Origin: Pseudomonadota bacterium
GTDB taxonomy: Bacteria > Pseudomonadota > Alphaproteobacteria > G022571365
DNA: 64,000 bases
Direction of reading: 5' to 3'
Assembly (NCBI GenBank): GCA_022571365.1
Contig: JACZXZ010000001.1
Coordinates: 38,720-102,719, forward strand
The notes beneath the pieces are model-generated. The model was not told where the DNA came from, searched no databases, and saw nothing but the letters and a program-made list of their open reading frames with translations. Numbering within the stretch: the stretch's first letter is position 1; each line of letters starts with the position of its first letter. A program made the translations under genes and the position numbers. Below are positions 1 through 64,000 of the stretch, piece by piece.

Positions 1-423
1 GCGCTCGCGACCCTGGCGGCCGAGGGCGTCCGTGTCCTGCGCCGATCGCGCTGGTACAGGAGCGCTCCGGTGCCCTCCTCGGAACAGCCGTGGTACGTCA
101 ACGGCGTGGTCCAGGCCTCGACGCGCCTGGGACCGAAACCGTTGCTTGAACTCCTTCACCGCATCGAGCGGGCGTTCGGCCGCGTCCGGACCGAGCCGAA
201 CGCGGCGCGGGTGATCGATTTAGACTTACTGGCCTATGACGACCTGATGACGGATGGCCCGGACGAGCCGCTCCTACCTCACCCGCGCATGCACCAGCGG
301 GCGTTCGTGCTGCTGCCGCTGGCGGAAATCGCGCCTGAGTGGCGCCACCCGGTGACCGGCGAGCCGATCGACCGGCTTATCGCCGCGCTCCCTCCGGATC
401 AAACCGCCACGCTGGTCGAGTGA
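1..423 (+). CDS. folK: 2-amino-4-hydroxy-6-hydroxymethyldihydropteridine diphosphokinase, 5'-partial
   Basis: Frame is open from base 1; motifs QPWYVNGV, ARVIDLDLL, LPHPRMHQRAFVLLPLAEIAP. Confidence 0.95.
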   Translation, partial: ALATLAAEGVRVLRRSRWYRSAPVPSSEQPWYVNGVVQASTRLGPKPLLELLHRIERAFGRVRTEPNAARVIDLDLLAYDDLMTDGPDEPLLPHPRMHQRAFVLLPLAEIAPEWRHPVTGEPIDRLIAALPPDQTATLVE

Positions 424-464
424 CGCCGTGGGTTGGCGCGAAGCGGCCGAAAGGGCGAACCACC

Positions 465-493
465 TTGCGTTTAAGCTTCGGTAAATCTATATA
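465..493 (+). promoter_or_regulatory. putative sigma70 promoter of rpoZ
   Basis: TTGCGT-N17-TATATA in an AT-rich intergenic stretch. Confidence 0.5.
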
Positions 494-548
494 TTGCATT
501 GCGCTCTAAGTACTGGTGCTCAAAGCCTTGTAGGCGGAGAAAACATCC

Positions 549-1082
549 ATGGCACGTGTAACCGTTGAAGACTGTATTACCAAAGTTCCCAATCGCTTTG
601 ACCTCGTCTTGGTCGCGGCCAAGCGGGCACGCGACATCGCGGCCGGACTGCCGCTGACCGTTGAACGCGACAATGACAAGAATCCGGTGGTCGCGCTCAG
701 GGAAATCGCCGAGGGAACCGTTGATCCGGATGACCTTAAGGAAGCCCTCGTGAAGAGTTTGCGCAAGTACGTCGAGATCGACGAGCCCGAGGAGGACGTA
801 TTGGAGTTGCTGGTCACCGGGGAGGAGCTGACCACGGCCGGCGGCAAGGCCAAAGAGGACGTGTTGTCCATTTACCAGGAGGAGACAGAGACGGCGCCCG
901 GCGGAGAGGGGGAAGAGCAAACCCACGCCGACGGAGAGAAGACGGCTGACTCGGCCGACCCGGCCGACCCGGCTGACTCGGCTGACGACGCAGGCGCGCG
1001 CGCGGGCGCCAAGGAAGGCGGAGAGGAGACGGCTGACCCGGCCGACGACGCAGGGGCGCGCGCGGGCTCCGAGAAAGAGTGA
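549..1082 (+). CDS. rpoZ: RNA polymerase omega subunit with repetitive acidic C-terminal tail
   Basis: [37 protein letters not shown]; upstream of spoT. Confidence 0.97.
932..1079 (+). repeat. intragenic duplication plus 9-bp tandem repeats in the rpoZ tail
   Basis: TAD(S/P)..ADDAGARAG encoded twice; ADS/ADP units repeated in the first copy. Confidence 0.85.
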
Positions 1083-1188
1083 GTCAGGGGTGACGCATGG
1101 CTGGAAAGGACCTGCCGTGTCGCCGCCACAGGTTTTTCGCATCTGATCCAGTTTCGGGCCGGGGCGGGCATGGGCCTGCCGTGGTGCC

Positions 1189-3330
1189 ATGATCCGTCAA
1201 TTCGAGCTTGTCGAGCGGGTGAAGGCGTACGACCCCGCCGCTGACGAAGACGCCCTCAACCGGGCCTATGTCTTTTCCATGAAGGCGCACGGCCTGCAGA
1301 AGCGGGCCTCGGGCGACCCCTATTTCTCCCATCCCCTGGAAGTCGCCGGCATCCTGACCGAGTACCGGCTTGACAGCGCCTCGATCGTGACGGCGCTTCT
1401 CCATGACACCGTGGAAGACACGCTCGCCACGCGCGAGCAAATCGAGTCGCTGTTCGGCAAGGAGATCGGGCGCCTCGTCGACGGCGTGACCAAGCTGTCA
1501 CGCATCGAACTCCAGTCCGACCAAGCCCAGCAGGCGGAGAACTTCCGCAAGCTGGTGCTGGCGATGTCCGAGGATATTCGCGTGCTGCTGGTGAAGCTCG
1601 CCGACCGGCTGCACAACATGCGCACGCTGCGCCATATCGGGGATCCAGAAAAGCGCAAGCACATCGCCCGCGAAACTATGGAGATCTACGCTCCGCTGGC
1701 CGAGCGTGTCGGCATGCACGACATGAAGGACGAGCTCGAGGACCTGGCCTTCGCGGAGTTCAACCCGGATGCCCGCGAATCGATCCTGGCGCGGCTTGGC
1801 TTCCTGCGCGCCCGCGGCGAGGATCTGATCGTCCGTATCATCGACGAGTTGAAGCGGATCCAGTCCAAAGGAGGGCTGAAGGCCGAAGTTTCGGGCCGCG
1901 AAAAGTCGCCCTATTCGGTGTGGCGCAAGATGCAGCGGAACCATGTCGGTTTCGAGCAGCTCTCCGACATCATGGCGTTTCGCGTCGTCGTCGCCACGGT
2001 GGCCGAGTGCTATCAGGCGCTCGGCATCATCCACAGCCACTATCCGATGGTGCCGGGCCGGTTCAAGGACTACATCTCGACACCGAAGCCAAACGGCTAC
2101 TGCTCTATTCACACCGGCGTGATCGGGCCTGAGCGCCATCGCATCGAGATTCAAATTCGTACCACCGAGATGCACGAGATCGCCGACCGCGGCGTCGCCA
2201 CCCACTGGGTCTACAAGCAGGGCAGGGCCAGGACCGAGGGCCCCCAATACCGCTGGTTGCGCGAGCTCCTGGACATCCTGGAGCACGCCGCGGGCCCCGA
2301 GGAATTCCTCGAGCACACCAAGCTCGAAATGTTCCGGGACCAGGTGTTCTGCTTTACCCCGAAGGGCGATCTGATTGTGCTTCCGCAGGCCGCGACCCCG
2401 GTCGATTTCGCCTATGCCATCCATTCCGAGATCGGAGACACCTGCGTCGGCGCCAAGATCAACGGCCGCATTTCGCCGCTTAAGACCATACTCAAGAACG
2501 GCGATCAGGTGGAGATCCTGACGTCCAAAACCGGCACGCCCAATCCGGAATGGGAGCGCTTCGTCGTTACCGGTAAGGCACGCACCCGCGTCCGCCGGTT
2601 CGTCCGCACCCAGCAGCGGGCGCAATATATCGACCTGGGCCGTTCGATCCTCCAGAAACAGTTTGAACGGGGGGGCTACGAGTTTTCCCCGAAGACGCTC
2701 GAAGAAGTGCTTGAGACCTTCCGGTGCAGCTCCGTCGACGACCTCTACGCCGACCTCGGCCAAGGCCTCCACACCGGCGGCGAGGTGATGGGCGCGGTCT
2801 TTCCCGAGACCAAGGCCAAGGGCGGCAAGGTCCTCCCGCCCCGCCGGGCCCGGACCAAGAAAGACAAGGATAAGGAGCACGCGATCCCGATCCGCGGCCT
2901 CATCCCTGGAATGGCAGTGCACTTCGCCGGCTGCTGCCACGCCCTTCCGGGCGATCGCATCGTCGGTATCGTCACCGCCGGCAAGGGTGTCACCGTCCAC
3001 ACCATCGACTGCGAGGCCTTGGAAAGCTTCACGGATACGCCCGAGCGCTGGCTCGACCTGGCGTGGGATGTCGATTCGAACGACCAGGAGGGCCATGTCG
3101 GCCGCATCACCGTCGTCGTCGCCAACGAGCGGGGCAGCCTGGGGAGTCTTTCGACCGTGATCGGCAGGAACGACGGCAATATCACCAATCTGAAGATCAC
3201 CAATCGGTCGACGGACTTTTTCGAGATGACGATCGACATCGAAGTCCAGAACGTGAGGCACCTGACGAATATCATCGCGGCCTTGCGCGCGACCCCAGCC
3301 ATCAACTCGGTGGAACGGGCGCGCGGATGA
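1189..3330 (+). CDS. spoT: bifunctional (p)ppGpp synthetase/hydrolase (RelA/SpoT)
   Basis: HD hydrolase LHDTVED, synthetase GREKSPYS and EIQIRT, TGS and ACT domains. Confidence 0.96.
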   Translation: MIRQFELVERVKAYDPAADEDALNRAYVFSMKAHGLQKRASGDPYFSHPLEVAGILTEYRLDSASIVTALLHDTVEDTLATREQIESLFGKEIGRLVDGVTKLSRIELQSDQAQQAENFRKLVLAMSEDIRVLLVKLADRLHNMRTLRHIGDPEKRKHIARETMEIYAPLAERVGMHDMKDELEDLAFAEFNPDARESILARLGFLRARGEDLIVRIIDELKRIQSKGGLKAEVSGREKSPYSVWRKMQRNHVGFEQLSDIMAFRVVVATVAECYQALGIIHSHYPMVPGRFKDYISTPKPNGYCSIHTGVIGPERHRIEIQIRTTEMHEIADRGVATHWVYKQGRARTEGPQYRWLRELLDILEHAAGPEEFLEHTKLEMFRDQVFCFTPKGDLIVLPQAATPVDFAYAIHSEIGDTCVGAKINGRISPLKTILKNGDQVEILTSKTGTPNPEWERFVVTGKARTRVRRFVRTQQRAQYIDLGRSILQKQFERGGYEFSPKTLEEVLETFRCSSVDDLYADLGQGLHTGGEVMGAVFPETKAKGGKVLPPRRARTKKDKDKEHAIPIRGLIPGMAVHFAGCCHALPGDRIVGIVTAGKGVTVHTIDCEALESFTDTPERWLDLAWDVDSNDQEGHVGRITVVVANERGSLGSLSTVIGRNDGNITNLKITNRSTDFFEMTIDIEVQNVRHLTNIIAALRATPAINSVERARG

Positions 3331-3337
3331 ACCGGTC

Positions 3338-3619
3338 GTGACAGGCCCCCTGGCACGGACCGCCGGGCGGCTGGATGCTGGGTTTGACCCCATCCTTGCC
3401 TTGCCCGAGCAGTTGATCCTGGGGTATCTGTTCCAACCCATCCGGCAGGTGCCGTTGGCGATGATCGCCGGCAGCCTGCCGACTGTCGTCGTGGCCTGGT
3501 TCGTCTTCTATTGGCCGTTCAAGCGCCTGGTCGCCGGGTATCACGCCGAGCGGCGCAGCCGGCTCCGGCGCGAGTCCTTAAGGCTAGCACGCGCGCGCGA
3601 GCAGGAGGTTCGGACATGA
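3338..3619 (+). CDS. short membrane protein resembling the C-terminal half of DUF2062; possibly truncated
   Basis: [28 protein letters not shown] plus basic tail; lies between spoT and pdxJ; stop overlaps the pdxJ ATG. Confidence 0.55.
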
Positions 3620-4377
3620 ACGTGGGACGGCAGCTCCGCCTTGGCGTGAACATCGATCACGTCGCCACCATTCGCAATGCCCGCGGCGGACGCCACCCGG
3701 ACCTCCTGCGGGCGGCGCGGCTCGCCGCCCAGGCGGGGGCCGACGGGATCACCGCGCACTTGCGCGAGGATCGCCGCCACATCTCGGATGAAGACATCCG
3801 GCGTTTGCGATCAGAGATCGACCTGCCCCTCAACATGGAGATGGCGGCGACCGACGAAATGCTCCAGATCGCGCTGCGCGACCCGCCCCATGCGGTTTGC
3901 ATGGTGCCCGAGAAGCGCGAGGAGCGGACCACCGAGGGCGGTCTCGATGTGGTGGCGGGATTCAACCACTTGCGGGACTTTGTGGAGCGGCTCGGGGGGG
4001 CCGGCATCCGGGTCGCGATGTTCGTCGAGCCTGATCCCGCCCAGATCGACGCGGCGAAGGCACTGCGCGCGCCGGTGGTGGAATTGCACACCGGCGCCTA
4101 TTGCACGGCCGAGGGCGCGGCGCGCGAAGCCGAACTCGAGCGCATCGTAGCCGCGGCGGCCCATGCCGAGGCCGTGGATCTGGAATGCCACGCCGGCCAT
4201 GGCCTCGGCTTCGATACGGTGGGCCCGGTGGCGGCGATTGCGGCCATTGTCGAGCTCAATATCGGCCATTTCCTGATCGGCGAGGCGATCTTTGGCGGCT
4301 TGCAATCGGCCGTCAAACGCATGCGCGCTTTCATGGACGAGGCGCGGGCCGAAGCGCTTGGCGAGCGCCGTGCCTGA
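3616..4377 (+). CDS. pdxJ: pyridoxine 5'-phosphate synthase
   Basis: [36 protein letters not shown]; AGGAGG RBS before ATG 3616. Confidence 0.97.
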
Positions 4378-4398
4378 GCCGTCGCCGCCCGGCCGTCG

Positions 4399-4806
4399 AT
4401 GATCCTGGGCATCGGCAGCGACCTCGTCGATATCCGGCGTATCGAGCGCACGCTCGAGCGCTTCGGCGACCGGTTCACCACCCGCGTCTTTACCGAGACC
4501 GAGCGCAAGAGGTCGAGCCGCCGCGCCGACCACGCCGCCAGTTACGCCAAGCGGTTCGCCGCCAAGGAGGCGTGCTCGAAGGCCCTCGGCACCGGCTTTC
4601 GCAACGGTGTCTCCTGGCGCGACCTGAGCGTCGTCAACCTGCCTTCCGGCAAGCCGACGATGGCGCTCACCGGCGCCGCCGCCAGGCGGCTGGCCGAGAT
4701 AACACCGTCCGGGATGGTGGCCCAGATCGATCTCACCATGGCCGATGATCACCCGCTCGCCCACGCGATCGTGGTAATCTCCGCGGTTCCCGAAAGGCGG
4801 GAATGA
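4399..4806 (+). CDS. acpS: holo-ACP synthase
   Basis: [31 protein letters not shown]. Confidence 0.97.
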
Positions 4807-4905
4807 AGGCGTTGATCGCGCCTTTGAGGGCCAGGCGGGGCTCGATTTATCATCCCATATTCCAGAAGCGTTCTGGTATAAACTTATTCGATTTCAAATA
4901 GATAA

Positions 4906-5697
4906 ATGAAAAAATTCATATTCCGTAAGAACTCCGGCGGCCTTTGGGAGACGGTCAAAACCATCCTCTACGCGGTCCTGATCGCCCTCGTTGTGCGCAC
5001 CGTGGCCTTCGAGCCGTTCAATATCCCTTCGGGTTCGATGAAGCCGACTCTCCTGGTCGGCGACTATGTGTTCGTGTCGAAATACGCCTATGGCTACAGC
5101 CGGCATTCCTTGCCGTTCGGCCCACCGCTGTTCTCCGGGCGGGTGTTCTTCACCGAACCCGAGCGCGGCGACGTCGTCGTCTTCAAGCTGCCGCGGGATA
5201 ATGAAACCGACTACATCAAACGAATCGTCGGCCTGCCGGAAGACCGCATCCAGGTGAGGGGCGGCGTGCTCTACATCAACGGCGAGCCGGTCGAGCGACA
5301 ACCTGTCGGGGATGGCGTTCGGTCCAACGGGACCGGCGGAATGCCCTGGTGCCCGGAAGCCCTGTCGGGCAGCTGGACGAATCGCGTTACCGAGTACCTG
5401 GAGACTCTGCCGGGCGGCAAAACCCATCCCATTATCGAGGTCACGGATTGCGCGATGCTGGACGACACGGGTGTCTACAGGGTGCCCGAGGGGCATTACT
5501 TCGTCATGGGTGACAACCGGGACAATTCCGCCGATAGCCGGGGCGATGGCAGAAAGGGATGGTTTGTCCCCGCCGAAAACCTGGTCGGCCGTGCCGAAAT
5601 CCTGTTTTTCTCCACCGACGGCGGGGCGCGGTGGTGGGAGCTCTGGAAGTGGCCGGGCGCCATTCGCTTCGACCGCATTTTTAAAACGATCGAGTAG
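4906..5697 (+). CDS. lepB: signal peptidase I
   Basis: IPSGSMKPTL (Ser), YIKRIVG (Lys), GDNRDNSADSR. Confidence 0.97.
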   Translation: MKKFIFRKNSGGLWETVKTILYAVLIALVVRTVAFEPFNIPSGSMKPTLLVGDYVFVSKYAYGYSRHSLPFGPPLFSGRVFFTEPERGDVVVFKLPRDNETDYIKRIVGLPEDRIQVRGGVLYINGEPVERQPVGDGVRSNGTGGMPWCPEALSGSWTNRVTEYLETLPGGKTHPIIEVTDCAMLDDTGVYRVPEGHYFVMGDNRDNSADSRGDGRKGWFVPAENLVGRAEILFFSTDGGARWWELWKWPGAIRFDRIFKTIE

Positions 5698-6389
5698 TGA
5701 GGCCGAGGCCGCGCAGGCACCGCGAGCTGGAACAGGCGCTGGGCCATCGCTTCGCCCGCCCGGCGTTGCTGGAGGAGGCGTTGACCCATGCGAGCGCCGC
5801 CTCTGGCGGGGTCGCCTATGAGCGTCTGGAGTTCCTGGGCGACCGGGTGCTTGCCCTGGTGATGGCCGATCTTTTGCTCAGGCGTTTTCCCGAGGAGCCG
5901 GAAGGAGATCTGGCCCTCCGTCATGCCGCGCTCGTGCGCCGCGAGGCCGTTCTCAGCGTGGCCGAGGCCGTTGACCTCGGTCGCCATCTCATCCTATCGA
6001 AGGGCGAGAGCGAGGCCGGCGGGCGCTTGAACCCGACGATCCTCGGCGACGCCTGCGAGGCGGTGATCGCGGCGCTTTATCTGGATGGCGGATTCGCCGC
6101 CGCCCAACGGTTCGTCGAGGACCGGTGGACGCCGCTCGTCGCCATGGATGTCGAGCCGCCTCAGGACGCCAAGACGGCGCTCCAGGAATGGGCCCAAGGC
6201 CGGGGCAAGCCCCTGCCGACCTACGAGACCCTGAGCGTCGCGGGGCCGCCCCACGAGCCGACCTTTGTGATCGAGGTCCGGGTCGAGGGCCTGGAGCCGG
6301 CGACCGCCAGCGGATCCTCGAAGCGTGCGGCGGAGCAGGTCGCGGCCGCCGCGCTCTTGGAACGGGTGGCCGCCACCGACGATGCCTGA
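5697..6389 (+). CDS. rnc: ribonuclease III
   Basis: ERLEFLGDRVL signature and C-terminal dsRBD. Confidence 0.97.
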   Translation: MRPRPRRHRELEQALGHRFARPALLEEALTHASAASGGVAYERLEFLGDRVLALVMADLLLRRFPEEPEGDLALRHAALVRREAVLSVAEAVDLGRHLILSKGESEAGGRLNPTILGDACEAVIAALYLDGGFAAAQRFVEDRWTPLVAMDVEPPQDAKTALQEWAQGRGKPLPTYETLSVAGPPHEPTFVIEVRVEGLEPATASGSSKRAAEQVAAAALLERVAATDDA

Positions 6390-7302
6390 GGCGGGCGAGA
6401 CAAGCCGCTGCGGCTTCGTGGCGCTCGTGGGCGCGCCCAATGTCGGCAAGTCGACCCTCATGAACAACCTGGTCGGCGCCAAGGTGTCGATCGTCACGCC
6501 CAAGGTGCAGACCACCCGCACCCGCGTGCTGGGCATCTGCATCCGCGGCGCCTCGCAGCTCGTCTTCGTCGACACGCCCGGCATCTTCATGCCCAAACGG
6601 CGGCTCGAGCGGGCCATGGTGAGCGCGGCCTGGCGCGGCGCCGCCGACGCCGACATGGCCGTGGTCCTGGTCGATGCGGCTCAAGGGCGTGAAGGCGCGG
6701 TCGACACCGACACGGGGCGCATCGTCGAGAGACTCAAGCGAGGGGAGCGCAAGGCGATCCTGGCGCTCAACAAGATCGATCTGGTGAAGCGGGAGAGGTT
6801 GCTCGGGCTGGCCGAGGAGCTCGGCCGGACGGGCGTCTTCACCGACACCTTCATGATCTCGGCCTTGACCGGCGACGGGGTCCAGGATCTCTCGGACTTC
6901 CTGGCGGCGAACGTGCCCGAAGGCCCGTGGCTGTTCCCCGAAGACCAGCTTTCGGACATGCCCGAGCGCCTGCTGGCCGCCGAGATCACGCGGGAGAAGC
7001 TGTTCCTCCAGCTTCACCAGGAGCTGCCCTACAGCCTCGCGGTCGAGACCGAGAGCTGGGAGGAGTTCGACGACGGCAGCGTCAAGATCAACCAGATCAT
7101 CTATATCCAGCGCGACAGCCAGAAGGCCATCGTCCTCGGCAAGGGCGGCCGCCAGATCAAGGCCGTGGGCCGGGCGGCGCGCGAGGAGCTCGAGGTCCTC
7201 TTCGGCCGCCGGGTGCATCTGTTCCTCCATGTCAAGGTGCGCCCGGACTGGATCGACGACCCCGAGCGCTACCGCGATCTGGGGCTGGACTACAACGCGT
7301 GA
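6382..7302 (+). CDS. era: GTPase Era
   Basis: GAPNVGKS, DTPG, NKID, KH domain; ATG 6382 overlaps the rnc end. Confidence 0.97.
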   Translation: MPEAGETSRCGFVALVGAPNVGKSTLMNNLVGAKVSIVTPKVQTTRTRVLGICIRGASQLVFVDTPGIFMPKRRLERAMVSAAWRGAADADMAVVLVDAAQGREGAVDTDTGRIVERLKRGERKAILALNKIDLVKRERLLGLAEELGRTGVFTDTFMISALTGDGVQDLSDFLAANVPEGPWLFPEDQLSDMPERLLAAEITREKLFLQLHQELPYSLAVETESWEEFDDGSVKINQIIYIQRDSQKAIVLGKGGRQIKAVGRAAREELEVLFGRRVHLFLHVKVRPDWIDDPERYRDLGLDYNA

Positions 7303-7305
7303 GCC

Positions 7306-8016
7306 ATGGACTGGGCCGACGAGGGGATCGTTTTATCGGCGCGCAAGCACGGCGAGAGCGCGGCCATCGTGACCTTGCTCACCCGCGCGCACGGGCGCCA
7401 TCTGGGGCTGGTCCACGGCGGCGCGGGCCGGCGCGGGCGCGGCGTCTACCAGCCGGGCAACCGGGTGGCCGCCAGGTGGCGGGCGCGGCTCTCCGAGCAT
7501 CTCGGCACCTATGTTTGCGAGCTGGAGCGCAGTGTCGCCGCGGCGTTTCTGGACGACCCGGCCCGCCTTGCGGGCCTGAGCGCGGCCTGTGCCGTGGCCG
7601 AGGCGACGCTGCCGGAGCGCGAGTCCCATCCGGCCGTGTTCGAGGCCATGCTCGCCTTGCTCGAGGCCTTCGAGACGCCGGGCTGGGACCAGGCCTATGT
7701 GCGCTGGGAGCTGGGCTTGTTGCAAGAGCTTGGCTTCGGCCTCGACCTGTCGAAATGCGCGGCCACCGGCGTCAAGGACGCGCTCGTCTACGTCTCGCCC
7801 AGGACCGGCCGGGCGCTGTCGCTGTCGGCGGGCGGGCGCTGGCGCGACCGGCTGTTGCCCCTGCCTGGCTTCCTGATCGGCCAGCCCGGCGCGGGCACGG
7901 TCGCCGACGGGCTGGCGCTCACCGGCTATTTCCTGGAGCGCCACGTCCTCTCCCCTGGGCAGCGGTCGTTGCCCGCCGCGCGGACGCGTCTGGCCGAGCG
8001 CTTCGCCCCCCGCTGA
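7306..8016 (+). CDS. recO: DNA repair protein RecO
   Basis: MDWADEGIVL, LGFGLDLSKCAATG, YVSPRTGRA; follows era. Confidence 0.95.
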   Translation: MDWADEGIVLSARKHGESAAIVTLLTRAHGRHLGLVHGGAGRRGRGVYQPGNRVAARWRARLSEHLGTYVCELERSVAAAFLDDPARLAGLSAACAVAEATLPERESHPAVFEAMLALLEAFETPGWDQAYVRWELGLLQELGFGLDLSKCAATGVKDALVYVSPRTGRALSLSAGGRWRDRLLPLPGFLIGQPGAGTVADGLALTGYFLERHVLSPGQRSLPAARTRLAERFAPR

Positions 8017-8200
8017 CGCGGGGCGAAGAAAGGCGTTGCCGAGCCGTGCGCGACGCCTTCATGGCGGTCGGCCCACGGACCCTCGCCGAGGCGCTCGACC
8101 GGGTGGTTTCAGAACTGGAGGAGGTGGCCGGCATGTCATCCACGGCGGGCTGAAGCAACACAACCGGTTGGGTGGTGCTGGCGACAAGCTACGATATCTG

Positions 8201-8264
8201 GTAGTTAAGGGCCATTGTTAGTAAGGGCCATTGTGACCGAGTAGTTGAGGGCCATCATGACCGA
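8201..8264 (+). repeat. imperfect triple tandem repeat spanning the parC initiation region
   Basis: gtagttaagggccattgt / tagtaagggccattgtgaccga / gtagttgagggccatcatgaccga. Confidence 0.85.
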
Positions 8265-10491
8265 GGCATCCGCCATCGGGGAAATCCGCCCGACGCCGCT
8301 CACCGAGGCGCTCAGCGAGCGCTACCTGACCTACGCCCTCTCGACCATCATGACCCGGTCGCTGCCCGACGTGCGGGACGGCTTGAAGCCGGTGCACCGG
8401 CGCCTGCTCCATGCCATGCGCCAGCTTCGGCTCGACCCCGGTGCCGGCTTCAAGAAATGCGCCCGGGTGGTCGGCGACGTCATCGGCAAGTACCATCCCC
8501 ATGGCGACGCCGCGGTCTACGACGCGCTGGTGCGGCTGGCCCAGGATTTCGCGGTGCGCTATCCGCTGGTCGACGGCCAGGGCAATTTCGGCAACATCGA
8601 CGGGGACAACGCCGCGGCCATGCGCTACACCGAGGCCCGGCTGACCGAGGTTGCCGGGGCTCTGCTCGAGGGCATCGACGAGGACGCGGTCGACTTCCGT
8701 CCGACCTATGACGGGGAGGATGAGGAGCCGATTGTCCTTCCGGCCAACTTCCCGAATCTCCTGGCCAACGGCGTGACCGGAATCGCTGTCGGCATGGCGA
8801 CCAGCATTCCGCCGCACAATGCCGGCGAGATTTGCGACGCCCTCCGCCACCTGATCAAGCACCCCAAGGCCACCGTGGCGAAGCTGGTCGAGTTCATGCC
8901 CGGCCCGGACTTCCCCACCGGCGGCGTGCTGGTCGAGCCGCGCGCCAATATCATCGAGGCCTACCGAGGTGGCCGCGGCAGCTTCCGGCTCCGCGCCCGC
9001 TGGCACACGGAGGACCTGGGCCGCGGCCAGTACCGGATCGTCGTCACCGAGATTCCCTACCAGGTGCACAAGGCGCGACTGGTCGAGAAGATCGCGGAGC
9101 TGCTCGCGGTGCGCAAACTCGCCATGCTCGCCGACGTGCGCGACGAGTCGGCGGCCGAGCTCAGGGTGGTCCTCGAGCCCAAGAGCCGCACCGTCGAGCC
9201 GGCGATGCTGATGGAGTCCCTGTTCCGCCAGACCGAGCTGGAGACTCGGATCAGCCTCAACATGAACGTGCTCGACGCCGGCCAGACGCCCCGGGTGATG
9301 GCCCTTGACGAGGTGTTGCGGGCCTTCCTCGACCATCGCCACGCGGTGCTGGTGCGACGCACGCGCCACCGCCTGGCCAGGATCGAACGCCGGCTCGAGA
9401 TACTGAGCGGGTACATCATCGCCTTTGCCAACCTGGACGAGGTCATCGCCATCATCCGCAAGGAGGATGCGCCGAAAGGGGTGTTGATGAAGCGCTGGGG
9501 GCTCACCGAGGTGCAGGCCGACTCGATCCTCAACATGCGTCTCCGAACCCTGCGGCGACTCGAAGAGGTGGCCATCGGCAAGGAGTTGAAGGAGATCGAG
9601 GTCGAGCGGGCGGCGCTCAAGAAGCTGCTCGCCGACGAGGGAAAACGCTGGCGGGCCGTGGCGGACGAAATCAAGGCCGTCAAGCGGCGCTTCGGCCCGG
9701 ACACGGAGCTCGGCCGCCGCCGCACCGAGCTGGGCGGGCCGCCGCCGGAGGTCGTGATCCCGCTCGAGGCCATGGTCGAGCGCGAACCCGCCACCGTGAT
9801 CTGCTCGGAGAAAGGATGGATTCGGGCCCTCAAGGGCCATCTCGACGAGTCCTCGGATCCGAGCGACAAGGTCAAGTACAAAGAGGGTGACAAGGCCAGG
9901 TTCCTGATCCGCGCCGAGACCACCGACAAGCTGGTGATCTTCGCCACCAACGGCCGCTGCTACACCATCGGCGTGGACAAGCTGCCGCGCGGTCGCGGCC
10001 AGGGCGAGCCACTGCGGCTGATGATCGACCTTCCCAACGACCACGAGGCGGTGGCGATGTTCGTCCACCGGCCCGGCTCCAAGCTGCTGGTTGCCGCCAG
10101 CGACGGCCGTGGCCTGGTCGTCGCCGAGGACGAGATCATCGCCCAGACGCGCAGCGGCAAGCAGGTGTTGAACGTCTCTGGCGACGTCGAGGCCCAGGTC
10201 TGCGTGCCGGCCGAAGGCGACGCCGTGGCGGTCCTCGGAGAGAACCGCAAGCTGTTGATTTTCAAGCTCGCCGAGGTGCCGCGGAGGAGCCGCGGCCGGG
10301 GCGTGATCCTGCAGCGGTACGCCAAAGGAGGGCTCGCCGACGCCAGGGTCTTCACCCTCTCGGAAGGGCTGGCCACGCGCAGTGGCGAGCGGACCCGCAC
10401 CTTCACCGAGCTCGGCCCGTGGATCGGCCGGCGCGCCAACGCCGGACGCCTGCCGCCCTCCGGCTTCCCGAGGTCGAACAGATTCAATTGA
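8257..10491 (+). CDS. parC: DNA topoisomerase IV subunit A
   Basis: [29 protein letters not shown]; about 745 aa, no GyrA box; synteny with recO. Confidence 0.93.
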
Positions 10492-10684
10492 AGCCGGCCT
10501 CCTTCGGCGCCGATATACCTAAGGCCCCCGGCTTCGAGGGCGGCTCGCTTGCTGAGTGGACCATCGCTTCCGGCTGGCTTTCGGCGGCCGCTTTCAGACC
10601 AGCGGCACGGCGGCCATCGCCCGACCCGGACACCCGGCCGCGTCGCCCGGTTTCGCGCTAACGAGGGGGGCCAAGGGAGCACAG

Positions 10685-11230
10685 TTGCAGGCGCTCGCAT
10701 CATTCGTCCGCTTGGTGAGCCGGATCAACGACGCCGTGGGCCGGGGTGTCGCGTGGCTGGTGCTCGCCATGGTGCTGCTGACCTTCCTGGTGGTGATCCT
10801 GCGCTATGGGTTTGCGCTCGGCTGGGTGTGGATGCAGGAGTTTTACGTCTGGCTGCACGGCATCGTGTTTATGATCGGCGCCGGCTATACCCTGCTCCAT
10901 GATGGCCACGTGCGGGTCGACGTGTTTTACCGGGCCAAAGGCCCCCGCTTTCGAGCCTGGGTCGACCTCTTGGGCGCGCTGCTGCTCCTGCTGCCGTTCA
11001 CCCTGGCGATCGCATTTGTGAGCTGGCCTTACGTCCTCGATTCCTGGCTCAGACTCGAGGACTCTTACGAGGCCGGTGGCATGCCCGCGCTGTTCCTGCT
11101 GAAAACGGTGATCCTGGGCTTCTGCGTCGTGATCGGGATGCAGGGGTTATCGCTGGTGGCGCGCAGCCTGTTGATCCTGGCCGGCCACCGGGAATTCGAG
11201 CCCGGGAGGGAAGGGCGCGAAGCCCTGTAG
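10685..11230 (+). CDS. TRAP transporter small permease (DctQ-like)
   Basis: Four TM segments, GHVRVDVFY motif; TTG start after GGGAG (start inferred). Confidence 0.88.
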   Translation: MQALASFVRLVSRINDAVGRGVAWLVLAMVLLTFLVVILRYGFALGWVWMQEFYVWLHGIVFMIGAGYTLLHDGHVRVDVFYRAKGPRFRAWVDLLGALLLLLPFTLAIAFVSWPYVLDSWLRLEDSYEAGGMPALFLLKTVILGFCVVIGMQGLSLVARSLLILAGHREFEPGREGREAL

Positions 11231-11232
11231 CA

Positions 11233-12795
11233 ATGGGTCCAGAGTTCCTCAGCCTGCTGATGTTCCTCGTCACCTGCGGCGTGCTGCTGTTGGGGTTTCC
11301 CGTCGCGTTTTCGCTGGCCGGGACCGCGCTCATCTTTGCCGGCATCGGCACCCTTTTCGGTGTTTTCGACCTCCCCCTCCTGGGCGGCCTGGGGTCGCGC
11401 TATTTCGGCGTCATGGTCAACCAGGTTCTGGTCGCGGTGCCGCTGTTCGTGTTCATGGGGGTCATGCTCGAACGCTCGAAGGTGGCCGCGCAGCTGCTGG
11501 AGACCATGGGCCTTTTGTTCGGCTCGGTAAGGGGCGGGCTTGGGTTGTCGGTGATCTTCGTCGGTATGCTGCTGGCGGCCTCGACCGGCATCGTCGGCGC
11601 CGCGGTGGTGACCATGGGCTTGCTGAGCCTGCCGACCATGATGAAGGCGGGCTACGATCCCAAACTCGCCTGCGGCATCATCTGCGCCTCGGGCACCCTT
11701 GGCCAGATCATCCCGCCGTCGATCGTCCTGGTGTTGTTGGCAAGTATCCTGCAGGGCGCGAACACCAAGGCGCAGCTGGCTCTGGGCAATTTTGCCCCGA
11801 AGCCCGTCTCGGTCGTCGATTTGTTCGCCGGCGCCTTCATCCCCGGCCTGCTCCTGGTGGTCCTTTATATGGCCTGGGTTCTTTTCGTGGCCGCGACCCG
11901 CCCCGACGCCTGCCCGGCGATCCGGGATGCCGGTGAACACGGTGCGCTCGGGCCGCGGGTCCTGCGCGTGCTGGTGCCGCCCATAATCCTGATGCTGGCG
12001 GTCTTGGGCTCGATCATCGTCGGCGCCGCTACGCCGACCGAAGCGGCCGCGGTCGGCTCGGTCGGCGCGCTGCTGCTCGCCGGCCAGCGCCTCGATGAAC
12101 GGCGCGCCCTGCCGATCTACCTCGCCGGCGCCTGCCTGGGTATGATCGTCCTGCTCTCGACCTTCTTCGACCTGCGCGTCCAGAAGGCGAACCTGCCCCT
12201 GGACGATCTGCTGGCGCTCATCGCTGTCGCGGGGTGTTGCGGGGGTCTCGTTTGGGGCATGAGTGTCAGCCTGATTCGAGTCCACCGGACCAGAATTCTG
12301 CACGACGTGATGCAGTCGACCTTGAAAATCTCGTCGATGGTTTTCGTCATTCTGCTCGGCGCCTCGATGTTCTCGCTGGTGTTTCGTGGGTTCGGCGGCG
12401 ACGAGCTGGTTGGAGCGTTTCTCCAAGACCTGCCGGGCGGCGTGTTTGGCGCCATGGTCGTGGTCATGGTCGTGATGTTCTTGCTAGGCTTCTTCCTCGA
12501 CTTCATCGAGATCATGTTTGTGGTGGTGCCGATCGTCGGGCCGATCCTGCTCACCATGGGGCTCGACCCGATCTGGCTGGGCGTCATGATCGGTATCAAC
12601 CTGCAGACCAGTTTTCTGACGCCGCCCTTTGGCTTCGCCCTGTTCTATCTACGCGGGGTCGCCCCGGCCGCGATCAAGACCACGGATATCTACCGGGGCA
12701 TCGTTCCGTTCGTCGTCATCCAGTTGCTCGCGCTGGGCGTGGTGGCGATGTTTCCGGGGTTTGCCACCTGGCTGCCCAAGGCCCTTTTCGGCTAG
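11233..12795 (+). CDS. TRAP transporter large permease (DctM-like)
   Basis: GFPVAFSL, SGTLGQIIPPS, TPTEAAAVG, QTSFLTPPFGFALFYLRGVAP. Confidence 0.93.
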   Translation: MGPEFLSLLMFLVTCGVLLLGFPVAFSLAGTALIFAGIGTLFGVFDLPLLGGLGSRYFGVMVNQVLVAVPLFVFMGVMLERSKVAAQLLETMGLLFGSVRGGLGLSVIFVGMLLAASTGIVGAAVVTMGLLSLPTMMKAGYDPKLACGIICASGTLGQIIPPSIVLVLLASILQGANTKAQLALGNFAPKPVSVVDLFAGAFIPGLLLVVLYMAWVLFVAATRPDACPAIRDAGEHGALGPRVLRVLVPPIILMLAVLGSIIVGAATPTEAAAVGSVGALLLAGQRLDERRALPIYLAGACLGMIVLLSTFFDLRVQKANLPLDDLLALIAVAGCCGGLVWGMSVSLIRVHRTRILHDVMQSTLKISSMVFVILLGASMFSLVFRGFGGDELVGAFLQDLPGGVFGAMVVVMVVMFLLGFFLDFIEIMFVVVPIVGPILLTMGLDPIWLGVMIGINLQTSFLTPPFGFALFYLRGVAPAAIKTTDIYRGIVPFVVIQLLALGVVAMFPGFATWLPKALFG

Positions 12796-12876
12796 CAGCG
12801 CGGCGCTTGACGAAAATCGGCGAGGGATATTCCCCCGCCGTCGGGACAGCCGCCTTGGTGCGTGCCGGGGCAAGCC

Positions 12877-13989
12877 TTATCCGGTCGACGGCTCCGCGTA
12901 TTTGAAGGGCAGGCCGCGCGCCGCCAAGTAAGCCTGTTCCGACGTCTTGGACCAAGCGATCGCGTCCTTGCGGAAATTGAGCGCGCTGTCGAAGACTTCG
13001 CGGCTCAACCGGTCCCGGGACGCAAGGTCGTTCAGGACCTGGCCGGCCAGCTCGCCGAGACCGTACAAAATCTCGTTGCTGAAACGCCTGAGCTGGACGT
13101 TGTGCTGCGTGAGCAACACCAGCAACGCGGTGTTGTTGCGGGCGATGAACTCGCCCAGCACAAGGTGGTTCACCGCCGCGTTGGCGGCTTCGATAAGCGC
13201 CTTCAGATCGCCCGGCAAGGCCTCCCACTTCTTGATGTTGATGAAGTTATCGAGGCAGGTCGCCGGTTCCTGCCAGCCTGGGTAGTAGTAGAACTTGGCG
13301 CTTTTGTAGAGACCGAAGGCGAGATCGTTGTAAGGGCCGACCCACTCGGTCGCGTCGATCGCGCCTGACTGAAGCGCGGGCTGGATCTCGGCACCCGGCA
13401 GGTTGACCACGTTGCCGCCGGCGGCCTTGACCACCTCGCCCCCCAGTCCCGGAATGCGCATCTTCAGGCCCTGATAGTCGTCGAGCGAGTTCATCTCCTT
13501 GTTGAACCAGCCGCCCATTTGGACCCCGCTATTGCCGCTGGCGAAGAACTTGCAGCCAAGCTCGCCATAGACCTTGTCGGCGAGCTCCTGGCCGCCGCCA
13601 TACTGGATCCAGGCGTTAAGCTCTTGCGCCGTCATGCCGAACGGTCCCGAGGGGATGAACTGCGTCGCGGGAACCTTGCCTTTCCAATAGTATGGCGCGC
13701 CATGACCCATTTCGACGGTGCCGCCAGAGACCGCGTCCATGGCTTCGAACGCCGGGACGATTTCACCCGCGCCGCGAACCTTGACGGTCAGGCGACCCCC
13801 CGAACCGCGGGTGATGAAATCGGCGAGCAGGTTGGCGCCGGTGCCCAGGCCGGGAAAGTTCATCGGCCAGGTGGTGACCATCGTCCATTCCATCAGACCC
13901 TGGGAGATGGCGGGCTTGGGAAAGCTGGCGGCAGCGGTGGCCGCGGCGACGGCGCCGGTCGCCCGCTGCAAGAACGAACGGCGTTTCAT
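12877..13989 (-). CDS. TRAP substrate-binding protein (DctP/TakP-like) with Tat signal
   Basis: MKRRSFL twin-arginine signal, GLKMRIPGLGG, EWVGPYND. Confidence 0.92.
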   Translation of the reverse strand: MKRRSFLQRATGAVAAATAAASFPKPAISQGLMEWTMVTTWPMNFPGLGTGANLLADFITRGSGGRLTVKVRGAGEIVPAFEAMDAVSGGTVEMGHGAPYYWKGKVPATQFIPSGPFGMTAQELNAWIQYGGGQELADKVYGELGCKFFASGNSGVQMGGWFNKEMNSLDDYQGLKMRIPGLGGEVVKAAGGNVVNLPGAEIQPALQSGAIDATEWVGPYNDLAFGLYKSAKFYYYPGWQEPATCLDNFINIKKWEALPGDLKALIEAANAAVNHLVLGEFIARNNTALLVLLTQHNVQLRRFSNEILYGLGELAGQVLNDLASRDRLSREVFDSALNFRKDAIAWSKTSEQAYLAARGLPFKYAEPSTG

Positions 13990-14097
13990 GTTTCTTCCCC
14001 TGATGCGTTTCATGTCCACGAGGTCTCCCGATTAAATTCCTGGCGGATCGATACCCTCCGCCGGCAAGCAGCCACCTCGCCAAAGGTTGGCAGGTGG

Positions 14098-14148
14098 CCA
14101 ACTGTCAGTGAACGACCAACTGTCGGTAAATAGCCCGCTGTCGGTAAA
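14098..14148. repeat. three direct repeats at 18-bp period upstream of the TRAP SBP gene
   Basis: ctgtc(a/g)gt(g/a)aa starting at 14102, 14120 and 14138. Confidence 0.75.
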
Positions 14149-14221
14149 CATCGAGGATTATAGTTGCCCGCCGATGCGGCGCAACAAATCGTCCCATCGG
14201 CCTTGCGGCACGGGTGCCGTA

Positions 14222-14956
14222 TCAAACCTCTAGCAGCCGCCAGCCGTCTCCTCCGAGTGCCTGAAGCGGCTGGAAGCGGACCTTGTAGGCCATCTTGGGA
14301 CTGGCTTGGATCCAGTAGCCGAGATAGACGAACGAGAGGCCCTCGGCCTGCGCCTGCCGGATCAGCTGTAGCACCGTGAACGTCCCGAGGCTGCGTTTCG
14401 TCACGGCCGGGTCGAAGCAGCTGTAGACTGCCGAAAGGCTATCCGGCAGCCGGTCGTTGAGAGAGGTGGCGACCAGCTCGCCCAAGGGGCTGCGGAATTC
14501 GGTGATGAAGGTGTCGACCGGGCTGTCCTCGACCATGGCCTGATAGTCGGCGAAGCTCATCGCCGACATTCCACCGCCGTTGTGGCGCGACCGCTGGTAG
14601 CGCGCGAACAGCCGGTATTGTTCCGCCGTCGCTCGGGCCGCCAGCTCGCGGACCGCGAGGTCGGCATTGGCGTTCAAGACCCGGCGCAGGGATCGGCTCG
14701 GGGCGAACTCCCGGACCACGACCCGGACCGGCACGCAGGCGCGGCAGCTCGGACAGAGCGGCCGGTAGACGATGTGGTGGCTGCGGCGAAAGCCGGCCTG
14801 GGACAAGGCGTCGTAGACTTGAGCGGACTCGGGGCCGGTGAGATCGGTGAAGATGTCCCGCTCGACACGGTCGGCCAAATAGGGGCAGCGCCTGGGCGCC
14901 GTGCGGTAGAACCGGCGCGGTATTTTTGCGGTTTGTGGGCTTGAGGAGGACAACAT
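14222..14956 (-). CDS. aminoacyl-tRNA-protein transferase (ATE1-like/Bpt)
   Basis: CPYLADRVER, GFRRSH, CPSCRAC, LSAVYS, YLGYWI, KMAYK. Confidence 0.92.
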   Translation of the reverse strand: MLSSSSPQTAKIPRRFYRTAPRRCPYLADRVERDIFTDLTGPESAQVYDALSQAGFRRSHHIVYRPLCPSCRACVPVRVVVREFAPSRSLRRVLNANADLAVRELAARATAEQYRLFARYQRSRHNGGGMSAMSFADYQAMVEDSPVDTFITEFRSPLGELVATSLNDRLPDSLSAVYSCFDPAVTKRSLGTFTVLQLIRQAQAEGLSFVYLGYWIQASPKMAYKVRFQPLQALGGDGWRLLEV

Positions 14957-15037
14957 CGCCTTCGCCCTTGAAATCCCTGGAGGTGGCCGGCGGCAAGTCA
15001 TGCCTGACTGTCTCGGAATCGGTGCCGGCCGCCTGTC

Positions 15038-15069
15038 ATTTCCGGTCAAGGAAATTTCCGGTCAAGGAA
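15038..15069. repeat. perfect 16-bp tandem duplication
   Basis: atttccggtcaaggaa x2. Confidence 0.9.
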
Positions 15070-15267
15070 GCCGTGTAGCCCCTTGCGCGCGAGCCTGTCA
15101 ATGGATTGGCGCCGGGACCGGCGCTTGGAGCCGGCTACCCCCACGCCGGACCAGGCTGGAACCACCTCCCAGGACCGAATTGAGGTCGCCCGCCCATTCG
15201 CCGCTCGCCGATGGCGTTGCGGCTGGGGGAGGCATCGAACAGCGCGCAGGGTGTCCACCCGGCCGGT

Positions 15268-17091
15268 TCACCGTCGCCGCCGCTTGAGCACGTACATGCG
15301 CATCAGGCCATAGCCCTTGGCGGCGGGCATGTGGCCGACGTACTCGCAGGTGAGCGACGCATCGCCGTCCAGCGCCAGGCCTGCCGCGAACGGCTCGGTG
15401 ACGTAGACGTTGCCTTCGGGCGTGGCGGGCTCGAGGCGCGCCGTGCGGGTGACGTGGCTGCCGAAGTAACCCGAATCCTTGACCACGTAGTCATAGCCCT
15501 CGAACACCGGTCCGACATGGGCGCCGACGCGCAGCGCCAGATGCGCCGGCAGGCCGAGCGCCTTCAGGTCGATAACCCCCATCGCCGCTTGCAGATCGAG
15601 CGCCAACTGCGCCGCGACCGGCGCGTCGCTGGCCACCACGAACAGCCCGTCGCCCCAGGTATTGCGGTACAGGACGTCCGAGCCATAGCGGTCGAGAACC
15701 GCGCCCAGGCTGCCCATCACCTCCTTGTGAAACACCGGAAGCTGAGGTTCGCGCAGTTTGCTGAATCCTTTGAAGTCGCTGAACAGCATCGCGCGGATCG
15801 CTCGCTCGTGCTCGGAAAAGCCGGGCGATGCCACCGGTTGTCGCACGGTCCGACGGACGGCCCTCACGGCCGCTGCGGTGGGGGCTGCCACGTCGATGAC
15901 GTGGGATCTCATGCCGATGCTGCGCCAAAACGCCACGTCGGTCGCGGTACCTCCCTCACCGCCGGCCTCTTTGCCGTCCCAGACGGCCGCCTGTTCGACC
16001 TCCGCGTCGAGGAAGGTGGCGCGGAGCAGCGCGAGTCCCATGGCCAACCGCGCGGCGTAGGTGAACAGCAGGTCGTCGCCCATGTAGCTGTCCTCGGTGG
16101 CGTAAGTGATCGAGGTTGCCTTGGCCAGGCAGTCGTCGAAGCGCCGGCTCCAGCCAGGACCGCCCGGCTTGACCGAGATGCGTTTGAACTCGTCCTTGTC
16201 GAATGGCAGGACCACGTGAAGTTCCGCGCTACTCGACAGCAGCGTTTCGGCGAACAGGATGTCGGCGCCGCAAGCCAGTGAGCCATAGCCAAATCCGACC
16301 GACCCCTCATCCAGATGGGCCGCGATTCGCTGCGCCACCGGGTGCTCTGATTCGGCGGGAAAGCGCCCGGGCGCGCCTGGCGCCGAGATCATGTGCCCCA
16401 GGAAGGTGATGACTCGCGGCGGCGTGAGCGGCGCCAGAATTGCCGGGTCGATGGCTCTCTCCGCACAAATGAGGCGCAGTTGCCGGCGCGTTGTCGCGAG
16501 CGCAGCGTAGTCGCCGCCATGGGCTGCCGCTGCCCGCTCCAGGGCGGCGCCGGCATTGTCCAGGTCATCGAGCAGCAGCGCGGCCTCCGCCTCCGTGGCG
16601 GCCCGGTAGTAGGCCTTTCCAGGATCAGCGAGGCTGGTCCTCGATAAGGCGTCCAGCACCCTGCGGGCGAGATCGGTGGCTCGTGCCGGCTTGCCGGCGA
16701 GCAGCCACATGGTCGCCGCGTTGACGCCCGGGTAATAGTCGCCCGTGCGGTCGAAAACCACCTCGTAGAGGCCGGCGGTAATCACTGCGCGCGATGCCCG
16801 CTCAGCCCCTTCGGCCTCCAGCGCGTAGTCCTTTTCCAGTCGGGCGCCCAGCGCGGAAATGTCCACTTCCGGCCGCCCGGCTAGGCCGTATTCGTCAAAC
16901 CGCGCCCGCGCCTGCTCCGTCGCCCCGCTTCGCGCCAGAGTCCGCACCGCGAGATACCTCAGCCCCAGGTGATCCGGGTGAGCCTCCAGGCCTCTGTTGG
17001 CAAGATCGTAAGCGGTAAGGAAATCGCCCGCGCGCTCGACGCCTTCGACCTTAGCGACCCACTCTTCGGCGGAGAACGTCTGCTCAAGCAT
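15268..17091 (-). CDS. TPR (TPR-S/DUF4071-like) + SLOG-like + class III nucleotide cyclase protein
   Basis: N-terminal helical repeats with DYYPGVNAAT and YYRAATEAEA; middle FLGHMI..GYGSLACGADILFAE..HVVLPF; C-terminal MLFSDFKGFS, NTWGDG, LRVGAHVGPV, HVTRTARLEP. Confidence 0.8.
   Translation of the reverse strand: MLEQTFSAEEWVAKVEGVERAGDFLTAYDLANRGLEAHPDHLGLRYLAVRTLARSGATEQARARFDEYGLAGRPEVDISALGARLEKDYALEAEGAERASRAVITAGLYEVVFDRTGDYYPGVNAATMWLLAGKPARATDLARRVLDALSRTSLADPGKAYYRAATEAEAALLLDDLDNAGAALERAAAAHGGDYAALATTRRQLRLICAERAIDPAILAPLTPPRVITFLGHMISAPGAPGRFPAESEHPVAQRIAAHLDEGSVGFGYGSLACGADILFAETLLSSSAELHVVLPFDKDEFKRISVKPGGPGWSRRFDDCLAKATSITYATEDSYMGDDLLFTYAARLAMGLALLRATFLDAEVEQAAVWDGKEAGGEGGTATDVAFWRSIGMRSHVIDVAAPTAAAVRAVRRTVRQPVASPGFSEHERAIRAMLFSDFKGFSKLREPQLPVFHKEVMGSLGAVLDRYGSDVLYRNTWGDGLFVVASDAPVAAQLALDLQAAMGVIDLKALGLPAHLALRVGAHVGPVFEGYDYVVKDSGYFGSHVTRTARLEPATPEGNVYVTEPFAAGLALDGDASLTCEYVGHMPAAKGYGLMRMYVLKRRRR
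15567..15603 (+). repeat. 37-bp direct repeat, copy 1 (inside the cyclase domain)
   Basis: 35/37 identical to 20212-20248. Confidence 0.9.
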
Positions 17092-17392
17092 GGATGGCTC
17101 CTGTGGGCGGCTGACCGAAGCCGCCGCAACATCGCCTCAAGGCAGGGATCATAGCGCGGGCATCGGCTGGCGCAATCGGCCGTGGCGCGCCGGTGTTTTC
17201 GAACCCCGCGACGGAGTCGTTACACACCTATGCTGCCGGCTTGGCCGGTGCCTTGAAGCGAGGGGCGGGTCCCCTCAGACGAGCCTACGCGCAGCCCGCT
17301 GCCGATCCGGCTCGTCGATGACGACTTGAGGCGTGTCATGTCGGGCCTCGCGTTGTAGGCTTGTCGGCGTCCATTTTTAAGGGGGATCAGTC

Positions 17393-18091
17393 ATGCGCCG
17401 TCGGTCCGCCGCCCTGTTCGTGCCTGTGCTGCTTCTATGGCCAACCGCTGACTTCGGCCCCTCCGACATGTTGACCGTCCCGGCAATCCTTGCGGCGGAA
17501 ACATGCACCGGGTTTGCCTGTCCTGAGCTTGCGGGTCACGTGTGGCAGGTGCCTTCTGGGATCGGCAGCGAAGAGGAAAGCAGTGACAGCATCGATGCCG
17601 ACGGGGACGGGGTTCCCGACGATCGGGACCAATGCGTTGGGGCGATTCCCGGAGCGAGCGGCGCGGATGCGACCGGGTGCCCGACGGATTTTGACCCTTA
17701 TGCCAAACTGAGTTTTCAAGACGACAAGCAGAGACGTTGGTACCGGCGGTTCTGGACGGGCGATTGCGACAACCTCAGCTTCTTCACCTGCCTGCCGGGC
17801 AGGCCGTACTGGTACGATGTCCTCAAGCGGGCCCTGGCCAATGTGCCGGCGGGTGATTTGGGCCGCCTGACGAACCGGCTGTGGTCCCTGGGCCGCCTGA
17901 TCGGCTATGAATGGGCCAAGGAAAACGATATCCGCAGGATAGACACGGACGATCTGCAAGTCTGGAGCGGGGCCTTGACCACTGCCAGCGACCTGGACAG
18001 GACCATCGACCGGATCAAAGCGGAGGCGATGGAGAAGTTGAGCGCCCCGACCGGGATCGGCGGCGCGGATGGTAACCTCGACCAGAGTTAG
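17393..18091 (+). CDS. secreted hypothetical protein with a thrombospondin type-3-like Ca-binding repeat
   Basis: Signal-like N-terminus; DADGDGVPDDRDQC..DATGCP resembles the OprF/OmpA Cys linker; GGGGGA RBS. Confidence 0.75.
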   Translation: MRRRSAALFVPVLLLWPTADFGPSDMLTVPAILAAETCTGFACPELAGHVWQVPSGIGSEEESSDSIDADGDGVPDDRDQCVGAIPGASGADATGCPTDFDPYAKLSFQDDKQRRWYRRFWTGDCDNLSFFTCLPGRPYWYDVLKRALANVPAGDLGRLTNRLWSLGRLIGYEWAKENDIRRIDTDDLQVWSGALTTASDLDRTIDRIKAEAMEKLSAPTGIGGADGNLDQS

Positions 18092-18259
18092 CTGACGTGA
18101 CTGGGAAAGCGAGATAGGGCGCACTCGCCCCGGCCGCTTTCACCTCAAGCGGGAGCGAACATGAAACCGTGGCGTCGCAAGCATCGGGTGTCGAATCGAG
18201 TGGCGCCGGGGGACGCCGAGCATCCGCGCGGTCCATGAGCTTTGAAACAAGAGCTGCGC

Positions 18260-20086
18260 CTAGCGCGTTTGAAACAGCTTGGTTAGCGCGAGGATGATCA
18301 TGACGGCGATGAACAGAAGGCCGAGCCGGTAAAAGATAAGGCAGCCGAATGCGAATATCAGAAAAGCGATAAGGTGATTGAGGCGCGGCCATTTCATCGG
18401 CCAGAAATCCATGTCGTCCAGACGATCCAGGCATTCTTCTCTGGAAAGTTTCGTCAGATGGGAAATGTCCGCCCCCTCGCTTTCCAGGTAGGACCGCAGT
18501 TCGTTTCGGCTTTGCCGGGCGGCGAAGTTGAGAACGTAGACGGGCCCGAACAAAACCATCAGGGCCAGAACAAAACCAAGGAAAATGGCCATCGCACTGG
18601 TGAAATTACCGGCGCCGCCGACTGTAAACAGGGTCGCCGCCAGCCGGGACAGGCCCGGCCAAGACACGCCTGCGGCGAAGAGGAAATCGAAGGCGGCTTT
18701 GATTTCGCCAAAAGAGAACTCGAGAATATCCGGTGCGTCGGTTCGCAAGTACAGATTTTGAATATGCATCATGTAGAAAATGAAAAATACGATCATGGAT
18801 ACGTAGGAAGAATTCTTGAAAAATAGCTGAAAGGCCTGAAATCCACGTCGAGTGTCGTTCGAATTCACGTCTGGAATCAGACGAACAACTTTGCTTTGTC
18901 TTGCATATCTATAGATCATGTTCGAGAGCGCAAAGAGGAAGGCGTAGAAACTCAGAATTATCGCAAGGCTCATCCCCTGGGCCAGGTAGGCAGCCAGACT
19001 GAATAAGGCGTTCGCGGTGGGTGACACCTCTCTGCCGGGGGCGGTGAGCAACGCCGCGACTGACCAGTCCATTTCGTCGAAACCAGGTGGAAACGCGCCG
19101 TCCATAAGCGGGCCGCCGGTCATGAAGTACCATTCGGTCATGCACTGCGCGAATGAGATGAGAGACAACAGCAGCGCCCATTTGGCGCTGTTGTTCACGA
19201 CGTTCCGCCAATCCCGAAAGATCGTCTCTTCGCTGACCGGCCGCCACTGCTGGCCAACCACCATATTGTGGCGGACGAGCTGGTGCAGCACGGTCTCCAC
19301 GTTTTGAAAGGTGACCAGCATCAAGAAGATGATGGCGGGAAACGCCGCGACATAGGTCACTGACCAATTGATCGCCCAGACAAAACCTATCTCCTTGCGG
19401 AAAGGGCTGCCGTCATCGGCGGTCAGCTCAGCCGGATAGAATGCGACGCCAACCAGGAAGCTTGCCACGACAAGGAGGAAGCCAAGCAGGATCGCACCGA
19501 AAAAAACGAACTGGGGCGAAACCTCCTGAGCTCGCCAGACCAGCTTCGCGATCTTGCTGGCCGCCTTGGCAATGGGCCGCTCCGTGGCAATGCGGTCGGC
19601 TTCGGCGATTTCCTGCTGGAAGCGGTCTTCCGCCTGAGGCTGGGATTCCTTGGGCGGCGCGTCTCGCTCGACCTCAGCTTCAGCCTTCCCCGAGGGACGG
19701 CTTATGATCCTTTCGACCGTCGCCAGGAATCGCAGGAATTCGGGATGGTGCAGGTTCTCGTGCCAGTCGGCCAGGCGCGCCGCCTGTATCGGCCTGAAGG
19801 CGAGGGGAATTGGGATGTCGTCGATGAGAACCGGGACGAGGATGTCCCGGTTTGCGGCTTCATTTGCTTCCGCCTTTATCCAGCGTGAGGTCACCGAGTA
19901 CTTGGACCATACAACGATGACGCAACTTGCGGCGTTCAATGCCGCCTCGATAACCTCGTCGTACGATTTGCCGGGGGGAATTTCCTTGTCCCACCAGACG
20001 GACCAACCGTTCTGTTCGAGGGCTTCCACGAGTACCTGCACCCGCGGCTGGTCCTGGCTGGCGTAGCTGATAAAGATGTCGCTCAT
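18260..20086 (-). CDS. TIR domain fused to a multipass membrane domain
   Basis: DIFISYA, WSVWWD, VIVVWS, WIKAEA (catalytic Glu position); about 8 hydrophobic segments C-terminally; AT-richer sequence. Confidence 0.88.
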   Translation of the reverse strand: MSDIFISYASQDQPRVQVLVEALEQNGWSVWWDKEIPPGKSYDEVIEAALNAASCVIVVWSKYSVTSRWIKAEANEAANRDILVPVLIDDIPIPLAFRPIQAARLADWHENLHHPEFLRFLATVERIISRPSGKAEAEVERDAPPKESQPQAEDRFQQEIAEADRIATERPIAKAASKIAKLVWRAQEVSPQFVFFGAILLGFLLVVASFLVGVAFYPAELTADDGSPFRKEIGFVWAINWSVTYVAAFPAIIFLMLVTFQNVETVLHQLVRHNMVVGQQWRPVSEETIFRDWRNVVNNSAKWALLLSLISFAQCMTEWYFMTGGPLMDGAFPPGFDEMDWSVAALLTAPGREVSPTANALFSLAAYLAQGMSLAIILSFYAFLFALSNMIYRYARQSKVVRLIPDVNSNDTRRGFQAFQLFFKNSSYVSMIVFFIFYMMHIQNLYLRTDAPDILEFSFGEIKAAFDFLFAAGVSWPGLSRLAATLFTVGGAGNFTSAMAIFLGFVLALMVLFGPVYVLNFAARQSRNELRSYLESEGADISHLTKLSREECLDRLDDMDFWPMKWPRLNHLIAFLIFAFGCLIFYRLGLLFIAVMIILALTKLFQTR

Positions 20087-20211
20087 ATGCCTTCGTGGCC
20101 TGATCGACGAGCCGCGAGGCTTGGCGTGCCGGATTTGCGGCCGCCGCTCGAAAGCGCGGATCAGGGATAGTCAGACTTTCTCTTTACTCTGTCGAGGGTT
20201 TGATTCCCACG

Positions 20212-20248
20212 GGTTGATGACCCCCATCGCCGCTTGCAGATCGAGCGC
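20212..20248 (+). repeat. 37-bp direct repeat, copy 2 (intergenic, upstream of the TIR gene)
   Basis: ggttgatgacccccatcgccgcttgcagatcgagcgc; 29-bp exact core shared with 15575-15603. Confidence 0.9.
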
Positions 20249-20320
20249 TCGAACGATCGGATCGCGCGGCCGCCGGAGCCCTCGTTTCACATGGCACTCA
20301 CAGGGCAAAGGTCCGGGCCC

Positions 20321-21292
20321 TCACGCCACGCGGTCGGGCGGCTCCTTGCCTTCGAAGAAGGCCTTGACGTTTTCCAGAACGCGGAAGCCCATGGCCTCCC
20401 GCGTTTCCTTGGAGGCGCTCCCCAGGTGGGGCAGCAGGACCACGTTCTCTATCTCAATGAGATTCTTACTCGCCTCGGGCTCGTGCTCGTAGACGTCGAG
20501 CCCGGCGCCGGCGATCACCCCCTCTTTCAGGGCGGCCGCGAGCGCGGCTTCGTCAACCACGTTGCCGCGGGAGGTGTTGATGAGAAACGCGGACGGCTTC
20601 ATGAGTTTGAGGCGCTGGCTGTTGATGAGATGTCGCGTCTCGGCCGTGGCGGGGCAGTGGAGCGACACGAAGTCCGCTTCCCGCAAGACATCTTCGAGCG
20701 AATCCCGTGGCTCACCGCCCACGGCCTTGGCCTCCTCATGGGAAGACAGATAGGGGTCGTAATAGATGATCTTCATGCCGAAACCGTGATGGGCGCGTTT
20801 GGCGATGGCCTTGGCAATCCGGCCCATGCCGATGATGCCAAGGGTCTTGCCGGAGATTTTGGCCCCCAGCATGTGGGTTGGCCGCCACCCGGTCCATTCG
20901 CCGTTGCGCAAGTGCCGTTCGCCTTCCCCGGTGCGGCGCGCCACCATGAGGAGAAGCGTCATGGCGATGTCGGCGGTGCACTCGGTCAGCACCTCGGGCG
21001 TGTTGGTCACCACAAGGCCGTGCCGCTTGGCGGCCTCGCAGTCGATGTTGTCGAAACCGACCCCGAAGTTGCCAAGGATTTTCACGCGCTTGGGCTCGAC
21101 GCTCAAAATTTCCGCCGTGATCTTGTCGGTCACGGTGCAGAGAAGACCATCGGCCGACTGCAGGGCCTCCTGAAGTTCGACCGCGCTCATCGGGCGGTCC
21201 TCCGCGTTGAGCCGGGCGTCGAACAGCTCACCGAGCTGCTGTTCCACGGCCTCGGGCCATCTGCGGGTAACAAGGACTTTCGGCTTGGCCAT
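20321..21292 (-). CDS. D-glycerate dehydrogenase / glyoxylate-hydroxypyruvate reductase
   Basis: NTPEVLTECTAD, GIIGMGRI, INTSRG, LDVYEHEP, PHLGSA. Confidence 0.9.
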   Translation of the reverse strand: MAKPKVLVTRRWPEAVEQQLGELFDARLNAEDRPMSAVELQEALQSADGLLCTVTDKITAEILSVEPKRVKILGNFGVGFDNIDCEAAKRHGLVVTNTPEVLTECTADIAMTLLLMVARRTGEGERHLRNGEWTGWRPTHMLGAKISGKTLGIIGMGRIAKAIAKRAHHGFGMKIIYYDPYLSSHEEAKAVGGEPRDSLEDVLREADFVSLHCPATAETRHLINSQRLKLMKPSAFLINTSRGNVVDEAALAAALKEGVIAGAGLDVYEHEPEASKNLIEIENVVLLPHLGSASKETREAMGFRVLENVKAFFEGKEPPDRVA

Positions 21293-21302
21293 ATCTTCGC
21301 CG

Positions 21303-22487
21303 TTAAGCTGGATTCGCGCGCCAATACTCGCAGGCAGCGCCGACGCCGCTGCCCGGCTCGACGTCGACGCCGACATCGCGCATGGCCATCTCGACCCCGG
21401 CGATGGCGCTGCAGAGCATCAGCTCATTGAGGTCGCCCAGATGCCCGATGCGGAAAAGCTTGCCGGCGACCTCGGCCAGTCCCGCGCCGAGCGCCAGGTT
21501 GTACTTCTTGAAGGCGGTGGCGATCACCTCCGCGCCGTTGGTGCCTTCCGGCACCATGATTGCGGTTACGGTGTCCGATTCCCACTTCGACTCCTTGGCG
21601 CAGAGCTTGAGCCCCCAGCCCTTCTTCGCCGCCTGGCGAACACCCTCGGCCAGCCGGTAGTGGCGCTTGAAGACGTTCTCGAGGCCCTCCTCGAAGAGGA
21701 TGTTGAGCGCTTCGCGCAGGCCGCGAAGCAGCGGCATCGAAGGGGTGTAGGGGAAGAAGCCGTCCTTGTTGGTTTTGAGCATGTCTTCGAAGGAAAAGTA
21801 GACGCGCTTCAACCCCGCTGTCTTATGCGCCTCAAGCGCCTTCGGGCCGGCGCAGACGATACCGAGGCCGCAGGGCAGCATAAGGCCCTTCTGGGAGCCG
21901 CAGATCGCTACGTCCACGCCCCATTCGTCCATACGGAAGTCGACGCTGGCGATGGAGCTGATGCCGTCGATGTAGTAAAGCGCTGGATGGTTGGCGTCAT
22001 CGATGGCCTTGCGCACGGCGGCGATGTCGCTGGTCACCCCCGTCGTGGTTTCGTTGTGCACGACCATCACGCCCTTGATCTCGTGGCCGCTGTCGGCCGC
22101 GAGGATCTCGCCGATCTTGTCCGGCGGGGCACCCTCACCCCACTCGCACTCGATCACCCGGACGTCGAGACCCAGGCGCTCCATCATGTCGATCCACAGA
22201 TGGCTGAATATGCCGAAGCGGCAGGTGAGGACCTTGTCGCCGGGCGAAAGGGTATTGGAGAGCGCCGCTTCCCAGGCGCCGGTGCCCGACGACGGGTAGA
22301 TGAAGACGATCCCTTCCTTGGTCCTGAGGACCTTCTTCATATCCTCGTATAGGGGAAGGGTGAAGTCGGGAATCTCGAGATTGCGCTGATCCTCCTGCTG
22401 GATGCGCATGGCGTTCAGGATACGGTCCGGGATGTTGGTCGGACCGGGAATGAAGAGAGAATGATAACCAGTGTGCGCGCGCGCCAT
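21303..22487 (-). CDS. sgaA: serine-glyoxylate aminotransferase (class V PLP)
   Basis: LFIPGPTNIPDR, HNETTTGV, GSQKGLMLP, FRIGHLGDLNEL; close recalled similarity to methylotroph SgaA. Confidence 0.8.
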   Translation of the reverse strand: MARAHTGYHSLFIPGPTNIPDRILNAMRIQQEDQRNLEIPDFTLPLYEDMKKVLRTKEGIVFIYPSSGTGAWEAALSNTLSPGDKVLTCRFGIFSHLWIDMMERLGLDVRVIECEWGEGAPPDKIGEILAADSGHEIKGVMVVHNETTTGVTSDIAAVRKAIDDANHPALYYIDGISSIASVDFRMDEWGVDVAICGSQKGLMLPCGLGIVCAGPKALEAHKTAGLKRVYFSFEDMLKTNKDGFFPYTPSMPLLRGLREALNILFEEGLENVFKRHYRLAEGVRQAAKKGWGLKLCAKESKWESDTVTAIMVPEGTNGAEVIATAFKKYNLALGAGLAEVAGKLFRIGHLGDLNELMLCSAIAGVEMAMRDVGVDVEPGSGVGAACEYWRANPA

Positions 22488-23000
22488 TAATCCCCCCTTT
22501 TTAAAATCCGATGAGACTTGCCTGATCTGAGCCCCTGATTGGGCTGGGCACGAAGCGCAGGAGGATAGTGTTTCCGTCCCTGGGTATCAACTTCCCCTTA
22601 TGGGTTTCGTTTTATGCGATCCCTCCGCCGGACTCAGAGCCTGGTTGCCGCGGGTTTGGGGGGAGGGTTTCCTGCGCGCCGCTCGCCTTACTTTTCGCCG
22701 CCGATAAGGGTGATGTAACGGCCGCCCCGCCCGCTTCCCCTAGGGCCGCGAACGTCGGCGGATAAGGATGTTCCCGGTGGGCCGGGCACGATCGCGAAGA
22801 TCGAGCGGTCTAGCTCGGCGGGATCGTAGCCCGCTGACCATGCCCCTCATAGGTCGGGAGCTGTGCCGCGATAGGTCGGGAGCTTGTTCCGCGTTGGCCA
22901 TCCGAAAACCCGTTCTGGGCCATCGCTGTCGGCTCCAAGATGTCGTCTGGAGCCTATTTCAAAAGTCGGACATGGTCGCCCGGGCGCCACGGCGGCGGGC

Positions 23001-24230
23001 CTAGCCCGCGCTGTCCACGGCGGTGCTGCTCAACAGCCGAGTCTCGAAGCCGATCGCCGTCAGTCCGGCGAGGATCTCCTGGACGTGGTCGGCATTTCGG
23101 GTCTCGACCACCACGTCCAGCTCGGCCAGCTTGACGGGAAGGTCGTAGAACAGCCGCTGGTGATAGACCTCGATGATATTGGCGCCGGTATCGCCGATGA
23201 GTTGGGCGACCTTGGCGAGCACGCCGGGCTGGTCGTTGATCGTGACCCTGAATCGCACGATCCGGCCCTCGCGCACCAAGCCGCGCATCAGGATCGAGCC
23301 CAGGAGCCGGGCGTCGATATTGCCGCCCGAGACGACAAGGCCCACGCGCCGGCCGGTGAATCGCTCGCGATGGCTCTGGAGCGCGGCGAGTGGTGCGGCG
23401 CCGGCGCCTTCGGCGACGATTTTCTCCGCCTCGAGCATCGTCTGAACGGCCCGCTCAAGAGCGTCTTCACCGACCAGCAGCACGTCGTCGACCAGTTTCT
23501 CCACGATCGGCCGGGTCAATTCGCCGGGCCGTTTGGCGGCAATGCCCTCGGCAATGGTCTGGCCGCCCGAGGTCGTTGGGATGTGGTGAATCGCCTGATA
23601 CATGGAGGGGTAGAGCGCTGCTTCGACGCCGATGATCGAGATCCCCGGCTTGAGCGCTTTAGCCGCGATGGCGTTGCCGGAGATCAGACCGCCGCCGCCG
23701 ATCGGAATGATGAGCACATCGAGGTCGGGCACCTCGGCCAACATTTCCAATGCGACGGTGCCCTGGCCGGCGATGATGCGCTCGTCGTCATACGGGTGGA
23801 CGAAAGTTCGGCCCTCCTCGGCCGCGATCCCAACTGCGTGATCGGTCGCCTCGGCCAGGCCTTCGCCGTGCATGATTATCTGTGCGCCCAGGAGCCGGGT
23901 TTGCTCGATCTTGGTGAAGGGCGTCCCCTCCGGCATGACGATGGTCGCCGGGACGTCGAGCCGGCGCGCGTGATAGGCGACGCCCTGGGCGTGATTGCCG
24001 GCCGAAGCGGCGACCACGCCGGCCGTGCGTTCCCGATCGCTCAGGCTCAACATCTTGACCAGGGCGCCCCGGTCCTTGAAGGAACCGGTGTATTGCAGGT
24101 TCTCGAGCTTCAGCCAGACCTGGGCCTCCGTGAGCTCGCCGAGCCGGCGGGCCAGGATGGTCGGTGTCTTGACGACGGCCCCGTGGATGGTCTCGGCGGC
24201 GGCGCGGATATCGTCGACGGTTACGGTCAT
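23001..24230 (-). CDS. threonine ammonia-lyase with C-terminal ACT domain
   Basis: KLENLQYTGSFKDRGA, SAGNHAQG, GGGGL, SGGNID. Confidence 0.92.
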   Translation of the reverse strand: MTVTVDDIRAAAETIHGAVVKTPTILARRLGELTEAQVWLKLENLQYTGSFKDRGALVKMLSLSDRERTAGVVAASAGNHAQGVAYHARRLDVPATIVMPEGTPFTKIEQTRLLGAQIIMHGEGLAEATDHAVGIAAEEGRTFVHPYDDERIIAGQGTVALEMLAEVPDLDVLIIPIGGGGLISGNAIAAKALKPGISIIGVEAALYPSMYQAIHHIPTTSGGQTIAEGIAAKRPGELTRPIVEKLVDDVLLVGEDALERAVQTMLEAEKIVAEGAGAAPLAALQSHRERFTGRRVGLVVSGGNIDARLLGSILMRGLVREGRIVRFRVTINDQPGVLAKVAQLIGDTGANIIEVYHQRLFYDLPVKLAELDVVVETRNADHVQEILAGLTAIGFETRLLSSTAVDSAG

Positions 24231-24363
24231 GGCACGCCCGCGGTCATGGCATATGACAGTTCTTCAGCAACCTGCCGGGGTGATGCTACGATTTTGGGTA
24301 CGGGCCGACAACCGGGTTGCGGATGTGGCGGCCGCCTCGCCGGTCGAGGCCCTTTCATCCCGT

Positions 24364-26790
24364 TCACCGCGGCACCAGCTCGAGCACGCCGAGGGCGCCG
24401 TCGCGGATATCCTGGCGCCGGCCGGCGAGGCGGACATATTCGAGGTCGCGCCAGCGTTCGATGAAGTCGCGGTAGTGGGCCGACAGCGGGTTGCCCGACT
24501 GGCCGGACGCCACCATGAACAGGGACTCGCTCAGATTCGCGAGATTGTAAATCCCGCGGTAGCCGGGCCCGTGGATCTGAGCGAAGGGCTCTTGGTCGTC
24601 GTGGATATGGCTTTCCCCTTTGTTGATGGTGAAGCTGCCGCCGTCCGCCGCCACGCGAGGACTGAGAAGGTTGCCGAGGAGGGGAATGCGATCGAACAGC
24701 CGATGGCGGAATCTGGCGTAGTGAGCCTCGCCCCAGCGCCAGGCTCGCATATCGCCGGCATAGGCATCGGTGAGCGAATCAAGGGCCTCCTCCAGGGCGG
24801 CGGCGATCCGGTCCTCGCAGCCTTCGGTCGCCGGCGTGGTCACGTCGTCGCACCACTCGGGGGCGCGGGTCAGCATTCCCTTGAGCACGAGGGGCCTGAG
24901 GCTCCAATAGTCATCGAACATATCCTTCAATTCATCGGCATAGATCAGGCGGTTCAGCGCCCTGAGCCAAGCCGAGAAAATGAGCGGCTCGGGCCGGTTG
25001 CGATCCATCCGGCCGTCCCAGCCGCGGAGCAGGGCGTGCGCGGCCCGCGCGCGCGGGCTACGGGGTTCGACGTCAAGGAGCAACGGCAGCAGATCCCGCG
25101 CCATGGGCGAGACGACGTCGCCCTGGATGGAGGCGGTGGTTGCCAGGGTCTGCGGGCCGGTCTGGTCGAGTAATTCGTGGATGCGGCGGACCCTGTAGGG
25201 GTTGCCCCATTCCATCGAGATGAAATAGGGGTAGCTGTCGCCGACCAGCTTGTTGTTGGCGTTGACGAGGCGGCCGGAGGCGGGGTTGAGGCTGTGCGGC
25301 AGCCGCTCGAAGGGGATGAAGCCGATCCAGTCATGATCGCCGGTCCAGCCCGGCGCCGGAGTGTAGCCGGTGCCGCTTTTGCGCAGGGGCACGCGGGCCG
25401 CGGCGTAGAACCCGATATTGCCCTGGATGTCGGCGTAGACGATGTTCTGCTGGGGCGCGTGGAAGCGGCTGAGCGCGGCGACGAAGTCATCCCATCCCCG
25501 GGCGTGATTGAGGCGATAGAGCGCCTCCGCGGTCCGGTCGTCGCCGCGGAGATAGGGCGCCGCCAGGGCCAGGACGCGCCCGTCGCCGGGAAAATCGTCA
25601 TCGACGTTCAGCAGATCGGAGATGATCGGGCCGTGACGGCTCTCGCGCACCGTCAGCACCACGTCGTCGTTGCCCCTGACCCGGATGATCTCTTCGCGCG
25701 TGATCAAAGGCTCGGCTCCCTCGGGCGTGAGATAGCGGCCGGGATCGTCGGGGTCGAGGCGCTCGATGAAGAGATCCTCGGTATCGGCGTAGGTGGTGGT
25801 GAAACCCCAGGCGATATATTGATTGTGGCCCAGAAGGATGAAGGGGACGCCGGGAACGGTGGCGCCGGCGATATCCAAACCGGGCGCGTGGACGCGGGCG
25901 AGATACCATATGATCGGCGCGCTTAGCTCCATATGCGGGTCGTTCGCCAGGATCGGCTTGCCGGTGCCTGTGTGGCGGCCGTCGATCACCCACTGGTTGG
26001 AGGCGCCGCCGAATCCTTCCGCGAGCCGGGCCTGTGGGCGGTCCGGATGCGGGCGCCGCACCGGCTCGATGCTGGACGCGCGGGGCGAGCCCGTCGGCGA
26101 GAGCCCAGCGGAGGCGTTGCGCCGCGCTGAACGCCCCGCCAGGGTCACCGGGGCATCGTCCGGATAGGGCGGCCATAGCGCGGCGATCTGCTCCGCACTC
26201 AGCCGCTTGGCGAGCCGCGCGCGCAACAGCTCGCTCCGCCAGTTGGTGGAAAGCCGCACCGCCATGAGCTTGCCCCAGAGCAGGGAATCAGCGGGATTCC
26301 ACGGCTCGGGACGATAGCCCAGGAGATAGAACTCCGGCGGCCAGGCGCCCGAGTGGCTGTCGAGGTAGGCATTGACCCCCGCGGCATAGGCGCGGATTGC
26401 TCCCTGCACCTCCGGGGCCAGGCGGGCGAAATCCCGTTCGACAAGCCGGTAGAGTCCCAGGGTCCGCATGTACCGATCGAGCCTGAGCGCGGGCTCGCCG
26501 AGTATCTCGGCCAGGCGCCCGGCGCCGAGGCGGCGCTGCATGTCCATCTGCCACAGCCGGTCCTGGGCGTGGACGAAGCCCAGCGCGAAATAGGCGTCCT
26601 CAAGGGTCTCGGCGAAGATGTGGGGCACGGCATTGGCGTCGCGGATGACCTCCACGGCTGCCCCAAGGCCCGTGAGCCGGACCTGGCCGCTGAAATCCGG
26701 GAGCGAGGTCCGAAGCCAGAGATACGCGCCGCCCACACCGAGCAGCACGAACACAAGGGCCAGCGCGAGACCGCGCCGCAGCCGCCGCAT
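24364..26790 (-). CDS. penicillin acylase family (Ntn hydrolase)
   Basis: N-terminal TM, GFVHAQDRLWQM, GASNQW (Ser nucleophile), LANDPH, GQSGNP. Confidence 0.92.
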   Translation of the reverse strand: MRRLRRGLALALVFVLLGVGGAYLWLRTSLPDFSGQVRLTGLGAAVEVIRDANAVPHIFAETLEDAYFALGFVHAQDRLWQMDMQRRLGAGRLAEILGEPALRLDRYMRTLGLYRLVERDFARLAPEVQGAIRAYAAGVNAYLDSHSGAWPPEFYLLGYRPEPWNPADSLLWGKLMAVRLSTNWRSELLRARLAKRLSAEQIAALWPPYPDDAPVTLAGRSARRNASAGLSPTGSPRASSIEPVRRPHPDRPQARLAEGFGGASNQWVIDGRHTGTGKPILANDPHMELSAPIIWYLARVHAPGLDIAGATVPGVPFILLGHNQYIAWGFTTTYADTEDLFIERLDPDDPGRYLTPEGAEPLITREEIIRVRGNDDVVLTVRESRHGPIISDLLNVDDDFPGDGRVLALAAPYLRGDDRTAEALYRLNHARGWDDFVAALSRFHAPQQNIVYADIQGNIGFYAAARVPLRKSGTGYTPAPGWTGDHDWIGFIPFERLPHSLNPASGRLVNANNKLVGDSYPYFISMEWGNPYRVRRIHELLDQTGPQTLATTASIQGDVVSPMARDLLPLLLDVEPRSPRARAAHALLRGWDGRMDRNRPEPLIFSAWLRALNRLIYADELKDMFDDYWSLRPLVLKGMLTRAPEWCDDVTTPATEGCEDRIAAALEEALDSLTDAYAGDMRAWRWGEAHYARFRHRLFDRIPLLGNLLSPRVAADGGSFTINKGESHIHDDQEPFAQIHGPGYRGIYNLANLSESLFMVASGQSGNPLSAHYRDFIERWRDLEYVRLAGRRQDIRDGALGVLELVPR

Positions 26791-27075
26791 CACCGCCCCC
26801 TTCGACCTAAGTCACGGTGACGGTGGCTTCTTCTTTTCGGCGAAATGATCGCGCGTGGCCCCCGCCGCTTCTTTGTCCTGGATTCCTCGGCGGCGATGAT
26901 GCCATCCGGCGGTTGGGCGATCAAGCCAGGCGCCGTCGCGGATGTCCAGGCGCCGTCCGGCGGGACCAAGGCCCCGCTTTGCCGGTGGACAGATCGTTCG
27001 GCTCTCCGCTAGAGTCTCGCCCGCGCCGCGGCCGGACCGCGGGCTTGTGGTCCACCGAAAAGGGTAGGGGAGGCG

Positions 27076-28293
27076 ATGACCGGTCCCTTGGGCGGTCTGC
27101 GCGTTTTCGATCTGACCCGCGTCATGGCCGGACCGACCTGCACCCAGTTGCTCGGCGATCTGGGCGCGGAGGTCATCAAGGTCGAGCGCCCGGGGGTCGG
27201 CGACGACACGCGCAACTTCGGACCGCCCTTCCTCAAGGACGCCGCCGGCAACGATACGACCGAAAGCGCCTATTATTTGAGCGCGAACCGCAACAAACGC
27301 TCCATCACCATCGACCTGGCGGAGCGGGACGGCCAGGACCTGGCGCGGCGGCTCATCGCCCACTGCGACATTTTGGTGGAGAATTTCAGGGTCGGCGCCC
27401 TCGCCAAATACGGCCTTTCCTATGCGCACCTCAAAGCCGACTTCCCCCAGCTGATTTACTGCTCGCTCACCGGCTTCGGCCAGACCGGGCCGTACGCTTC
27501 CCGGCCCGGGTACGACGTCGTCGCCCAGGCCATGGGCGGGATCATGAGCGTGACCGGCGAGGCGCAAGGCGAGCCCCAGAAAGTCGGCGTTCCGATCGCC
27601 GACATCATGGCGGGGATGTACGCCGCGATCGCGGTCCTCGCCGCCGCCCGCCATCAGGCGGTGACCGGCGAGGGCGAGTACATCGATCTCGGGTTGCTGG
27701 ACACCCAGGTCGCGTGGCTCGCCAATCAGGGGATGAACTACCTGATCTCCGGCGAGCCCCCGGCGCGGCTCGGCAACGCCCACCCGAACATCGTCCCCTA
27801 CCAAGTGTTCGAGACGGCCGACGGTTACGTCGTGATCGCGGTCGCCAATGACGCCCAGTTCCAGCGCTTCTGCGAGTCCGCCGGGGTCGGCGAGCTCGCC
27901 TCCGAGGAGCGGTTCCGCACCAATACCGCCCGGGTGCGCAATCGCGCGGCGCTGATCGACCGGCTCAAACCCATTCTGGCCCAGCACCCCACGCAGTACT
28001 GGCTCGACAGCCTCGATCGCCTGAACGTCGTTTGCGGACCGATCAACACCCTCGACCAGGTGTTCGCGCATCCCCAGCTGCGCCACCGGGACATGGTCAT
28101 CGACATGCCCCATGCGCTGGCCGGCAGGAATCCGGTCAAATTCGTCGGCAATCCGATAAAATACGCCAACAACCCGATCGCCTACCGCTACCCGCCGCCG
28201 ACGCTGGGCCAGCACACCGGGGAGGTCTTGAAGGAACTCCTCGACATGGGCGAGGAGGAGCTCGAGGGGCTGCGGACCCGCGGCGTCATCTGA
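27076..28293 (+). CDS. CoA-transferase family III (CaiB/BaiF)
   Basis: DLTRVMAGP, DLGAEVIKVE, GDDTR, NRNKRSI, GYD. Confidence 0.93.
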   Translation: MTGPLGGLRVFDLTRVMAGPTCTQLLGDLGAEVIKVERPGVGDDTRNFGPPFLKDAAGNDTTESAYYLSANRNKRSITIDLAERDGQDLARRLIAHCDILVENFRVGALAKYGLSYAHLKADFPQLIYCSLTGFGQTGPYASRPGYDVVAQAMGGIMSVTGEAQGEPQKVGVPIADIMAGMYAAIAVLAAARHQAVTGEGEYIDLGLLDTQVAWLANQGMNYLISGEPPARLGNAHPNIVPYQVFETADGYVVIAVANDAQFQRFCESAGVGELASEERFRTNTARVRNRAALIDRLKPILAQHPTQYWLDSLDRLNVVCGPINTLDQVFAHPQLRHRDMVIDMPHALAGRNPVKFVGNPIKYANNPIAYRYPPPTLGQHTGEVLKELLDMGEEELEGLRTRGVI

Positions 28294-28431
28294 TCGGCCC
28301 CGCGGGGTCATCTGACCGGCCCCGCGGGAAGACATGGTTTAAGGCCCGGTGAGAGACGGGGGCGGTCGATCCGTCTAGCTGTCCCCGGAGGCCGACCTTC
28401 ACGAGTTCGCGGCATCGGAGGATCGTTATAT

Positions 28432-28517
28432 CCCCTCACCCTGGCCTTCCCCCCCTGGGGGAGAGAGAGGGACCCGTGTAAGCGGGGGGTGAGGAGAGAG
28501 AGGGACCCGTCCTAAGC
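28432..28517. repeat. degenerate extragenic palindromic (REP-like) element between convergent genes
   Basis: cctcaccc/gggtgagg inverted arms; 18-bp direct repeat ggagagagagggacccgt at 28460 and 28493. Confidence 0.6.
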
Positions 28518-28559
28518 TTGACGAAGGACGGGAGGCCGGGCGGATGCCGCCGGCCTCGC

Positions 28560-29450
28560 TTAACGGAATGTGACCGAGACCTGCATCGCTCCGGTCGGCA
28601 ACCCTTCGTAGCGCACCGTGACGGTTTGCCCGGGCTGGGGCGGCCGCGGCCGGGCGAAGGAGCCGAGGCTGATGATGTCCCCGGCTTTCAGTTTGATCCG
28701 GCTTTCGGCCAGATGCTCGGCCAGCCAGATGACGGCATTCAAAGGGTGGCCGAGGATCGCCTTGCCGGACGCCTTCGACAGCTGATTTCCGCTGGCGTCG
28801 GTCGTGATGACGGTCATGGTGCCAAGCGCGTCGACAAAATCGACGCCGGGGGAGATCGGCACCGGCGCGCCGATGACCCCAAGCCGGGCGCCGACATTAA
28901 TGGCGGTAATCATTTCCGGGCTCAGGGGTTCGCCCTCGGCCATGGCCAGGTCGGCGAGTTCGACAAACGGAATGACGGCCTCCAAATGGCGCGCCACCTC
29001 GAGCGGGGTTTTCGCGTCATTCACTCCCTCGTCCTTCACGGTGACCAGGAGATCGGGTTCGAAGATGGGCCGAATCCCGTAATCCACCGACACTTCCGCT
29101 CCATCCGGCAGCAGCATGCCTTCGAGCAGCACGCCGTGCACGGAGGTCGTGGCCCCGAACATCTCCCGCGCCGCCTTGCTGGTGAGCCCGACCTTGTAAC
29201 CGATCGGCCGTCCGAGCTCCCGGGAGAGGCGCGCCACCAGGGCGGTCTGGGCGCACAGCGCTTCCGCCATCGTGAGCTCCGGCCCCAGGCTCTTGACCGG
29301 CCTCTTGTCCACGTAAGCGGCGGTCATTTGGACGATCCGGTCGGCGTCGCAGGCGTGCGCCTGGGCGGGCGGGACGGGTAGGACGGACAGAGCGAGGGCG
29401 AGAATCGGCAGGGCGAACAGAGCTATTAGATGCCCTCCGCGCCTTGCCAC
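28560..29450 (-). CDS. 2-keto-4-pentenoate hydratase-like (FAH superfamily) protein with signal peptide
   Basis: GYKVGLTS, FEPDL, ELAD, ILGHPLNAVIWL, ISLGSF; hydrophobic N-terminus with AQA. Confidence 0.85.
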   Translation of the reverse strand: MARRGGHLIALFALPILALALSVLPVPPAQAHACDADRIVQMTAAYVDKRPVKSLGPELTMAEALCAQTALVARLSRELGRPIGYKVGLTSKAAREMFGATTSVHGVLLEGMLLPDGAEVSVDYGIRPIFEPDLLVTVKDEGVNDAKTPLEVARHLEAVIPFVELADLAMAEGEPLSPEMITAINVGARLGVIGAPVPISPGVDFVDALGTMTVITTDASGNQLSKASGKAILGHPLNAVIWLAEHLAESRIKLKAGDIISLGSFARPRPPQPGQTVTVRYEGLPTGAMQVSVTFR

Positions 29451-29457
29451 GCGGTCG

Positions 29458-30621
<1,164 letters not shown>

Positions 30622-30977
30622 TTACAATGGCAACGCAACCTTTGCCAAGTCACCAGAGTGGGGGGGTGTCCCGGCCGTCCAAGGGAGGCGGGCTGGGCCG
30701 GTTGTGACGGCCGCGGCCGGGCGGGCCTTCGGGCGGCGCCTGTGGGCGTGCCGGCGCCGGCCTGGGTAGGCTGGAGTCAATAGGCCGGTGTCGAGGGGTC
30801 GATGGGGCGGGTCCAGCCTGCCTGCCCGCCTGCGGGCCGATCCGTCCTCCGCAGCAGCGGCGCTGCCGCTGCGGAGGGCCGAAGCCTTCGGCGGAGAGCC
30901 CGAAGTCGTACGGCGGACGGGGCGTCGATTTCGATCTCGGACCGGGTCGGTTTCCTCCGGCCCGTTCGCAGGGCCCC

Positions 30978-31859
30978 TCAGTTGCCGAGCAACTGCGAGA
31001 TGTCCTCGGCTCGCTCGGAGAGCGCGGAGCGCAGCTTGTCGAGCGCCTTGCGTTCGATCTGTCGGATACGCTCTTTAGAGACCCCGAAGGTGGCGCCAAT
31101 CTCGGCGAGCGTACTGCGCTCGTCCTCAAGAAAACGGCTGACGATGATCTGCCGCTCGCGCGGCGAAAGGCGGTCGAGCGCCGCATGCAGCCACTGCGAC
31201 CGCGCGGTGTCGTCCTGGTCGGCCGCGACCAAATCCTCCGGCGACGGTCCCTCGTCGGGCAGGAGGTCCTGCGCCTCCTCCAGCTCGTCGCGGCCGATCG
31301 GCACGTTGAGCGATCGGTCGCTTGACGCCAGGTGGGAGTCTATGCGCTCCACCTCCGAAAGCGGCACGCCGAATTCGGATGCGATGCTCACCCGGTCATC
31401 GTAGGAGAGGGTTCCGTCGGGCTTTACGACCCGGCTGCCGCGGATGCGCCGGAGCTTGAAAAACAGGCTGCGGTGCATCGGCGTGGTGGCGAAACGGACG
31501 ATCGAGGAGTAGCGCAGGATGTGGTCCTGTATCGCCGCGATGATCCACCAGGTGGCGTAGGTCGAGAAACGCACTTCGCGCTCGGGATCGAAGCGCGTGG
31601 CGGCTTGGGTCAAACCGATATTGCCTTCCTGGATGAGGTCGCCGAGCGGCAGACTCGAGTAGCGGAAGTTCCAGGCGATCCGGACGACCAAGCGGGCGTG
31701 GCTTTCGATAAGCTCGTGTAATGCCGCTTCGTCGCCGTCCTGGCGCCAACGCCGGCCCAGCTCGAATTCCTGCTCGCGTTCGAGATAGGGCGCCTCCATC
31801 GCTGCCGAAATGTAACGGCGATCGCTGCGTTCGGTATTAGAGAAGTTGACGAAGGACAT
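30978..31859 (-). CDS. RNA polymerase sigma-32 family factor (RpoH2-like)
   Basis: DLIQEGNIGL, RFSTYATWWI, degenerate RpoH box HRSLFFKLR, GVSKERIRQIE. Confidence 0.88.
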   Translation of the reverse strand: MSFVNFSNTERSDRRYISAAMEAPYLEREQEFELGRRWRQDGDEAALHELIESHARLVVRIAWNFRYSSLPLGDLIQEGNIGLTQAATRFDPEREVRFSTYATWWIIAAIQDHILRYSSIVRFATTPMHRSLFFKLRRIRGSRVVKPDGTLSYDDRVSIASEFGVPLSEVERIDSHLASSDRSLNVPIGRDELEEAQDLLPDEGPSPEDLVAADQDDTARSQWLHAALDRLSPRERQIIVSRFLEDERSTLAEIGATFGVSKERIRQIERKALDKLRSALSERAEDISQLLGN

Positions 31860-31916
31860 GAGGCGATATCCCCACGGTGTATGCGAGCACGCAGCGTGAC
31901 ACGACGGGTGACTTAC

Positions 31917-31929
31917 TATCGAGTCGATA
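31917..31929. promoter_or_regulatory. palindromic putative operator between divergent sigma and MarR genes
   Basis: TATCGA-G-TCGATA; related TCGACTC at 31966-31972. Confidence 0.45.
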
Positions 31930-31986
31930 CTATATAATGGGCGAGATTGGCTTGCAAGAGTATTTTCGACTCACTACTATTCAGCC

Positions 31987-32580
31987 GTGGTTGATCGCAA
32001 AAGTTCTTCCGAGGGTCAGGTAGCCGAGCTGATCGACTGTATCGGTCGGCTTGCTCATTTCCTGCAGTTCGTCGAGGGCCTCAACCCGGCCCAATGGGAG
32101 GCGCTGCGCTTCCTGGCGCGGGCCAACCGCTATTCACAAACGCCCGGCGCGTTGGCCTGCTTTCTTCGCACCAGCAGGGGCACCACCTCGCAAACGCTCC
32201 GCGTTCTCGAGAGCAAAGGCTACGTTCGCCGCTTCCCGGACCGCCGCGACCGCCGCGTGGTCCAGCTGGAGCTCACGCCGGCCGGCGCGGCGCTGCTCGA
32301 CCACGATCCGATGCTTCGCATTCAGGAAGCTGCGGCCAATCTGTCGGGCGAGATGGGGAGCGACCTTGCCGAGGGGCTGAGTCGCATTCTGCACGCCGTA
32401 GAGAAGCGGTGCGGCCTCGATGAATTCGGCGTGTGCTGGGAGTGCGGCCACTTCCTGGTCAACAACGCCGCCGACGATAGGGCGGGCCCGCACCGCTGTG
32501 GCCTGACCGGCGATCCCCTGCGTGAGGCCGAGACCCGCCTGCTCTGTGTCAACACCATCCCGATCACCCCGCAAGCTTAA
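31987..32580 (+). CDS. MarR family regulator with C-terminal Cys cluster
   Basis: LNPAQWEALRFL, DRRDRRVVQLELT, CWECGHF..HRC..LC. Confidence 0.88.
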   Translation: MVDRKSSSEGQVAELIDCIGRLAHFLQFVEGLNPAQWEALRFLARANRYSQTPGALACFLRTSRGTTSQTLRVLESKGYVRRFPDRRDRRVVQLELTPAGAALLDHDPMLRIQEAAANLSGEMGSDLAEGLSRILHAVEKRCGLDEFGVCWECGHFLVNNAADDRAGPHRCGLTGDPLREAETRLLCVNTIPITPQA

Positions 32581-32723
32581 GCCGCCTCGCTCCCGCTGAG
32601 GCCGCATCCCGCGGCTCTCAAGGCGCTGTCTCCGGCCCTCTTCGAGGCGGCCGGTCTCGTATCGGCCGCGCCAGGGGCGTCAGGCTTCCGCGACCGCCCT
32701 GGCAAAGCCGGCCACCGGCCCGG

Positions 32724-33947
32724 CTATTCGGTGAAGGCCTGGATTCCGGTCTGCGCCCGGCCCAGGATCAGGGCGTGGATGTCGTGGGTGCCCTCGTAGG
32801 TGTTGACCGACTCCAGGTTCAGGACATGGCGGATAACGTGGAATTCGTCGACGATGCCGTTGGCGCCATGTATGTCGCGCGCCATGCGTGCGATCTCCAG
32901 GGCCTTGCCGGCGGAGTTGCGCTTGAGCATGGAGATCGCCTCGGGCGTCATGCGCCCCTCGTCCATCAGCCGGCCGAGCCTGAGACAGCTCTGGAGTCCA
33001 AGGGTGATCTCGGTCTGCATGTCGGCGAGTTTTTTCTGAACCAGCTGGTTGGCCGCGAGCGGCCGGCCGAACTGGGTGCGCTCGAGCGCATAGGAGCGGG
33101 CCGCGTGCCAGCAGAACTCGGCGGCGCCCAGTGCGCCCCAGGCGATGCTGTAGCGCGCCCCGTTGAGGCAGCCGAACGGCCCCTTGAGTCCCTTGACGTT
33201 GGGCAGCAGATTGTCCTCGGGCACGAACACATCGTCCATGACGATCTCGCCGGTGATCGAGGCCCTGAGCGAGAACTTGCCTTCGATCTTGGGCGTGGTG
33301 AGCCCCTTCATGCCTTTCTCCAGGAGGAAACCGCGGATCTCACCGTCGTCGTCTTTCGCCCACACCACGAAGACGTCGGCGACCGGCGAGTTGGTGATCC
33401 ACATCTTGGCGCCGGACAGCTGATAGCCGCCGTCGGCCTTGCGCGCGCGGGTTTTCATGCCGCCCGGGTCGGAGCCATGGTCGGGCTCGGTGAGGCCGAT
33501 GCAGACGATCCATTCGCCTTTCGCCAGCTTGGGCAGGTACTTCTGCCGCTGCTCCTCGGTGCCGTAGGCGTGGATGGCGTCCATGCCCAGGCTCGACTGG
33601 ACGCTCAAACACGAGCGATAGGCCGAATCCACGCGCTCGAGCTCGCGGGCGATGAGGCCGTAGGACACGTAGTTGACTCCGGCGCAGCCGTAGCCCTTGA
33701 GCGTCGCGCCCAGGAATCCCAGCGCCCCCATCTCGGTCATGACCTCACGGTCGAAGCGCTCGTGGCGATGGGCCTCCAGGATGCGCGGCATCAGCTTGTC
33801 CTGGGCGTAGGCCCGCGCGCTGTCGCGAACCATGCGCTCCTCCTCGCTGAGTTGGTCCTCGAGGACCAAGGGGTCATCCCACTGGAAAGCGGCCGCTGCC
33901 GCTTCCTTGGTCGACTCTTTGGGCGCGGCGACCTGTCGTTGCGTCAT
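32724..33947 (-). CDS. gcdH: glutaryl-CoA dehydrogenase-like acyl-CoA dehydrogenase
   Basis: [39 protein letters not shown]; start set at ATG 33947. Confidence 0.88.
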
Positions 33948-34007
33948 CTCTCTTTTCGCTCGCAATGTCCCGGAGCCAGTGCCTTCCAATATACGTTCCT
34001 TCAGGCG

Positions 34008-34036
34008 CCTTTCCCAACAATACCTTTCCCAACAAT
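34008..34036. repeat. 14-bp direct repeat at 15-bp period upstream of gcdH
   Basis: cctttcccaacaat-a-cctttcccaacaat. Confidence 0.85.
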
Positions 34037-34304
34037 CTATGTTCACCGGACGGCGTGGTCGGGCGCGGCCGCGGGGGCGCCGCCTGGCCACGCGCGGGAA
34101 GATGTGAAAGCGCGCCTCAAGTCCCAATGCGGGTTCGCCAGGCGGCCGGGGGCAAATCAAGCGGGTGTAATCCGGCCATGCCCCATGCCTTGTGCCGGTC
34201 AAGGCCGCGGCATCGCTGTGCCCTATGATTGCCCCGGTAGGGGGCCGGATGTATAACCCTGAAGCTTCGTCTCTCATGGGAGAAGAGCATTCAGGGAGGA
34301 AATC

Positions 34305-35543
34305 ATGCCCAGGAATCCTCATCAGGAACAGTCGCCGAAGCTGTTCGTCCGCGCGGCGCTCCTCGGCGCCGTAGCCGCCGCCTTCTTGGCGGGTGCCCCG
34401 GCCGCGGCCGATGAGAAGGCGAGGATCGGCGCGCTCGTGCCGATGACCGGACCGCTTCAGGACTTTGGCGAGCCAACGCTGAACGCCATCCGGCTGGCGG
34501 TCGATCAGGTCAACCAGGGGGGCGGCTTGCTCGGCGGCACGCTCGGGATTGCGGTCGGTGATACCCAAACCAGCCCGCAAGCCGGGGTCGATGCCGCGAA
34601 CATGTTGGTCTCGCTGGAAGGGGTGAGCGGCATCGTCGGCGCCGCGTCGAGCGGCGTCACCATGCCGGTGGCCAGGAGCGTCTCGAGCGTCAAGGGGGTG
34701 CCGCAAATATCGGGCGCCTCGACCTCGCCGGCCATCACCACTCTGGACGACAAGGACTTCCTGTTCCGGACCACGCCGCACGACGCGCTGCAGGGCATGG
34801 TTATGGCCGACATCGTGAAGAAGAAGGGCTTCGACACCGTCTCGGTCATCTACGTCAACAACGACTACGGCGACGGCCTTCAGAAAGCCTTCGCAGACGC
34901 GTTCGTAAAGCTGGGGGGCAAGGTGGTGGCGTCGCTTCCCTATGAGGAGAAGAAGGCCTCCTATCGGGGCGAGTTAGCCCAGCTGGCCAAGGGCGACCCG
35001 CAGATTCTCGTAATGATCGCCTATACCGGAGACGGCGTTCCCATTCTCCGCCAGTCCCTCGAGCAGGGGTATTTCTCCAAGTTTGTCTTTTCCGATGGGA
35101 TGAAGGCGCCGGAGATCATCGATCAGGTCGGCGCCGAATACCTCAACGGCTCCTTCGGCACCGCGCCGGAAGCAGTCGAAACCGACTCCTCGAGGCGCTT
35201 CAAGGAAGCCTACGAGGCCAAGTACGGCGAGCTGCCGCCAAAGCCCTTCCTCGACACGGCCTATGACGCCGCGTTCCTGCTGGCCCTCGCCATCGAGAAG
35301 GCCGGCAGCGCCGAGGGCAGAGCGGTGCGCGATGCGCTGCGTTTCGTGGCCAACCCGCCGGGCACCCCGATCCTGCCGGGCGAGTGGGCGAAGGCGAAGG
35401 CGCTTCTCGCCCAGGGCGAGGATATCGACTATGCCGGCGCGGCCGGTTCGCAGAATTTCGACGCGGCTGGTGACGTGCCGGGGACCATCGGGCACTGGGT
35501 CATCGAGGACGGCCGGATCAGGACCGTCGAAATTCTGGAATAG
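34305..35543 (+). CDS. branched-chain amino acid-type ABC substrate-binding protein
   Basis: Signal peptide, [23 protein letters not shown]. Confidence 0.92.
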
Positions 35544-35670
35544 CCTGCGTCACGGCGCTGCACCACAAATTCAGCAGCCTTGTCTGCGGGCTTTCCTTTC
35601 GGCCCGGTTCCGCGCCCGGCCGGTCAGCCGGACCCCCGGCGACCTCGGCTGTTGCCCCTCTTGCTCCGGA

Positions 35671-36633
35671 TCACCGGCCGCGCCTTTCTCCCTCATCGCC
35701 CGTGACGGACGGGGGCTTCTCCTTCAGCATGCCCTCGGGTCGCGTCAGCAGGATGATCTGGAGCATGAGGCCGATGAGAAACGGGCGCAGGGCCGCCGCT
35801 TGAGTCATCAGCTCCGGCGGCATTCGGTTGGCCAGGAATCCGGTAATCGACCATATGAACCAGATGACCAATGCGCCCAGGATGGCGCCCCGGTTGTTGC
35901 CGCTGCCGCCGGCGATCAGCATGACCCATACCAGGAACGTCGCGAACATGGGATCGAAAGCTTCGGGGCTGATGAAACCGAAAGAGTGGGCATAGAGCGC
36001 CCCGCCCAGGCCCATGATCATGGAGCCGAGGATAAAGGCCTCCAGCCGGAACCGCAGGACGTTCTTGCCCACCGCGCTCGCCGCCAGCTCGTTCTCCCGA
36101 ATGGCCCTGAGGACCCGCCCCCAGGGCGCCCGCAAGAGCCGTTCGATGGCGAGATAGACGATGAGGACGATGGCCAGCACGATCAGCAGATAGACGAGCG
36201 TCTGGACCTCTGGGGAGAGCGTGTCGAACGGCTTGGGAATGCCCTTGATGCCCCGCACGCCATGGGTCAGCCAGGCCTCATTTTTCAGGATAAGGCGGAC
36301 GATCTCGCCGATGCCGATGGTGGCGATGGCGAGGTAGTCGGCGCGCAGATTAAGGGTCACCAGCCCGATCAAGAGAGCGAGCAACCCTGAGGCCACCATG
36401 GCGCCGATCAGCCCCACCGGAAAGGGCAGGTCGAAGCCGCCCAAGTAGTTGGGGCTGGGCGGCGTGGTCAGGATGGTGGTGGTGTAGGCGCCGACCGCGA
36501 AGAAGGCGGCGATGCCGATATTGAACAGCCCGGCAAATCCCCACTGCACGTTAAGGCCCAGGCTGAGCACCGCGTAGATGCCCGCGAACGTCAGGAGAGG
36601 AATCAAGTAGCCGATCAGCCCGGTGAGTTCCAT
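35671..36633 (-). CDS. livM: ABC permease (LivM-like)
   Basis: LGLNVQWGFAGLFNIG, LRADYLAIAT, LRAIRENE, GGSGN. Confidence 0.85.
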   Translation of the reverse strand: MELTGLIGYLIPLLTFAGIYAVLSLGLNVQWGFAGLFNIGIAAFFAVGAYTTTILTTPPSPNYLGGFDLPFPVGLIGAMVASGLLALLIGLVTLNLRADYLAIATIGIGEIVRLILKNEAWLTHGVRGIKGIPKPFDTLSPEVQTLVYLLIVLAIVLIVYLAIERLLRAPWGRVLRAIRENELAASAVGKNVLRFRLEAFILGSMIMGLGGALYAHSFGFISPEAFDPMFATFLVWVMLIAGGSGNNRGAILGALVIWFIWSITGFLANRMPPELMTQAAALRPFLIGLMLQIILLTRPEGMLKEKPPSVTGDEGERRGR

Positions 36634-37496
36634 TACCTCGATCTTCCCCCGAACAGGCCGGTCGGCCTTACGATCAAGATGATGACCATGAGCGCGAAGG
36701 CGACGGCCGACTTGTAGGCCGGTGAGAAGAACAGGGTGGACATCTCCTCGGCGATTCCGACCGTCATGCCGCCGGCGATGGCCCCGTAGGGCTTGCCGAT
36801 GCCGCCCATGATGGCGGCCGCGAACACCGGCAGCAGCATATTCCAGCCCATGAAGGGCTGCAGCCGCGTATCCATGGCGAGGAAAATTCCGGCCCCCGCG
36901 GCGAGCGCGCCACCCAGCGCCCAGGTCCACATGATGACGCGCTCGGTCTCGATGCCGGTGATTTCAGCGAGGTCCATGTTGTCGCTCATCGCGCGCATGG
37001 CCTTGCCCATCTTGGTGTATTGCAGGAACAGGTGGAGCAATATGACCAGAATAATGACGCCGGCCAGAATCACGAGGTGGTCGGGCTTGATGCGCAGGCC
37101 GAAGATTTCGAGCGGAAACTGGATTCCCGGCTCGTAAACCAGGCTCTGCGGCCCCCAGATGAACTGGACCAGGCTGCGAAGCATGAGCCCGACGCCGAAC
37201 GAGGAGATCAACAGAATGACCGGCGCGGTCCGGCGCAGCCGTTTGTACAGGACCCGATCTATCGCGATCGCGACCACGGCGCCGCCGGCCAGGGCCATGG
37301 GGAAGGCCGCGTAGATCGGCCAGCCCAGCCCGGCGACGAAGACCAGGGCTAAATAGGCGCCGACCGTCATCATGTCGCCATGGGCGAAGTTGGCGAAGCG
37401 CAGAATGCCGAAAAGCAGCGATAGCCCGACCGCGCCCAGCGTAATAATGCTGCCCAGCACGATGCCGAAGATGAGAACCTGAAGGATTTCAATCAC
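36633..37496 (-). CDS. livH: ABC permease (LivH-like)
   Basis: FANFAHGD, GKAMRAMSDN, AIMGGIG. Confidence 0.85.
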   Translation of the reverse strand: MIEILQVLIFGIVLGSIITLGAVGLSLLFGILRFANFAHGDMMTVGAYLALVFVAGLGWPIYAAFPMALAGGAVVAIAIDRVLYKRLRRTAPVILLISSFGVGLMLRSLVQFIWGPQSLVYEPGIQFPLEIFGLRIKPDHLVILAGVIILVILLHLFLQYTKMGKAMRAMSDNMDLAEITGIETERVIMWTWALGGALAAGAGIFLAMDTRLQPFMGWNMLLPVFAAAIMGGIGKPYGAIAGGMTVGIAEEMSTLFFSPAYKSAVAFALMVIILIVRPTGLFGGRSR

Positions 37497-37518
37497 GCCG
37501 CACGCAGCGCCTTGGCCA

Positions 37519-38223
37519 TCATCCGCCGAGGAACATTTCCATCACGTCGGGGTTGGCCAGCAGGTTGGGGCCGGTGTCTTCGAACCGGCTCCGACCCATG
37601 GTCATGAGGTAACCGCGATGGGCGAAGCTCAAGGCGCGTTTCGCATTCTGCTCGACCATCAGGAAGCTGATTCCGAGGTCGTTGATGGTCCGGATCCTTT
37701 CGAAGATCAGGTCGACGACCTGGGGAGAAAGACCCGCCGTCGGTTCGTCCAGCATCAAAAGCCGCGGCGTCAGCATGAGCGCCCGGCCGATCGCCACCAT
37801 CTGCCGCTCGCCGCCGGAGAGCAAGCCCGCGGCCTGGCGCCGCTTGTCCTTGAGCGGCGGGAAAATCTCGAAGACATGGGCGAGCTGCTCCGAGAAGTCG
37901 TCGGTGCGGATGAAGGCACCCATCTCCAGGTTTTCTTTGACGGTAAGCGACGGGAACACATTGTACTCCTGGGGCACGTAGGACATGCCGCGGCGCACGA
38001 TGATGCTGCTGCGCAGGTTGGTGATCTCCTCGCCACTGAAGAGGATTCGGCCTTCGCGCACCGGCACCAGGCCAAAAATGGCTTTCATCACCGTTGACTT
38101 GCCGGCGCCGTTGGGGCCGATGATGACGACGATTTCACCGGGCTCGACCCTGAGTTCGACACCGTGAAGGATATCGGCGCCGCCGTAGCCGCCGTATATG
38201 CCGTTCACTTCGAGCAGGCTCAT
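37519..38223 (-). CDS. livF: ABC ATP-binding protein (LivF-like)
   Basis: GPNGAGKS, LSGGERQM, LDEPTAGLSP. Confidence 0.88.
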   Translation of the reverse strand: MSLLEVNGIYGGYGGADILHGVELRVEPGEIVVIIGPNGAGKSTVMKAIFGLVPVREGRILFSGEEITNLRSSIIVRRGMSYVPQEYNVFPSLTVKENLEMGAFIRTDDFSEQLAHVFEIFPPLKDKRRQAAGLLSGGERQMVAIGRALMLTPRLLMLDEPTAGLSPQVVDLIFERIRTINDLGISFLMVEQNAKRALSFAHRGYLMTMGRSRFEDTGPNLLANPDVMEMFLGG

Positions 38224-38344
38224 TGGCGCGTCCGTCCGCTGTCAATCCCGGCCCCCCGGGGAGCCGAGCGCGGCACGCGGCGGGATGGCCGCCGGCTCGT
38301 TGCCGGTTGCGGCCGGCCGCTCCTCGACCGGGTTGCTCGCACGC

Positions 38345-39142
38345 CTAATGCCTGCTGTCCTGATGCGCGCCCCCCGAGGCCCCGACCATATCGCCGCCGA
38401 GATAGGCCTCGATGACTCCTTCGTTGCGCCGGATCTCATCCATGCTGCCCGTGGCGAAAACGCGCCCCTGCGCCATGACGATAATCGGGTCGCACAGCTT
38501 GGCAATCATGTCCATGTCGTGCTCGATCACGCAGAAGGTATAGCCGAGCTCCTTGTTAAGCCGGAGGATGTTGTCGGTCAATTTGGCAAGCAGCGTGCGG
38601 TTCACCCCGGCACCGGGCTCGTCAAGCAGGATCACGCGGGAATCGGACATCATCGCCCGACCGAGTTCCAAGAGCTTCTTCTGACCCCCGGACAGATTCC
38701 CGGCAAGCTCGTTCTTGACCTCGGAAAGCTGCAGGAAATCGATGGCCTTCTCGGCTTTGCGGCGCAACTCGCGCTCCTCGCGCCGCACCTTGCCCCAGCG
38801 CAGCCAGGCGGAAACCATCGACTCACCCGATTGCCCGCTTGGCACGACCATCAGGCTTTCCAGCACCGTCATGCGACTGAAGGCGTGCGGAATCTGGAAG
38901 GTCCGGATCAGCCCAAGGTGGAACAGCCGGTGCGGCGCCATGCCGGTGATGTCGCGTCCGGCGAGTTCGATGCGGCCGGAGTCGGGCCGCATGAAGCCGG
39001 CGATGATATCGAACAGTGTCGTCTTGCCGGCGCCGTTGGGGCCGATGAGCCCGGTGATGGTGCTTTCGGCAATATCCAGGGTGCAGCCGTCTACCGCGCG
39101 AATGCCGCCGAACGTCTTGACCAAGTTTCGAACCGAAATCAC
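38345..39142 (-). CDS. livG: ABC ATP-binding protein (LivG-like)
   Basis: GPNGAGKTT, RTFQ, LSGGQKKLLE, IEHDM, EAYLG. Confidence 0.88.
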   Translation of the reverse strand: MISVRNLVKTFGGIRAVDGCTLDIAESTITGLIGPNGAGKTTLFDIIAGFMRPDSGRIELAGRDITGMAPHRLFHLGLIRTFQIPHAFSRMTVLESLMVVPSGQSGESMVSAWLRWGKVRREERELRRKAEKAIDFLQLSEVKNELAGNLSGGQKKLLELGRAMMSDSRVILLDEPGAGVNRTLLAKLTDNILRLNKELGYTFCVIEHDMDMIAKLCDPIIVMAQGRVFATGSMDEIRRNEGVIEAYLGGDMVGASGGAHQDSRH

Positions 39143-39410
39143 GGGGACGGGATTCTGAATTGTGTCGTATGGAGTCCGGGTGAGCCTTTTAGGTTATAGG
39201 GATTTGGCACCGATCGACAGGGGGTGCGGAACCGAGTGGATGCCGGCCACGAGAGGGATTGCGCCAAACCGGCGCGCCAAAGGCACGAATCACATGCCGG
39301 CAGCCGCGTCTTGCGGTTCCGGGACGAGGGTATTACGACGCCCGCTTGGCGCTGAAGCCGGAAGGTGGTTCCCAGGCTGAAAGGCGAAACCGCGTCCGCG
39401 CGCGGTCCTG

Positions 39411-39860
39411 CTATTTCTTCGCGCGGCGCCCACGCTTCGGATGACGCGCCTTGCGGCCGAGGCCGATCTTCTTGGCGAAGGCCGAACGCTGGGCGGCGTA
39501 ATTCGGCGCGACCATGGGATAGTCCGGTGCCAGGCCCCACTTTGCCCGGTATTCATCCGGGGTCAGATTATAGGTGGTGCGCAGGTGGCGCTTAAGCATC
39601 TTCAGCTTCTTGCCGTCATCAAGGCAGATGATGAAGTCCGGCGTCACTGACCTGCGGATCGGAACGGCCGGTTTCAGCGGTTCCCGTTTGACCTCGCCGA
39701 GGCCGCTTTCAAGCGCGTTCAAGGAACCGTACACCGACTTGATGGTGTCAGCGATTTGCGTGGCCGGCAGCAAGTTATTGCTGACATAGGCGGACACGAC
39801 TTCCGCTGTCATGCGCAGGATCTCCCCCTGGGGAAATTTTGCTGAATTGTCCTCGCTCAT
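39411..39860 (-). CDS. mucR: Ros/MucR family regulator
   Basis: AYVSNN, PAVPIRRSV, CLDDGKKLKMLKRHL, YPMVAPNY; AT-rich upstream region. Confidence 0.95.
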   Translation of the reverse strand: MSEDNSAKFPQGEILRMTAEVVSAYVSNNLLPATQIADTIKSVYGSLNALESGLGEVKREPLKPAVPIRRSVTPDFIICLDDGKKLKMLKRHLRTTYNLTPDEYRAKWGLAPDYPMVAPNYAAQRSAFAKKIGLGRKARHPKRGRRAKK

Positions 39861-40313
39861 TTGGCACTTACCTTTGTTAGCATTGAGTTAGAATTCCTTC
39901 ATTGCATACCATTGCTTTTTTGTCAATTCAAAACAAAACCATTCAGAGTATTAAAGTCTTGTCATGCATTAGTCAGTAAGAAAACCTCGGATGAAAAGGG
40001 GGATAGCTGATTTTCACCGGTTCCTAATCTGTTGTGCCCAAAGAAAGGCATGGCGAGCCGCCCGCCACCGTGAGACCAGCCCGGGCCATGAGAGCCTCTC
40101 GCTCGATGCCGGCATCATATTATTGTTCAGGCGCTTGTCCTGGCCGCTATGTGCTTTGTATGTTCCGCGTCTTATGCCGCTTTCTTTCCCGATCCTGCTT
40201 CGGGCTACGACGGCGGAAGCCTCGTCGCGACAGTTTGTGGCAGGCTGGCGTGGGGCTGCGACATATGGTATTGAGAAACATGACTTGTAAGGAGTTGTTG
40301 CCGATCTCGGACC

Positions 40314-40748
40314 ATGAAGAAAGAGACCATCGCCATCGCCAGCGACCATGCCGGCCGCGAGCTCAAAAACATCCTCAAGGAAGAGCTTGCAGCCCTGGGC
40401 TACGGGGTCATGGATCTCGGTACGAATGACCACGAGAGCGTCGACTATCCCGATTTTGCCAACGCCCTGGCCGCGGTCCTCAAGGAGAACAAGGCAAGCC
40501 GCGGGGTGCTGGTCTGCGGCACCGGCATCGGCATCAGCATCGCCGCCAACCGTCACCCGGAAATTCGCGCCGCGCCCTGTCACGATGCGCTCAGTGCGCG
40601 TCTGGCGCGGCAGCATGTTGACGCCAACGTGCTCGCCTTTGGCGGGCGGCTCATCGGCGTCGAGACCGCCAAGGACTGTCTCAGGGTTTTTTTGACGACG
40701 GCCTTTGAAGGCGGCCGTCACGCGCGTCGCGTCCAAAAGCTCGCGTGA
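40314..40748 (+). CDS. rpiB: ribose-5-phosphate isomerase B
   Basis: ASDHAG, DYPD, CGTGIG, FEGGRH. Confidence 0.96.
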
Positions 40749-40783
40749 CGATCCGGCTATATCAAGCAAGAAGAGCGTTATCC

Positions 40784-42097
40784 ATGCGGCCCGCAAAAAC
40801 TGCCGATAGCACGGATTTCCTGGACCGCCACTTCACCGAGCGCTTGGCCGAGAGCGATCCCGACCTTTTCCGGGCGATCGTGGGCGAGATCCGCCGCGAG
40901 CAGGATCAGATCGAGCTGATCGCCTCGGAAAATATGGTGTCAAGGGGCGTGCTCGAGGCCCAGGGATCGGTGCTCACCAACAAATACGCCGAAGGCTACC
41001 CGGGCCGGCGTTACTATGGCGGTTGCGAGCATGTCGATGTCGCCGAGTCGCTTGCCATCGAGCGCGCCAAGGCCCTGTTCGACTGCGCCTTCGTCAACGT
41101 CCAGCCCCATGCCGGCGCCCAGGCCAATGGGATCGTCTTCTTCGCCCTTTTGCAGCCGGGCGACACGATCCTGGGCATGTCGTTGGCGGCTGGCGGTCAC
41201 CTCACCCACGGCGCCCCGCCCACTTTCTCGGGCAGGTGGTTCAAGGCCGTGCAATACGGCGTCGGCCGCGAGGACGGGCTGATCGACTTCGAAGAGGTCT
41301 TCCGCCTGGCCCGCGAGCACAAGCCGAAGCTCATCATCGCCGGCGGCTCGGCCTACGCGCGGATCATTGATTTTCCCCGCTTCCGGGCTATCGCCGATGA
41401 GGTCGGCGCCTATTTGATGGTCGATATGGCCCATTTCGCGGGCCTGGTTGCCGGCGGGGTCCATCCGAGTCCGCTGCCCCATGCCCATGTGGTGACCACG
41501 ACGACCCACAAAACCCTGCGCGGCGCGCGGGGTGGCATGATTCTAACCAACGATCCCGAGCTCGCAAAAAAGTTCAACTCCGCCACCTTTCCGGGCGTCC
41601 AGGGCGGGCCTTTGATGCATGCCATCGCGGCCAAGGCGGTGGCGCTCGGCGAGGCCTTGCAGCCCGAGTTCAAGGTCTACGCGCGACGGGTCGTGGACAA
41701 CGCCCAGGCGCTCGCCGCGACGCTCATGGAGCGCGGGGTCGACATCGTCACGGGCGGCACCGACACGCATTTGATGCTGGTTGACCTTCGGCCCAAGGGA
41801 CTGACCGGCAAGGAGGCCGAGCGGAGCCTCGAAGCCGCCGGGATCACCTGCAACAAGAACGCCATTCCGTTCGACCCGGAAAAGCCTTCGATCGCCTCCG
41901 GGATCCGGCTTGGCACCCCGGCCGCCACCACGCGCGGTTTCGGCATCGCCGAGTTCCGCCAGGTGGGGGAGATGATCGGCGATGTCCTCGATGGCCTGGT
42001 CGCCAATCGAGATGACAACACCCGGGTCGAGTCCGAGGTCCACGGCAAGGTGCTGGAGCTGTGCCGGCGCTTTCCGGTTTACCCGGACATAGCATAG
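40784..42097 (+). CDS. glyA: serine hydroxymethyltransferase
   Basis: [31 protein letters not shown]. Confidence 0.97.
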
Positions 42098-42114
42098 CTT
42101 GACAGGGGGATTCG

Positions 42115-42576
42115 ATGCGCTGCCCGTTCTGTGGTCATGACGATACCCAAGTCAAAGACTCGCGGCCGACCGAGGACAACACGGCGATCCGCCGCCGGCG
42201 GTTCTGTCCCGATTGCGGCGCGCGGTTCACTACTTTTGAGCGCGTTCAACTGCGCGAGCTGACGGTTATCAAGAAGGGGGGGAAGCGCCAGCGGTTCGAT
42301 CGCGACAAACTGGCGCGCTCGATCCAGATCGCCCTGCGTAAACGCCCGGTTCCGGAAGAGCGCGTCGAGAGGATCATCAACGGCATCGTACGGCAGCTCG
42401 AAAGCTCGGGCGCAAGCGAGATTCCCTCCGAGGTGATTGGCGAGATGGTGATGGACACCCTCGCCAATCTCGACCAGGTTGCCTATGTGCGGTTCGCGTC
42501 GGTCTACCGCAACTTCCGCGAAGCCAAGGACTTCGAGGACTTCGTGGGTCAGCTGAGTGGCCGAGACGAAGACTGA
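42115..42576 (+). CDS. nrdR: transcriptional repressor NrdR
   Basis: [29 protein letters not shown]. Confidence 0.97.
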
Positions 42577-43678
42577 TCCCGCCGATCTTGCTCATATGCG
42601 GGCGGCGCTGGGCTTGGCCCGGCGTGGCCTGGGCAATGTCTGGCCCAACCCGGCCGTCGGCTGCATCCTGATGCGGGACGGGCGGGTGGCGGGCCGGGGC
42701 TGGACCCAGCCGGGCGGCAGGCCCCATGCCGAGGCCGAGGCCCTTGGCCGGGCCGGGCAAAACGCGCGCGGCGCCACCGCCTATATCACCCTCGAGCCAT
42801 GCAGCCACCAGGGCCAGACGGCGCCCTGCGTGGAGGCTTTGCTCGCGGCCGGCATCGCCCGCGCGGTGATCGCCTGCCAAGACCCCGATCCACGGGTCTC
42901 GGGCCGCGGCATCACGCGGCTCGGCGACGGCGGTGTCGAGGTGACGACCGGGCCGTGCGCGGCCGAGGCCGAAGAGGTCAACGCCGGATTCTTCCTGCGC
43001 GTGCGCGCGAACCGGCCCCTGGTCACGCTCAAGGTGGCGACGAGCCTGGACGGCCGTATCGCCCTCCATGACGGCGAGAGCAAGTGGATCACCGGCGAGA
43101 CCGCCCGGGCCTGGGCGCACCGCCTGCGCGCCTGCCACGACGCGGTCATGGTCGGGATCGGCACGGCGCTGGCCGACGATCCGAAACTGACCTGCCGCCT
43201 GCCCGGGCTCGCCCATCGCTCGCCCGTGCGCGTCGTCGTCGACAGCCGCCTGCGTCTTCCCCTGTCGAGCCAGGTCGTGGCCGGCGCGCGGGAGCCGCCG
43301 ACCTGGCTGATCACCCGGAGCGACGGCGACGAGCGGCGCCGCCGGGCCTATGCCAAGCGCGGCGTCGAGGTGATCGCGATCGACGCCGATGATCATCTCC
43401 CCATGCTCAAAGTGGTGCAGGAGCTCGGGCGGCGTGGCGTCACCCGCCTGCTGGTCGAGGGCGGAAGCCAAATCGCCGCCGCGCTTCTCCGCCAGGGCTT
43501 GGTTGACCGCCTCGCCTGGTTTCGGGCGCCGCGGCTCATCGGCGGCGACGGCGTTGCGGCGGCCGCCGCCTTCGGCGTCGACCGGCTCGAGGACATGGCG
43601 CGCTTCGAGCGCATCTCGGTCGTCCGCGCCGGCGAGGATATTCTGGAAACCTACCGGCGGAAACCTACCGGCGGCTGA
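42557..43678 (+). CDS. ribD: riboflavin biosynthesis deaminase/reductase
   Basis: PNPAVGC, PHAE, TLEPCSH..PC, LLVEGG. Confidence 0.96.
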
Positions 43679-43743
43679 CCTAGGGCGGGCCCGCTGTCCG
43701 CCGCGACCGTCCCGGACGCCGCCGCCAACGAGAATTTGCAACA

Positions 43744-44994
43744 ATGCCTCACCAACACGCCCTCATCCTTCTGCGCTTCATCATCGTCGGCGTCATCGCC
43801 GGCATATTCTCGGGCTGGTACTGGGGCGAGGCGATGGTTGAGATCGCCTGGCTCGGCAAACTGTTCCTGAACGCGCTCAAGATGATGATCATCCCGCTCA
43901 TCTTGGCGGCGGTCATCAGCGGCGTCGCCGCTCTCGGGGACATCCGCAAGCTGGGCCGCACCGGCGGGATCACCCTGGTCTATTACCTCATCACCACGGC
44001 CATCGCGGTGTTGATCGGGCTGGTGATGGTCAACCTCATCCAGCCGGGGGTGGGCCTGAATATCGAATCGGCCGGGTTATCGGAAAGCATCGCGGCCAAG
44101 CAGGACATCGGTGTCAGCGACATCCTGCTTTCCATGGTTTCGCCCAACCTCGTGGCTTCCGCCGCGGAGATGCAACTCCTGCCGCTGATTCTCTTCGCCA
44201 TCGTGTTTTCCGCCGCCCTCACGACGCTGGGAAGGACCGGCGAGCACGTCATTCTGTTTTTCAACGGCGTCAACCAAGCCATGATGAAGCTCGTCACCTG
44301 GCTCATGTACTTCGCGCCGGTGGGCATCTTCGCCCTGATCGCGGGCCGGCTGGGCCAGGCCGGCGGCGGGGACGCGTTTCTCAACGAAATTCAGGCGGTT
44401 GGCTTGTACATCGGAACCGTGCTCAGCGGCCTGGCCATCCATTTTGTCGTGCTCTTCTCGATCCTGTTTTTCATCGGAGGGCGAGGGACGGACTACCTGG
44501 TCGGGATGCTGCGCGCCCTCCTCACGGCCTTCGGCACGGCCAGCTCGTCGGCCACCCTGCCGCTCACCATGGAGTGCGCGCGGGAAAACAAGGTCGACGA
44601 ACGCGCCGTCCGATTCGTCCTGCCACTGGGCAGCACGGTGAACATGGACGGCACGGCGCTCTACGAGGCCGTCGCCGTGATGTTCATCGCCCAGGCTTAC
44701 GGGATAGAACTGGGGCTCGGGCCGCAGATCATCATCCTGGTGACGGCCACCATGGCCGCCATAGGCGCCGCCGGAATCCCCGAAGCCGGGCTGGTCACGA
44801 TGGTGATCGTTTTAAACGCGGTGGGGCTGCCACTGGAAGGCATCGGGCTCCTGCTGTCCGTGGACTGGTTCCTCGACCGCTTCCGCACCTCAGTCAACGT
44901 GTGGGGTGATTCGGTCGGGGCGACGGTGGTTCACCGCTTTCTGCCTGGCGAGGGCAAGCACGGGATAGTGGAAACTGACCGCCGCCGGTCTTAA
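43744..44994 (+). CDS. dicarboxylate/amino acid:cation symporter (DAACS)
   Basis: AFGTASSSATLP, NMDGTALY, DWFLDRFRTSVNVWGD. Confidence 0.94.
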   Translation: MPHQHALILLRFIIVGVIAGIFSGWYWGEAMVEIAWLGKLFLNALKMMIIPLILAAVISGVAALGDIRKLGRTGGITLVYYLITTAIAVLIGLVMVNLIQPGVGLNIESAGLSESIAAKQDIGVSDILLSMVSPNLVASAAEMQLLPLILFAIVFSAALTTLGRTGEHVILFFNGVNQAMMKLVTWLMYFAPVGIFALIAGRLGQAGGGDAFLNEIQAVGLYIGTVLSGLAIHFVVLFSILFFIGGRGTDYLVGMLRALLTAFGTASSSATLPLTMECARENKVDERAVRFVLPLGSTVNMDGTALYEAVAVMFIAQAYGIELGLGPQIIILVTATMAAIGAAGIPEAGLVTMVIVLNAVGLPLEGIGLLLSVDWFLDRFRTSVNVWGDSVGATVVHRFLPGEGKHGIVETDRRRS

Positions 44995-45004
44995 GTTTAA
45001 GGCT

Positions 45005-45598
45005 ATGTTTACGGGAATCATCACCGATCTCGGCAACGTACGCGCGATTGAGCCCGGCGCCGACACCCGGTTCGTTTTCAACACCGGTTACGATACCGAT
45101 GACATCGCCATCGGCGCCTCGATCGCCTGCTCCGGTGTCTGCCTGACCGCGGTCGACAAGGGGCCGGGATGGTTCGCGGTCGAGGCCTCGGCGGAGACCC
45201 TCGACCGGACAACGCTCGGCGGCTGGCGCGTCGGCTCGCCGGTCAACTTCGAACGGGCGCTCAAGCTGGGTGGCGAGCTCGGCGGCCATATGATGATGGG
45301 CCATGTGGACGACGTCGCCGAAATCGTGAGCCGCATCCCGGAGGGCGGCAGCCTGCGCTATGTTTTCGAGGTGCCCGAGGGGCTCCAGCGTTTCATCGCG
45401 CCCAAGGGGTCGATCGGGCTCGACGGCGTTTCGCTCACCGTGAACGAGGTGGACGGCGCGCGTTTCGGCGCTAACATCATCGATCACACCTGCGGCCACA
45501 CGAGTTTCGGGAACGCGCGGATCGGTGACAAGGTGAACCTGGAAGTGGACGTCATCGCGCGCTATCTTGCGCGGCTTGTTGACAAGGAGCAGGCATGA
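45005..45598 (+). CDS. ribE: riboflavin synthase
   Basis: MFTGII, GVCLT, GGHMMMGHVD, NLEVDVIARY. Confidence 0.96.
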   Translation: MFTGIITDLGNVRAIEPGADTRFVFNTGYDTDDIAIGASIACSGVCLTAVDKGPGWFAVEASAETLDRTTLGGWRVGSPVNFERALKLGGELGGHMMMGHVDDVAEIVSRIPEGGSLRYVFEVPEGLQRFIAPKGSIGLDGVSLTVNEVDGARFGANIIDHTCGHTSFGNARIGDKVNLEVDVIARYLARLVDKEQA

Positions 45599-45601
45599 CC
45601 G

Positions 45602-46720
45602 ATGAGCTATAAAGAAGTTGTCGCGCCCATCGAGGAGGCCATCGAGGAGGCCCGCAACGGCCGGATGATCATCGTGGTCGATGACGAAAACCGGGAGAAC
45701 GAGGGCGACCTGGTCATCCCCGCCCAGATGGCGACCCCGGAGGTGATCAACTTCATGGCCAAGTACGGGCGCGGGCTGATCTGTCTGGCGCTGCCGCGGG
45801 AGCGAATCGAAAAACTCGGCCTGTCGCTCATGACCCCAGACAATCGGTCGCGCCATCAGACCGCGTTCACCGTGTCGATCGAGGCGCGCGAGGGCATCAC
45901 CACCGGAATCTCCGCGCCCGACCGGGCCCGGACCATCGCCATCGCCATCGATCCCACGAAGGGCAAGGATGATATCGTCAGCCCCGGCCACGTCTTCCCC
46001 CTGATCGCCCGGGATGGCGGGGTCCTGGTGCGCGCCGGCCATACCGAGGCGGCCGTGGACGTCGCGCGCCTGGCCGGTTTCAATCCATCCGGTGTGATCT
46101 GTGAGATCATGAAGGACGACGGCACCATGGCGCGGCTGCCGGACCTTGTGGATTTCGCCAAGCTCCATGGCCTCAAGATTGCCACGATCGCCGATTTCAT
46201 CGCCTACCGCCGCCGTCACGACCGCATCGTGGAACGCCTCGTCGAATCAGAGCTCGATAGCCGCTTTAGCGGGAAGTTCCACATGATCGTCTACGTCAAC
46301 AAGGCGACCTACGCCGAACATGTGGCGCTGGTGAAAGGCGACATTGACGGACCCGGCCCGGTGCTCGTCCGGATGCATGCCTTCAATGTGCTTACCGACG
46401 TGCTCGGCGACCGCAGCGCCGGGCGCGGTTACGAGTTGCAGACCGCCATGCAGATGATCGGCGAGGAGGGCCGCGGCATCGTGGTGCTGATCCGCGAGCC
46501 GATGCCGACCAGTCTTTCCGACCGCGTCCGCGCGCAAGTGGGGGATCAGACCCAACCCGTCCCGGGACTCAGGGACTATGGCGTCGGGGCCCAGATTTTG
46601 CTCGATCTCGGCGTCAGGGACATGATCTTGTTGTCGAACACCAAGCGAGCCATCGTCGGACTCGAGGGCTATGGGCTTAGCGTGGTCGAACGGCGGCCGA
46701 TACCGCCCCCGAAGGGTTAG
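45602..46720 (+). CDS. ribB: DHBP synthase fused to a degenerate GTP cyclohydrolase II domain (RibBX type)
   Basis: DDENRENEGD, RAGHTEA, ICEI; C-terminal domain lacks the Zn-binding cysteines. Confidence 0.92.
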   Translation: MSYKEVVAPIEEAIEEARNGRMIIVVDDENRENEGDLVIPAQMATPEVINFMAKYGRGLICLALPRERIEKLGLSLMTPDNRSRHQTAFTVSIEAREGITTGISAPDRARTIAIAIDPTKGKDDIVSPGHVFPLIARDGGVLVRAGHTEAAVDVARLAGFNPSGVICEIMKDDGTMARLPDLVDFAKLHGLKIATIADFIAYRRRHDRIVERLVESELDSRFSGKFHMIVYVNKATYAEHVALVKGDIDGPGPVLVRMHAFNVLTDVLGDRSAGRGYELQTAMQMIGEEGRGIVVLIREPMPTSLSDRVRAQVGDQTQPVPGLRDYGVGAQILLDLGVRDMILLSNTKRAIVGLEGYGLSVVERRPIPPPKG

Positions 46721-47197
46721 ATGGCGACGGCCCCTCACGTCATGATCGTCGAGGCGCGATACTACGAAGAGATTGTCGACGAACTGGTGCGCGGCGCGGT
46801 CCAGGCGCTGGAAGGGGCGGGCGCCACGTACGAGCGGTTCACCGTGCCGGGCGCCTTCGAGATTCCGGCCGCCATCCGCTTTGCCATCCGCGCGCGGGAT
46901 TCCGACCCGGCAGGTTCCACGGCAGGTTCGCGGTTCGACGCCTACCTGGCCCTTGGCTGCGTGATTCGCGGGGAGACCAGCCACTACGATTATATCTGCC
47001 GGGAAAGCGCCCGCGCGCTGCAGGATCTGGCATGCCAGCACAGCCTGGCCCTGGGTTACGGCATCTTGACCGTGGAAAACCGGGAACAAGCCCGGGTCCG
47101 GGCCGCCGTGGATGAGAGAAACAAAGGCGGCGAGGCGGCGCGCGCCTGTCTGCGTATGGTCGAGCTGAAGCGCCACTTCCATCTCTTTCCCGGATAA
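46721..47197 (+). CDS. ribH: lumazine synthase
   Basis: VPGAFEIP, LGCVIRGETSHYD, NKGGEAA. Confidence 0.96.
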   Translation: MATAPHVMIVEARYYEEIVDELVRGAVQALEGAGATYERFTVPGAFEIPAAIRFAIRARDSDPAGSTAGSRFDAYLALGCVIRGETSHYDYICRESARALQDLACQHSLALGYGILTVENREQARVRAAVDERNKGGEAARACLRMVELKRHFHLFPG

Positions 47198-47214
47198 CCG
47201 GGGGGTTGACGGCG

Positions 47215-47718
47215 ATGGCCGGCGGCACCCGGAAGGCTTCGGCCACGGCACGGCGCCGGGCCGCGCGTCTGGCGGCGGTGCAGGCGCTGTACCAGATCGA
47301 GCTGACCTCCGACCCGGCCGACGCGGTGGCGCGGAAATTCCTCGAACATCGACTCGGCCGGGAGCGCGATGACGAGATCGAGGCCGATCAGAGCCTGTTC
47401 GCCGATATCGTGCAGGGCGTGGCGTCGCGGCGCCGGGAGCTCGACGCGTTGATCGCCTCGGTCCTGGTTGAGGGTTGGACGGTCGAGCGGCTGGAACTGG
47501 TCCTCAAGCTGATTCTGAGAGCCGGCGCCTACGAGCTTCAGGCTCGGCCCGACGTGCCGGCGCGGGTCTGCATCACCGAATATGTCGACCTCGCCCACGC
47601 GTTCTTTGACGGCAAGGAGCCCGGTCTCACGAACGGCGTGCTCGACCATCTGGCGCGTATGCTTCGGCCGGACGAGATGGGATTGTTGAAGCGTGAGCGG
47701 CAGAAAACCACCGGGTGA
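47215..47718 (+). CDS. nusB: transcription antitermination factor NusB
   Basis: RRAARLAAVQALYQ, EYVDLAHAF, NGVLD. Confidence 0.95.
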   Translation: MAGGTRKASATARRRAARLAAVQALYQIELTSDPADAVARKFLEHRLGRERDDEIEADQSLFADIVQGVASRRRELDALIASVLVEGWTVERLELVLKLILRAGAYELQARPDVPARVCITEYVDLAHAFFDGKEPGLTNGVLDHLARMLRPDEMGLLKRERQKTTG

Positions 47719-48682
47719 GTTCGCGCTCATCGCGCGCTACTTCGCACCGCTTGCCAAAGGCTATCCCGGCGCCCTGGATCTCACCGACGACGCCGCGCTG
47801 GTCGAGGTCGATCCGGGCTGCCGGCTGGTCGTGACCGCGGACGCATTGGTGGCCGGCGTCCATTTCCTCGCCGACGATCCGCCCGATCTGGTTGCCAAGA
47901 AGGCGCTCCGGGTCAGCCTCTCCGATCTTGCCGCCATGGGTGCGCGCCCGTTCGCCTACATGTTGACCGTGGTCCTGCCGACCGATACGGCCGCCGACTG
48001 GCTCGAGCGCTTTGTCGCCGGATTGGCGGCGGACCAGGAGACGTTCGGCCTCTCGCTCATCGGCGGCGACACGGTTGCCGCCGCCGGGCCGGTGAGCCTG
48101 TCGGTGACCGCCCTGGGACAGGTCCCGGTGGGCGCGGAGCTTCGTCGCTCGGCGGCGCAGGCCGGAGACGCCGTGTTTATCTCCGGCACCGTTGGCGACG
48201 CCGCCCTCGGGCTCCGGATCCTGCGCGGAGAGGTGGGCGGGCTGGCGTCCGCCGAGCGCGACCACCTGGTCCGGCGCTATCGGCTACCCGAGCCGCGCCT
48301 GAACTTGGGAAGCCGTCTCGCCGGCCTCGCCCGGGCGGCGATCGATGTCTCCGACGGGCTTGTCGCCGATCTCGGTCACATCTGCACCGCTTCGGGCCTG
48401 GCGGCCGTGATCGAAGCCGCGCAACTTCCCCTGTCGGCCGCCGCGCGGACTGCGCTGGAGCGGGATCCAGGGCTCATGAAGGTGGTGCTCACCGGCGGCG
48501 ACGACAACGAGTTGCTGTTCACCGTTCCCGAAGACGACAGGGACAGGGTGCGGGCGCTCGCCGACGAGATCGGACTGAAGCTGACCCAAATCGGCGGCAT
48601 CGTCGAGGGGTCCGGCGTCAAGGTCGTCGATGAAGCCGGGGCGGAGATCGCTCTCGGGCAAGGCGGCTGGCGGCACTTCTGA
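47693..48682 (+). CDS. thiL: thiamine-monophosphate kinase
   Basis: EFALIARYF, DDAA, LSDLAAMGA, GGDT, DVSDGL. Confidence 0.95.
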   Translation: MSGRKPPGEFALIARYFAPLAKGYPGALDLTDDAALVEVDPGCRLVVTADALVAGVHFLADDPPDLVAKKALRVSLSDLAAMGARPFAYMLTVVLPTDTAADWLERFVAGLAADQETFGLSLIGGDTVAAAGPVSLSVTALGQVPVGAELRRSAAQAGDAVFISGTVGDAALGLRILRGEVGGLASAERDHLVRRYRLPEPRLNLGSRLAGLARAAIDVSDGLVADLGHICTASGLAAVIEAAQLPLSAAARTALERDPGLMKVVLTGGDDNELLFTVPEDDRDRVRALADEIGLKLTQIGGIVEGSGVKVVDEAGAEIALGQGGWRHF

Positions 48683-48970
48683 ATCGCGGCGCCCTTAGCC
48701 TTCGCACGAGCTTCACCAACTGAGGAAGAAACAGTCGGTCGCCCAAAGCAGTCGGCGCCCGCGGCCACGGCCTTGAGGAGTTCCCGGAGCCGTTGGCTCC
48801 CGTCTCGCTAACGCGCCAAGCTTAGGGGCGCCGCCCCGGGCCACGCATTGGTTGCGTTCGGCTGCGGGTTCTGGCATTTTCCGCGCGCCTTTCCCACCGC
48901 TTAGACAGCGGAACCTGGGCGTCCTTCCGGCCAGGGTCCTTGGCGCGTAGTTTCAAAGGGGTCTCCGTTG

Positions 48971-51049
48971 ATGTCCGAATGGTCCTGGTTCATTCTGGCC
49001 TCAGGCGTGCTGGCGCTCCTCTACGGGGCGGTCGCCAGCCGTCAGGTTCTGGCGGCGAGCGCCGGCTCGGAACGCATGCAGGAGATCGCCGCCGCGATTC
49101 AGGAGGGCGCGCGCGCCTATCTCAACCGCCAGTACCGGACCATCGCGCTGGTCGGCATCGCGATCGGCGTGCTGCTCGGAATCCTGTTGGGACTCTACGT
49201 CGCCGTCGGCTACTTCATCGGCGCGATCCTGTCCGCCGCCGCCGGCTATATCGGCATGAACGTGTCGGTGCGGGCCAATGTGCGGACCGCGGAGGCCGCC
49301 CGCTCCGGCTTGAAACCGGCGCTCGCCATCTCCTTCAAGGCGGGCACCGTGACCGGCATGCTGGTGGTCGGCCTCGGCTTGCTGGGCGTTTCCGCGTATT
49401 ACATGATCCTGCGCGGCCTCGGGATGGAGCTGCGCCCGATCCTCGAGGCGCTGATGGCGCTGGGCTTCGGCGGTTCGCTGATCTCGATCTTCGCCCGCCT
49501 GGGCGGCGGCATCTTCACCAAGGGGGCGGATGTGGGCGCCGACCTGGTCGGCAAGATCGAGGCCGGCATTCCCGAGGACGATCCGCGCAACCCGGCGGTG
49601 ATCGCCGACAACGTCGGCGACAATGTCGGCGACTGCGCCGGCATGGCCGCCGACCTGTTCGAGACCTACGCCGTGACCATGGTCGTGACCATGCTGCTCG
49701 CGGCCCTGTTCTTTGAGGGCGCCCTTCAGGAAAAAATGATGCTCTATCCGCTGGCGATCGGGGCGGTGTGCATCATCGGCTCGATCGTGGGGATCTTCTT
49801 CGTCCGCCTCGGCGCCGACGAAAAGATCATGAAGGCGCTGTACAAGGGATTCATCGCCAGCGCCGCGATCTCGGCGGTGCTGGTCGCCTTCGTGACCTGG
49901 AACATGCTGGGCTTCACCGACGAATACCGGATCGGCGAGCGGGTCTTTCAGGGACGCCACCTGTTGTACTGCGGGCTGGTCGGCCTCGCCGTCACCGGCC
50001 TTTTGATCTGGATCACCGAGTACTACACCGGCACCCACCACCGTCCGGTGAGAAGCATCGCCCAGTCGTCGACCACCGGGCATGCCACCAACATCATCCA
50101 AGGCCTGGCGGTGTCGATGGAGGCAACCGCCCTGCCGGTGATCGTGATCTCAGCCGGCATCATCGTCGCCTATCTCAATGCCGGCCTGTTCGGCATTGCC
50201 ATCGCCGCCACGACCATGCTGGCGCTGGCCGGCGTGGTGGTCGCGCTCGACGCTTACGGCCCGGTGACGGACAACGCGGGCGGCATCGCCAAGATGGCGG
50301 ATATGCCCGAGGACGTCCGCAACATCACCGACGCGCTCGACACCGTGGGCAACACCACCAAGGCGGTGACCAAGGGCTATGCCATCGGCTCGGCCGGCTT
50401 CGCCGCCCTGGTGCTGTTCGGCGCCTATACCGAGGACCTCAAGCATTACTTTCCGGAGGTCGAGACCACGTTCCGCCTGCAGGACCCCTTTGTCGTGATC
50501 GGTTTGTTCATCGGGGGGCTGTTGCCCTACCTGTTCAGCTCGCTCGCGATGAGGGCGGTCGGCCGTGCCGGCGGCCTGGTGGTGTTGGAGGTGCGCCGTC
50601 AGTTCAGGGAGATTAAGGGAATCATGGAGGGCACCGCCAAGCCCGAATACGGCCGTGCCGTCGATCTTTTGACCAGGTTGGCGATCAAGGAAATGATCGT
50701 GCCGTCGATGCTGCCGGTGCTGGCGCCGCCCGTTCTCTACGTCATCGTTCGCGTGATCGCCGGCCAGGCCGCCGCCTTCACGGCGGTCGGCGCCATGTTG
50801 CTGGGCGCCATCGTCACCGGTCTGTTCGTCGCCATCTCGATGACCTCGGGCGGCGGCGCCTGGGACAACGCCAAGAAGCTCATCGAGGATGGCAGCCATG
50901 GGGGCAAGGGATCGGAGGCGCACAAGGCCGCGGTCACCGGCGATACGGTGGGCGATCCCTACAAGGACACCGCCGGTCCGGCCATCAACCCGATGATCAA
51001 GATTATCAACATCGTTGCCATTCTGGGTCTGGCCATCCTGGCGGCGTAA
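48971..51049 (+). CDS. hppA: membrane H+-translocating pyrophosphatase, K+-independent signature
   Basis: [36 protein letters not shown]. Confidence 0.96.
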
Positions 51050-51136
51050 TCCACGGGATCATTCGCCGCCCGATAAGGCGCGACGGGTGGACGCCGGGCC
51101 TTGACGGGTGAACTTGGGGCGCGCCGCGGGCGGGCG

Positions 51137-51598
51137 CTATCTGTTAAAGGGATCTCTGGTGTAGAAGTTGCCGAAATTGTCGATGAGCTGCTGGAAAAAG
51201 GTCAGCTCCCTGCCTCTGGTGGGCGTGGTCCGGTCGATCATCTCGAGCGTCTGGCCGTCCTCAAGGTTGTAATGGCGGATATTCTTGACGAGTCCCCCGT
51301 CGTCGAACTCGATGATGACAACCTGCTGATCGAGGATTTCCGGCTCGAAGAAAGCAAAGCTCTTGGTCTGTTTGCTGATGTAGTACCAAGTCTTGTTGTC
51401 GAAGGTGGCGATGCTCGACGGCGTGCCCAGGAGATCGATGACCTCCTCCTCGCTGTATATGCCCGGCTGGATTTCGGCGAGCAGCTCGGGATCCGGGAGG
51501 TTGCCACGCGTTTCGACCGGCAGTGAACAGGCGGCAAGCATCCCGGTGATCGCGCCCACGGCTAGGAATATGGTAAGATGGCTGGTCCGGTTTGACAT
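51137..51598 (-). CDS. bamE: outer membrane assembly lipoprotein BamE
   Basis: Lipobox LAAC, LLGTPS, WYYIS; typical position next to cbp3. Confidence 0.9.
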   Translation of the reverse strand: MSNRTSHLTIFLAVGAITGMLAACSLPVETRGNLPDPELLAEIQPGIYSEEEVIDLLGTPSSIATFDNKTWYYISKQTKSFAFFEPEILDQQVVIIEFDDGGLVKNIRHYNLEDGQTLEMIDRTTPTRGRELTFFQQLIDNFGNFYTRDPFNR

Positions 51599-51734
51599 CG
51601 GCCGACGATTCACAACTCCATCCTGTTTGATCCGTCGCCGGTTTGAAGCCGGTTCATCAAACGCCCATGTCTTGGCGAACGAACATGGCACCGATGGCCA
51701 AGACCTGTCAACCAGACCGTGCCCGGAAAACCCG

Positions 51735-52280
51735 GTGAGTCTGAGGAGCTTTTTCCGCCGCTCGACCGTTAAGGAAAGCGCCCACAAGCTGTATCTGAAG
51801 CTGGTCGGTCAGGCGCGCCGGCCGGAGTTCTATACGAGCTGCGGGGTGCCGGACACGCTGGACGGCCGGTTTGACATGATCGTGCTCCACGCTTTCCTGT
51901 TGATGGCTCGGTTGAAGCGCGACCGCGACGAGGCCGCGCCTCTGCGCCAGGCTCTGTTCGACGTCATGTTCGCCGACATGGACCGGAGTTTGCGCGAGAT
52001 GGGGGTCGGCGATCTCGGCGTCGGCCGACGGGTCAAGGCCATGGTCAGGGGCTTCTATGGCCGTCTCGCCGCCTACGAATCGAGCCTCTCCGCCGACGAT
52101 GATACCGCGCTCGCGGCGGCGCTCAGGCGCAATTTGTATGGCACCGTCCAGCCTGAGATCGCACATCCCGCCCGGATGGCTCATTATGTCCGGCGCGAGG
52201 CCGCATCGCTTGCCCGCCAGGACCTCGAGGATCTACTTGCGGGGCAGGTCACGTTTGGGCCGCCGCCGGCCGGAACTTAA
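51735..52280 (+). CDS. ubiquinol-cytochrome c chaperone (Cbp3-like)
   Basis: GVPDTLDGRFDMIVLH, DMDRSLREMGVGD, FYGR..AY; start inferred. Confidence 0.9.
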   Translation: MSLRSFFRRSTVKESAHKLYLKLVGQARRPEFYTSCGVPDTLDGRFDMIVLHAFLLMARLKRDRDEAAPLRQALFDVMFADMDRSLREMGVGDLGVGRRVKAMVRGFYGRLAAYESSLSADDDTALAAALRRNLYGTVQPEIAHPARMAHYVRREAASLARQDLEDLLAGQVTFGPPPAGT

Positions 52281-52431
52281 GCGCGCCCGGCCGTGAGTCG
52301 CCCACACCAGGCGTTGCCGTTGACCGGTTCCGCCCGGGGCTTGTATGCTTGGCTCGGACCACAGGGACGAGTCGTTCCAGAGAGACTCGACGGCGCGACC
52401 CTTCTGGTCAAGCGCTTGCACGGTGAAAAAC

Positions 52432-52977
52432 ATGCTCGATCGGCAAGCTGCATTTTCACGCATCATCGCCACCGACGGCCTGGATGCGAGCGGCGTGGTG
52501 CATGAAATCGAGGCCAGCGTCGATGAGCGGACGGCTCTTGCCCGGCGTTTCGGGCTCAAGTCGCTCGACGGCTTGACCGCTACCGTGCAGCTTAAACCCG
52601 TTGGCGGCGGGATGGTGCGAGTCGACGGCAGATTCATGGCCGACGTCGTGCAGACCTGTGTGGTTACCCTGGAGCCCATTGCCGCCCATATCGCGGACTC
52701 CTTTACGGTCGACTATTCCCCCGAGGTCGAAGACGGCTCGCACCGGGAGGTGATTATCGCACCGGACGCCGAGGACCCGCCGGAGCCGCTCGTCGACCGG
52801 AAGATCGATATCGGCGAGGCCGTCGCGCAACACCTGGCTCTGGTGCTGGATTCCTATCCGCGGGCGCCGGGGGCGACGATCGGGCCCACCGTGGGTGATC
52901 GGAGCGCAAAACCGGACAGCGCCGATGCATCCGGGCCATTCTCCGCCCTGGCGGCGCTGAAGAATCGACAGGGCTAG
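52432..52977 (+). CDS. DUF177/YceD family protein
   Basis: QTCVVTLEP, IDIGEAVAQ, DSYPRAPG, PFSALAALK; upstream of rpmF. Confidence 0.9.
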   Translation: MLDRQAAFSRIIATDGLDASGVVHEIEASVDERTALARRFGLKSLDGLTATVQLKPVGGGMVRVDGRFMADVVQTCVVTLEPIAAHIADSFTVDYSPEVEDGSHREVIIAPDAEDPPEPLVDRKIDIGEAVAQHLALVLDSYPRAPGATIGPTVGDRSAKPDSADASGPFSALAALKNRQG

Positions 52978-53070
52978 GCTGGCAAGCCGCTTGTCGCGGA
53001 TCGGATTTTTCGTTAAGTAACTCAATTACAACCTCCGCCCGATCACGACTTCCACCTGAGGCACAGAGAG

Positions 53071-53253
53071 ATGGCGGTTCCGAAGAAGAAAGTATCCATA
53101 TCGCGCCGGAAGAAGCGCCGTTCGCATCACGCGCTCAGGCCGGCGGCCCACGTGGAATGTTCCAATTGCGGCGAGTTGAAGAGACCTCATCACCTGTGTC
53201 CCGCATGTGGTTATTATAATGGCCGCGAGATCATCAAGGCGGGGGGCGCTTGA
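53071..53253 (+). CDS. rpmF: 50S ribosomal protein L32
   Basis: [20 protein letters not shown]. Confidence 0.97.
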
Positions 53254-53283
53254 CCCTTCGATGGGCTTTCGGGAGCTGAGCGC

Positions 53284-54330
53284 TTGAGTGGACAGATCAC
53301 CATCGCGCTCGACGCCATGGGCGGCGCCCGTGCGCCCGCCACGGTGGTTCGGGGGGCCAATATCGCGCTCAGGCGTTTTCCCCAGACGCAGTTCATGCTG
53401 TTTGGCGACCAGTCTCAGCTGCAGCGGCTCTTGAAGCGGCGGCGAAGGCTCAGGAAGGCATGCACCATTCACCACACCGAGGAAGTGGTGAGAGACGATG
53501 CCAAGCCATCGGTGGCGCTCAGGACCGGGCACCGGACGAGCATGCGGCTTGCCATTGACGCGGTGGGTGACGGCGCCGCCGACGGCGTGGTTTCGGCCGG
53601 CAACACCGGCGCCCTCATGGCCATGGCGAAATACGTGCTTAAAACCTTGCCCGGCATCGACCGCCCGGCCATCGCCACGTTCTTCCCCACCAGCCGAGGG
53701 GAGAGCGTCATGCTCGACCTCGGCGCCAACGTCGACAGCGATGCCGAGAATCTGGTCCAGTTCGCCGTCATGGGCGAGGTGTTCGCCCGCAGCGTCCTGG
53801 GCCTCATTCAGCCGACCGTCGGCCTGTTGAATGTCGGGGCCGAAGACGTGAAAGGTCGTGAGGCGGTGAAGACGGCGAGCGCCGTGTTGCGCGACAGCGA
53901 CCTGCCGATCGAGTTTCATGGCTTCATCGAGGGCGACGACATTACCGCCGGCACCGTCGACGTCATCGTCACGGACGGGTTTACCGGCAATATCGCGATC
54001 AAAACCGCGGAGGGGACGGCACGCCTCTACACCGAATTCTTGCGCCAGGCGTTCAAAAGCTCACCGTTCGCCCGGCTCGGTTACCTGCTGGCGCGGCGGG
54101 CGCTCAAGAAGTTACGGGCGCAGGTCGACCCCCGCGGCTATAACGGCGCCATGTTCCTGGGCTTGAACGGCATTGCGGTCAAAAGCCACGGCAGCACCGA
54201 TGCGCTGGGCTTGGCCAACGCGATCGGCGTGGCCATCGACATGGCGAAGGGCGGGATCAACGAGAAGATCAAGGAGGAATTTCAGCGCTTAGCCCTGGCC
54301 CGCGAGAACAAGTGGCGGGCGGTGTCGTAA
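53284..54330 (+). CDS. plsX: phosphate acyltransferase
   Basis: ALDAMGG, SAGNTGA, DLGAN, DGFTGN, KSHG. Confidence 0.96.
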
Positions 54331-54332
54331 TA

Positions 54333-55304
54333 GTGCATCGGTCCCGAATCATCGGCTGCGGCGCTTACCTGCCCGAGCGCATTATGACCAACCACGAGCT
54401 CGCGCGCATGGTCGAGACCTCCCACGAATGGATCGTCTCGCGCACGGGCATATGCCAGCGTCACATCGCCGCGGAAGACGAGTGCACGTCGGACCTGGCG
54501 CTCAAGGCGGCGCAGGCAGCGATGGACGACGCGGGTATCACGGCGGACGACATCGATCTCATCGTGCTGGCGACGACGACCCCCGACCAGACCTTCCCGG
54601 CCACGGCGACCCAGGTCCAGGCCAAGTTGAACATGACCCGCGGCGCCGCCTTCGACGTGCAGGCGGTCTGCGCCGGCTTCCTCTACGCCCTTGCGATTGC
54701 CGACAATTTCCTGACGGCGGGCCAGGCCGAGACCGTGCTGGTGATCGGCTCGGAAACTTACTCGCGCATCCTCGACTGGCAGGATCGGAGGACCTGCATC
54801 CTGTTCGGTGACGGGGCCGGCGCGGTGATGCTGCGCAGGGCCGACGGCAACGGCAACAGCAACGACCGCGGCGTGCTGTCGACCCATCTGCATTCGGACG
54901 GCCGTCTCCATGACCTGCTCTATGTCGACGGCGGGCCGTCCTCGACCCAGACGGCGGGCCATGTGCGCATGGCCGGGCGCGAGGTGTTCCGTCACGCCGT
55001 GATCAAGCTGACCGAAGCGGTGGAGGAGGCGCTCGAGGCAAATGACCTCACCGCCAAGGACATCGACTGGCTGGTTCCCCACCAGGCCAACAAGCGGATC
55101 ATCGACGGCATGGCGCGCAAGCTCGGTCTGGCGCCGGAGCAGGTGGTGCTGACCATCGACCGGCACGCCAACACCTCGGCCGCCTCGATCCCCCTGGCGC
55201 TGTGCGAAGCCGTGCGCGACGGGCGCATCAAGCCGGGCCATCTGATCCTGATGGAGGCTATCGGCGGGGGCTTGAGCTGGGGGTCGAGCCTGGTGCGTTG
55301 GTGA
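54333..55304 (+). CDS. fabH: 3-oxoacyl-ACP synthase III
   Basis: [25 protein letters not shown]. Confidence 0.96.
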
Positions 55305-55427
55305 GGGCGGGTCCAGGCGTTTCCGCGGCAAGGGCCGAGGGCCGTCTATGTATATAATTGACGGGGTTAGTTGCTGACGTTACGATTCAGCTTCAACAAT
55401 AATAAGGAATAATAAAGGAGGAGCGAC

Positions 55428-55748
55428 ATGGCCGGAAAGACGGTCACCCGGGCGGATCTGAGCGAGGCGGTTTATCAGGAGGTTGGCCTGTCGCGCAACG
55501 AATCGGCGGACCTCGTGGAGTCGATTCTGAAAGAGATTTCCGACGCCCTCATCCGCGGCGAAGGGGTCAAGGTCTCCTCGTTCGGCAGCTTCTCCGTGCG
55601 CCAGAAGGGACGGCGCATCGGCCGCAACCCGAAGACCGGTGAAGAAGTGCCCATTTTGCCTCGTCGGGTGCTTGTCTTCCGCGCTTCCCACGTGCTCAAG
55701 AACCGCATTAACGACACCCTTACCGATACCGCCGGGGCCGCTTCCTGA
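55428..55748 (+). CDS. ihfA: integration host factor alpha
   Basis: [27 protein letters not shown]. Confidence 0.96.
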
Positions 55749-55750
55749 CC

Positions 55751-56218
55751 ATGGCGTCTGCGTCCCGCCAAACAGGTCCCTCCCGGCGCGCCCCCAAGTC
55801 GGCCGCCGCCTTCCGCACGATCAGCGAGGTTGCCGCCGGGCTCGACGTCCCCCAGCATGTCCTGCGCTTCTGGGAAGGAAAGTTTCCCCAGGTAAGGCCC
55901 CTGAAACGCGGCGGTGGCCGGCGCTATTACCGTCCCGAGGACGTGGCGTTGCTGCGCCGCATTCGCGAGCTGTTGCACCACGACGGCTATACGATCAGAG
56001 GGGTGCAGAAACTGCTCAAAGAGGGCGCGGTCAAGGCGGCGCCCGGGCCGGTTGGCGACAAGCCTCCTGGGTCCGCCGGGAGCGAGGCTCTTCCTGCGGG
56101 CGCCGGGGGAGAGCACAGGGCGGGACGCGGGCTCGATGCGCGGCAACGCGGCGAGCTCAAGGGACTGTTGGCGGAGCTTGGTGAGCTGCGCGATCTATTG
56201 CGCCGCGAGATCGATTGA
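55751..56218 (+). CDS. MerR family regulator (ihfA-associated)
   Basis: [30 protein letters not shown]. Confidence 0.93.
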
Positions 56219-56355
56219 CCGCGGCGTTGCCTCGCGGGTATCGCGCGGTTTTATAGTCCGCGGTCGGGACTCTAGGGTGGCGTGAGTGTGACGCGAAACG
56301 GCCCGAATTGTCCCGTTCGTTCCCAAATTCTCCCATTTCGCCGATTCCCGCGGCC

Positions 56356-56384
56356 TTGTCAAACGGCCTGGAAACCCTTAGTCT
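56356..56384 (+). promoter_or_regulatory. putative sigma70 promoter of tRNA-Pro
   Basis: TTGTCA-N17-TAGTCT about 10 bp upstream of the tRNA. Confidence 0.55.
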
Positions 56385-56393
56385 CCGGGCCAT

Positions 56394-56470
<77 letters not shown>

Positions 56471-56488
56471 TTTTTTGCAAAGGCTTAG

Positions 56489-56512
56489 CGCGGTCCTTCG
56501 GGGCCGCGTTTC
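56489..56512 (+). terminator. hairpin downstream of tRNA-Pro
   Basis: CGCGGTCC-TTCG-GGGCCGCG followed by a short TTT. Confidence 0.6.
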
Positions 56513-56802
56513 CTCATGGATGGCGTTGCTACCCGAAATATGGCAAAACTGGCTCCATGCCGACCGGCCCGCTGGCGCGCGGGAATGCCACCAAACCGGG
56601 CTTCGTTGCCTTCGAGCAAAAGCTTGCCGACCTGCTCCTTAGAGTATGCGGCCTGCGCGCGGGGGTGGCTGAAAGCCAGCCGGGCGTGCCCCGCTCGACC
56701 TCTTCGTATTCGGGTTAATCGTATCGACGGCTGGCCGAGGTGATAATGGTAGCATTGGTCAATTAGGTGTTGGCAGTATAGGTGAGAGCTGGAACGAGAA
56801 TC

Positions 56803-58200
56803 ATGATCGGAAAGGTCAATCGTAAAGCGCGTTCCAGGCAGGGCGGCGGCACTGCCTTCATTGCTTGTGCGATCGCGGCGATTCTATTTGCGGCCACGCC
56901 GGCCCACTCGGCAACGGAAGACGTCACCTACACGCCCGACGTCAGCTTCACGCTGCTAACCGGCATCGCAGAGGGCAAGCTAGTCTATATAGGTCGGGGC
57001 GGTGAAATCGACGGGATCGTCAATCCGACCTTGCGGGTTCGTGAAGACGCCGTGGTGCAGATTACATTGATCAACGGCGAGGGCGCGGAGCACGACATCG
57101 TATTTCCCGATTTCAAGGCGGCTTCCGAGCGGATCGTCGCCCCAGGCGCGAGCAGTACGATCGTGTTCCGCGTCGGCAGCGCGGGATCGTACGTATATTT
57201 CTGCGCCGTGCCCGGCCACCGTGAGGCGGGCATGGAAGGAAATATGGTGGTTGAGGAGGCCAAGGCCGAAAAAGCCCCTGAGGCCATCAGCGTCGTTCGC
57301 GCCCCAACCGATCTCCCTCCGCCGATTGGGGATCGCCCTCCCACCACGGTGCGATACGAGCTGGAGACCGTGGAGATGGAGGCCCGGCTGATGGACGGGA
57401 CGACGTACACCTACTGGACGTTCAACCGCACCGTCCCTGGCCCGTTCCTACGCGTCCGCGTCGGCGATACGGTCGAGGTGAGATTGAAGAATGACCCGGA
57501 CAGCATGATGATCCACTCGATCGATCTTCACGCCGTCAACGGCCCTGGTGGCGGTGCGACCCTCACGCAGGTGTGGCCGGGCGAAGAGAGGGTCTTCACC
57601 TTCACGGCCCTGAACCCGGGCCTTTACGTTTATCACTGCGCGACGCCGATGGTAGCTCACCACATCGCGAACGGCATGTATGGTCTGATCCTGGTCGAGC
57701 CCGAGGGCGGTCTGGCGCCCGTCGACCGCGAGTTCTACGTCATGCAGGGCGAGATATACACCGAAGCCGCGTTCGCCATGCACGGCCACCAGGAATTCAG
57801 CGTCGAAAAGCTGCTCGACGAAAGCCCTGAGTATTTCGTTTTTAACGGGTCGGTCGGGGCGCTCACCGAGGCGCATCCGTTGCGCGCCGAAGTCGGCGAC
57901 ATCGTACGCATCTTCTTTGGGGTCGGTGGGCCTAATTTCACCTCGTCCTTCCACTTGATCGGCGAGATTTTCGACCGGGTCTACGAATGGGGAGGCCTCC
58001 AGTCTCCTCCTGCCAGCGGGGTGTCGACGATATCGGTGCCACCGGGAGGTGCCGCGATGGTCGAATTCAAGCTCGACGTGCCCGGAAGGTACCTCCTGGT
58101 CGACCACGCGCTCTCCCGTTTGGAACGCGGTCTTGTCGGCTATCTCCAGGCGGATGGGCGTTTGGACCCTGCGATTTACCACCAGGGACCCGCGCAATAG
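56803..58200 (+). CDS. nirK: copper-containing nitrite reductase with an extra N-terminal cupredoxin domain
   Basis: HSIDLHAV, YHCATPMVAHHIANGM, SSFHLIGEIFD, LVDHAL; N-domain EHD..YFCAVPGHREAGM; signal peptide. Confidence 0.92.
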   Translation: MIGKVNRKARSRQGGGTAFIACAIAAILFAATPAHSATEDVTYTPDVSFTLLTGIAEGKLVYIGRGGEIDGIVNPTLRVREDAVVQITLINGEGAEHDIVFPDFKAASERIVAPGASSTIVFRVGSAGSYVYFCAVPGHREAGMEGNMVVEEAKAEKAPEAISVVRAPTDLPPPIGDRPPTTVRYELETVEMEARLMDGTTYTYWTFNRTVPGPFLRVRVGDTVEVRLKNDPDSMMIHSIDLHAVNGPGGGATLTQVWPGEERVFTFTALNPGLYVYHCATPMVAHHIANGMYGLILVEPEGGLAPVDREFYVMQGEIYTEAAFAMHGHQEFSVEKLLDESPEYFVFNGSVGALTEAHPLRAEVGDIVRIFFGVGGPNFTSSFHLIGEIFDRVYEWGGLQSPPASGVSTISVPPGGAAMVEFKLDVPGRYLLVDHALSRLERGLVGYLQADGRLDPAIYHQGPAQ

Positions 58201-58315
58201 CAGCGGCCGAAGGCAAGCGGACCTTGGTCAACACACCGCCTTCGGGGCCGCGTTTCTGCCTCCTTCCACCCATCGCTGTCCAACTCGCCATGGGGAAAGC
58301 GGCGAGGCCGTCATG
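58125..58315 (+). repeat. about 190-bp direct repeat, copy A (nirK 3' end plus downstream flank)
   Basis: Aligns with 61248-61436; its 3' part also aligns with 59226-59281. Confidence 0.92.
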
Positions 58316-58375
58316 CGCCCCGTCTCGAGGCAGCCACAATCGAACTCAGGCCCCGGGGGTGCGGAGGGCTCACAC

Positions 58376-58957
58376 CTAGAAGCGAATGCCGTAGCGAATG
58401 CCCAGGGTGTCTTGGCCGTGATTTCGGTCGCACAGGTCGGCGTTGGAGATATGGTCGAGCATGAGCGAGATGCTGTGGCGCGCGCCAACAATCACACCCA
58501 CCGAAATCGATTCCCGAAACAGAAGACGGCAACCAAGATCGTTTCTGCCCGCCGTATTCGAATTGCGCTTGCCATTGTGCACCGTTCCGCCGAACGTTAG
58601 CTCCGCGAAAAAGCTCTCGTAGATGTCGGCGGTCCAGCTGAGTCCAAAGTACAATTGGCTGGTGTTGCCGCTGGTGTTGGCGGACACGCCGAGGTGAGGG
58701 CGCGGGGAGAACACGAAACTCAGGAATTCGGGTGACGTAAACAGGACCTCGGCGTTGATGTCGGCCCCGCCCTCGGTATGCGAGGTGATCAGCCCGGCAT
58801 CGTGATAGAGGACTCCGCCTCGGGCCTCCGACAAGATTCCAGCCAAGCCCGGATTGTCGGGAGCATGGATAGCCGCGTCGGCCAGGGCCTGACGCGGTTG
58901 AGGCAGGACAGCCATCAACAGGCCCACTAGGGCCAATATATATCGGAAAAATGGCAT
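58376..58957 (-). CDS. lipid A 3-O-deacylase (PagL-like) outer membrane protein
   Basis: Signal peptide, RPHLG, LGCRLLFRES, DHISNA, C-terminal YGIRF. Confidence 0.82.
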   Translation of the reverse strand: MPFFRYILALVGLLMAVLPQPRQALADAAIHAPDNPGLAGILSEARGGVLYHDAGLITSHTEGGADINAEVLFTSPEFLSFVFSPRPHLGVSANTSGNTSQLYFGLSWTADIYESFFAELTFGGTVHNGKRNSNTAGRNDLGCRLLFRESISVGVIVGARHSISLMLDHISNADLCDRNHGQDTLGIRYGIRF

Positions 58958-59225
58958 TCTTGTCCCCCCTTTGGTATTGGCAAGTATAGCTGCACAATTG
59001 TCGGCATCACAAGCTCAGATTTCGCTTGACCTTGTTCGAATTGAATGATTCGCGTGTCAAAATACAGATCGAGCAGGCGGCGAATGACAATTCTAAATGA
59101 CAATTCCACTAGGGCGGGAAGCCCAGCTTCACGGTTCCGACCGCCGCCATGGCCGCTTCCGATTGCGACGGAGACGAGGGCCCGCTCGCCGCAAGGAATG
59201 TTATGATCCGGGATTTCCCAGATGA

Positions 59226-59349
59226 TTCCTCCCACCCATCGCGGTCCAACTCGCCATGGGGGAAGCGTCGCATCCGCCATGTATGTTTTGCTATAAGGAA
59301 GCCATGGCGCGGCGGCTTTCACGATTCCTCGCCGTTCTTGCGCTGCCGG
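59226..59349 (+). repeat. about 124-bp direct repeat, copy C (promoter and 5' end of the lipoprotein gene)
   Basis: Aligns with 61381-61504, including TGCTATAAG and the first signal-peptide codons. Confidence 0.9.
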
Positions 59350-59426
59350 ACTCGTCCCAAGACGCTGCTCGTGCTATGTTTGTTGATAACCAGCGGGAGT
59401 CGTCTGGGAAATCTGGGATAGAATAG
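59304..59426 (+). pseudogene. 5' remnant of the lipoprotein gene (40-codon ORF)
   Basis: MARRLSRFLAVLAL versus MRRLSGFLAVLAL at 61462; homology stops before the lipobox. Confidence 0.6.
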
Positions 59427-59448
59427 GGAGACGCGGGAGCTCTCGGGG

Positions 59449-61248
59449 ATGGCTAGCATTTCGGCGCGGCGAAAGTTTCTCCTGGTCCTGATCAAGCCGT
59501 CGCACTACGACGACGATGGCTACGTGATCCAGTGGTGGAAGGCCTGGATCCCGTCGAATTCCCTTGCCGCGCTCTATGGTCTCGCGCTCGATATGATCGA
59601 GCGCAAAGTCTTCGGCGACGAGATCGAGATCGTCCTGGAGGCTTACGACGAGATGAACACCCTGATCCCCTTCCGGAAGCTCCTCCGCCTGTTCCGTAAC
59701 AACGACAACTTCGGGCTGGTGTGCCTGACCGGCGTGCAGTCGAACCAGTTTCCGCGCGCCATGGACATCGCACGCCGGTTCCGCGAGGCCGGCGTGCCGG
59801 TGGCGGTGGGCGGCTTCCATGTCTCCGGCTGCCTGGCCATGCTGGACGAATTGCCCCCCGATCTGAAGCAAGCCCAGGAAATGGGAATCAGCTTCTTTGC
59901 GGGCGAAGCGGAGGAGCGCCTGGAGGATTTCCTGCGCGACGCCATCACGGGACGCCTCGAGCCGGTCTACAACTACCTGAACGACCTGCCGGGGTTGGAG
60001 GGCCAGGTCGTTCCCTTCCTGCCCGAGCGGCTCCTGCGCGGCTACGACGGCATCATCTCCAGCTTCGACGCCGGGCGCGGCTGTCCCTTCCAGTGCAGCT
60101 TCTGCACCATCATCAACGTCCAGGGCCGCAAGTCACGCTATCGCTCGGCCGACGATATCGAGCGCATCATTCGGGCCAATGCCGCCCAGGGCGTGACCAA
60201 GTACTTCATCACCGACGACAATTTTGCCCGCAACCGGAACTGGGAGGCGATTTTCGACCGCATGATCGAACTGCGGGAAGAGGAGGGCATCGGCATCCAT
60301 TTCCTGATTCAGGTCGATACGCTCTGTCACAAGATCCCGAATTTCGTGGAAAAGGCCGCGCGCGCCGGATGTACGCACGCCTTTATCGGCCTCGAGAACA
60401 TCGATCCCGAGAACCTGCTGGCGGCCAAGAAGAAGCAGAACAAGATCACCGAGTACCGGCGCATGTTCCAGGATTGGCGCGCGGCGGGGGTCATGACCTA
60501 TGCCGGCTATATCATCGGCTTCCCGGTCGATACGCCCGAATCCCTGGCCCGGCACATGGAGATCATCAAAAAGGAGCTCCCGGTCGATATCATCGAGTTC
60601 ACCATCCTCACGCCGCTGCCGGGTTCGGAGGACCACAAGAACCTCCACGACCAGGGCGTCCCGATGGATGCGGACATGAACCGCTACGACCTGGAGCACC
60701 CGACCACGGACCACCCCCTGATGAGCCGTGAGACCCTGCAGAACTTCTACCGCCAAATCTGGGACCTCTACTACACGGACGAGCACGTGGAAACGCTGAT
60801 GCGCCGGGCCATGGGCTACGGCATCAAGCCGGTGCGCGTCTGGCAGAACGTTCTCGAGGTCTATGGAGTCATGCGCTTCGAAGTGTTGCATCCGCAACAG
60901 GGCGGCTTCTTCCGCCGCAAGGCGCGGACCCAGCGGCGCCCTGGATACCCCATCGAATCTCCACTTGTTTTCTACCCGAAGCGCGTCTGGCAGACCCTGG
61001 CGACCTATATCCCCTGGGGCGTTTACGCCTGGAAGCTCCATCGCATGCGCAAGCGCATCCAGAAGGACGAAACGGCCCGGACTTACAGGGACTTTTCCAT
61101 GACTCCGGTGGAGGACGCGGAGCACGAGGCGCTGGAAATGTTCGAGTTGAACGAGGCGACCAAAGCGATGGTGGCCAAGGCCCAGGCCGAGGTGGCCGCC
61201 CGCGAGGCGCACAAGATCCGGACTGCCCCGGCCGCGGCGGCGGAGTGA
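59449..61248 (+). CDS. B12-binding radical SAM protein of unknown substrate
   Basis: LIKPSHYDDDGYVIQW, GGFHVSG, RGCPFQCSFC, ITDDNF, TPLPGS. Confidence 0.9.
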   Translation: MASISARRKFLLVLIKPSHYDDDGYVIQWWKAWIPSNSLAALYGLALDMIERKVFGDEIEIVLEAYDEMNTLIPFRKLLRLFRNNDNFGLVCLTGVQSNQFPRAMDIARRFREAGVPVAVGGFHVSGCLAMLDELPPDLKQAQEMGISFFAGEAEERLEDFLRDAITGRLEPVYNYLNDLPGLEGQVVPFLPERLLRGYDGIISSFDAGRGCPFQCSFCTIINVQGRKSRYRSADDIERIIRANAAQGVTKYFITDDNFARNRNWEAIFDRMIELREEEGIGIHFLIQVDTLCHKIPNFVEKAARAGCTHAFIGLENIDPENLLAAKKKQNKITEYRRMFQDWRAAGVMTYAGYIIGFPVDTPESLARHMEIIKKELPVDIIEFTILTPLPGSEDHKNLHDQGVPMDADMNRYDLEHPTTDHPLMSRETLQNFYRQIWDLYYTDEHVETLMRRAMGYGIKPVRVWQNVLEVYGVMRFEVLHPQQGGFFRRKARTQRRPGYPIESPLVFYPKRVWQTLATYIPWGVYAWKLHRMRKRIQKDETARTYRDFSMTPVEDAEHEALEMFELNEATKAMVAKAQAEVAAREAHKIRTAPAAAAE

Positions 61249-61504
61249 CGCCGTCTCGTCGGCTATCTCCAGGCGGATGGCCGTTTAGACCCTGCGATTT
61301 ACCACCAGGGACCCGCGCAATAGCAGCGGCCGAAGCAGCGGACCTTGGTCAACACACCGCCTTCGGGGCCGCGCCCCCACTTCCTCCCACCCGTCGCTGT
61401 CCAACTCGCCATGAGGAAAGCGTCAAGACCGTCATGTGCGTTTTGCTATAAGGGAGCCATTATGCGGCGGCTTTCAGGATTCCTCGCCGTTCTTGCGCTG
61501 ACGG
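61248..61504 (+). repeat. direct repeat, copy B (nirK tail, flank, lipoprotein promoter/5' end)
   Basis: Contains both the copy A and copy C sequences contiguously. Confidence 0.92.
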
Positions 61505-61770
61505 GCTTGGCGGCAGGCGCCTGTTCCCTGCGCCCGTTCCCGACATCCTCGCCAACAGCGCTTGAGAAAGCGCTTCAGGACTCGCCCGCGGCGCCCATTT
61601 CGGTTTGCTACAGCAAGGCGACGACCACCCCGGAAGAGATCATCAAGGCCGTCACCAAGAGTTGTGCGGGGCCCGACGCGCGTCTGGTCTTCTATGGCCA
61701 GGACGGCCTACCCAACGAATGCCCGCTCCTCCAACCGGCCCGGGCGACGTTCCTGTGCGTCGCGCAATAA
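61462..61770 (+). CDS. small Cys-rich lipoprotein, hypothetical
   Basis: Lipobox-like LAAGAC, VCYSK, ECPLLQP..ATFLC; GGGAG RBS. Confidence 0.8.
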   Translation: MRRLSGFLAVLALTGLAAGACSLRPFPTSSPTALEKALQDSPAAPISVCYSKATTTPEEIIKAVTKSCAGPDARLVFYGQDGLPNECPLLQPARATFLCVAQ

Positions 61771-61866
61771 TCGCGGGTGGGTCACGAGGCCTCGACGCGA
61801 TAGCAGCCCGTTCGGGCGGTTTGCCGCAAGCCGCAGACCCGCCTGCGCCGCTTTTGCTTTCCTGAG

Positions 61867-62775
61867 CTAGAACCGGTAGGCGAGCTCGAGGCCGACGGTG
61901 TCCGTGCTCGCAACCGGCAGCAGGGTGAACCCCTGGTCGTTGTGGAACGGGTTTTCCTCGTAGACGAATTTGCCGATGAAGTAGCCCAGCGCCGCGCCCA
62001 GGAACAGGTCGGAGGCCCAGTGCTTGTTGTCGTTGATGCGCGCTAAGGACGCCAGGGTCGCAAACGTGTAGGCACCCACCCGGATGGCAACGCTGTGCTG
62101 GTATTCGGAGGCGACCACGGAGGCGATCGCGAAGGCGTGGGTGGCGTGGCCGGAGGGGAAGGATTTTCCGCCACCGGGGCCTTCGAAGTCGTCATTGTCC
62201 AGGCTCTGGTTCGGTCGCGCGCGTCCCGACAGCCGTTTTATGCCCTCGGTCAGGCCGGCCGCCAGAAGAAAGCTTTCCGCGCTTAGGAGCGCGGTTTCTT
62301 GGAGCCGTGCTCCTTCGACGGTGTCCTTGAGGCCGTATCGGAGGAACCCGCCGGCGACGTAGGCCACCGGCAACGCCGGGGCGATCCACGCCCGGTCGCC
62401 GAAGGCCTGGAAGATGTTCGCGGCCTCGTCGGTGCCGCCGCTTTTCAGGTCATCCTGCCAGAAGTCCTTTATCTCCTCGTCGAGCAGGAAGAAGCCCCCG
62501 GTCACGACCCCGACGAAGCCGGCGTCGACCCAGTCCCGCCCGTCCCAACGGAGCGGCGAAGTCAGGATCTTGGCCCCGTCCTCGATATACTCCAGCCAAT
62601 AGTCGGCCCGGAATATGGAGTAGGAGGTCCGGGCATACCTGGAATCGGAACCCGCCGCGCTGGCCTGCGCCGGCGCCGGCGAGTCCTGCCCACTCGTCTG
62701 CGCCGCCACGGGAACCGAGGCAAACGCCAGGCATGCGAAGACGATCAATCCGGTTCGGGATGAATTTCCGTTCAT
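61867..62775 (-). CDS. PAP2 family phosphatase
   Basis: KRLSGRARP, SFPSGH, ARINDNKHWASD. Confidence 0.9.
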   Translation of the reverse strand: MNGNSSRTGLIVFACLAFASVPVAAQTSGQDSPAPAQASAAGSDSRYARTSYSIFRADYWLEYIEDGAKILTSPLRWDGRDWVDAGFVGVVTGGFFLLDEEIKDFWQDDLKSGGTDEAANIFQAFGDRAWIAPALPVAYVAGGFLRYGLKDTVEGARLQETALLSAESFLLAAGLTEGIKRLSGRARPNQSLDNDDFEGPGGGKSFPSGHATHAFAIASVVASEYQHSVAIRVGAYTFATLASLARINDNKHWASDLFLGAALGYFIGKFVYEENPFHNDQGFTLLPVASTDTVGLELAYRF

Positions 62776-63053
62776 ATGGTTTCGCGTGGCCGGCCGCGGG
62801 CTCCCCTCCGCGTGCGGCGTTTGACTCCCCCCTGGTTCGCCTAGGCACCTACAATAGCCCGAGGAAATCGCCTGTGGCCAGCCCTCCGCCTGAATCGCGG
62901 ACGGCGCCCGCGATGGCCGCCGCCCCTGGAATCACTCCGGCTGCCGGCAAGACCGAAGATTATCGCAAGGCCAAGCCCACGACCAGCCGGCCGCCGAACG
63001 CCGCCCGGGAGTCGCTTACGCCATGCTCCTGGGAATGCCCGAGGGGGCCGGTG

Positions 63054-63332
63054 TCAGCTCTCGGTAAGCAAGGCCCGGCCGGCGCCGGTCAGCTTGCAGA
63101 CCAGCCAGTCCGGCTTGATCGGGTTCGAGAACCAGGGCTCGGCCCAGCCCTGCTCGAGACAGCTGCGGATGGTGCGGGAATCGATGCGTTTGCCTTCCCG
63201 GTCGAACAGGGGCAGCTTGTCGCCCGGCTGGCCGAGCCCGCGGACAAGCCAGCCGCGCTGCGCGGCGGTCGGCCTAGCCCGTGCCCTGGCCCCTCCCGGG
63301 AGTCGCAACGCTATGACGTCGGCTCCGGCCAT
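63054..63332 (-). CDS. small conserved-looking hypothetical protein
   Basis: QPGDKLPLFD, GWAEPWFSNPIKPDWLVCKLT resembles an alphaproteobacterial family (recalled). Confidence 0.7.
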   Translation of the reverse strand: MAGADVIALRLPGGARARARPTAAQRGWLVRGLGQPGDKLPLFDREGKRIDSRTIRSCLEQGWAEPWFSNPIKPDWLVCKLTGAGRALLTES

Positions 63333-63489
63333 GGGTCTTTTAAGTCCGGTTTTTGATCCGATCCTTAAATCCGGTCTTTAACTCTCCAGCGCACGATGAC
63401 GCGGCCGCCATCCTAGGCTAGATTGCGCGTTACGCCAAGGTGGGTGTATCCGGGGTGCCGCCCGCCGGACCGTCAAAGGGGAGGGGGCC

Positions 63490-63804
63490 ATGAGTATTCG
63501 CATGATTTACATCACGGTGGGGTCGGCGGGCGAGGCGCGCGCCCTCGGCCGCGCTCTGGTTCACGAGCGGCTCGCCGCCAGCGCCAATATCATCGAAGGC
63601 GCGACCTCGTTCTTCTGGTGGCAGGGCGAGCTCCAGGAAGCCAGCGAGGCGGTGCTTGTCGCGAAGACGAAGAGCGCCCTGGTCCCTCGGGTTATCGCCA
63701 GGGTGAAGGCACTGCACAGCTACGACTGTCCGTGCGTCCTCTCCCTGCCGGTCGAGGACGGCAATCCGGACTATCTCGACTGGGTCGCGAAGGAGACCGT
63801 TTAG
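63490..63804 (+). CDS. cutA: divalent-cation tolerance protein CutA
   Basis: ERLAASANI, WWQG, KALHSYDCP. Confidence 0.93.
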   Translation: MSIRMIYITVGSAGEARALGRALVHERLAASANIIEGATSFFWWQGELQEASEAVLVAKTKSALVPRVIARVKALHSYDCPCVLSLPVEDGNPDYLDWVAKETV

Positions 63805-63827
63805 TCGGGTTAGTCGGGTTAGTCGGG
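63801..63827 (+). repeat. 9-bp unit x3 containing the cutA stop codon
   Basis: TTAGTCGGG x3, giving three in-frame TAG codons. Confidence 0.9.
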
Positions 63828-64000
63828 CCATTCGGGCGCCGCCGCGCGGCGGGGACTGGGGCGGCTCCACTACTGGGGCCACGGTTTCCCCCGTCCGGTC
63901 CGGGACAAGCCCGCCGCCTCGCGTGGCTTCCCGGGACTTGCCGGCGCGCCGGCGCCAGGGAGCGGCGATTCGCAGCGCGTAGCGCCTGATCGGGGGTCTT

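Follow-up and report, generated by a model that had tools for sequence, protein, structure and literature searches.

Two neighboring genes in an alphaproteobacterial genome, one encoding a TIR domain on a membrane body (gene C) and the other a three-domain fusion that ends in a class III nucleotide cyclase (gene A), probably form a Thoeris-type nucleotide-signaling pair, in which the TIR product would act on the cyclase of A and the resulting cyclic nucleotide would pass to cNMP-binding proteins. The domain identities, the conservation of catalytic residues, and gene neighborhoods that recur from genome to genome are all observed. In the TIR systems that are known, such as Thoeris, the signal made by the TIR acts directly on an effector that kills or arrests the cell; the conserved partner in our pair ends instead in a second enzyme that makes a signal, often with genes for cNMP readers close by. 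Should the order run from TIR to TPR-S/SLOG to cyclase and, ultimately, to a cNMP reader, this would be a bacterial messenger-to-messenger relay, one that could amplify the signal, answer it through transcription and not by suicide, and let NAD-derived and cNMP signals influence each other. It would also be a new Thoeris-like type that translates one immune messenger into another, in hundreds of genomes, and it would offer a handle on whether TPR-S or SLOG is the domain that recognizes TIR products and on the role of a widespread RcgA-like membrane module.

The Locus

Within the window (the whole stretch of DNA analyzed, 64,000 nucleotides long), gene A runs from 15268 to 17091 on the minus strand (607 aa; ORF and Pfam), gene B from 17393 to 18091 on the plus strand (a small secreted protein of 232 aa; ORF), and gene C from 18260 to 20086 on the minus strand (608 aa; ORF, Pfam, NCBIfam, and a fusion family), with housekeeping genes on the flanks. 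A preliminary description of this DNA had named these three ORFs, all of which are present at those coordinates, and had denied that A and C form one operon; with B between them on the opposite strand, they indeed cannot share a transcript.

The Cyclase Fusion

The full-length AF2 model of A has a pLDDT of 91.1 and a pTM of 0.90. Its homologs are numerous (1375 at E ≤ 1e-3 among 8000 scored), and identity across phyla is 52–60% over the full length. That A joins TPR, SLOG, and class III cyclase parts, as had been proposed from the sequence, is confirmed by Pfam and by the SLOG fold.

The N-terminal part (residues 8–222; 16426–17070, minus strand) is an all-helical repeat region, visible in the model helices and matched by the TPR-S family PF20308 (residues 27–128, E 1.7e-6, 29.0 bits, above the gathering cut-off of 27.6), and it is a predicted ligand sensor. 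Homologs outscore A for TPR-S (L015, for example, reaches 47.5 bits), and PF20308 is the precomputed label on the homologs listed. There is also a marginal likeness to the central regulatory TPR of ASK1/MAP3K5, a eukaryotic kinase scaffold: the profile match to 5ulm has an E of 0.01, and the match to PF13281 (MAP3K_TRAF_bd) is weak, with an E of 0.009, and falls below the family cut-off. The sensor of A may be TPR-S and not only SLOG.

A SLOG-like middle domain had been claimed as well, and the fold check bears this out. The region (residues 226–414; 15850–16416, minus strand), assigned by structure alignment, Foldseek, and conservation, was folded alone (pLDDT 87.5) and aligns with YpsA (2nx2) at Z 18.8 and rmsd 2.2 over 160 residues (VIA-align). 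Below YpsA, the structural ranking holds SLOG members alone down to Z ~9.6 (DprA, ShosA, LOG, TRPM2 MHR, and MCP), with a Z of 13.1 for DprA, 11.9 for ShosA, 10.6 for LOG, and 9.7 for TRPM2; the SLOG of ThsA stands at 6.8. Foldseek with the middle domain gives YpsA at E 3e-5; with the full model of A, it returns cyclases only, and a PDB sequence-profile search with A has no match for the middle domain. The domain carries the SLOG GxD signature as G275-x-D277; among 36 sequences, G275 never varies and D277 is conserved in at least 90% (in a SLOG domain alignment of 41 sequences, G64 and D66 are invariant). According to PMC6459960, the GxD/E motif of YpsA-clade SLOG domains is a predicted substrate-binding site, with a suggested link to NAD or ADP-ribose; the motif of A is the putative positional equivalent of YpsA G53/E55.

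The C-terminal domain (residues 430–604; 15280–15804, minus strand) is a class III nucleotide cyclase by Pfam (Guanylate_cyc PF00211, residues 434–603, E 5e-9), by Foldseek (4ni2_B at E 4.6e-8, plus many other cyclases), and by alignment with PDB-cyclase HMMs. The metal aspartates D439 and D481 as well as R521 and R552 are invariant and align to cyclase motifs. Canonical class III residues include a transition-state Asn and a Lys/Asp (AC) or Glu/Cys (GC) pair; here, the Asn position is Ser/Thr, and the Lys/Glu specificity position is a nearly invariant N477. Because the canonical Asn and the usual purine-specifying pair are absent, both the activity of the cyclase and its product are uncertain.

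The Membrane TIR Protein

Gene C begins with a TIR domain (residues 4–130; 19697–20077, minus strand) that TIR_2 matches at residues 4–109 with an E of 4.3e-25. The description of C as a TIR domain with an intact WxxxE motif on a multipass membrane body was accurate: the motif is W69-x3-E73, its predicted catalytic Glu73 does not vary across the 11 TIR-membrane fusions aligned, and hydropathy gives at least five strongly hydrophobic segments. The body (residues 178–602; 18281–19555, minus strand) is RcgA-like by NF047336, PF28285, an Atlas cluster, and hydropathy, and the relationship is distant: the NF047336 match has an E of 4.1e-13 and 48.7 bits, far under the NCBIfam cut-off of 325 bits, and the PF28285 (RcgA) label comes from the precomputed column and from the Atlas cluster, 20% of whose members carry it. 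Unlike C, which bears a TIR, the RcgA of rhizobial plasmid pLPU83a is described as a stand-alone membrane protein required for conjugative transfer (PMC9601222 and PMC13055273); given that role in conjugation, the body of C may report the passage of DNA, or damage, at the envelope.

The RcgA-like family has 397 representatives at E ≤ 1e-3, and 12 of its 17 long forms carry a TIR; a class III cyclase, a Ser/Thr kinase, and EAD1/EAD5 adaptor domains are each found on one further long form. In the genome collections searched, TIR-RcgA fusions are absent, and none was found beside another A homolog: C matches genome_contigs by its TIR domain only, a search there with P0361 for TIR-RcgA fusions gave 0 matches, and a profile scan of metagenome_contigs for the TIR-membrane fusion gave 0 relatives. 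TIR genes are uncommon in the background: the TIR-membrane (A4) profile has a match of any kind in 54 of 401 genomes of the class. Within the class sample, the RcgA-like body occurs only in the window's genome and in one other, where it is unfused, and within the phylum sample, it occurs in 3 of 400 genomes, never at a length of about 600 aa. A complex prediction for A (residues 1–425) with the TIR of C (residues 1–135) scored 0.00, which speaks neither for nor against binding.

Recurrence of the Pair

Do the two genes keep company elsewhere? We took the best 80 of 523 relatives of A in reference genomes, with ±8 kb around each. With a TIR profile, 58 of the 80 loci showed a TIR ORF (<400 bp from A at 47, 400–2000 bp at 9, and further at 2), and Pfam raised the count by five (L031, L037, L080, L090, and L094) to at least 63, which strongly supports the earlier suggestion of a joint function for the two genes. 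The usual partner is a TIR-WD40, TIR-TPR, or TIR-STAND protein, and at these loci, 63 of 64 TIR ORFs have Glu in the catalytic column. Orientation varies (same strand upstream or downstream, divergent, convergent), which argues for selection on proximity and not for a shared ancestral operon. At 11 of the 80, TIR and cNMP-binding genes are both missing from the neighborhood. In the window's own class, only 3 of 27 A loci have a TIR next to A, and some of the others have DUF4062-nSTAND1-WD40/TPR neighbors in its place.

A FastTree phylogeny puts the A of the window in the main, TIR-linked clade, in which 67 of 94 rows have a TIR; close to it stand a TIR-WD40 locus from Hyphomicrobiales and a clade of Arenimonas whose loci all have a TIR. 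Arenimonas oryziterrae DSM 21050 (L028) has the pair as a minimal operon of TIR and A with a 4-bp gap between the ORFs, and because this strain is cultured, the idea is directly testable.

The expectation that all three families would travel together held for the TIR and failed for B, which had been put forward as a third member of the system: a B homolog lies beside A at 0 of 80 loci. B has a signal-like segment at its N terminus and no family in Pfam, NCBIfam, or PADLOC. Its 122 homologs (some from Caulobacter, Phenylobacterium, and Sphingobium) are mostly ~150 aa long with a WYRRFWTGxC motif; they are small periplasmic proteins of an unrelated family, and B is probably a bystander outside the system.

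Readers of the cyclic nucleotide are a different matter. A cNMP-binding ORF lies within ±8 kb of A at 27 of the 80 loci (<400 bp at 8, 400–2000 bp at 6, and further at 13), and cNMP_binding was found in 16 of 21 Pfam-checked members of BLAST cluster 3. These 16 comprise 11 CRP-like regulators, 1 patatin fusion, 2 MFS fusions, and 2 ABC-ATPase fusions. The window itself has no cNMP effector, just as had been remarked; there is no cNMP-binding gene on its contig, and the seven of the genome lie on other contigs.

Comparison with Known Systems

Type I Thoeris consists of ThsB, a TIR protein, and ThsA, a SIR2-SLOG protein, with 3′cADPR as the signal. Our pair likewise has a TIR and a SLOG-bearing partner, but the SLOG of A is far nearer to YpsA than to that of ThsA (7uxs), and A is without SIR2. 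A PADLOC check, which had been advised, was answered in part: C is recognized through its TIR domain only (ThsB models, E 1.7e-4 or weaker), the ThsA models of PADLOC 2.0 do not match A, and B goes unrecognized. In generic Thoeris terms, what we find is a TIR with its catalytic Glu beside a partner with TPR-S and SLOG, an arrangement that recurs at no fewer than 63 of the 80 loci.

Among validated systems, the nearest is type VIII Thoeris, described in bioRxiv 10.64898/2025.12.03.692087 as a TIR protein, ThsB, with ThsI (TPR plus CMP-hydrolase) and a cADPR signal; two preprints, this one among them, cite a prediction by Aravind and colleagues (Burroughs & Aravind 2020) that this type of TPR acts in TIR signaling. 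Both systems pair a TIR gene with a TPR-bearing protein and involve a small-molecule relay from TIR to effector enzyme. They differ in that the middle domain of A is a YpsA-like SLOG, to which the deoxyribosyltransferase fold 1f8x compares at only Z 6.0 (ThsI itself being known by description), that the class III cyclase at the end of A implies a second messenger as output, and that the TIR of C is membrane anchored. The view that no named system has this wiring needs amending, as type VIII Thoeris is a precedent and the N-terminal repeat is TPR-S; for the exact combination of TIR and TPR-S/SLOG/cyclase, a literature search found no report, and Burroughs & Aravind 2020 may list the fusion. The TIR/TPR-S assemblies of those authors have in common with A the TPR-S family PF20308; the accessible text of bioRxiv 10.1101/2023.05.26.542521 (on BcTir/BcTpr), which counts TIR, YpsA, and LSDAT (SLOG) among the neighbors of a “core Tpr,” mentions no cyclase fusion or cNMP readers for them.

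Pycsar and Pucsar resemble the present loci in that one system combines a cyclase of the class III type with a TIR protein and with cNMP readers. They are unlike them in that the cyclase of A has sensor domains of its own and the partner TIRs scanned have no cNMP-binding domains; moreover, no PycC model matches A, and no cNMP-binding gene adjoins it. The order here is likely TIR first and cyclase second, unlike that of Pycsar/Pucsar.

A Possible Relay and Its Alternatives

How might such a pair work? An envelope event would trigger the TIR domain of C, whose RcgA-like body would replace the sensor parts that other partners have (WD40, TPR, or STAND) and hold the TIR at the membrane. The TIR would then cleave NAD+ to give an ADP-ribose-derived signal, which would bind the TPR-S, the SLOG, or both in A and switch on the C-terminal class III cyclase, and the cyclic mononucleotide would be read by cNMP-binding proteins encoded elsewhere in the window's genome. 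The direction from TIR to A, both messengers, the trigger, and the antiphage purpose are what we infer from domains and neighborhoods. Taken whole, that is, as a two-tier relay from an ADP-ribose-type TIR signal through TPR-S-SLOG-cyclase and cNMP to CRP-type, patatin, or transporter effectors, with an RcgA-like trigger, the scheme is offered tentatively, at somewhat less than even chances.

The same wiring could instead be a physiological stress or envelope pathway that feeds a CRP-type regulon, with no antiphage or abortive-infection role, which we think rather unlikely. In its favor, CRP-like factors are the most frequent readers in the neighborhood (11 of the 16 typed); A is well conserved across phyla, sits here between housekeeping genes, and is chromosomal (only two PLSDB plasmids match it, over the cyclase domain alone); and no known defense system was found in the 133 neighbor ORFs of 13 A loci, PADLOC having no model for A. 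The sampled loci lie outside recognizable defense islands, so a nonimmune signaling role could still apply. Weighing toward immunity are the patchy distribution of A (30 of 401 genomes of the class), the free swapping of sensor parts among TIR partners (WD40, TPR, nSTAND1, DUF4062, membrane body), the associations with patatin and EAD-type domains, and the antiphage action shown for TIR with TPR-type effectors in type VIII Thoeris (bioRxiv 10.64898/2025.12.03.692087).

One might also suppose that C is a self-contained TIR-membrane module of a single gene, which came by chance to lie next to a signaling cyclase unrelated to it. The GC3 of C (0.72, vs. 0.81 for A and 0.82–0.86 for the flanking genes) is deviant and suggests that C may have arrived later and not have coevolved with A over a long time; the two are separated by an unrelated gene, a TIR adjoins A at only 3 of 27 loci in the window's own class, and TIR-RcgA fusions exist as a stand-alone family. 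What makes this explanation improbable is that the 2.3-Mb genome holds just 2 TIR genes and a single A gene, with one TIR 1.17 kb from A (a 1.2-kb spacing whose chance occurrence we estimate at ~1 in several hundred), and that the A family is TIR linked at most of the loci sampled (at least 63 of 80).

Improbable, too, is the reverse wiring of Pycsar/Pucsar, with the cyclase of A as the sensor and signal generator and its cNMP switching on C, which would act as an effector that depletes NAD, disrupts the membrane, or both, a role that a TIR on a membrane body could suit, given that cyclases paired with TIR or TM effectors are known and that cGMP is reported to activate the TIR effector of Pucsar (bioRxiv 10.64898/2026.08.12.744502): neither C nor any of 16 partner TIR proteins scanned has a cNMP-binding domain, such domains sit on separate regulators or effectors, the cyclase of A lies C-terminal to two ligand-binding-type domains (the usual output position), the partner TIRs carry sensor-typical WD40, TPR, or STAND parts, and PADLOC's PycC models pass A by.

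The 37-bp Repeat

A 37-bp repeat had been said to link the cyclase gene to the region upstream of the TIR gene. The repeat is real (35 of 37 positions identical; 0 of 100 shuffles gave two matches) and is a sharp-edged patch whose first copy (15567–15603) lies within the cyclase coding sequence of A, where it encodes ALDLQAAMGVID. The second copy (20212–20248) is intergenic, between the start of the TIR gene and the stop of gyaR, 126 bp upstream of the start codon of C. The flanks of the copies are unrelated, with no extended homology between them, and the frame around copy 2, read by eye, has nothing A-like past the 12 residues. No tRNA was found near the repeat, and promoter and terminator scans there gave chance-level results only. 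The 28-nt core of the repeat occurs at just these two sites in the 2.3-Mb genome, and the repeat is possibly the scar of a rearrangement or recombination.

The Locus and Its Genes

ORF calling and Pfam place three reading frames between ate (14222–15049; ATE_N/ATE_C) and a gyaR-like dehydrogenase with its sgaA-like aminotransferase (20321–22487): gene A (15268–17091, minus strand, 607 aa), gene B (17393–18091, plus strand, 232 aa) and gene C (18260–20086, minus strand, 608 aa). GC3 is 0.72 in C, 0.76 in B and 0.81 in A, with flanking genes at 0.82–0.86, and no tRNA lies inside 5–30 kb of the locus. The host genome is 2.3 Mb in 116 contigs (93% complete), and its closest relatives in the collection searched come from the same class only.

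Gene A opens with a TPR-S domain (PF20308, residues 27–128, 29.0 bits; cut-off 27.6) and ends in a class III cyclase (Guanylate_cyc, residues 434–603, E = 5e-9); Pfam also reports the generic TPR_19 and, below threshold, MAP3K_TRAF_bd, and NCBIfam and PADLOC contain no match. The AlphaFold2 model (36 homologs; pLDDT 91.1, pTM 0.90) has an all-helical region (residues 8–222), an alpha/beta domain (226–414), a low-confidence linker (414–426) and the cyclase (430–604). As a structure query the whole model retrieved cyclases only, so we folded the middle domain separately (41 sequences, pLDDT 87.5). Its top match in an exhaustive comparison is B. subtilis YpsA (Z 18.8, rmsd 2.2 Å over 160 residues), with which Foldseek agrees (YpsA, E = 3e-5), followed by DprA (Z 13.1), ShosA (11.9), LOG (10.6), TRPM2 (9.7) and the Moco carrier protein (9.6); the SLOG domain of ThsA scores 6.8. 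Because the matches listed are all members of the SLOG superfamily, the preliminary description was right to call this region SLOG-like, and the predicted fold makes it a SLOG domain nearest to the YpsA clade. Proteins of the gene A family keep the GxD/E signature typical of that clade: G275 does not vary and D277 reaches at least 90% conservation. This motif is a predicted substrate-binding site, and a link to NAD/ADP-ribose has been suggested (PMC6459960).

In the cyclase, the metal-binding residues D439 and D481 are invariant, as are R521 and R552. Class III cyclases canonically use a transition-state Asn and a purine-specifying Lys/Glu; in the gene A family the first position is Ser/Thr and the second is a nearly invariant Asn. 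With the metal Asp and Arg residues conserved and these two positions altered, the domain looks catalytically competent from its residues, and we assign it no nucleotide specificity.

Gene C starts with a TIR domain (TIR_2, E = 4.3e-25, Pfam) that has W69-x3-E73, and the remainder includes at least five strongly hydrophobic segments. This membrane body is a distant relative of RcgA: it matches NF047336 (RcgA, NCBIfam) with E = 4e-13, although its score of 48.7 bits is well under the cut-off of 325; PF28285 is in the precomputed annotation from the gene C protein search; and in the nearest Atlas cluster PF28285 “RcgA” is found in 20% of members. RcgA is a six-TM membrane protein that is essential for the conjugative transfer of a rhizobial plasmid (PMC9601222; PMC13055273).

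Exhaustive HMMER searching gave 397 representative proteins that match gene C residues 141–608 (E ≤ 1e-3), most of them stand-alone proteins of 420–470 aa. Twenty of the 397 were scanned with Pfam, namely all 17 selected for exceeding the stand-alone length and 3 stand-alone forms. A TIR domain is present on 12 of the 17 long forms (N-terminal in 10, C-terminal in 2), and its catalytic Glu is invariant in the TIR-membrane fusions that we aligned (n = 11). The idea that such a fusion is unique to gene C is ruled out by these 12 forms; one TIR-RcgA fusion, P0361, has 56% identity. The other long forms comprise one each with a class III cyclase, a Ser/Thr kinase and EAD1/EAD5 (proteins P0364, P0365 and P0468) and two with no Pfam domain; EAD1 and EAD5 are adaptor domains of conflict systems. 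The body is thus a module that has recruited signalling enzymes again and again, and its cyclase, kinase and EAD fusions suggest that signalling and conflict proteins use it generally as a membrane anchor or input. In genomes the TIR fusion is nevertheless rare. Among 401 genomes of the window's class, the RcgA-like body is found in 2 (the window's own and G254), and it is found in 3 of 400 other genomes of the phylum; the TIR-fused form occurs in none of these 401 and 400 genomes apart from the window's. The sole other TIR gene of the window's genome (G000:C46:328-627, locus L199; TIR_2, E = 3.8e-11) is at a contig end and adjoins a 425-aa ORF without a Pfam family.

Genes A and C in Relatives

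Of 8000 candidates scored, 1375 are relatives of gene A at E ≤ 1e-3; identity among the best 120 is 52–60% over nearly the full length (its own cluster and one protein at 92%, P0002, excepted). A pattern and tblastn search of GTDB representatives, one genome per species, located 523 relatives, of which we took the 80 best together with flanks of up to 8 kb. Actinomycetota (Solirubrobacterales, Acidimicrobiia) make up most of this set, which also includes Arenimonas, other Pseudomonadota, Binataceae and Acidobacteriota. A profile built from 122 TIR domains among the gene C search matches, run against stop-to-stop ORFs of at least 70 aa, found a TIR ORF at 58 of the 80 loci, at less than 400 bp from A in 47, at 400–2000 bp in 9 and further away in 2. 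At the other 22 loci the profile found no TIR ORF. Their flanking ORFs were chosen by a greedy longest-ORF rule (3 loci gave none), and 39 of the 54 were scanned with Pfam, short ORFs and some second neighbours being left out; this added clear TIR partners at L037, L080, L090 and L094, and at L031 when the N-terminus was scanned by itself. L074 has a further, weak TIR match. The pairing of a TIR gene with a TPR-SLOG-cyclase gene, first proposed from the window, is thus seen at at least 63 of the 80 loci.

The partners come in many forms: TIR-WD40 (about 950 aa), small proteins with a TIR only (about 360 aa, in Arenimonas), TIR-TPR, TIR-DUF4062 and TIR-nSTAND1-TPR. Order and orientation of the two genes vary freely. 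Of the 64 TIR ORFs at A loci, 63 have Glu in the catalytic column. The small TIR partners of Arenimonas are separated from A by 4 bp between open frames. The cultured type strain Arenimonas oryziterrae DSM 21050 (locus L028, 6861–9749) has a minimal operon of this kind, in which a TIR frame of 372 aa and A share a strand and are 4 bp apart; it should be convenient for experiments. Some loci without a TIR have, in its place beside A, a large DUF4062-nSTAND1-WD40/TPR protein (L174:3723-7946, E = 1e-5; L168:9545-13765 and L055:3499-8085, both about 1.5e-3), and DUF4062 may be a TIR-like signal generator. The partners at L084 and L087 have TIR and DUF4062 in tandem. At L091 (9807–11612, plus strand) the neighbour of A matches DUF4231 weakly, below cut-off (E = 2e-4); we take this domain to be a SLATT-type membrane effector.

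In the window's class, A homologs (E ≤ 1e-20) are found in 30 of 401 genomes. As background for the pairing, TIR matches occur in 54 of the 401, and the window's genome has two TIR genes and one A gene. We fetched the A loci with 8 kb on each side from 27 of the 29 other genomes, leaving out the partial matches in G068 and G157, and just 3 (G383, G156 and G011) have a TIR neighbour. In a FastTree of 107 A homologs (midpoint root, SH-like support only; L163 left out as a presumed duplicate), 12 class members without a TIR neighbour (L176–L185, L016 and L017) form a separate clade, which accounts in part for the small number. Many are long forms of 680–750 aa, some are from genomes of only 0.9–1.5 Mb, and within the family this clade may represent a housekeeping branch. 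The main clade has 94 rows plus one long branch, and 67 are TIR-linked. Over the tree the TIR label must change at least 11 times, so partners have repeatedly been lost, moved or replaced. Within the main clade, gene A of the window is placed, in unresolved order, beside the Arenimonas clade, whose loci all have a TIR, and a TIR-WD40 locus from Hyphomicrobiales.

Candidate Readers of a Cyclic Nucleotide

Clustering the neighbour ORFs of A loci gave a group with a cNMP-binding domain as its common element. Pfam found cNMP_binding in 16 of the 21 members scanned, of which 11 are CRP-like with HTH_Crp_2, one is a patatin fusion (L044), two are MFS fusions (L061, L093) and two are ABC ATPase fusions (L074, L085); the remaining members scanned are plain MFS or ABC proteins. 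By profile search, such a putative reader of the cyclase product is present within 8 kb on either side at 27 of the 80 A loci, at less than 400 bp from A in 8, at 400–2000 bp in 6 and further out in 13, and several of the distant ones (e.g., L024–L026, L030, L070 and L078) are immediately past a 3-kb TIR gene. CRP-like proteins adjoin A at L045, L052, L060 and L072, for example. A TIR and a reader occur together at 21 of the 80 loci, a reader only at 6 and neither at 11. In four genomes of the window's class (G050, G223, G078 and G385), the reader is within about 100 bp of A. The window's genome encodes seven cNMP-binding proteins and, besides gene A, two class III cyclases; none of these is on the window's contig, so that the reader of the gene A product, if there is one, is not local. 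One of those cyclases (G000:C89:14323-16197, a 743-aa frame; L189, L196) is about 1 kb from a cNMP-binding protein and makes a separate local cyclase-reader pair.

A Proposed Pathway and Its Rivals

How might these pieces work together? From the domains, residues and neighbourhoods observed for A and C, we infer an order of events, two messengers, a trigger and a purpose that amount to Thoeris logic with an added tier. The input would be a sensor-bearing TIR protein, with the RcgA-like membrane body of gene C taking the place held elsewhere by WD40, TPR or STAND. The TIR product would be read by the TPR-S and/or SLOG domains at the N-terminus of gene A, the output would be its C-terminal cyclase, and the resulting cNMP would act on its readers, either CRP-like regulators or effectors of the patatin or transporter type. 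A functional link between A and C seems to us very likely; the whole statement, from TIR product through TPR-S/SLOG and cyclase to cNMP reader, we favour by a modest measure.

The main rival concerns purpose: the genes could serve a non-immune stress pathway that feeds a CRP regulon. This is a possible but distinctly less likely reading, given its weight because CRP-like readers predominate and because no defence-island context was seen. Of 18 full-length A loci drawn at random, 13 supplied the 133 neighbour ORFs run through PADLOC (one ORF antisense to A was dropped). At those 13 loci it found no recognisable defence system, only generic matches: an ABC-ATPase-like “mad3,” a second cyclase that resembles PycC (at L047), an oxidoreductase, a transporter and short fragments of HEAT and CARF. 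Just two plasmids in PLSDB match gene A, in the cyclase domain only, and together with the PADLOC results this indicates that the pair is chromosomal and not obviously in defence islands. That A and C merely happen to be adjacent is improbable. A reverse, Pycsar-like wiring is slightly less probable again, because none of the TIR partners scanned has a cNMP-binding domain.

In type VIII Thoeris, the closest validated relative, a TIR acts with an effector that has TPR and CMP-hydrolase domains, and the signal is cADPR (2025 preprint, 10.64898/2025.12.03.692087). A re-analysis of the 78 “core Tpr” operons of Burroughs & Aravind 2020 gives TIR, YpsA, patatin, LSDAT and calcineurin as neighbours, with no cyclase mentioned among them (2023 preprint, 10.1101/2023.05.26.542521). 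Our full-text literature search found no paper that describes a system of TIR, TPR-S-SLOG-cyclase and cNMP reader; the TPR-S-SLOG-cyclase fusion may already be listed in Burroughs & Aravind 2020, Burroughs et al. 2015 or supplementary tables. On these grounds we place the A–C pair within TIR signalling that uses TPR-S-type effectors, as a variant set apart by a second-messenger cyclase as output and, in the window, by a TIR partner anchored by an RcgA-like membrane body.

Gene B, the 37-bp Repeat and Gene Starts

Pfam, NCBIfam and PADLOC assign gene B to no family. It has 122 homologs, most of about 150 aa with a signal-peptide-like N-terminus, an invariant motif of the WYRRFWTGxC type and three Cys that are conserved; gene B and its four closest relatives have a DGDGVPD-type motif in common. 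Several homologs are named hypothetical proteins of Caulobacter, Phenylobacterium or Sphingobium, and the family can be described, as far as its sequences tell, as uncharacterised small secreted proteins. The preliminary description had made this protein a component of the system, a role that is not borne out: none of the 80 A-homolog loci has a gene B homolog, and gene B is probably a bystander.

The 37-bp repeat that had been said to connect the cyclase gene with the region upstream of the TIR is real. Copy 1 (15567–15603) encodes the conserved ALDLQAAMGVID stretch of the gene A cyclase, and copy 2 (20212–20248) is between the start codon of gene C and the gyaR stop codon. The copies are identical at 35 of 37 positions, which 100 shuffles never matched twice, and the 28-nt core has exactly two sites genome-wide, both in the window. 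The similarity ends abruptly on both sides, and reading the frame by eye around copy 2 showed nothing else of A-like coding. The repeat might be a recombination scar from the arrival of gene C, which is only a guess.

Two gene starts deserve a word. The ate ORF as listed starts in a 16-bp sequence that is exactly duplicated in tandem (15038–15069; ATTTCCGGTCAAGGAA twice), and the true start may be downstream of the listed one. The listed gyaR-like and sgaA-like ORFs share 74 bp on the same strand (21303–21376), and gyaR probably starts at an ATG further downstream.
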